The notes under the pieces: generated by a model
Databases searched by the model: none
What the model saw: the letters and a program-made list of their open reading frames with translations, nothing else
What the model was told of the DNA's origin: nothing
Position numbers and translations under genes: made by a program
Source of the DNA: Octopus vulgaris
Taxonomy: Eukaryota
Direction: 5' to 3'
NCBI GenBank assembly: GCA_951406725.2
Contig: OX597815.1
Span: forward strand, 2,294,001-2,358,000
DNA length: 64,000 nucleotides
Part shown: piece after piece, positions 1 to 64,000 of the stretch
How positions within the stretch are numbered: the first letter of the stretch is position 1
How the letters are laid out: each line of letters begins with the position of its first letter

Positions 1-1020
1 CTGTTCTCAGTATTTAAGGAAGCTGACAAATACAAACAAGAAATCATACCACCTAATAAACACAAAGAAGAAGAAGAAGATGATGAAGAAACAACAAAAG
101 CTATAAAAGAAATGAAATCCAAACTAAAAATAGAACAGCAACGAGCCATGATAAAACGATGGCAAGAAAAACCCCTTCATGGTAAATACTGCACTAAACT
201 AAACGCAAAAGAAATAGACAAAGAAAAATCCCAGCAATGGTTGAGAAGCTCAGGACTCAAAGCAGAAACAGAGGGATTTTTAATTGCAGCACAAGACCAA
301 AGCCTCCCCACCAGAAATTACCAAAAACATGTAATGAAAAGAAATATTACAAGTAACTGCAGAATATGTGGAGATGGACAAGAAACAATAAATCATATTA
401 TCTCTAGCTGCCCAGTCCTGGCTAAGAAGGAATATATTCACAGACATGACAGAGTTGGAACCTACATACATTGGAAGCTATGCCAACATTATGGAATAAC
501 AACAGAAAAAAGATGGTATAGGCACACACCAGAAAAGGTCACAGAAAACGAGAAAGCAACCATACTCTGGGATATGCCGATACATACAGATAGAGAAATT
601 AAGGCCAACAGACCAGATATAGTTGTCAGAGATCATGAAGAAAAAAATGCTTTCTAATTGATCTATCAATACCGGTAGATGACAACGTGTCTCTAAAAGA
701 AATGGAGAAACTCTCAAAATACAAAGACCTGGAAATAGAGGTAACTAGAATGTGGAACCTGAAAACAGAAACAATTCCTATCATAGTAGGTGCATTAGGC
801 ATGATAAAAAAATATTCAGACAAATACATAACAAAAACACCAGGACTTACAAACACATATAACATACAGAAAATTGCACTACTAGGCACTGCACACATCC
901 TACGCAGAACACTTTCCATACAATAACCATCAGAGCATCACAACAAATCACAGCACATACCCAAGGCACACAGAGCTGCGCTCGGTAGTGAAGTGAAAGC
1001 ACGCTATAAAAATAAAACTA

Positions 1021-1090
<70 letters not shown>
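1..1090 (+). mobile_element. R4/Dong-clade non-LTR retrotransposon, 3' portion (CCHC knuckle, restriction-like endonuclease, 3' UTR, (TAA)n tail)
   Basis: ORFs 112-657 and 687-926 read LHGKY..., ETEGFLIAAQDQ, CRICGDGQETINHIISSC, RHDRVG, NRPDIVV and KLSKYKDL (PD-(D/E)xK RLE), joined by one frameshift. (TAA)n tail at about 1024-1090. Confidence 0.92.
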
Positions 1091-1091
<1 letters not shown>

Positions 1092-1539
1092 GATAACAGC
1101 AGGGACGTTTAACATGTGACAGCGATAAAACACTGCTTGGAAATCTATCCAAAAAGATCGGAAATAAAGACATCACATGACAAGTAATAGTCATTGAAAG
1201 TTATTTCTATGTTCCGAATGAAATGCTGTATTTTAACTGGATATCATCTCCACTGCTCGCACAGCACATGTAAACACGCTTGTCACATTACGATCCAGTT
1301 AACACCAGACTAGCTCCGTCCCCAAACACCATGCACAAAAAAAAGAAAAATAAATGAAATAATATCTGTATTATTCAATCCAAGGATAATAATCGGGAAG
1401 TACGTACTTTAAAATTGTTACTCAAAAAGTACAAAACTATTTAAAATCAGAAATAAGCGAACTGGTTCCCTACGAAATGCTGGCCGTCAAAATAAAGGGT
1501 CGGGTGTTATTCTTTATGTTCCGCAAATAAAATCAAAAG

Positions 1540-3254
1540 AGCATAAATGGAACACGTGAAGAATATAATTCAATCATACGCGCTTATTTTACAGCAGTTC
1601 TCTACCCAAAGAACGAAAACACAACAACGTATACTTATGAAACATGGAAGAAAAATAACATAAAGACTTGGATTCAGCATCGAACCCTGATAAACTAGCT
1701 AACATATGGAGATATATTCACAAAACAAAACAAAAAGATATCAGAAATAGAAATAGAACACTTAAAAGGGAAAATACATCAGGAAAATGTAGATGGTAAC
1801 CACACAGCAATGTCAAATGATATCATAAGTACCGGGACTGTAAAACACAAACACAGACGTAACAAGTGAAACAAAAACACAGTAAACAACAAAAGACAAG
1901 AAACCCAGACCGTAGGAATGTATAATGATGAATAAAATGCACCAAAGCAGAACAGCACTGACAAAAATATAAATGGGAGGGAATAGGAAAGAAATCTAAA
2001 ACCTGGAAACAGTGAAGGTGGAACTAATGATTATGATACTCTGAAAATGAGCATAAGCAAAGAATTGAGAGCCACAGATCTCAGAATGGACCACCAATTG
2101 TACCTCTGGAAAATTAAAATGGATAATAAAACAACATCAATAATAAATAGCATGAACCTGGCTGTCACAGAACTAATGGCCACAGAAACAAATGTCAATA
2201 TGACTAGGTTAAATGATATATGCAGCAGTCTCTGTGGCCACAACAGAAGATGGATACCCCATCAAACCCATCCACACAGGAGTATCAACACCACAACAAA
2301 CCCTGTGGGTAAATAATAACCAGAAAGAAAGAGAAAATAAGAGAAAAGATCTGTCGATTCTTAACGAAATTAGTAGACAATCAATACTACTAAGCAACAA
2401 AAAGAAAACAAAAATACTGTGCAAATACATCACAGAAAAAGATTTACCTGAGATTTACCTGAGATTTACCTTTGAACAAAAAAAATCCAGTTCAACTCCA
2501 GCCCCCAAAAATTTTTGGCAAAAATAAAATAGATATCAATGCAGCACCAACAGCAGAATAAGTGGAAGAAGTTTTGAAAGAAATATGGTCGGCGGATGAA
2601 CAACCTCAAAAAAGGACTATTAAAATAACGAACTTAGCACCTGAACAACTCTGGACCCCTGTAACAATTGAAGACGTCACCCAGGCACTACAAAGACTAA
2701 GCAACTGGAAGGCACCTGGGCATGATAAGATCCCCATCTTCTGGTTGAAATATCTGACAGGAATGCACAAAATGCTGGCTGAAAGCTTTAACAACATACG
2801 GGCAGAGCCAGAGACAATGTCTGAAAGGCTCACGAAGGGGAAAACCATCTTAATTCTCAAATCCAATGAAACTGCAAAACCAGAAATCTACAGACCTATA
2901 ACCTGTCTCCCTACAATGTACAAATCCTTTACTGTAGTAATATCGCAAAGATTGAACAAGCACCTGGACGAAAACAACCTGTTTCCAGAAGAGCAGAAAG
3001 GGTGCCGTAAGGGCTCATATGGCTGTAAAGATCAACTAATGATCAATAAAGCCATAACCGAAGACAGCCACAGAAAGAAGAAAGGCCTCAGTATGGCCTG
3101 GATCGACTACCGAAGGGCTTTATATAGTATTCCCCAAACGTGGATCCTCGAAACACTAGCCATTAACAAGGTAGCACCAACAATTATAAAATACATAAGA
3201 CATTCTATGAATAAATGGCAGACAGTGCTACAGCTCCAAACAAAAGAGGGACTC
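1540..3254 (+). mobile_element. R4/Dong LINE N-terminal and RT fragment, decayed
   Basis: ORF 2562-3416 contains NWKAPGHDKI, YRPITCLPTMYK, EEQKGCRKGSYGCKDQLMIN and LSMAWIDY. The upstream region has many stops. Confidence 0.88.
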
Positions 3255-3339
3255 GTGAACTGCTCAAGTTCAAATCACTTGATCACTATTATTTTATACA
3301 GAGAATACCTGTCCCTAATCTCTCTCTCCCTCTCACTCT

Positions 3340-3396
<57 letters not shown>

Positions 3397-3660
3397 TATA
3401 CATACAATATACATAGGTCAAGGCCAAACCAAAAGCAGTCTACGTCAAAGGATGGCTCTACATAGATCTCAGATCAAAATTCGGGAATACAGAAAATAGC
3501 AATCAACGAACACATCGACATTTGCGCTACTAACAAACACCCCAACTTCAGAATGTTTCCTCTCTATAAATTCAGGGACGATGCAACCTATAATCAGCGC
3601 ATTAGCAAAGGGTCATATTTTATCACAAAATATAAACCTCTTTTGAAGTATTCATATAAA
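3255..3660 (+). mobile_element. Penelope-like GIY-YIG endonuclease fragment interrupted by (CT)/(TA)n
   Basis: YIGQGQTKSSLRQRMALHRSQIKIREYRK, homologous to the GQTSLSLRRRVMLHKEQIRFPQYRQ segment at about 47.7 kb. Confidence 0.75.
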
Positions 3661-3772
3661 GAAATTTAAAAGTAACAAAAGCATTATAATACATGTACGT
3701 AATGTGCAATATAATAAAAGTGTATCTCAATATAATGGAAGATAATGAGGTATCTGTGCGAAATTAATACGC

Positions 3773-3816
<44 letters not shown>

Positions 3817-4477
3817 TAGATTATTTATTTATTTAGATAGATAGATAGATATATAGATAGATAGATAGACAGACAGATAAAAAGATAGATAGATAGATTG
3901 ATTGATAGATAGATAGCTAGAAATGACTGTTGCCATGATGTTAACTATTTGTAGTCAGTAAATACCATAAAAGATAGAAAGACACACACACTCAGTGAAA
4001 CGTATCTGGCGCCATCTTTAATCCAGAAATTCAATCCAGTGCTGTGGACAGATAATCAGATATTGAAACTAACATGTATGATGACACACAAACACATGCA
4101 ATGACACACACAGACACATGCAATGACACATATGCTCCCACTCGCGCACACACATTCAGACGCACACCGCAGTCATGACAGTCATCATCATATTACGGCC
4201 GTAAATAGTCACATTCCGCCTGTGAATATTACCAAACACATGGAGAAACCCATACAGAGACAAACACGCTTCCAATAAGTAAAGACCAAACTCCAAATAA
4301 CAGACATCTGTGAGGGTTGAGAAGGTTACAAATGCATAACAAAATATCATGATGTATAAATTATGAAAGAAGTGACCTATAACCAGTGTATGTGTTTTAT
4401 TGGCAGAATTACACGTCAAAAGTCCAGCGATAACTGTTTCAACACATGGTTTATCACTACGAATCTTGTGGCGGCTG

Positions 4478-4520
<43 letters not shown>

Positions 4521-4674
4521 TATTGAGTGGGTAAGTTAAATCTGGGCGATTTCCTCAGCAATTCACGCAAGAAACTTGTTAGCGAAGTCTTGCAATAGCT
4601 GTTTAATGGTTAGACTTAATCAACCTTTGCCTTTCTTCACTGTGATTGACATAATTGGCTTTATATATATATAC

Positions 4675-4890
4675 TATATTAAATTAGAGATAAAACCACT
4701 ATTAGGTAAATCAAACAATGAAAAACTTAAGCCAATACATAAAATTAATTAATTAATATTATTTTAAATATATATCAAAAGTATTAAAAGTTTAATAAAA
4801 GTTAATGAGTAAAACACTACGATCGTTTCATGGCTGTCCAATTCATAATGATTCGAGTTAGGGTTACAGTAAATCTTCAGGTAATTGAAA
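4675..4890 (-). mobile_element. Decayed copy of the HHR-bearing element that forms the 9.2-9.6 kb palindrome
   Basis: Shares aaattagaga-aaaaccactatta...cttaagccaatacataaaat and cactacgatcgtttc with 9240-9355. The minus strand reads CTGAAGA...GAAACGATCGTA. Confidence 0.7.
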
Positions 4891-4979
4891 TATTTTATTA
4901 TATATATATGATTGTGTGTACAGCCGAGAGAAAATCCAATACCCCCAGTCCTTACTAATATATAAAGAACTTAATGCAG

Positions 4980-5612
4980 CAAACTGGCAGGATCGTGGTT
5001 TGCACTCCTTTAAGTTCTGAGTTCAAATTCTGCCGAGGTCGACTTTGCCTTTCGTCTTGCCGGGCTTGATGAAATAAGTATCAGTTGAACACTAGGGGTC
5101 GATGTCATCAAATTACCCACCGCACCCGAAATTGCAGGTGTTGTGTCAAAATTTGAAATCAATATGTGTGTGTGTGTGTGTATGTGTGTGAAATGTAAAT
5201 GAGCTGAAAGAAGTAAGTAAAAGTAGCCAATGACATCTCTTTGTTCGACATAAAGGTTTATTTAAAAATGGCTTCCTCTGAAGATTTCAGTGATATAAAT
5301 TATATACGAAGACTACAAATGTAGAGGGAAAGCGCATTGCGTGCTCCTATCGCTGGTCACTTATTTGCTGCTGTAAAGCGCCCACCTCGGTAGGAAATCT
5401 TTATTAAAGTCCTTGGTGAAAATTGGAGCGAGCCCGCAGAATCGTTAGCACGACGGACAAAACGTTTAGTGGTATTTCGTCCGTCTTCACGTTCTGAGTG
5501 AGATCGATTTTACTTTTGATCCTTTCGGGGCTGATAAAATAAGTCCCAGTCTGATCGACTTAACCCCTCCCCCGAATTTGCTGGCCATGGGCTAAAATTT
5601 GGAGCCAATATT
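4980..5612 (+). mobile_element. Two degenerate SINE copies (about 4980-5163 and 5428-5612)
   Basis: ttctgagttcaaattctgccgaggtcgactttgcctttc...ggggtcgat motif shared with 15950-16180 and 10678-10897. Confidence 0.75.
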
Positions 5613-5647
5613 CATGGCTCAGAGGGTAATTAAATAAAATGAAGTCT

Positions 5648-6037
5648 TTTGGAAGCACTCCGTCGATTACGACGACGAGGGTTCCGGTTGATCCGAATCA
5701 ACGGAACAGCCTGCTCGTGAAATTAACGTGTAAGTGGCTGAGCACTCCACAGACACGAGCACCCTTAACGTAGTTCTCGGGTATATTCAGCGTGACACAG
5801 AGAGTGACAAGGCTGGCCCCTTGAAATACAGGTACAACAGAAACAGGAAGTAAGAGTGAGAGAAAGTTGTGGTGAAAGAGTACAGCAGGGATCACCACCA
5901 TCCCCTGCCGGACCCTCGTGGAGCTTTGAGGTGTTTTTGCTCAATAAACACTCACAACGCCCGGTCTGGGAATCGAAACTGCGATCCTACGACCGCGAGT
6001 CCGCTGCCCTAACCACTGGGCCATTGCGCCTCCACTC
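5648..6037 (-). mobile_element. Full-length tRNA-headed SINE with 12-bp TSD
   Basis: Minus-strand head ggaggcgcaatggcccagtggttagggc...gtttcgattcc (A/B boxes). TSD aaaatgaagtct at 5636-5647 and 6038-6049. Close paralog at 43299-43652. Confidence 0.9.
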
Positions 6038-6357
6038 AAAATGAAGTCTAGACATTGGCTGTCAACTTCGATTCGACATAATGAATGAGACAAAGGGGTA
6101 AATTAACCAAAACTAAAAAAACCCCAACATTCTCAAGAATTTCAACGATATTTCATGTCTTTGTGGATTTTCCGAATTCTAAACCAATTATTGTCATTGT
6201 GAAACTGGTGTGGAGACATCATGGTGACAGGTTCCGGGTTCGAGAAGCGAATACAAAATGCTTCACTTCATTTATATTAACAAAATCCATGGCAAAGGGG
6301 TCAATGAAAGATCCTCCATGCAGTCGTTTTACCTGCAGGAAATAGCTACTAACTCTC

Positions 6358-6724
6358 TTGAGAGGCGGTTGGATGGAACCTACACTCGCCTCCTTATGAG
6401 AGCTCAAAATCTCTCGTGGAAACGCCATCCAACCAAAATGCAAATATATGGGAAACTACCACCTGTGTCATCTCTTGTGAAAGATAGGAGAGTCCAGTTT
6501 GCTGGACATTGTTGTAGAGCTGAAAAAGAGGTAATTTCTACTCTTCTCCTCTGGAAGCCATCTACTCGCAATACCAGAGGGCGACCACTCTCCTACTCTG
6601 ATGTAATCTCCAGGGATACAGGCATCCAGCAACAGGACCTCCGTAATGCCATGATGGACCGTGAAGTCTGGCGTAGCATGGTAAATTCCATTGTCTCGAC
6701 CACGGTCGAACAATGATGATGATG
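6358..6724 (+). mobile_element. 5'-truncated RTE-type LINE with (GAT)n tail and 10-bp TSD
   Basis: LDGTYTRLLMRAQNLSWK...RRVQFAGHCCR...AMMDREVWR C-terminus. TSD actaactctc at 6348-6357 and 6725-6734. Confidence 0.85.
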
Positions 6725-7059
6725 ACTAACTCTCACTTCGAAATAATTTATCACTTGTAAAAGGAAAAAATTGATTCGGTAATGTAGTCCGTGGCGTATA
6801 CGTGACCGACACCACGCCCATCATTTTTATTGTCTCTCCTTGAGCTCCAGTGGTTAATCAATATCCTCCTCGTCCTCGTCATCATCATCCTCATCATCAT
6901 CATCATCATCATCATTATTGTTAGCGGCTTGATATAAACGAACCTATCTCCAAATTTCTTTGAAGATTTTGGATTCTTACCAAGTTTATATTTATTTACG
7001 TGAGATAAACGAGAAAGATCTTTCGAATATTCTTATATTCATTGCAATATACCTTTCCG

Positions 7060-7630
7060 TTCATGAGTAGTCGAAAAAATATCTCTCACAGGGAACCCAC
7101 CGTTGGTCATTACACGGAATACAAGCTGGAAAATTTAAACAAACTGAAGGAAACTGTTAGATATATACACTTCTCAAACGGAAAAAAAAGAATTACACGG
7201 TTTAACGAGTGAAAATATTACTTTCCAAGACAGGAACAATGACATAATCTACATTTAGCAAAGGGAAATTACTCAGCTAGCAAACATGAAACATTGTGAC
7301 AGCTCTGCGTCACTAAAAGAAGTGTGTCTTTCCCTGAAATATTTATCTAAGAATAGCTAAAAAGGAAGAGACACTTTACCAAAAAGGAATCTACGAGATG
7401 TACAGGCGTACTTGTGGATGTGTTGAAAAAGATTAAAAAAACATTTTGACAGATATTATCCGAAACACCAGTTGAACCCACGTCTTGGTAAAGAAATGCA
7501 ACGGAAGCGAACGTTGTTAAAACCACTGATCCACAAGAAGCAAACATTGAGGGGAGGCCGTGGAACGGAAATAAAATAAAACAGCAATCACACGAATGGA
7601 TGTACCCCAGCGTGTCCAGAGCCGATGGCT
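7060..7630 (+). mobile_element. Highly decayed CR1-group LINE 3' end
   Basis: ctacgagatgtacaggcgtacttgtggatgtgttgaaaaagatta...ccagttgaacccacgtc resembles the LRDLHGVDVGFFKTKLD...VPDEPTS segment at 28.1-28.2 kb. Confidence 0.55.
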
Positions 7631-7681
7631 TGAGACAAGTAGAATTATTCATGCATACATGCTCTCTCACTCTCTCTCTCT

Positions 7682-7721
<40 letters not shown>

Positions 7722-8146
7722 CAAAATGAGGATTCAGATAGAATCAGGTACTTGAAAAGATATGCCTCGGGTAGGGTTGGATAATCTCTGTAGTTCTGGC
7801 CTATGGTTAGTGAGTATCAAATAAGATATTTCAGTTGTGTTCACAGAGATAAGCAATCCTACGAGTATTTAGCGTTACTTTGAATATCACGATGCTCGTA
7901 GGTTGAAATACTAGTTTAGTCAAATGAATCGTCTCCCAGGTCATGTGTTTTTTTAAGACTGCTACTATTCTGTCGCTCTCTTATGCCGAACCACTGGGTT
8001 ACGAGCAGGTAAACACAGCTGACAAGTGGTGGTGGACAAACACACGCACACCACACACACACACACACACACAAATACATACATACATACATACATACAT
8101 ACATACGTACGTATGTATGTATGTATGTATGAATATATATATATAT

Positions 8147-8348
8147 AGGGTAAGTTCATGAAAGAAACAAAAGACGAAAGGAGGTGGTGTACAAAATAAA
8201 CAGATGTATTAGTATAACGCTCAGGAATAGAAAAATGCATTTTACGTTTCGAGCCTACGCTCTTCTACAGAAAGGGATACAGATAAAAACAAGGAGAGAA
8301 ACAAGGAGAGAAAAAAAATGTGTGTAGTGGCTAATGATCTATCATGGC

Positions 8349-8387
<39 letters not shown>

Positions 8388-8735
8388 TATAAGTAATACT
8401 AAGTAATTAAGGGTTTAGAAAGGATTTGCCTCACCACACACCGAGTTTAGAAATAGCAGTCAAAGAGTTATAGCTATTCTTTCTACTAAAAAGGGAGATC
8501 TCAGTAAAACCACAGCACTTAGAAGGCAAACGCAGGCAAGAGAGAAAGAAATGACGACAATCATACAATTAAAAAAAACAAAAGACGAAGACAGGTGGTG
8601 TATAAAACAAACAGAAGTATTAGTATAACGCTCAGGAATTGAATAAGTCTTTTACGTTTCGACCCTACGCTCTTCTACAGAAAGGGACACAGAAAAAACA
8701 AGGAGAGAAAAAATGTGTGTAGTGGCTAATGATCT

Positions 8736-8788
<53 letters not shown>

Positions 8789-8791
8789 ATA

Positions 8792-8824
<33 letters not shown>

Positions 8825-9075
8825 GTATATATATAGGGAGAGTTCACGAAAAAGACAAAAGACGAAGATAGGTGGTGTACAAAAAAAAAACAGATGTATT
8901 AGTATAACGCTCAGGAATAGAAAAAGTCTTCTACGTTTCGAGCCTACGCTCTTCCACAGAAAGGGACACAGAAAAAAACAAGGAGCGAAACAAGGAGAGA
9001 AAAAAATGTGTGCAGTGGCTAACGATCTATCATGGCGACTGCCATACAGAAGGGTCACATAGGAGAGCATGTTCG
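8147..9075 (-). mobile_element. Three same-orientation copies of a 170-240 bp HHR-motif element (about 8147-8352, 8570-8740, 8835-9075) separated by (TA)n
   Basis: Near-identical text gacgaagacaggtggtgt...ttagtataacgctcaggaa...tacgtttcgagcctacgctcttctacagaaaggga. The minus strand reads cttt-CTGTAGA-a-gagc-gtag-gctc-GAAAC-GTA-aaag. Confidence 0.85.
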
Positions 9076-9229
9076 TGTGAATGTATGTATGTAGTTGCTA
9101 GAAAAGCAGAACCAAATTCAAAGAACTTCGTCGCATATATATATATAATAATAATAAATATTAGGGAATAAATCCAAATTTACAAGGAAAAATCAGATTA
9201 AAATTGAATCCAATTTTATAGTAAAATAT

Positions 9230-9590
9230 TATATTATAATAAATTAGAGACAAAACCACTATTATGCAAATTAAACAAAGAAAGACTTAAGCCAATACAT
9301 AAAATAATTTATATAAATTAAAATTTAACAAATGAATAACCACTACGATCGTTTCGTGTCAGCACATCTTAGACATTCTTCAGGTGGTTTCTAAACCTTC
9401 TTAGCGAGTTATAAACTATGAAGGTTTAGAAACCACCTGAAGAATGTCTAAGATGTGCTGACACGAAACGATCGTAGTGGTTATTCATTTGTTAAATTTT
9501 AATTTATATAAATTATTTTATGTATTGACTTAAGTCTTTCTTTGTTTGATTTGCATAATAGTGGTTTTGTCTCTAATTTATTATAATATA
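9230..9590. repeat. Near-perfect fold-back palindrome (171-bp arms, 19-nt spacer)
   Basis: 9230-9400 is the reverse complement of 9420-9590. I saw only two C/T differences. Confidence 0.95.
9431..9482 (+). ncRNA. Type-I hammerhead ribozyme motif (mirror copy at 9338-9389 on -)
   Basis: aaccac-CTGAAGA-a-tgtc(taagatgtgct)gaca-c-GAAAC-GATC-GTA-gtggtt. Perfect 6-bp stem I, stem II, short palindromic stem III loop, GUA cleavage triplet. Confidence 0.8.
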
Positions 9591-9619
9591 TATATATATA
9601 TATACACACACACATACAC

Positions 9620-9704
<85 letters not shown>

Positions 9705-9915
9705 GTGTGTGTGTGTGTGTGTGGACATCCTTCAGTTTGGTCTTGCTCTTTTCTAGCGAGTAGGGGAAAAACAGAGCAGTCACAGCTTGAATGCTTTTCC
9801 TCATAAATCTGATTTATCACGACTGACCTGAGATTAAAATAACAACAACAACAACTACAACGACGACCACGAATTCCATAACATTTTCCCCGTTTAAACA
9901 ATACACATCTCTTAC

Positions 9916-10000
9916 CTTGTGTGGTCAATGCCTGAGAAAGGTGTAAAAGCGCTGCAGTCAACACCGTTGCAAATACAAGAAAATTCATGCTTGTTGCCAT
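9916..10000 (-). CDS. Probable first coding exon of a secreted or membrane protein (signal peptide), followed by a phase-1 intron
   Basis: ATG at 10000 gives MATSMNFLVFATVLTAALLHLSQALTTQ(G): hydrophobic core and SQA cleavage-like site, then AAG|GTAAGA donor at 9916/9915. Non-repetitive sequence. No downstream exon identified. Confidence 0.68.
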
Positions 10001-10065
10001 TACCAGTTTTAGTAGAAAGATTAATGGAGACCAGAGTTAAACTGTTTCATAACCACATGTGAAAC

Positions 10066-10245
10066 GTTGGTGACTTTCTTCCTGTATTTTTCTCTGTATC
10101 TTCTTTCTGAAGAGGAGCTTTGCTCGAAACGTAAAACCACATTTCTTTCCTTCTCTGAGCGTCTCCTAATACTTTGCAATATACCACGTCCATGCATTGT
10201 TGTCTTTTTGTGTTTGTTCTTCGTTTTTTTTGTTTGGATTTACTA
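10066..10245 (+). mobile_element. Short PLE-like terminal element with minimal HHR (10103-10137)
   Basis: ttt-CTGAAGA-g-gagc-ttt-gctc-GAAAC-GTA-aaa followed by ctgagcgtc...taatact and ending in (TA)n. Related to 26185-26365. Confidence 0.72.
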
Positions 10246-10267
10246 TATATATATATATATGTGTGTG

Positions 10268-10324
<57 letters not shown>

Positions 10325-10485
10325 ATATATATCATTATATATATATATATCTTTGTTCATTGGTTCATTGGTTGAAGTTTTGTAAATAATATTTCTGGTT
10401 AAAGGTTTTAGTATTTTGTTTGTATGTGTATCTGTTTGTGTATCTAATTATTATTTATTTAATTATTCTCTTAATTTCCCCATCT

Positions 10486-10527
<42 letters not shown>

Positions 10528-10677
10528 CTCTACAAATAAAGTATTATTTTAATGTTTATTATCAATATTGCGACCGTATTTCGACATATTTTACTTTCTC
10601 ACGATCAGATTAAATCAAAAAAAGAAAATTTTGTTTTTAATTCTTTCTTAAACGAATCTTCACGAGGAAATGGTATA

Positions 10678-10897
10678 TTTCTTTATTGCCCACAAGGGGC
10701 TAAACATAGAGGGGGCAGACAGAGGGATTAAGTCAATTACATAGACTCCAGTGCGTAACTGGTACTTAATTTATCGACCCCGAAAGGATGAAAGGCAAAT
10801 TTACCTCGGCGTAATGGGAACTCACAACGTAACGACAGACGAAATGCGGCTACGCATTTCGCCCGGCATGCTAACGTTTCTGCCAACTCGCCGCCTC
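10678..10897 (-). mobile_element. SINE
   Basis: Reverse complement of the family at 15950-16180. The flank cacgaggaaatggtat is duplicated on both sides (TSD). Confidence 0.85.
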
Positions 10898-11459
10898 ACG
10901 AGGAAATGGTATCCAACTTCAGAGAATTATTGCTGATCGAACATGAATTTCCTGCATTCGATTGTCAGATAAATTTATTCGATTTTTCTTCCTCCAACAT
11001 CATATTTGTGGAAAGAAGTCTGAAGGCACGTAGCTTAGAAGTTACGGTATTCGGCCTACATATGGAAGATTGTGAGTTCGATTCCCAGCGACACACAAAC
11101 ATAAACACACACATCCATATAAAGAGAAAGAGAGAGGGGGAGAGAGAGAATTTTCTGACCAATTCTACTTGACATCTTTTTTTTTAATAGATTATTTAGT
11201 GGAACACTTACCTTATGCATATTTGAAATATAATTTTCGTAACAATTTGCCTGTCCCTAAAGAAACTTTTTTCGTCAGATGAATTCATGAACATCAAAAT
11301 ATAGGTCGTTCAGAAAGATTCCACAGAGTTTAAAATCCATGGAACAAAATCATTTTCAGAGATTCTGCTACTATTCCAGCTGGCAGAATGAGTTTATCAG
11401 AATAGTGTATATTTGGTCAGAACAGAAAAAAATTGGGGTGAATAGAGTTTTTAGGAGGG

Positions 11460-12056
11460 TGTTGTACAGTGAAACTATACACCCTTCCAAGTAAAAAGTG
11501 GTAATAGCCAGCCATTATAAATAGACCAAAAGCCGGTCGAGAGGGAAGGTCAGGAGGCCAAGAGTACGTGTAGACTGTGTTGATAGTCGTGTCTATGCTG
11601 ATAGAGTAATTATACTGTGACGCTGAGTAAACGTTTGTTTGTTCCTTCTCGAGCCATGCCTGGCTCATAAGGGCCAGTTTTCCGGTTTTCCTTGTTGTAT
11701 AGGTTTCCCACCTGGACGGGACGCCGGTCCGTCGCAGGTAAGCTGCAAAATTCAGGAGGAAAGAGTGAGAGAAAGTTGTGGCGAAAGAGTCAGCAGAAGT
11801 TCGCCATTACCTTCTACCAGAGCCGCGTGGAGCTTAGGTGTTTCGCTCATAAACACACACTTCACTCAGTCTGAGATTCGAACCCGCGATCCCTCAACTG
11901 CGAGTCCGTTGCTCTAACCATTAGGCCATGTGCCTCCACATACTGAGTGGACGTGATAACGATCCAACCTTTTGGGCATAAAAACGCTGTGCGCCTGGGG
12001 GTCGTGCGATGCCAGATAGAACCGTTGACAACCGTCGTCAAAAGACGGATGCAACA
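11460..12056 (+). mobile_element. Gypsy 5' LTR (TGTTG...CAACA) containing a nested SINE
   Basis: Starts tgttgta, ends tgcaaca, TATAAATAG at about 11516, and is immediately followed by PBS-like TGGCGACGAGG (12059-12069) and gag. Confidence 0.7.
11633..11940 (-). mobile_element. tRNA-headed SINE nested in the LTR
   Basis: Minus-strand head tggaggcacatggcctaatggttagagc...ggttcgaatc. The 3' part matches 62330-62440. Confidence 0.8.
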
Positions 12057-12183
12057 AGTGGCGACGAGGGGAAAAAACCCCGAAAACATTCATATGGAGA
12101 GTTTAAACTAATTCATGTGGAAAATTAAATAACTCGACAAAATAGAAACGAAAATCTTTTTGTGCAAACGAAAATCGTAAAAC

Positions 12184-12520
12184 ATGGAAGACTTGTTAGG
12201 TGGGATAGTTGAGTTGCAAAAACAGCACCAGCAGCAACAACTCAAGGAACAACGAGAACAACAACAAAAACTGCCGCAGCAAATGTTATACGTAATGTAA
12301 GTTGATAGCCAAACCGCGGGATACATTTTCACCTGACCAAGTAGCAAATTCCACAAGCGAATTCAAATGTGACCCCGAAGAAGGAGAAACCTTCGAGGCT
12401 TACTAGCGAAGATTTCAACAATTTTTTTAAAAAGGAAGTCAGGATTGGACGGACGAAATAAAAACGCATCAAGTGTTAAGAAAACTAGCGACAGCAGACC
12501 AGTATAGAAACTTCATATTG
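12184..12520 (+). pseudogene. Gypsy (K02A2.6/Mag-like) gag N-terminus, disrupted
   Basis: MEDLLGGIVELQKQHQQQQ...SEFKCDPEEGETFEAY*RRF...DWTDEIK..VLRKL resembles the EFxYDPExGxTF..W..R gag motif. Confidence 0.68.
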
Positions 12521-12521
12521 C

Positions 12522-12556
<35 letters not shown>

Positions 12557-14139
12557 AAGAAAGAAAGAAAGAAAAGGAAAAAAGTCCGGCATAAATTTCA
12601 CCGACACAGTTGACATTTTATTCTTTTACTCGTTTCAGTCATTTGACAGCAGCCATTTTACCGAGCTGCTAATTTACGGAGACGTAAACACACCAGCATC
12701 GGTTGTCAAGCGATGTTGGGGGACAAACACACACACGCACACACACACTTTATTTCATTAAGATTTGCCATAAAGGCATTACAAAGAGTAGGTTGCGGGC
12801 TGGACATATACATTGATGAGGTGAATGATGAAACAAGGATGATATTGATGAGAGAAGGCAGAAAACGCCCGCCGATTTTCTGCTTCTCTAAAACATTGTT
12901 CTTTTTTTCTCCAACAGAAACGACAGTTTTTACAATTATTGGACTTAATAGTCCATTACAAATATATACAATAAATTATTCAATATACACACAATCTATA
13001 AGATTAATCCTTCTCATCGGAGCCCCCAAGCAAATGACCCGCTGCCTGCAGGAAAGCCTGCATCGGCAGGTCGGGCCCCGGAGAGAGGAAAGCGAAATCT
13101 TCCTTATTACAGGTCACCAAGACCTCGAACAGCTCCTTCTGACTCACGACCTCCGCAGCCACCGGCGGAGGCCATCCTGGACAGTCTATACAAACCGAGT
13201 CCAATAGTTCTCGGCCTGGAAGACCGTCCAAGCACTTCTCGACAGGCCCTCCCCTGAGATAGAAAACAATGGGTTTTACCTCCTCCTCACGGGGAGGGGC
13301 CTCAACCTACTCTACCAGTGGCACAATCCCCACTGACAGAGTCTCTCGCTCCGGTGGCATCGGGTTCGGTCGGCGGCACAGCTACATCCGCGGACCGTCT
13401 CCCGTTTCTCTTCCTTCTCTTTTTCCTTCTTACGGTTGCGGGAGTCGAGGCCTCCACAGGCACACCCGAGGGTCCTCCTCCTCTCCCGCAACCTGCGCGT
13501 CTGTTGGTGAGCAATAATGTTTGCTCACCTTTCTTTTCCTTCTCGTTGAAGCATCGAGAGTTCAATAAAAAGTTTAATAAAACACACAAAAAAAAGAACA
13601 GAAAGATAGAGCAGAGAAAAAGAACGAAGGAGGAGAGTTCAATTCACGGCAACACAATTCCGCCACTCCGGTAATCCTGGTCTATAAGTAATCCACAAGA
13701 ATACAGGTACTCCAGTTCACCGTCGCAGTACAAAAATTAATTCTTGTTGTCTTCGTACTCCTTGCCTAAATGGTAAATCCAATGGAACTTCCAGGGCACG
13801 AACACAGTCAAACAAAGACGATTTTCACAAGCAAAAATTTTTTCCGGAAGGAATACGCCTCCCCAAAGCACAATTCTCACTGCAAAGGGAGTCTTTTTGC
13901 AGGATCACAGGCAGGAAAATATCTGGAACAGAGTGGAGACTGTTGCTCAACAAAAATTATTAATTACAGAGCAACAAACTCCACTAAGCCCCGCCCCCTC
14001 CCAACAAACGCCTACCTGTAGTCGTACTTCAATTGTTCAATATTTCACGTCGAAAGACGTGACTTCCAAGCAGCATGAAAAAATGCGAGCTCTTCTGTAG
14101 TAAGGTAAGCAAGCTACTTACTACAAAGTGACTCCTGCG

Positions 14140-14400
14140 CCTTTTGTGCAAAATGTTTAATGAAAAGAGCTGACTGTTTAATACTCGATGGAAATGTTTA
14201 AACATAGAAAAGAGCGAAGATGAAGACTTCACTACTTACACAGAGTCAACAAAGAATGTGAGAGATTTTGGCTGGATATGCTTACTCTAGATTCTTTCAA
14301 GTGTTTGATTTTTTTGCACCAGGATTGGCAGAAGGGATTTAGAAATCGGAACGAAAATTCTATCTAAACTTGAGAATGCCACGAAAGAAACACTTCAAAA
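14140..14400 (+). pseudogene. Gypsy gag continuation
   Basis: LFNTRWKCLNIEKSEDEDFTTY...NKECERF..L.LDSFKCLIF...KILSKLEN...TLQ. Confidence 0.7.
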
Positions 14401-14404
14401 GCTC

Positions 14405-15265
14405 CACTCTTCCATTTCCATTCGAGGGCGGCTCACTTACAACTTGCACTTTGCTGATAGTATTGAACAGTTAGGAAAAGCAGTGAAATAGAACTACTCG
14501 AACTTACCAATAGACTAGAAAATGAATTGGGAACTTACAGGATGGAGATCAGTCCAGAAAAGGGCAAGATCTTAGTTCAAAGTAAGAACCAAAACGCAGC
14601 GACCAACATTATACTAAATGGAGATTGACATGATGGAGTGGGCACCTTCAAGTACCTAGAATCCGCTTTGACCAAGGACGGCAAATCGCAGAAGGAAATA
14701 ACAACAACCAGTTTAGCCTCTGCTGCCATGATGAAGCTGGACACCAAATGGAAAAGCAATTCCATTAGATTTACAACACGCTCTAGAGTGTAGAAATTCC
14801 GGGTGATTTCGATCCTTCTGCATAGGCGTGAGAGCTGGATACTTGTATCTGACATGGAGCGAAGAACCCGGACCTTTCAGCACAAGTGCTTCAGATGGGT
14901 GCTGCACATCCCGTATACAGGGCAGAAAACAAACAGCTTTCTCAGGCAGCAAATCACCAAATACGCTGGCAGAAAGGAACCCCTCCTTGCGCAGGTCAAA
15001 AGACGGAAGCTTGCCTGGCACAGTTAGGTATCCCGTCACAACTCCCTGTCCAAAACCATTCTTCAGGGCGCAGTTGATGGGCGAGGACGAAAGAGAGGCA
15101 AAGAAAGGATATATTGGTTTGACAACATCAAGGACAAGACAGGTCGCAACACATCGAATCTGCTACACACGGCAGAGTGGCACCCCAATGACTGGCTGCA
15201 TCGATTAAGTGATCTTCAGGATGATGATGATGACGACGATGCCGACGACGACGACGATGATCATG
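14405..15265 (+). mobile_element. RTE LINE 3' part, decayed
   Basis: NLHFADSI (RT FADD-like), FKYLES, ISILL..ESWIL, KRRKLAWH and a (GAT/GAC)n tail. Confidence 0.85.
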
Positions 15266-15296
15266 ATGATATTTGTGTATGTATGTGTGTGTGTGT

Positions 15297-15373
<77 letters not shown>

Positions 15374-15884
15374 TGTGTGTGTGTTTGCGCACACATACTC
15401 ATCCCTCCCTCCTCGCATATATCAATACCTATTTGGTTACAGAAATATATTCACTGCAGGTTCACTGAGTCGGTATTCACTCTTGTGCACAGTAAATCAT
15501 TTTTGTTTTAATTCTCTTAAATTTCTTCCCTGACTAATAACAAATGGGCAACAACAATAAACAAACATACCTTATAGCATTGAGATGTTTTTTGTTGCCT
15601 ATTTGCGACAGGCCAGGGCCTCTGCTCTTTCCAACGAATCATGATTTAATGCGACTCGTTCTTTCCTAACACTTTATTGAACGCCGCATTTTACGTTAAC
15701 ACTGTTGGAATTATTCTGTGCCTGATTTAGTTGCAGGTTGTTGATAATATATAATCTTAAATCTTAAATCCGTTTGTTTGAATCATTAAAAATTTATATC
15801 ACAATTGCTAAACTTATTGTCATGAAAACTAGCGCTAACACGCCATCTTTCTTCTTTAGCTCGGAATATTTATAGTTCCCGTTA

Positions 15885-16325
15885 AGACGGTGAGTTAGCA
15901 GAATTGTTACCACGCCGGTCAAAATGTTTAGCGGCATGTTGTCCGCTAAGGCGGCGATCTGGCAGAAACATTAGCGCGCCGGGCGAAATGCTTAGCAGTA
16001 TTTCGTCTGCCGCTACGTTCTGAGTTCAAATTCCGCCGAAGTAGACTTTGCTTTTCATCCTTTCGAGGTCGATTAAATAAGTACCAGTTACGCACTGGGG
16101 TCAATATAATCGGCTTAATCCGTTTGTCTGTTCTTGTTTGTCCTCTCTGTGTTTAGCCCCTTGTGGCTAGTAAAGAAATAGGGTATTTCGTCTGCCGCTA
16201 CGTTCTGAGTTAAAATTCCTTCGGTGTTGACTTTTCGCCCTTTCGAGGTCGATTAAATAAGTACTAGCTGAATATTAGAGGTCGACGTAATCAAATTCTT
16301 ACCGCCCGAATAATTGCTGGCTTTT
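15885..16325 (+). mobile_element. SINE cluster (full copy at about 15950-16180 nested in or next to partial copies)
   Basis: ggcggcgatctggcagaaac..gccgggcgaaatgcttagc...gttctgagttcaaattccgccg...tttagccccttgtgg. Confidence 0.85.
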
Positions 16326-16348
16326 GTATAACAAGCACTACATTCTCA

Positions 16349-16382
<34 letters not shown>

Positions 16383-16392
16383 AGAGAATGCA

Positions 16393-16455
<63 letters not shown>

Positions 16456-16489
16456 TATATGCTGTATATATGGATGTATCTTTATCTTT

Positions 16490-16732
16490 TATCCTTTACC
16501 CGTTTCAGTCATTAGTTTGCGGCCATGCTGGGACACCACCGTGAAGTGTCCAGTCGAACAAATCAGTCCCAGTACTTATTTTAAAGCCCGGTTCTTATGA
16601 CAACGGTCTCTTTTGCCGAGCCGCTTAGTTACGAGGACGGGAAAAAGACCAACACCGGTTGCCCAGGGGTGGAGGGAGACAAACGGAAACACAAGGACAC
16701 AGACACGCAAAAACATACACACGCACACTTAT

Positions 16733-16782
<50 letters not shown>

Positions 16783-16935
16783 GCGCGCACACGCACACAT
16801 ACGATGTGCTTCCTTATTTTTTCTGCCTTCTAAATTCACTCTCAATGCAATTGGTCGGCCCGGGGCTATAGTAGAAGACGCCCAATGTACTGCGCAGTGG
16901 GACTGAATCCCAAACTACATGGCTGCAAAGCGAAC
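16490..16935 (-). mobile_element. Diverged copy of the abundant (CA)n-containing tRNA-SINE
   Basis: gtttcagtcatt..gcggccatgctgg...ctttt gccga...gcagtgggactgaa. Confidence 0.75.
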
Positions 16936-17384
16936 ACCGCGGGTGTGACAGCTCGAGTGAAGGTAGGCAGCATCAACACTCAGCTGATACTCACCCCCAG
17001 CTGAGTAGATCGAAGCATCGACAGGGCCAAGAAGGAAGCCGACGTCAGCTCAACTCCTCTTTAACCGCTCAGCCGTGGGCCTCCATAGATTTAGGACCAG
17101 TGAGAGACAAATGCGCACACAAACACACACATACGTACACTCACGCACACAGCTGTCTATACATAGAGATTGTACCATGCTTGATAAATAATATCTATTC
17201 TACAATAGACACAATGCCTGAAATGTGGGGGAGGGGACTAGTCGATCACATCGACCCCAGTACTCAACTGGTACTTATTTTATCGACCCCGAAAAGATGA
17301 AAAAACAAAGTCGACCCCGGCGGAATCCGAACCCAGAACGTTAAAACACGGATAGAATGCCGCTAAACATTTCCCCCGGTATAC

Positions 17385-18190
17385 TCTTTTACTTGTTTCA
17401 GTCATTTGACTGTGGCCAGGCTGGAGCACCGCCTTTAGTCGAAGAAATCGACACCAGGACTAATTCTTTGTAAGCCTAGTACTTATTCTATCGGTCTCTT
17501 TTGCCGAACCGCTAGGTTACGGAGACGTAAACACACCAGCATCGGTTGTCAAGCGATGTTGGGAGACAAACACAGACACACAAACACACACACACACACA
17601 TATACGACGGGCTTCTTTCAGTTTCCATCTACCAAATCCACTCACAAGGCTTTGGTCAGCCCGAGGCTATATATAGTAAAAGACACTTGCCCAAGGTTCC
17701 ACGCAGTGGGATTGAACCCAGAACCATGTGGTTTGTAAGCAAGCTACTTACCACACAGACACTTCCGCCCCTATTCTTTTAGATTCTTTTCTTTTATTCT
17801 TTTACTTGTTTCAGTCATTTAACTGCGGCCATGCTGGAGCACCACCTTTAGTCGAGCAAGTCGACCCCAGGACTTATTCTTTGTAAGCCCAGTACTTATT
17901 CTACCGGTCTCTTTTGCCGAACCGCTAAGTGACGGGGACGTAAACACACCAGCATCGGTTGTCAAGCGATGTTGGGAGACAAACACAGACACACAAACAC
18001 ACACACACACACACACATATACGACGGGCTTCTTTCAGTTTCCATCTACCAAATCCACTCACAAGGCTTTGGTCGGCCCGAGGCTATATATAGTAAAAGA
18101 CACTTGCCCAAGGTTCCACGCAGTCGGATTGAACCCAGAACCATGTGGTTTGTAAGCAAGCTACTTACCACACAGACACTCATGTCCCTA
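17385..18190 (-). mobile_element. Tandem pair of near-identical tRNA-SINEs (about 17385-17770 and 17800-18190)
   Basis: Both read cttttacttgtttcagtcattt...ctggagcacc...ccaaatccactcacaaggctttgg...gcaagctacttaccacacag and share the variants ggctatatatagtaaaag and ggttccacg. Confidence 0.9.
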
Positions 18191-18699
18191 TGCTAACGAT
18201 TCTACCAGATAATCACCGCATTTTCATCCTTCGTCTTAAGGACGTTTTTTTCTTATTACAGGTGTAAAAATCACTTGATTGAATGTTCATTTTGATTCCC
18301 CCGGCAGCATTCAATAAGCCCACACTTACATCGATACCAGCTGCCTTTCTTCTCCTTCCAAATGTATTTCGTGTTATAATATGCAGACCGCATTACCATG
18401 AAAGACAACGCTGCATTATGTTACTAACAAAACTTTAACTGAGGAAAAAAACCAGTGTTGAGGGAGAAGCATTTGTAGAGACATGTCAATGTATTCCGTC
18501 AACGTTGGACAGTTTCAAGTTGAAAATAGCAAACAGCACCGCTAAGAGATCAGGTCTCACAGATTTGCATAAATTACAATAAATAATATTGTTAAGCACA
18601 TCACGAAATTTCGTAGAACTCCCCGGAGACAAAGAAAACACACAACACGCATATGCACACACATGCGCATGTATACATACATACATATATGTGGGCGAT

Positions 18700-18730
<31 letters not shown>

Positions 18731-18830
18731 GAAAGTCACTGCATGTGTTGAAACCCAAAAAAATCTAAATGCACCTGTGAATATATAAATATGCCTAATT
18801 CCAGAAAATATACATACATTAGAAACAAGC

Positions 18831-18933
<103 letters not shown>

Positions 18934-18952
18934 TCTCTCTCTCTCTCTCTCT

Positions 18953-18993
<41 letters not shown>

Positions 18994-19127
18994 TGTATGT
19001 ATGTATGTATAAGATTCAGGGATCGAGGTGTAGGAAGAAAGTTAGCTACGAGCAATCCGTAGAGAATATTAAATAAAAAAACAATTTTAGGAAAAATAGT
19101 GATTTATTGAGACGGCGTCCCCGTTTC

Positions 19128-19680
19128 CTAATATCTTATCTATTTTTTCCCTTCTCCCTAATATCTTATCTATTTTTTCCCTTCTCCCTAATATCTCATC
19201 TATTTTTCCCTTCTCCCTAATATCTTATCTATTTTTTCCCCTCTCCCTAATATCTTATCTATTTTTTCCCTTCTCCCTAATATCTTATCTATTTTTTCCC
19301 TTCTCCCTAATATCTTATCTATTTTTTCCCCTCTCCCTAATATCTTATCTATTTTTCCCCTCTCCCTAATATCTTATCTATTTTTTCCCCTCTCCCTAAT
19401 ATCTTATCTATTTTTTCCCTTCTCCCTAATATCTTATCTATTTTTTCCCTTCTCCCTAATATCTTATCTATTTTTTCCCTTCTCCCTAATATCTTATCTA
19501 ATTTCCCCCTCTCCTTAATATCTTATCTATTTTCCCCTCTCCCTAATATCTTATCTATTTTCCCCTCTCCCTAATATCTTATCTATTTCGTCCCCTCTCC
19601 CTAATATCTTATCTATTTTCCCCTCTCCCTAATATCTTATCTATTTTCCCCTCTCCCTAATATCTTACCTATTTCGTCCC
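19128..19680. repeat. Minisatellite, unit about 29-32 bp (CCTAATATCTTATCTATTTTTTCCCTTCTC), about 18 copies
   Basis: Directly visible tandem units that vary mainly in T-run length. Confidence 0.95.
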
Positions 19681-20076
19681 ATATCGCCGTCTCCGTCGTC
19701 GTAGCCGTGTCGTTGCCCTCATCTCCTCACCCACCCCACTGGATATTAGTGTCTGGTGTCGCACAACTCTAAGGACCAGTTACCCAGTTTCCATAGTGCA
19801 GAAGTGACCGAGATCACAACGTTTCCCCCTAAACGGGACCCAGGGTTAGCCATTTACAGCTGAGTGGACTGAACTAACATGAAACAAAGTGCTTTCTTCA
19901 AGAACTCAATGCACCACCTATTCCATGAATACTCCAAGACACATACAATGTCTGGAAAAGATGAAGTGGAACTATTGGCTATTACTGGAATTCTTTGATA
20001 ATCACCAATCAATTCTAACCTGGGGGCCAAACAACTATAGTAACAACAACAACAAAAGCAACAACAATAGCAGCTG

Positions 20077-20118
<42 letters not shown>

Positions 20119-20437
20119 GGAGGGAGGGAGAGAGAGACTATTAACATTCACAAACAAAAATGTTGACTGCTGACCTTAAAAGATTGCTGTATGTATGTAT
20201 GTATGTATGTATGCATGTATGTATGTATGTATGTATGTATGTATGTATGTATGTATGTATGTATGTATGTATGTATGTATTTATGTTTGGAACCGATTAT
20301 TCTAGAATGCCTAAAGAAATGGGCGGCGTTTTTTGGGTTTACGTAATATAATGATTGTCAATAAATTACCATCGTATTGAAAGATTCATAGCATACATTG
20401 AGCTGTCATTGTCCATTCCCGTACATGACATGTATAT

Positions 20438-20920
20438 ACGTGGTCTGATCAATAAGTATCCGGACTGATAGTAACGAAGCTAAAGCACGCAGAGTAATGC
20501 CGCTTGGCACAGATTGACCTCAAACTCTGTGGTGCATGTGCACTAAGTTTTATGGTTCTATCTCACTTCTGTTGTTGGAAGGAAAGTGTGTAGACAGAAA
20601 GTTGAGCAGAGAATCTGCTCAGAGGCCTACACAAAGTTTTCAAAAAGTTTTCGCCGTTCTCGACACAATCATGATCTTGTGCAACTGAAACCCGAATGTC
20701 TTCTTGGTCAGCTGAAAGCAGTGTTGGCACAAACTTAGCAGGCCCGCGTCTCATACTCAGACCCCCGGTGATAATGGACTGAACCGAACCGTAACTAATC
20801 TGTATATGATCTGATAACTCATGGATAGTAATTCGGCGATTTCCCTCACAGCTGCACGTACACCCACGCTGTTTTCTTAAGTTTTGCTGGTTGCGGGTCT
20901 ACAAAAACATTTTTCGGCTA
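20438..20920. mobile_element. Mariner relic with an internally inverted transposase segment
   Basis: TA-CGTGGTCTGATCAATAAGTATCCGGACTG TIR-like start. The + strand gives KVEQRIC. The - strand at 20650-20850 gives NRRITIHELSDHIQISYGSVQSII..LSMRR..AKFVPTLLSADQ (HTH and WVPHEL-like linker). Confidence 0.75.
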
Positions 20921-20933
20921 CATATATATATAT

Positions 20934-21321
20934 AAAGGGGAAAGTAAGAAGAAAATAAGCGAAAATGCACATTGAAAATCAAAAAAAGTAAAGGCTTTTT
21001 ATGTAAAGTAACGATAGATATATAGAATTAGATGAACTGAGGTAGGAATAAAAGTAATAACATTTATTATTGTGAATTGTTAAAGAGATTCAAAAGCATA
21101 CCGTTTTCGTGAATTTACTAATCAAAGCAATGATTAGTAAATTCACGAAAACGGTATGCTTTTGAATCTCTTTAACAATTCACAATAATGACTTTTATTA
21201 CTTTTATTCCTACCTCAGTTCATCTAATTCTATATTTCTATCGTTACTTTTCATAAAAAGCCTTTACTTTTTTTGATTTTCAATGTGCATTTTCGCTTAT
21301 TTTCCTTCTTATTTTCCCCTT
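20934..21321. repeat. Fold-back palindrome (about 190-bp arms, 6-nt loop at 21125-21130)
   Basis: 20934-21124 is the reverse complement of 21131-21321 with a few mismatches. Flanked by (TA)n. Confidence 0.93.
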
Positions 21322-21709
21322 ACATTTCCACGTGTAGTTTCTATTTTCTTTTTGTAACGTATTTCTATTATATATATATATAAATATTGGTTTTAAAATT
21401 CACAATAAGGCCATGAAGTTCGGGTGTAAGTCGATAACATAGACCATGATTCTCATCTGGTAGTCATTCTATAGAACCGAAAGGGATGAAAAGTACAGTC
21501 AATCTCGGTTGAATTTGAACTCAGAACACAGAGAGGGACTAAATGCCACTAAGCATTTTCCCAGCGTGCTAACGACTGCCAGGTCGAGTATATATGAACC
21601 AGTTGTTGAGTATCCCACCCGAGAGGGATCAAAGTTAAATGTGTCGAAACTATTGTCGTGATTAATAATAAATTCTCCTATATTCCATCTTCCGTCATTC
21701 ATTTGCTAC

Positions 21710-21777
<68 letters not shown>

Positions 21778-22007
21778 GATAAGATCGATATTTAATTACC
21801 GATCTTATCAAATGGCCAGCATGAGAGTAAAAAACTTCAAAGGTAATAATTATTATTAAAATTATAATTTAAGGTATCTAAGAGATAACACCACGCTGGA
21901 AATAGCAACCAAAATTTTGCTCTAAAACCACATTAAATGTTCATATAGCACCAGGAGAGAAGACAAAAGGACAAAATAATAATTTTATATATATATATGT
22001 ATGTATG

Positions 22008-22055
<48 letters not shown>

Positions 22056-22061
<6 letters not shown>

Positions 22062-22738
22062 CAAAAATAAGGGTGAAAAAAATTGGATATTAATTTAATA
22101 ACATCAATTTAACACCAAGTGGTTTAGCACATAAAGTGGTTTAAAACCAAGTGGTTTAGCGCATAAAAACTGGGATACAGTAAAAATTAATACACAAATA
22201 TAAGAGAGGCTCCACTATGTGGACGCTCTTGCGCTAAAAATAGATCCGCAATGGTCTCAACCACCAAGAATTGTTCCCAAGGTGAATTAGCACAACAATG
22301 AACGTAAACAAGCAGGACAAATGAAAAATAACAAAAATGTAGATTAATTCTAGACAATTGTTTCACTGTTAATGGATTATGCAATGTTACTTACATAATA
22401 GATCCACAGCTCATCAGTAGAATTCGTCATGAATATAATTTATTTAACCGCACGCCAGATTTTAACATAAAGTCAAACACACGTGTGGTTCAGTCTATTA
22501 TATTCGCAGTTATGATTCGAATGCACTCGTTATAGCGCGCCAAAATTTCCGGAAATAAATACTGCATAAATAATTTACTGCAGTATAATTAAAATCAAAA
22601 ATAAGGGTAAAAAAATTGGATATTAATTTAATAACATCAATTTAACACCAAGTGGTTTAGCGCATAAAAACTGGGATACAGTAAAAATGAATACACAAAT
22701 ATAAGAGAGGGTCCACTATGTGGACGCTCTTGCACTAA
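22056..22738 (-). mobile_element. Retrozyme/pLTR-like element with terminal direct repeats (22056-22237 and 22590-22738), flanked by (TA)n
   Basis: Direct repeat aaaatcaaaaataaggg...ccactatgtggacgctcttgc with period about 534 bp. Internal canonical HHR. Confidence 0.78.
22346..22424 (-). ncRNA. Canonical type-I hammerhead ribozyme motif
   Basis: aattcta-CTGATGA-g-ctgt-ggat...atcc..acag-t-GAAAC-AATT-GTC-tagaatt. Perfect 7-bp stem I, full core, GUC triplet. Confidence 0.88.
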
Positions 22739-22756
22739 TATATATATATATATATG

Positions 22757-22790
<34 letters not shown>

Positions 22791-22808
22791 ATATATATAT
22801 AATATATA

Positions 22809-22839
<31 letters not shown>

Positions 22840-22974
22840 CATACACATATATATGTATACATGTATGTTTGCATCCATTCATGTATGCTTAGAGACACAC
22901 GCACACAACAAACCAATAAACATAGTTATGTATAAATGGATGTATGCTTGGGTGTATACTTGTGTATATGCATA

Positions 22975-23032
<58 letters not shown>

Positions 23033-23475
23033 TATATGTACGCATGCTTTTATGTATATATGCATGCATATATGTATGTACATATGGCTACATGTATAAT
23101 ATCTATGCGTACATATATGTATGAATGCATTGCCTGTAGGTATAAACAAAATCCGTGACTACCACACCGAATCGATGACGGTTTACTAGGAAGTATCACT
23201 CACTATTTGCTATAGGTGTCAATACAATGACCCGCAGTCGCCAGCGCTTCGTCGGCCTTCCTTATATTTGAACCAGAAATACATCCACCATGTGACAACT
23301 GGAGAGTGAGAGGGCAGCACCAGTGCACAGAAGGTATTTCCTGAGTATCCACTCCGAACTGTTGGAAAGTAAAGCCTAACCACGACGAGATTTGAACCCA
23401 CTGCTCCGGCAATTGCAACCATTATCGTGCGACGCTCAGTCTGTCTTTGTCTCTCTCTCTCTCTCTATCGGTCTC

Positions 23476-23556
<81 letters not shown>

Positions 23557-23736
23557 GCCACTGCCTTTCTGCCTATCTATGTCTTTCTCCACCGACCACA
23601 TATATCTGTGTGTGTGTGTGTGTATACAAATATACATGGTTATATACATATATGCACATAATTATACGCGTGTAAGTCTATGTGCACGCGTATATATGCA
23701 TGCATGATATGTATATGTATGTAAATGCATATATAC

Positions 23737-23849
<113 letters not shown>

Positions 23850-24118
23850 TAATATATTAATAAATAAAACACATGCATACATATATACATATATGTACGT
23901 ACCTACCTCTACATGTATATATACACGCATATATGAGTAGAGGACACCAAAAAACCGTCGAACACAATGAGAAACGAATACATAGACACAAACCCAAGGA
24001 ACTGGACATTTTTTTAACAACAAAAAAAAATAGAGTACGGGACAAATAACACAAGGAAAAACCCCTTCTTCAGTCACCATGGTTTCATCTACTCTATATT
24101 TATATATATTTATGTATG

Positions 24119-24193
<75 letters not shown>

Positions 24194-24214
24194 GTATATG
24201 CACAGACACAGACA

Positions 24215-24346
<132 letters not shown>

Positions 24347-24554
24347 AATATACATATATTTGCATATGTACGTGTATGTTTGTACATATATGCACATTTT
24401 TTGTGGTTGTGTGGGAGGATGTTTGCTGGCCAAACTCATGGTTCCGGGTTCAGTCCCACTGCGTGGCACCTTGAGCAAGAGTTTTCTACTCTAAGCCTTG
24501 GGAGTGAATTTGGTAGAGGGAAACTGAAAGAAACCCGTTGTATATTTATTATTA

Positions 24555-25171
<617 letters not shown>

Positions 25172-25206
25172 GTAAAGTTCCTCTCTATCTGTCTGTCTAT
25201 TTATGA

Positions 25207-25244
<38 letters not shown>

Positions 25245-25507
25245 ATATCTACCTACCTATCTTTATATCCACTTATATTCATACATGCATATGTGTGTGT
25301 GTGTGTGTGTGTGTCTAGGTAAATGTAAGCATATAACCTTACACCAGCTCGTGTATGTCGCCAGTTGGGTGCCGCTACTTGGATATATTCTTGGCCAGAC
25401 ACAAATATATATTATCTCATAACGTTGGTCGGAGCTTTCTTTCCTTGGCACGAAAATTGGTGCGCCGGCGCTGCATCAGTATCGATTTGTAGCACGGACC
25501 GATTCGG

Positions 25508-25531
25508 TGACGTCAGTGTTACCATGGCAAT
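25508..25531. promoter_or_regulatory. Perfect CRE (TGACGTCA) abutting an RFX X-box-like site (GTTACCATGGCAAT)
   Basis: Motifs at 25508-25515 and 25518-25531 within a short CpG-containing unique island. Confidence 0.4.
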
Positions 25532-25689
25532 TACAACAAGTAGACTCTTTGAGGAGGAGACTGTATTTAATCAAGGACAATTATCACCCAAATTTCTACA
25601 GGCATAAAATCTTGAGTGAGATGACATTTGAGGCAGATACACGGATTCCCCACCCGCCGCCTCAACCCATCCCTCCTCCCCTTAGAATC

Positions 25690-25852
25690 GTCATCGTCAT
25701 TGTTCTCTTTATCACTATTATCACCAGCGATTGTCATCAGCGTCGTCGTAGTAGCCATTTTCGTTGTCATCAGCGTCGTCGTCTTCCCTGTCGGCATCAT
25801 CATCATCATCATCGGCGGCGGCGGCGGCGTCCACGTCCACGCCCTCCTCGTT

Positions 25853-25892
<40 letters not shown>

Positions 25893-53945: not shown

Positions 53946-56338
53946 TGCTTTCACTTCACTACCGAGCGCAGCTCTGTGTGCCTTGGGCACGTACTGTAGT
54001 TTTTTGTATTGATCATATTTTCACTGTATTGAAGTGTTTTACGTAGGCTGTGTACAGAGCCTAGTGCTATTTTCTGTATGTTATATATACTTGTTAGTCC
54101 TGGTGTTTTTGTTATGTATTTTTCTGAATATTTTTTTATCATGCCTAATGCACCTACTATGATAGGAATTGTTTCTGTTTTTAGATTCTACATTCTAGTT
54201 ACCTCTGTTTCCAGATCTTTGTATTTTGAAAGTTTCTCCATTTCTTTTAGAGACACGTTGTCATCTGCTGGTATTGATACATCAATTAGAAAGCATTTTT
54301 TTCTTCATGATCTCTGACAACTATATCTGGTCTATTGGCCTTAATTTCTTGATCTGTGTGTATTGGCATATCCCAGAGTATGGTTGCTTTCTCGTTTTCT
54401 GTGACCTTTTCTGGTGTGTGCCTATACCATCTTTTTTCTGTTGTTATTCTATAATGTTGGCATAGCTTCCAGTGTATGTAGGTCTCAACTCTAGCGTGTC
54501 AGTGAATATATTCCTTCTTAGCCAGGACTGGGCAGCCAGAGATAATATGATTTATTGTTTCTTGTCCATCTCCACATATTCTGCAGTTACTTGTTATATT
54601 TCTTTTCATTATATGTTTTTGATAATTTCTGGTGGGGAGGCTTTGATCTTGTGCTGCAATTAAAAATCCCTCTGTCTCTGCTTTGAGTCCTGAGCTTCTC
54701 AACCATTGCTGGGATTTTTCTTTGTCTATTTCTTTTGCATTTAGTTTAGTCCAGTATTTGCCATGAAGGGGCTTTTATTGCCATCGTTTTATCATGGTCT
54801 GTTGCTGTTCTAGTTTTAGTTTGGATTTCCTTTGTTTTATAGCTTTTGTTTCTTCTTCTTCTTCTTCTTCTTCTTCTTCTTCTTCTTCTTCTTCTTCTTC
54901 TTCTTCTTCTTCTTCTTCTTCTTCTTCTTCTTCTTCTTCTTCTTCTTCTTCTTCTTCTTCTTCTTCTTCATATTTGTTAGGTAGTGTGACTTCTTGTTTG
55001 TATTTGTCAGCTTCCTTAAATACTGAGAACTGTTTTTTGTTTTGCTCCTGTTTTGTGGCTATTTGTATTAGTTTTCCTCGCTTCTGAAGTAGGTATTTCT
55101 GTAGTCCTATGGTGGTTATTTTCTAATGGTTTTCTAGCTGTATAAGGCCTCTACCACCTCCGATACGTTGTATTTATAACCTTTACCTGTCAGATTTTGG
55201 ATGGTGCATCCTAAATCCTGTCATTATTTTTCTTGTTTTCCTGTCTATCTTAATTTGTTCATTTAAAATCCAGTTAAGAATATTGTAGCTGTAACTGGGA
55301 AGGCTACAGTTTTGATACCTGTTATCTTGTTTTTCGCATTGAGCTCTGTTTTCAGTATTAATCTAACTTGTCTATAGTATTCTTTTCTTATCTTCTCTTT
55401 CATTTGTGTGTTGTATCGTATCTGATTCATTGATTCCTTAAGTATTTGTATGGCTGGTTCTGATCTAATTCTCTTATTTCATTTGCTTTATCTAGTGTGA
55501 TGTTGCTACTCTTAACTAGTTTTCCTCTTTTCAAGGTTGCTTTGGCACATTTTTCTAATCCAAATTTCATGTTTATTTCTTAGGTAAATCCATGTACGTT
55601 CTGTAGTAATGCTTCTAGTTATTTATCATTTGTAGTGAACAGTTTTAGGTCAAGAGATGGCTGATTGCTTTGCCGTAATTATATGCACATCGAGTTCTGC
55701 TTAGCATATCAGATAGAGGTGTCAGTGGCAAGTAGAAAAGGAGTGGAGAGAGCGTGTCACCCTGGAATATTCCTCTTCTCATGGGGATGGCTTTAGTTTT
55801 TATGAGTCACTGTTTTTTCTGGTGTTCTAACATTATCTGCCATTTATTCATGGAATGTGTTATATATTTTATGATTATTGGTGCTAACTTGTTCATGGCT
55901 ATTGTTTCTAGGATCCATGTATGGGAAATGCTATCAAAATTCCTTCCGGTAATCGATCCACGCCATACTTAGGCCTTTCTCCTTTCTGTGGCTGTCTTCA
56001 GTTATGGCTTTATTGATCAGTAGCTGATCTTTGCAGCCCTATGAGCCCTTGCAGCATCCCTTCAGCTCTTCTGGAAACAGGTTGTTTTCGTCCGGATGTT
56101 TGCTCAGTCTCTACGATATTATTGCAGTAAAGACTTTGTAAATTGTTGGGAGACAAGTCATCGGTCTGTAATTTTGGGATTTGCCATTTCAGTGGATTTG
56201 GGAATTAGGATAGTTTTCCCTTCCGTGAGCCATTCAGGCAGGCTCTGCTAGTAGCTTATTAAATTTATCAGCCAGCTTTTTATGTGTTCCTGTTGGGTGT
56301 TTAACCAGAAGTTGAGAATCTTGCCGTGCCCGGGTGCC
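53946..56338 (-). mobile_element. R4/Dong LINE (RT through 3' UTR), same family as 1-1023
   Basis: KAPGHGKILNFWL, GIFQGDTLSPLLF, ETEGFLIAAQDQ and CRICG. Internal (GAA)n expansion at 54850-54968. Confidence 0.92.
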
Positions 56339-56412
<74 letters not shown>

Positions 56413-56436
56413 GCTATTATTATTATTATCATTATC

Positions 56437-56484
<48 letters not shown>

Positions 56485-56508
56485 GCTATTATTATTATTA
56501 TCATTATC

Positions 56509-56692
<184 letters not shown>

Positions 56693-56779
56693 TCAACATT
56701 ACTATCATCATCATCCTCATCATCATCATCATCATCATCATCATTATCATTATTATTTTTACTTTCATTATCATCTTTC

Positions 56780-58330
56780 AATTCTATTTCCATTTCTTGC
56801 CGAGTGTCTTCCTGACACCTAGGTCAGAGAAACACACTGTATACATTGGTAGGCCATTAAAACAAAGACACCAGATTGTTCGTCTTCAAAGTCATGTGAT
56901 TGGAAGAAAGACAGAGAAAAGAAGGAATAAAGAAAATGTAAAAAATAAATCAAAGAAAATAAGGGGGGGAAATGGAGAGAAATTTCACAGCGACGCTGCT
57001 CTTCTCACTGCTACGTGTGACGTAGCTGTGAAGACAATCTTTTGCCCTTCCTGCATACATGATAAGCCAGGGATCATTCCAGTTGTCCCTACAATCACTG
57101 GTATTCTAACCGTCTCGAGATACCACATGTTTTCGATTTCTATCAGCAAATCTTTATATTTTCTGCGCTTATCAAATACTTTTACCGAGATATTATGCTC
57201 ACAGGGTTTGCTCATGTCAATCAATAAACAGACTTTATGGTTTTGGTCTTTCACAACAATATCTGCTTTATTTGCTTTTGAGGGTCCGATCTGTAGATAC
57301 TGGAAAGTCCCAAAGAATCGTTACATTTGTCTTCAGCTCCTCAGCCTAAATCCTGATATTTCTCAATTCTTTTCAATTTCTTTGGTTTCGACTCTGCTCT
57401 GATAATGAATTGTAAACTCAAACATTCTTTGTTTATTTGGTCTTCTATAATTATATCTGGTTTTCTTGCTTCAGTTGTACGATTAGCTTTTAAAGGGAAG
57501 TCCCATAATATCCGGTAGCTCTCACTTTCTATCACAGCCTCTGGTTTGTGTTCATACCAGTTTTCTGTTATTTGGGGTCCACACACTTGGCTAACATCGC
57601 AATGCACTCTTTCACCTTCACAGTCATGCCTGCACTTATACTCTTTTTGTGTTAGTATACTGCACTCATTCAAGAGCCGATTGATACTTTCGTCTCCTTT
57701 CCAGCAGATTATACATGTGCTGTCTGAATTTTATTGATCTTGGTCTTTATCAGAATTGTCCTAATGGCTTGTTCCACAGCAGCTATAATTAGCGCTTCAG
57801 GTTCTTGTTTCGGGTTTCCATCTGACGGCCAAAGCCAGCATTCTTTAATTTCATCATTCTAAATTTGTTGCATCAATTGGCCATATGATTCCATTTCTTT
57901 CCCATTTACTTGTTCTGCTGTTTTCCCTTTTTCTCTTTGAATTCTTACACTATTTCAGTAACTGTTGGGGCATCGCTAACTGCCCATAGTATTCTTTCTT
58001 TGCTCTGCATATCATAATTTTAAACGCCGTCCCCAACAAATATCGCGATACTAACGTTGTCTTCTGCATTGATCCTCTGTCTCCTTCCTTTCTCGGTAGG
58101 AGGAGTTTGTCAGTATTGCTTTTAGGGTGGAGTATGTTGTGCATTGCGAGCAGTTTTCCATTTCTTCTATATAAGGTCAGTAGCTTGACCGTTGTCCATT
58201 TCAGAAAGGTAGCAGAAAATCTCAATACAGGCATGGTCCATGTACTTATGGTTTTAATGCTCTTCCTGCCATTTAATTTTGATTCGAACACCTTCCTAAT
58301 TCTCCTTTTGTACTCTTTGGGGGTTTCCCC
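56780..58330 (-). mobile_element. Two further decayed R4/Dong fragments
   Basis: VCLLIDMS..KYKDLLIEI (56985-57254), RHD...WYEHKPE..ILWDF..RKPDII (57341-57673), SKLNG...LHPKSNTD.L.LPRKEG (57950-58291). Confidence 0.8.
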
Positions 58331-58897
58331 AAATTTCTCCTTTCCTTATCCTATCGTCAGGCAAGTGTCTTTTACTAAAACTTCTGATCGACCAATGCAC
58401 AGCGAGGGAATTTCGGGGGTGGAAATCAAGTCCCATGTTTACCCCATATCCGCCACCACCGTTTGACAACCGGTGTTGGTTTGTTTACGTATCCGTAACA
58501 CAGCGGTTCGGCCACAGTGATCGATAAAATAAGAAGTAGACTTTAAAACATATAAGCACTGGGGTCGATCTGTTCGACTAAATTCTTCCAGGTGGAGCTC
58601 CAGCATGACCGCAATCCAATGAGGTAGAAAGGAAAAAAATTGAAATACAGTAGCAGAATTCGAGGGCTCAGGTCTGGATATTAATTTCGCTTCGTTTATT
58701 TGCATAAACTTGTTTGTTTAATCACGTGGCGTTTTGATTGCACAAGGAACGACTGTTTTTGCGCTAAGTGGAAGGAACTGATAACTAATGAGTTTGGGAA
58801 AAATCAAGGAGATTGCGGATCACCATTCTCTGCTTTCATTCATTGCTCCCCACCGCTGCCGCCGCCGCTGCCACTCTTCATTCAAACACGCCATATT

Positions 58898-58928
<31 letters not shown>

Positions 58929-58982
58929 ACCCACCCACACCCACACACACACACACACACGCACACGCACACACACACACAT

Positions 58983-59017
<35 letters not shown>

Positions 59018-59066
59018 GCCACGCCGCCACCACCAACCCCCGTCACTCTTCATTCAAACACGCCGT

Positions 59067-59104
<38 letters not shown>

Positions 59105-59269
59105 AGAAAGCCGCACAGTGACACGCGCGAACGTGCAGAGAAAAGAGTGCAACGCCGAGTGGAGTGGTTCGAATGCCGAGTGGAGGGGCTTCGTGCTTCA
59201 AGTCTGAAGCGTTCTTCACATTTAATTTGATATCACTAAAAACGTTTGGACAAAAGGCAGCGGGGAAAC

Positions 59270-59497
59270 AACAACAACAACGACGACTGTCACGACAACT
59301 GCAACATTACATTCACTAGCAACAACAACAACAGCAACAACAATAATAGTGACAAAAACAACATCACCACCAACACCAACACTACTACTACTACTATTAC
59401 TACTACTACTAATACTACTACTACAACGACTACTATTACCACCACCACCACCACCACCACCACCACCACCACCACTACTACTACTACCACCACCACC

Positions 59498-59529
<32 letters not shown>

Positions 59530-60090
59530 AAATAAAAGAAACAATACTAATAATACAATATGTTAGTTTCACCATCTCCACCGTTACTACCACCAACATC
59601 ATCTTCACCGTCATCACCACCACCACCACCACTACTACTACCACCGCCATCACAACCACCCTCCACCACCACCACCACCACCACCACCACCACCACCACC
59701 ACCACCACCACCACCACCACCACCACCACCACCACCACAACCACCACCACCACCACCACCACCACCACCACCACCACCACCACCACCACCACCACCACCA
59801 ACACCAACACCACCACCATCACCACCACCCCCATCACCACCACCACCACCACCACCACCACCACCAACACCACCACCACCACCACCACAACCACCACAAC
59901 AACCACCACCACCACCACCACCACCACCACCACCACCACCACCACCACCACCACCACCACACCACCACCACCACCACCACCACCACCACAACCACCACCA
60001 CCACCATCACCACCATCACCATCCCACCACAACCACCACCACCACAACCACCACCACCACCACCACCACCACCACCTCCGCCGCCGCCCC
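59270..60090. repeat. (CAA)/(CTA)/(CCA)n trinucleotide tract
   Basis: Direct observation. Confidence 0.95.
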
Positions 60091-60250
60091 CAGCTACGCT
60101 AAGGTTTTACACAATCTGTAGAATTCTACAATGTACAAAAGTCCATAAGTCATCACCATAGCAACAGCAAAAGAAGAAACAAGAACGGCAGGAGAGCAAT
60201 AGCAGCAACGACAGGAGAGCTACTGTGTATAAACACACACACACACACAA

Positions 60251-60281
<31 letters not shown>

Positions 60282-60349
60282 TATATAAATATATATATAT
60301 ATACACACATACATACAATTGTGTGTACATTTATATATATATGTATGTG

Positions 60350-60392
<43 letters not shown>

Positions 60393-60646
60393 GTGTATAT
60401 ATATGTATATATATATATATACACATACATATATATATATGTGTATTTGTGTATGTACATGCGTGTATATACACCTCCTTGAACAAAGCCGTATACATAC
60501 ATATGTATTTATATGTAAACATATATATGTACATGTGTATGGGTATATATAAATATGTGTGTGTGTAAATATATATATATATATATTTACACACACGCAC
60601 AGACTTATTTATACATACATACTTCAATAACATCTTTCTGTATAGA

Positions 60647-60801
<155 letters not shown>

Positions 60802-61323
60802 GACACACACATTTATACATACATTCTTCAATAACATCTTTCTGTATAGAGCATATTGTTATTAAAAGTCACGAATATGGCTTACTTCATTTCCGGGAGG
60901 TGATATAATATAAAATAAATAAATAAATAACAAAACAGACAAATATCAAACAAAAATATAACAAAGAAATAAATGAAAACACTAAAAAAACTATAAGTCT
61001 TAAGATGGTTGTCTCTATTATGTATAATTAACAGTTTCTCTCGAAGAATTTTTCCTTTCTTTCTCAATTCCATCGCTTCTTTCTCCGTTAACCATTTCTC
61101 GTTTCCTCTCTTTTATTTCTCAACTGGTTTCCGAAAACTGCAAATGTATAGAAGACGTAATTCCAAGTTAGGTTTTAACGTGACAAAGAGTTTACCTCGC
61201 GGCTATTTCTGGCACAATGTTTACCTCTAACGCAACGTTCGCTGCCAACATAAAACCATACTTTCTCTCTAAAACGGAATAGTTATCTTGCAATCGGCAC
61301 ACGGATTTTATTGGAAGCGACAG

Positions 61324-61412
<89 letters not shown>

Positions 61413-62050
61413 GTGAAAAGGATGCGTCCCGATGGTCAGGCGATCCATTTGCTGTCAACACTCGTTAAAAGGAGGACTGGGCATGCCGTGGTTGATGATG
61501 CGCAGACACGCGCTGAGACTGCAACATCTCCGGCTTTTTTTTTTTTTTACCGACGGTGAACAGGTGTGGTCGCCGTTTGTGAGGCACGCTTTCCCGCAGC
61601 TCGTCTCCATGACAGAACTGCAGTCGCGGATAAAAAAGAAGCCGAGGAAGGGCGAATGGCACCGCGAGTGTCGCGTTGCTCTCAAGCAACTATGCCGTCC
61701 CGGGTCGACCTTGAGTGACTTCAACACAACCCAAGCATTCTATAAGAGATTAGTGGAGGGGAGGTACGACGACGATCTTGGGGCGAACTTGGGCGTCGAC
61801 GAGGAATACCTGACACGCATGTTTGAGACGACTTTCGGGCCGGGACCTATGGACAACTTCCAGAGATCCCTGGCCTGGCAGTGCTACCGAGAAGCGCTAC
61901 CCGTTCGGGATAAGCTCTATAGGCATGGCTCGAGAATCACGGGGCCGACCTGCCCAAGATGCGGTCAGAGCGACGAAACCGTTCTGCACGCAATCGTGCA
62001 GTGTCCAACAATCTCCGACCTGTGGGCGTATGTCGAACGACTGCTCTACT
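61413..62050 (+). mobile_element. Tx1-like LINE fragment, paralog of 36625-37250
   Basis: KGGLGMPWL..RHALRLQHL...SLAWQCYREALPVRDKL..CPRCGQSDETVLH. Confidence 0.88.
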
Positions 62051-62329
62051 TCTTGTGCAACGGCTACAAATTGTTGGCGCAGCTGTTTTGAAGTTTCACT
62101 CCATCGATACATGGATATCTTTGAAGTCTTCAAGTTTAAATTCCAATGTTTGGAAGCAACTATGTGGCATCCTGATTCCCCTTGACTGTGTCAAGAACCT
62201 TCAAGGCCTGCCTCGACACAAATAAATTGAAACTCGAACCTATTAAACGTATCCTTTTAGTAGCAAACTTCAAAACCCAAACTGAATATGTGCCCTGTTT
62301 ACAGCAGATACTCGGAGCAATGAAAGATT

Positions 62330-62583
62330 TTTTTTGTTTCCTTCTCGAACCATGCCGGGCTCATGAGGGCCGGTTTCCTGGTTTCCGTGGAGTATAAATT
62401 CCCCTTGGGGACGGGACGCCGGTCCATCGCACTGTTACTCATTTTTGACAGCTAAGTGGATTGGAACCACGTGAAATGAAGTGTTTTGCTCAAGAACACA
62501 ACGTGTCGCCCGGTCCAGGAATCGAAACCACAATCTTTCGATCATGAGTCCAACATCCTAACCACTAAGCTACGCACCTCCAT
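62330..62583 (-). mobile_element. tRNA-headed SINE
   Basis: Minus-strand head ggaggtgcgtagcttagtggttagg...gtttcgattcc. Tail shared with 11640-11735. Confidence 0.8.
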
Positions 62584-62881
62584 GTAAGGAAAGACTGGAA
62601 CCGTAAAATTATGTCGGAATTTTAACTCCTATTGATGTATTATGTTTATTTATTGATGTATGAACAATTTCGGTGGAGTGTATCCAGCTTCTCGGACGCA
62701 AAAGTTCTTCTGTGCAGCACGGAAGGCAAAGAGCACCGGGCAACACTCACGAAAAATATCGAAATAAAAAAGAAATTGAGTAACGTCAAACAACGACGTC
62801 GTCAGAATAACTGTAAGTCTACTCGACGAAAGAGAACACTTGCTGACCTGCATGGTTTTACACAACGTCTACATGGATACA

Positions 62882-62984
<103 letters not shown>

Positions 62985-63894
62985 ATATATATATATATGT
63001 ATGTATTTGGAAAAAGGAAAAGAATGACTGCATTGGCAGTTCTAATCAGTTTTTTTAATAGTATAAATTTTACACTTTAGTTCGTAGGTATATCATCATC
63101 ATCATCATCATCGTTGTCGTCGTCATCATCATCATCATCATTGTTTTACGTCTGCTTTCCATGCTGGCTTGGGTTGGACAGTTTGGCTGCAGCTGGCCAG
63201 AAAGGAGACTACACCAGGAATGAGACCAGCCCCTTTACACTTCGTTCTTTCCACTTTTCTTTCTTTCGTTCGTTCCCCCTCTCTCACATTTCCTGGTTTT
63301 CTCTTCATTCTCACCTTCTCTCCTCTTTCACTTCACTCTCTCCTTTTTCTTTCTCGTCCCTCCCACATTCTTCTCTCCCTCTGCCTCTACCTCGCTTCTC
63401 TCTCCCCACGTGATCGGTGTTCGGCCAAGCCTGACCTTTCTTTGACTACCATCCCTGCAACATCTATATTCCTCCCTATGCCTGTCATCTCTTATGTCCC
63501 TGCCGTAAGGCTTTACTTCCACATATGCCAGCTTAATTTAATTCGTCCTTAGTCGAAAGAAACCTGTTGGTATTTCCTGTCATTTGTATTTGTATTTGTG
63601 TACCATTTCTCCGTCCTTCTTTTCGTATACATTCGCTGCTTTCTTTCAAGGAATCTAATGCTGTTAGCTTAATTTTTCCTTGGGGCTGACCAAATTGGAG
63701 CAATCTCGTGTGTAACCAGCCGAAATTGTAAAGATAATCTGCAACTCAGCTGAGGAAAGAAAACTTCGAATGACCCATCAGTGTTTTTTCTTGTCCCTCT
63801 TTTGTATCATCTGTCAGGATGTTTTGTTGTCCCTTTTTCGTATCATCTGTCTGTCTGGATGTTTTGCGTTCTTGTCCCATTTTTTGTATTCCTT

Positions 63895-63961
<67 letters not shown>

Positions 63962-64000
63962 CATCTGTTTGTTGTCTACACCACCTGTCTTCGTCTTTTG
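63962..64000 (+). mobile_element. Fragment of the 8147-9075 element family at the window edge
   Basis: catctgtttgttgtctacaccacctgtcttcgtcttttg is the reverse complement of about 8580-8617, next to (TA)n. Confidence 0.7.

What the first reader, a model, noticed from the sequence alone, without database searches (positions are those of the whole stretch)
9230..9590. 171-bp perfect hairpin carrying two mirror-image hammerheads, inside a putative host intron
The arms differ at only about 2 positions, so the structure is young or homogenised. Each arm contains a full HHR, so either strand's transcript holds one ribozyme plus its antisense, which would sequester it in dsRNA. It lies about 330 bp downstream of the signal-peptide exon donor. 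Long intronic dsRNA is a prime ADAR/siRNA substrate, relevant if this is a coleoid with extensive A-to-I editing (inference). The architecture matches the inverted pLTRs of Penelope insertions.
Basis: partly seen in the sequence, partly recalled or inferred. Interest (0 to 1): 0.7.

Follow-up and report, generated by a model that had tools for sequence, protein, structure and literature searches.

The report
Twin-primed Penelope leader hairpin
The mirror-image DNA with a hammerhead-ribozyme motif on each strand is real and is one of dozens of similar inserts left in TA repeats by a Penelope-type jumping gene; the sister inserts suggest that each is likely built from two separate DNA copies of the element's spliced RNA leader, started at two fixed sites and joined head to head, which bears on an open question of how these elements copy themselves.

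Summary
The hairpin is real: 171-bp arms, 2 mismatches, one hammerhead motif per strand. It is not unique. It is a young insertion of the 5' leader (pLTR) of a Hydra-clade Penelope-like element into (TA)n; the 44-nt ribozyme core has 114 exact matches in this genome. The architecture is published, and this scan noted it before on other DNA, in this genome too. What the family adds: the long arm lacks the parent's 1.3-kb GT-AG intron, so it is a copy of spliced RNA. Sister arms stop at a putative transcription start, often with an extra G, probably from the cap. Of 61 two-armed insertions, 60 pair one arm ending at the tail site with one ending about 80 nt upstream; in 17 of 60 neither arm could have templated the other. 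This favours two primings on a sense RNA over fold-back or antisense self-priming. The motifs are dimer-dependent hammerheads, not full ones. The host-intron claim is doubtful: exon 1 is duplicated 27 kb away, and the only exon 2 and the RNA contigs go with that copy. No ADAR footprint was seen in genomic copies. Ordinary as a locus, moderately useful as mechanistic evidence.

The parts
9148..9423 (-). Long arm (type A): cDNA copy of the element's spliced leader, from exon 1 through the hammerhead to the tail site about 50 nt before the parent ORF's ATG
9420..9590 (+). Short inverted arm (type B): same leader, ending at the internal site about 80 nt upstream of the tail site
9420..9423 (.). 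4-nt microhomology (GAAG/CTTC) shared by the two arms at the head-to-head joint; the same joint recurs at L167 with arm roles swapped
   Evidence: sequence
9401..9419 (-). 19-nt hairpin loop = most of exon 1 of the element's transcript, present only in the long arm
9396..9397 (-). Exon 1/exon 2 splice junction; parent copies hold a 1310-nt GTAAGT...TTTTAG intron here
9338..9389 (-). Dimer-dependent type I hammerhead motif, predicted cleavage after 9344
9431..9482 (+). Identical hammerhead motif on the other strand, predicted cleavage after 9476
9148..9229 (-). One-sided tail (82 nt) between the two end sites; holds a predicted hairpin also seen in an ORF-bearing sister element
9135..9147 (.). 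(TA)n target, left flank
9586..9701 (.). (TA)n/(CA)n target, right flank
9916..10036 (-). Copy of exon 1 of a host gene for a probably secreted protein (ATG 9988, donor 9915); a 97% identical copy at C2:2276971-2277142 (+) is the one followed by exon 2
4665..4890 (-). Older, diverged B-type arm of a sister subfamily (82% over 108 nt) with a long stem II hammerhead

Best explanation
This is a young insertion into a (TA)n repeat of two head-to-head copies of the spliced leader (pLTR) of a Hydra-clade Penelope-like retrotransposon, likely made when the element's enzyme nicked both target strands and primed two separate cDNAs on one probably capped sense RNA. Shown: the parent structure (ORF, 3' UTR, exon 1, 1.3-kb intron, hammerhead, site B, site A, ATG), loss of the intron in the focal arm, the two fixed end sites, the one-A-plus-one-B rule and the microhomology joint. 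Inferred: one cDNA starts at the tail site A and the other at site B about 80 nt upstream; both run towards the cap, which lies only about 280 nt away; their 3' ends anneal by microhomology and are sealed. The hammerhead would not have cleaved the template. The insert carries no promoter and no ORF, so it is probably a dead end; any read-through RNA meets the antisense arm first and would lock the ribozyme in a 171-bp duplex.
For: Family: 114 exact matches to the 44-nt core, 0 for the reversed control. Parent: leader 80-88% identical to the pLTRs of ORF-bearing elements, e.g. the 840-aa P0001 with RIKWK, DKT, CxCX5C and CxxC..E..N..CxH, the Hydra signature in Craig et al. 2021. Among 90 insertions: 60 A+B, 1 B+B, 0 A+A, 29 with one arm scored; all 60 divergent. 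In 17 of 60 the tail-bearing arm starts more than 20 nt downstream of the other arm's start, and in 7 of 60 they share at most about 15 nt, so neither arm can be the other's template. Splice state: 84 spliced, 15 intron-retaining, 14 unclassified of 113 motif hits; 22 of 22 insertions with both arms classified agree (19 spliced, 3 unspliced; counted by eye). 82 of 84 spliced arms stop inside the short exon 1. Base before the putative start: G in 12 of 22 spliced arms, 0 of 28 unspliced genomic copies; p=2e-5 for 12 of 20 against the partner-arm background. Arms of one insertion share subfamily markers (41 of 43 for a short duplication). A sister-family insertion has the same unique 250-nt repeat junction in both arms, one ending at B and one at A. 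In vitro, an anole Penelope protein cuts and extends both strands, starts at two adjacent internal sites, is predicted to be a dimer and does not need ribozyme cleavage (Frangieh et al. 2024).
Against: No ORF-bearing copy with this exact subfamily's pLTR was found; the link rests on sisters at 80-88% and on an RT fragment captured between the arms at L063 (95% to L125). Most of the extra G's lie within microhomology to the partner arm or in templated inserts; only about 4 are free of that confound (by eye), and the focal copy itself lacks the G. The start site is inferred from copy ends; no RNA 5' ends were seen. 30 of the 90 insertions were picked by likeness to the spliced long arm, which inflates spliced and A counts (in the other 60: 40 spliced, 15 unspliced arms, by eye). 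Only 3 private variants are shared by both arms against 216 unshared differences, so 'one RNA molecule' is not separated from 'one source locus'. For the focal copy alone fold-back of one cDNA would give the same sequence. Frangieh et al. saw no difference in start site between strands in vitro.
Confidence: 0.68

Rival explanations
1. Single priming with fold-back: one cDNA is primed at the tail, reaches the RNA 5' end, snaps back on itself at the GAAG microhomology and is extended on its own strand to site B.
For: Explains the focal copy exactly (long arm complete, short arm clipped, 19-nt loop) and the sharing of markers and splice state between arms.
Against: Cannot give the 17 of 60 insertions in which the short arm holds 5' sequence absent from the long arm, nor the 7 of 60 with almost no overlap, nor the swapped-role twin at L167.
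Confidence: 0.15
2. Self-priming on an antisense, unspliced template, as proposed for Adineta vaga Penelopes.
For: Proposed in print for head-to-head palindromes and intron retention (Arkhipova et al. 2013, passages); 15 arms here do retain the intron.
Against: Most arms are precisely spliced and end at a sense-strand start site with an extra G, which needs a processed sense RNA.
Confidence: 0.05
3. The whole hairpin is a non-autonomous element (MITE- or retrozyme-like) that is re-copied as a unit.
For: Many near-identical short copies; a few apex sequences recur (L001/L167, L002/L025/L164, L029/L033).
Against: Apices mostly differ; recurring ones often have arm roles swapped; no terminal conservation beyond the two priming sites; no head-to-tail hammerhead tandem as in retrozymes; promoter absent.
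Confidence: 0.06
4. The hairpin has been co-opted as an intronic dsRNA (ADAR or siRNA substrate, or ribozyme switch) regulating the neighbouring gene.
For: 171-bp near-perfect duplex 325 bp from a donor site. One DNA run shows a single exon-1 contig with the window-type flank, so the two assembled copies might be haplotypes of one gene. Extensive editing in coleoids is recalled, not tested.
Against: Young, one of many, no conservation shown. Exon 2 follows only the other exon-1 copy, and RNA contigs of X1, X3, X5 carry that copy's letters; the other copy lacks the insertion. No sense-strand A>G excess in genomic copies (17 of 8108 A against 26 of 11993 T>C), though this tests only the templates before insertion.
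Confidence: 0.04
5. Assembly artefact (fold-back chimeric read).
For: No contig of the runs laid spans the palindrome, as expected for short-read contigs in a repeat.
Against: Two differences between arms, asymmetric tail, microhomology joint and 60 other loci with the same biological end sites.
Confidence: 0.02

Closest known systems
Hydra clade of Penelope-like elements, incl. Hydra-1_Obim (Craig et al. 2021, PMC8557442; saw sections 11 and 15, passages, and supplement rows and alignment passages)
   Same: C-terminal endonuclease order, RWK, DKT, CxCX5C, CxxC/CxH around E and N, (TA)n targeting, hammerhead in pLTR, inverted copy at the 5' end, tail at one end only
   Different: Different family from Hydra-1_Obim by eye (not aligned); Asn-rich insert in the ORF; 82-nt tail rather than 30-40; multi-kb 3' region with promoter, exon 1 and a 1.3-kb intron; most short copies are spliced
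PAc (Poseidon, Anolis) in vitro system (Frangieh et al. 2024, PMC11167929; saw parts 1-2 of 4)
   Same: Two internal RT start sites bounding the tail, AT-rich targets, both strands extended, uncleaved RNA as template
   Different: There the sites lie 111-118 nt inside the ORF with no strand preference; here they lie upstream of the ATG, about 80 nt apart, and each insertion pairs one with the other
Adineta vaga Penelope inverted pLTRs (Arkhipova et al. 2013, PMC3846280; saw passages)
   Same: Head-to-head inverted pLTR overlapping the direct one, tail on one side, N-rich ORF inserts
   Different: Their proposed antisense self-priming does not fit the spliced, start-site-bounded arms here
Minimal/dimeric PLE hammerheads (Cervera and de la Pena 2014, PMC4209133; saw parts 1-2 of 4)
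   Same: Type I, short palindromic helix III, intron end just 5' of helix I as in D. virilis Penelope, pairs 100-700 bp apart on opposite strands already noted there
   Different: 10.1-11.1 is A.C here (A-U, U-A or A.A in sisters) rather than the conserved G-C
L1 twin priming and cap-derived G (Hancks and Kazazian review, PMC4859970; saw passages; author names recalled)
   Same: Two primings joined by small microhomology; untemplated G at full-length 5' ends
   Different: As recalled, L1 twin priming copies non-overlapping parts of the RNA; here both copies overlap and start at fixed element sites
Animal non-LTR retrozymes (bioRxiv 10.64898/2026.07.22.740005; saw part 1 of 5)
   Same: Short, non-coding, hammerhead-bearing, pLTR-derived
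   Different: Retrozymes are head-to-tail tandems; this is a head-to-head pair

Membership tests
EN+ Penelope-like element insertion | Sequence derives from a pLTR flanking an RT + GIY-YIG-type ORF | tested here: met
   Leader 80-88% identical to pLTRs next to intact or near-intact ORFs; exact subfamily's ORF copy not found
EN+ Penelope-like element insertion | Inverted copy at the 5' end, tail on one side only | tested here: met
   60 of 61 two-armed insertions A+B
EN+ Penelope-like element insertion | Spliceosomal intron in the pLTR/5' UTR | tested here: met
   1310-nt GT-AG intron in parent copies, absent in focal arm
EN+ Penelope-like element insertion | Target-site duplication | tested here: inconclusive
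   Both flanks are (TA)n; not discernible
Hydra clade | RWK motif, DKT, CxCX5C linker, CxxC and CxH around E and N, C-terminal EN | tested here: met
   P0001: RIKWK, SDKT, CTCRDKSNC, CYLC..E..N..CRH against the definition; read by eye
Hydra clade | (TA)n insertion preference | tested here: met
   132 of 143 end motifs followed by (TA)4+ within about 30 nt
Hydra clade | Phylogenetic placement of the RT | not tested
   No tree built; Pfam gave no significant family for P0001
Type I hammerhead, dimer-dependent | CUGANGA, GAAA, NUH core with helices I and II | tested here: met
   6-bp helix I, 4-bp helix II
Type I hammerhead, dimer-dependent | Palindromic loop 3 allowing a double hammerhead | tested here: met
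   Cofold minimum is the double-hammerhead, -27.8 against 2 x -9.1 kcal/mol; ACGATCGT, ACAATTGT or ACGATTGT in 19 of 21 recurrent variants
Type I hammerhead, dimer-dependent | G10.1-C11.1 pair | tested here: not met
   A.C in this subfamily; never G-C in 21 recurrent variants
Type I hammerhead, dimer-dependent | Self-cleavage | not testable with these tools
   Needs in vitro assay
Non-LTR retrozyme | Head-to-tail tandem of hammerhead-bearing monomers | tested here: not met
   Head-to-head pair at this locus; 60 of 60 A+B pairs divergent
Intronic ADAR substrate | Transcribed within a spliced host intron and edited | tested here: inconclusive
   Exon 2 and RNA contigs go with the other exon-1 copy; only contigs were available

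The most novel reading that the evidence does not exclude
These hairpins are a genomic record of how Penelope-like elements insert: a dimeric enzyme primes both target strands on one capped, spliced, uncleaved sense RNA, each strand from its own fixed start site, and joins the two cDNAs head to head. That one rule would explain inverted pLTRs, the one-sided tail and the mass of short copies (complete leader copies, not random 5' truncations), and would overturn antisense self-priming for this clade.
Probability: 0.55. Interest if true: 0.62.

Novelty: new member of a known kind. Interest (0 to 1): 0.4.

Why it matters
The locus itself is probably an inert stub. The family matters because published work calls the origin of PLE tandem/inverted structures an open problem (Craig et al. 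2021, section 15). A young family with two fixed end sites, spliced and unspliced copies, and many open ORFs of 820-860 codons in sister subfamilies gives a testable in vivo rule and a ready system for biochemistry. It would also mean that this genome gains long perfect hairpins as a routine by-product of PLE activity; their weight for RNA editing is untested.

Tried and rejected
Rfam found no hammerhead (0 at gathering over the window; 53 weak matches in 8000-11000, none a hammerhead family). Pfam found nothing significant for the RT fragment or P0001. My first reading of the RT as Naiad was dropped: domain order and motifs fit Hydra. No RNA holder was listed on record as RNA; all runs were contigs, so start sites, strand, editing and presence or absence of this insertion could not be read. 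ADAR footprint in genomic copies: none. No ORF of the family lies in the window. A search for an ORF-linked copy of the exact subfamily among 14 exact post-tail loci and about 20 ORF loci found only sister subfamilies. Exon 2 was sought in the window and the 36 kb beside it, and genome-wide at up to 2 mismatches: one copy only. The host protein was not identified. The other exon-1 copy looks like an empty site (plain (CA)n followed by a 61-nt match at 92% to window 7948-8007), but that match looks like a common repeat, so orthology of the junction is not proven. Paper searches for twin priming or two-strand priming in Penelope elements, for spliced versus unspliced templates and for antisense templates returned only the papers cited or unrelated ones; the library lacks most subscription papers (e.g. 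Arkhipova 2006, Evgen'ev and Arkhipova 2005 were not seen), and bioRxiv supplements are closed, so absence from print is not established.

Full report
Observation. The window has an inverted repeat with arms at 9230-9404 and 9416-9590. The registered duplex is 171 bp with two mismatches around a 19-nt loop. A hammerhead core reads from 9383 on the minus strand and from 9437 on the plus strand. Rfam did not report it. The left arm continues for 82 nt more, to 9148, and both ends run into (TA)n. The genome is 2.8 Gb in 227 contigs; an octopod host is an inference from size, repeats and earlier notes of this scan.

It is one of a family. The 272-nt long arm found 40 scored candidates at 94-100% identity, most with an inverted partner beside them. 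The 44-nt core has 114 exact matches and the reversed control none. I assembled 90 distinct insertions: 30 best matches to the long arm, 58 from the exact-core list and 2 more from the first list; 14 core matches were not listed and not examined. Arm ends fall at two sites: A (position about 266-272, the tail end) and B (about 188-194). Of the 90, 60 have one A arm and one B arm, 1 has B+B, none has A+A, and 29 have one scored arm. All 60 are head to head. Of 143 end motifs, 132 are followed by (TA)4+. The apex differs between most insertions. The focal apex, a 4-nt GAAG microhomology, recurs at L167 with long and short arms swapped, which points to independent use of the same microhomology and argues against an assembly chimera.

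The parent element. Some copies carry a 1310-nt GTAAGT...TTTTAG intron between CTCGCTAAGAAG and GTTTAGAAACCAC. The focal long arm has these joined, so it copies a spliced RNA. An RT fragment caught between two arms at L063 led to many long ORFs. One of them, P0001 (840 aa), has RT, an Asn-rich insert and a C-terminal endonuclease with RIKWK, DKT, CxCX5C and CxxC..E..N..CxH, the features by which Craig et al. 2021 define the Hydra clade. The leader is 80-88% identical to the pLTRs of such elements, and site A lies about 50 nt before their ATG. The order is ORF, 3' UTR, putative promoter, exon 1, intron, hammerhead, site B, site A, ATG. A sister copy (L125) shows a second splice from a 3' UTR donor to the same acceptor. 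I found no ORF-bearing copy with this exact subfamily's pLTR.

The template was a processed sense RNA. Of 113 motif hits, 84 were spliced, 15 intron-retaining and 14 unclassified; without the 30 loci picked by likeness to the spliced arm the figures are 40 and 15 (by eye). All but two spliced arms (both at L006) stop within exon 1. Among 22 spliced arms that reach A[C/G]TTCATA, 12 have G before it, while 0 of 28 unspliced genomic copies do; for the 20 that are not read-through copies p=2e-5 against the partner-arm background. An untemplated G marks cap copying in L1 and SVA (PMC4859970, passages). Caveat: only about 4 of these G's are free of microhomology or templated inserts, the focal copy lacks the G, and no RNA 5' ends were available.

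Two primings. In 17 of 60 A+B insertions the A arm starts more than 20 nt downstream of the B arm's start, and in 7 the arms share at most about 15 nt. There the B arm holds 5' sequence that A lacks and A holds tail that B lacks, so neither can have been copied from the other. Yet the arms of one insertion agree: in splice state 22 of 22 (by eye), in a short duplication marker 41 of 43, in a base marker 30 of 32; median arm divergence is 1.4% within and 3.1% between insertions. Only 3 private variants are shared, so one RNA molecule is not separated from one source locus. A sister-family insertion (L218) has two divergent arrays of one 250-nt unit with the same unusual junction, one ending at B and one at A. 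In vitro the anole PAc protein cuts and extends both strands, starts at two internal sites bounding the tail, is predicted to be a dimer and uses uncleaved RNA (PMC11167929), though it showed no strand preference for the sites. The simplest model is a dimer nicking both strands of (TA)n, priming one cDNA at A and one at B, and joining them by microhomology. For the focal copy alone, fold-back of one cDNA fits equally well. Antisense self-priming, proposed for Adineta vaga (PMC3846280), does not fit spliced arms.

The ribozyme. Helix I has 6 bp, helix II 4 bp, and helix III is a palindrome. Two copies cofold into the double hammerhead (-27.8 against 2 x -9.1 kcal/mol). Sister subfamilies keep loop 3 self-complementary in 19 of 21 recurrent variants, but none has G10.1-C11.1 and this one has A.C. 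Such PLE motifs were inactive as monomers and weak as dimers in the tests of Cervera and de la Pena. In a read-through RNA the motif is fully paired to its antisense. Cleavage from this locus is unlikely (inference).

Host context. The exon at 9916-10036 (-) encodes a signal-peptide-like start. An RNA-type contig of X1 leaves it at the donor and continues into a 30-nt exon that occurs once in the genome, at C2:2279033 on the opposite strand. That exon follows a second, 97% identical copy of exon 1 at C2:2276971, whose intron lacks the hairpin. Contigs of X3 and X5 match that copy without differences and join it to exon 2 across a GT..AG gap; X1, X3 and X5 are one study and their RNA status is a guess. 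The window's copy may be an orphan duplicate. Against that, DNA run X19 shows a single exon-1 contig with the window-type flank and mixed letters, so the two copies may be haplotypes of one gene. This is unresolved. Genomic copies show no sense-strand A>G excess; editing of the hairpin RNA itself was not testable.

Comparison and verdict. Inverted pLTRs with a one-sided tail, (TA)n targeting, pLTR introns and hammerheads are all published, and opposite-strand hammerhead pairs 100-700 bp apart were noted in 2014. Earlier notes of this scan describe the same hairpins in this and other genomes, and one note from another genome reads copy ends as start-to-primer copies; I reached my reading before seeing them. 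The locus is a new member of a known kind. The counted A+B rule, the non-overlap cases and the splice and cap evidence were not found in my paper searches, within the limits of the library. Interest 0.4.

Noticed in passing
L218:901-4115 (G000:C9:50396400-50399600): Two divergent tandem arrays (3.2 and 9.7 copies) of a 250-nt unit spanning the sister family's leader and ATG, sharing one unusual junction; one ends at site B, the other at site A. Looks like repeated copying of a small circular RNA or repeated template jumps.
   Followed up: partly
L219 (G000:C5:119297400-119300900): Long tandem array of an 85-nt tail-to-ATG segment behind an inverted B arm; a satellite seeded by a PLE insertion.
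   Followed up: no
L063:1262-2599: About 860 nt of RT coding sequence captured between the two arms, joined directly to the G-bearing 5' end of the long arm; suggests a template jump from the cap into ORF RNA.
   Followed up: partly
L125:6057-6330 and L130:6500-9640: Two splice donors (3' UTR and exon 1) share one acceptor just before the hammerhead; the 3' UTR splice removes the putative promoter.
   Followed up: partly
window 7948-11112 and G000:C2:2276134-2277546: Inverted duplicate of promoter region, exon 1 and intron start of a gene for a probably secreted protein whose contigs are deep in some runs; paralogue or uncollapsed haplotype unresolved; protein not identified.
   Followed up: partly
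window 8150-8350, 8570-8735, 8840-9040, 10095-10230: Remnants of another hammerhead-bearing repeat family (CTGAAGAGGAGC...GAAAC at 10107; decayed cores in the three others) clustered in the same microsatellite tract.
   Followed up: no
window 4665-4890 (-); L178-L180, L183: Sister subfamilies with much longer hammerhead stem II (about 35-55 nt); one older copy lies in this window.
   Followed up: partly
window 26228, 33999, 38630 (+), 37856 (-): Further CUGANGA...GAAAC hammerhead-like cores from the motif scan.
   Followed up: no

What the first reader, a model, noticed from the sequence alone, without database searches (positions are those of the whole stretch)
22056..22738. Retrozyme-like insertion of about 1.3 monomers with a textbook hammerhead
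A period of about 534 bp with 150-180 bp terminal redundancy, bounded on both sides by (TA)n. It contains the best HHR in the window (7-bp stem I, CUGAUGA, GAAAC, AAUU loop, GUC). A slightly-more-than-unit-length permuted copy is what reverse transcription around a circular RNA, or a tandem PLE pLTR, would leave (inference from the retrozyme model).
Basis: partly seen in the sequence, partly recalled or inferred. Interest (0 to 1): 0.75.

Follow-up and report, generated by a model that had tools for sequence, protein, structure and literature searches.

The report
Penelope-pasted hammerhead retrozyme, 501-base unit
This is one copy of a protein-less jumping repeat with hundreds of copies and a predicted self-cutting RNA motif; its copies start at two fixed points inside TA microsatellites, as Penelope retrotransposons do, so a Penelope enzyme likely pastes it, possibly from an RNA circle.

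Summary
The element is real: 681 bp between (TA)n runs, with a type I hammerhead on the minus strand (predicted cut after 22353). The unit is 501 bp, not 534; a private 32-bp duplication inflates one repeat. The family is dispersed and non-coding (412 exact hits of a 15-mer against 4 control). Hammerhead stems covary across subfamilies. Start points are not freely permuted: 54 of 63 segments have their 3' end at one of two unit sites (about 48 and 145), mostly abutting (AT)n, while 5' ends scatter. Half of 56 loci are back-to-back two-armed, and 20 of 22 scorable ones use one site per arm. Coding Neptune-type Penelope elements in this genome show the same layout. So it is a non-LTR retrozyme, likely mobilised by a Penelope enzyme. 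Copies read through the cut site in register (25 of 29), which fits a circle, or an uncut tandem transcript; neither cleavage nor a circle is shown. This copy has one hammerhead and could not itself release a monomer. No parent element was found. The scan noted similar 360-bp and 485-495-bp families elsewhere in this genome. New member of a known kind.

The parts
22058..22738 (-). Whole insertion: 1.3 units of a non-coding 501-nt hammerhead repeat, one-armed, 3' end at initiation site 2
   Evidence: longest stop-free frame 67 aa
22238..22738 (-). One 501-nt unit (unit positions 1-501), 32.5% GC
22592..22738 (-). 5' copy of the redundant segment (unit 1-147); the 5'-truncated end abuts (TA)n
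22058..22237 (-). 3' copy of the redundant segment (unit 1-147 plus the 32-nt duplication)
   Evidence: 3 of 145 aligned positions differ from the 5' copy
22129..22160 (-). Private 32-nt local duplication that makes the apparent period 533-534
   Evidence: a contig of run X2 skips 32 nt here
22346..22424 (-). Predicted type I hammerhead: 7-bp stem I, core, long helix II, one-pair helix III with palindromic loop; predicted cut between 22353 and 22352
   Evidence: cleavage not tested
22058..22190 (-). Tail between inferred reverse-transcription initiation site 1 (unit about 48, window 22190) and site 2 (unit about 141-147, window about 22058); about 97 nt in other copies
22711..22725 (-). 6-bp hairpin with a CCAC..GTGG motif about 20 nt before site 1; candidate recognition element (inferred)
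21986..22057 (.). (TA)n target array at the element's 3' end
22738..22859 (.). (TA)n array at the element's 5' end

Best explanation
This is a 5'-truncated, 1.3-unit copy of a dispersed, non-coding 501-nt repeat with a predicted type I hammerhead, likely pasted into a (TA)n array by the enzyme of a Penelope-like element, and probably copied from a circular monomer RNA. Shown: family, unit, two fixed 3' ends at (AT)n, scattered 5' ends, back-to-back arms using one site each, in-register read-through of the cut site, covarying stems. Inferred: rare copies with two hammerheads are transcribed, cut at both, and the 501-nt monomer is ligated; a Neptune-type RT/GIY-YIG protein nicks (TA)n on both strands and starts reverse transcription inside the RNA at site 1 from one strand and site 2 from the other; synthesis runs past the ligated junction and stops at random. 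The window copy shows one arm only (site 2) and has one hammerhead, so it would be a daughter, not a source of monomers. I put Penelope mobilisation at about 0.9 and the circle, given that, at about 0.6.
For: Copies: 3015 candidates, 40 scored; 412 exact matches of a 15-mer against 4 control. Ends: 54 of 63 segments end at unit 40-65 or 138-160 (6.2 expected); 38 of 63 3' ends against 5 of 63 5' ends abut TA-rich DNA. Two-armed: 28 of 56 loci; 20 of 22 scorable use one site per arm (P = 6e-5 against 0.5); 13 of 13 opposite-strand neighbours among the first 100 pattern hits are back to back. Coding elements here have the same layout: L091 and L095 arms end 775/821 and 771/823 nt after the frame, into (TA)n; the L091 frame has RVT_1 and a weak GIY-YIG match and a CX4CX2C motif. 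Read-through: 25 of 29 segments from a short-query sample cross the cut site, 1 ends within 380-392, 7 exceed one unit. Repeats within an insertion are close kin (own mate nearest or tied in 21 of 46 comparisons, median rank 1.8%), and differences between upstream and downstream units do not recur in one direction (24 against 15, P = 0.2). Hammerhead: core columns 0.972 conserved against 0.922 (P = 0.024); 11 of 21 pairs have two-sided changes, 93% of cells paired. Literature: two internal initiation sites, both strands nicked and extended, AT-rich targets (PMC11167929); inverted 5' copy and one-ended tail (PMC8557442).
Against: No cleavage or circle is shown. The dominant RNA-like contigs match a 343-nt truncated copy and its unique flanks at similar depth, so they look like read-through from a host locus, not a circle. 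In the one Penelope system tested in vitro, uncut RNA was the main template and ribozyme cleavage was not needed (PMC11167929). Only 3 of 56 loci span two or more whole hammerhead regions in one direction, and in the longest (L039, 2.8 units) two units are identical over 500 nt while the last piece differs by 7.8% over 115 nt, which fits a later DNA duplication as well as rolling. No coding Penelope element sharing the unit's sequence was found among 38 plus 20 loci. The circular fold z-score is alike on both strands (-3.5 and -3.4). The sister family mostly has GUU at the cut site, a weaker triplet from my recall. The tail (about 97 nt) is longer than the published 30-40 nt.
Confidence: 0.55

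Rival explanations
1. Same element and same Penelope enzyme, but the template is an uncut linear transcript of a tandem source copy (two or more units); the hammerhead acts at another stage, and no circle is needed.
For: Unprocessed RNA was the dominant substrate in vitro and no reads ended at the cut site (PMC11167929). In-register read-through is expected. Tandem copies exist (L022, L024, L039), and L039's identical units show that arrays may grow at DNA level.
Against: Daughters can be no longer than their parent, and 5' truncation is heavy, so length must be regenerated (inference). A 1.78-unit query found no array above 2.8 units among 40 scored candidates, and no run of three among the first 100 of 412 pattern hits. 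Differences between tandem units show no shared polarity, as diverged master units would give; that test is weak if masters are homogenised.
Confidence: 0.33
2. The unit is the pseudo-LTR of a coding Penelope element that I did not find; the copies are truncated and partial-tandem remnants of it.
For: Penelope pseudo-LTRs carry hammerheads (PMC4209133); Xenopus retrozymes match pseudo-LTRs (10.64898/2026.07.22.740005). One sister-family piece is joined directly to a 5'-truncated Penelope frame (L070). Searches score only the top 40 or 150 candidates.
Against: Copies longer than one unit run upstream into another unit in register, not into a reading frame. The Penelope protein hits found in flanks (L020, L043, L126/L166) are apart from the element; the one read in full has its own (TA)n end. 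This rival can still hold as the family's origin.
Confidence: 0.08
3. An LTR-type retrozyme or other LTR relic, or a local duplication beside a chance hammerhead-like motif.
For: Direct terminal repeats of 147-180 nt; Rfam does not score the motif.
Against: 5' ends vary across the unit; the hammerhead is type I and lies outside the repeats; copies are dispersed over many contigs; stems covary.
Confidence: 0.02

Closest known systems
Metazoan non-LTR retrozymes (PMC7229834, passages and sections 14 and 17; 10.64898/2026.07.22.740005, parts 1-3 of 5)
   Same: Non-coding, GC-poor unit with a type I hammerhead, head-to-tail repeats, no LTR features, co-existing with Penelope elements; monomer-type copies dispersed.
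   Different: Unit 501 nt against 170-400 nt in the 2020 paper (within 51-972 of the 2026 preprint); mostly under two units; long helix II; circle and cleavage untested here; insertion ends mapped here to two sites in (TA)n.
EN+ Penelope-like elements, Neptune type (PMC8557442, passages; PMC11167929, main text; PMC4209133, part 1 of 4)
   Same: 5' truncation, inverted 5' copy, one-ended tail from two internal initiation sites, AT-rich or microsatellite target, hammerhead upstream of the initiation sites.
   Different: No reading frame; tail about 97 nt against 30-40 nt published and about 42-65 nt in the coding families seen here; no sequence match to those families' ends.
Non-autonomous Chlamys elements such as MRC1 (PMC8557442, passage)
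   Same: Non-autonomous Penelope-type elements with pseudo-LTRs and head-to-tail insertions.
   Different: Those resemble their autonomous partners at the 3' end, and the N-terminal-endonuclease clades lack canonical hammerheads; here a hammerhead is conserved and no partner match was found.
Plant LTR retrozymes (described in 10.64898/2026.07.22.740005 and PMC7229834)
   Same: Non-autonomous, terminally redundant, hammerhead-bearing.
   Different: Type III hammerheads inside fixed LTRs with PBS, PPT and 4-bp duplications; here type I, outside the redundancy, variable ends.

Membership tests
Non-LTR retrozyme | Type I hammerhead in the unit | tested here: met
   Descriptor match; core conservation; covariation on 75 sequences. 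Rfam does not score it.
Non-LTR retrozyme | Non-coding unit of a few hundred bases, low GC | tested here: met
   501 nt, 32.5% GC, longest stop-free frame 67 aa.
Non-LTR retrozyme | Head-to-tail copies with two or more hammerheads somewhere in the family | tested here: met
   3 of 56 loci; both motifs of L022 pass the descriptor. The window copy itself has one, so it is not 'active' by the 2026 preprint's definition.
Non-LTR retrozyme | Dispersed multicopy, no fixed LTR ends | tested here: met
   A primer-binding site was not searched for separately.
Non-LTR retrozyme | Self-cleavage | not testable with these tools
   Needs in vitro transcription.
Non-LTR retrozyme | Expressed as circular RNA | tested here: inconclusive
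   Only contigs of runs guessed to be RNA were available; they cannot show circles.
Penelope-mobilised element (works like) | Fixed internal 3' initiation sites, 5' truncation, inverted 5' arm, one-ended tail, AT-rich target | tested here: met
   same layout in coding elements.
Penelope-mobilised element (works like) | Sequence shared with the terminal repeat of a coding partner | tested here: inconclusive
   No match to the elements' own ends in 38 loci and 20 loci; only a short shared motif; about 11,700 candidates exist and 150 were scored.
Autonomous Penelope-like element | RT plus GIY-YIG reading frame | tested here: not met
LTR retrozyme | Type III hammerhead within fixed LTRs | tested here: not met
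   Type I, outside the redundancy; variable 5' ends.

The most novel reading that the evidence does not exclude
Each two-armed insertion records one Penelope complex priming from both nicked strands of a (TA)n target on a single ligated RNA circle, at two fixed sites about 97 nt apart, and rolling through the re-joined hammerhead junction; the family is thus a genomic record of circle-templated target-primed reverse transcription, and the CCAC..GTGG hairpin shared with Neptune ends is the signal by which it borrows the enzyme.
Probability: 0.3. Interest if true: 0.65.

Novelty: new member of a known kind. Interest (0 to 1): 0.4.

Why it matters
How animal retrozymes get back into the genome has rested on co-occurrence and sequence likeness with Penelope elements (PMC7229834; 10.64898/2026.07.22.740005). 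The end map here gives mechanistic footprints: two initiation sites, one per arm, in (TA)n, matched by young coding Neptune-type elements in the same genome. It names a 501-nt template, two start sites and a candidate enzyme family for an in vitro test of circle against linear template. The kind of element is known, and this scan has noted the same footprint for other families in this genome.

Tried and rejected
Rfam: no hammerhead match. Period 534: rejected. Free circular permutation: rejected for 3' ends. A hard stop at the cut site, as a cleaved linear monomer would give: not seen; 1 of 29 5' ends in 380-392, though 6 of 29 lie in 377-399 next to the query's own edge, one of them bounded by an N gap. 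Parent search: the unit does not match the ends of the young Neptune-type family or its relatives or of a second family; the frame upstream of a sister-family copy in L166 is a separate insertion. Sequencing runs: no RNA holder listed; contigs of runs guessed to be RNA match the truncated copy L134 (0-2 differences in five listed pieces) and its flanks; not used as evidence of expression of a monomer. A GTAAGT donor-like word sits in loop II of both families; no matching splice joint was listed, so it is unsupported. L039 as proof of rolling: set aside. One recurrent unit difference (position 67, 4 loci) I judge an alignment artefact beside an indel; with it 24 against 15, without 18 against 15. 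Target-site duplications cannot be read inside (TA)n. Rows dropped: repeated hits to one place (60 loci to 42), L029 and L037 as likely segmental duplicates of L036, L151 as second hit of L128; for the alignment 48 of 58 family A and 27 of 35 family B segments were used (second arms, duplicates and three badly projected pieces left out). Paper searches listed no paper on this family or on cephalopod retrozymes; the host was not established by my calls (cephalopod is my guess from recall and the label in earlier notes). Supplements of the bioRxiv preprint and of the other papers were not seen and may list related families.

Full report
Observation. The stretch 22058-22738 lies between (TA)n arrays. 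Its ends repeat: 147 nt on one side, 180 nt on the other, the difference being a 32-nt duplication and one base. The spacing is 501 on one side of that duplication and 533 on the other, and other copies follow 501. A type I hammerhead lies on the minus strand, outside the repeats, with C3 at 22417 and C17 at 22353. Rfam does not score it. Helix II is a 46-nt hairpin and helix III is one pair with a palindromic loop; PMC4209133 (part 1 read) says such helices III favour dimeric cleavage. No frame exceeds 67 aa.

Family. The window lies in a 2.8-Gb genome of 227 contigs. The element gave 3015 candidates, of which 40 were scored; a 15-mer gave 412 exact matches against 4 for the control. A sister family, 70-76% alike over the longer matches, has periods of 532-538 in 6 of 30 loci and 3851 candidates; the copies read show the same two ends. 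On 75 hammerhead segments of both families, chosen by position and not by pairing, 93.3% of cells pair, 11 of 21 pairs change on both sides (5 of 6 in the main run of stem I), and slid controls fall to 26-41%. The sequences are related and much of the signal is between subfamilies, so this is support, not a probability. In family A the 11 core columns are better kept than the rest (0.972 against 0.922, P = 0.024), and position 7 of the core varies.

Ends. Mapped on the unit in 40 loci, 30 of 63 segments end at positions 40-65 and 24 at 138-160; 6.2 are expected by chance. 38 of these 3' ends abut TA-rich DNA; 5 of 63 5' ends do, and 5' ends spread over the unit. These loci were picked by long queries, so I drew a second sample with a 141-nt query just downstream of the cut site (it overlaps the first sample): of 29 segments 25 cross the cut site, 20 hold the whole hammerhead, 7 exceed one unit (the window's own copy included), 1 ends within 380-392. 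In 56 loci, 28 have two arms, all back to back; 27 have the arms within 60 nt, 22 of these can be scored at both ends, and 20 use site 1 on one arm and site 2 on the other (P = 6e-5). Among the first 100 of the 412 pattern hits, 13 of 13 opposite-strand neighbours are back to back, 4 pairs are tandem, and no run of three occurs.

The partner. A remnant in the window (48257-48721) led to about 11,700 candidates, 150 scored, many with open frames of 753-782 aa. The L091 frame has RVT_1 (E 3e-7) and a GIY-YIG match below the cut-off (E 0.0016), with CX4CX2C before it, which PMC8557442 (passages) gives for the Neptune and Nematis clades. These elements end in (TA)n at two sites about 50 nt apart, one per arm in L091 and L095; a second family shows sites about 42 nt apart. 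A CCAC..G(T/C)GG motif lies 21-38 nt before the outer end in 9 of the 41 ends listed, from three families, and about 20 nt before site 1 of the unit; 1 of 79 TA runs in the window has it, and that is this element. This is a lead only: in the coding elements the motif lies between the two sites. No coding element shares the unit's sequence in the loci seen. PMC11167929 (main text read) shows that a Penelope protein nicks and extends both strands, prefers AT-rich DNA and starts inside the RNA at two sites that define the tail. The footprint here matches that.

Circle or line. More than one unit in register needs a circle, an uncut tandem, or an exact end-to-end jump. The window's two repeats differ at 3 of 145 positions, against 4.1% for the nearest of 42 others, and share two rare variants, so they came from one source. 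Across loci the own mate is nearest or tied in 21 of 46 comparisons. Differences between upstream and downstream units do not recur in one direction. Long source arrays were not found; 3 of 56 loci span two hammerheads. These points lean to a circle, because truncation should shorten a purely linear lineage (inference). Against: the in vitro Penelope used uncut RNA; L039 may be a DNA duplication; the circular fold is stable (z -3.5, 40 shuffles) but equally so on the other strand; and the RNA-like contigs trace to a truncated copy with covered flanks. PMC7229834 (sections 14, 17, passages) shows circles for coral, mussel and axolotl repeats, which raises the prior; the 2026 preprint found cleavage in 1 of 9 tested dimers, which lowers it.

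Verdict. A new 501-nt family of animal non-LTR retrozymes with a Penelope insertion footprint. The window copy is a young, one-armed, one-hammerhead daughter. I stated this reading before looking at earlier notes, which report the same footprint for 360-nt and 485-495-nt families on other DNA of this genome; a look-up by sequence and by place found nothing for this one, and I did not check whether the 490-nt family is a relative. Interest 0.4.

Noticed in passing
window 31571-31657 (+): Second type I hammerhead-like motif with a long helix II and a palindromic helix III; stem I extends to about 7 bp by eye.
   Followed up: no
window 48257-48721 (-): Remnant of a Penelope-type reverse transcriptase; used as query, 66-83% identical to the best hits.
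   Followed up: partly
L091 2209-4470 (G000:C4:153.22 Mb) and many loci: Young Neptune-type family with near-identical open frames of 753-782 aa, two 3' ends in (TA)n and a hammerhead-like motif that may have the U3-A8 core variant described in PMC4209133 (read by eye).
   Followed up: partly
L070 about 520-800 (G000:C19:13.89 Mb): A sister-family piece is joined at its site-2 end directly to a 5'-truncated Penelope frame with no TA run between: possible template-switch chimera; one case.
   Followed up: partly
L157-L186: Sister family B, unit about 533 nt, compensatory stem I, mostly GUU at the predicted cut site.
   Followed up: partly
L134 / L190 about 4590-4935 (G000:C30:12.975 Mb): A 343-nt truncated copy whose sequence and flanks dominate the RNA-like contigs of three runs; probably inside a host transcript.
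   Followed up: partly
L039 1424-2843 (G000:C9:101.6 Mb): 2.8-unit array of a divergent subfamily with two units identical over 500 nt: recent duplication, young insertion or assembly effect.
   Followed up: partly
window 21055-21235: A long inverted repeat (hairpin of about 90 bp arms, seen by eye), possibly a MITE or a two-armed insertion of another element.
   Followed up: no
window 2562-3416 (+), 53006-53626 (-): LINE-type fragments; the first has an RVT_1 match, the second none in Pfam.
   Followed up: no
window 19127-19674: 30-bp minisatellite, 18.6 copies, 94% matches.
   Followed up: no
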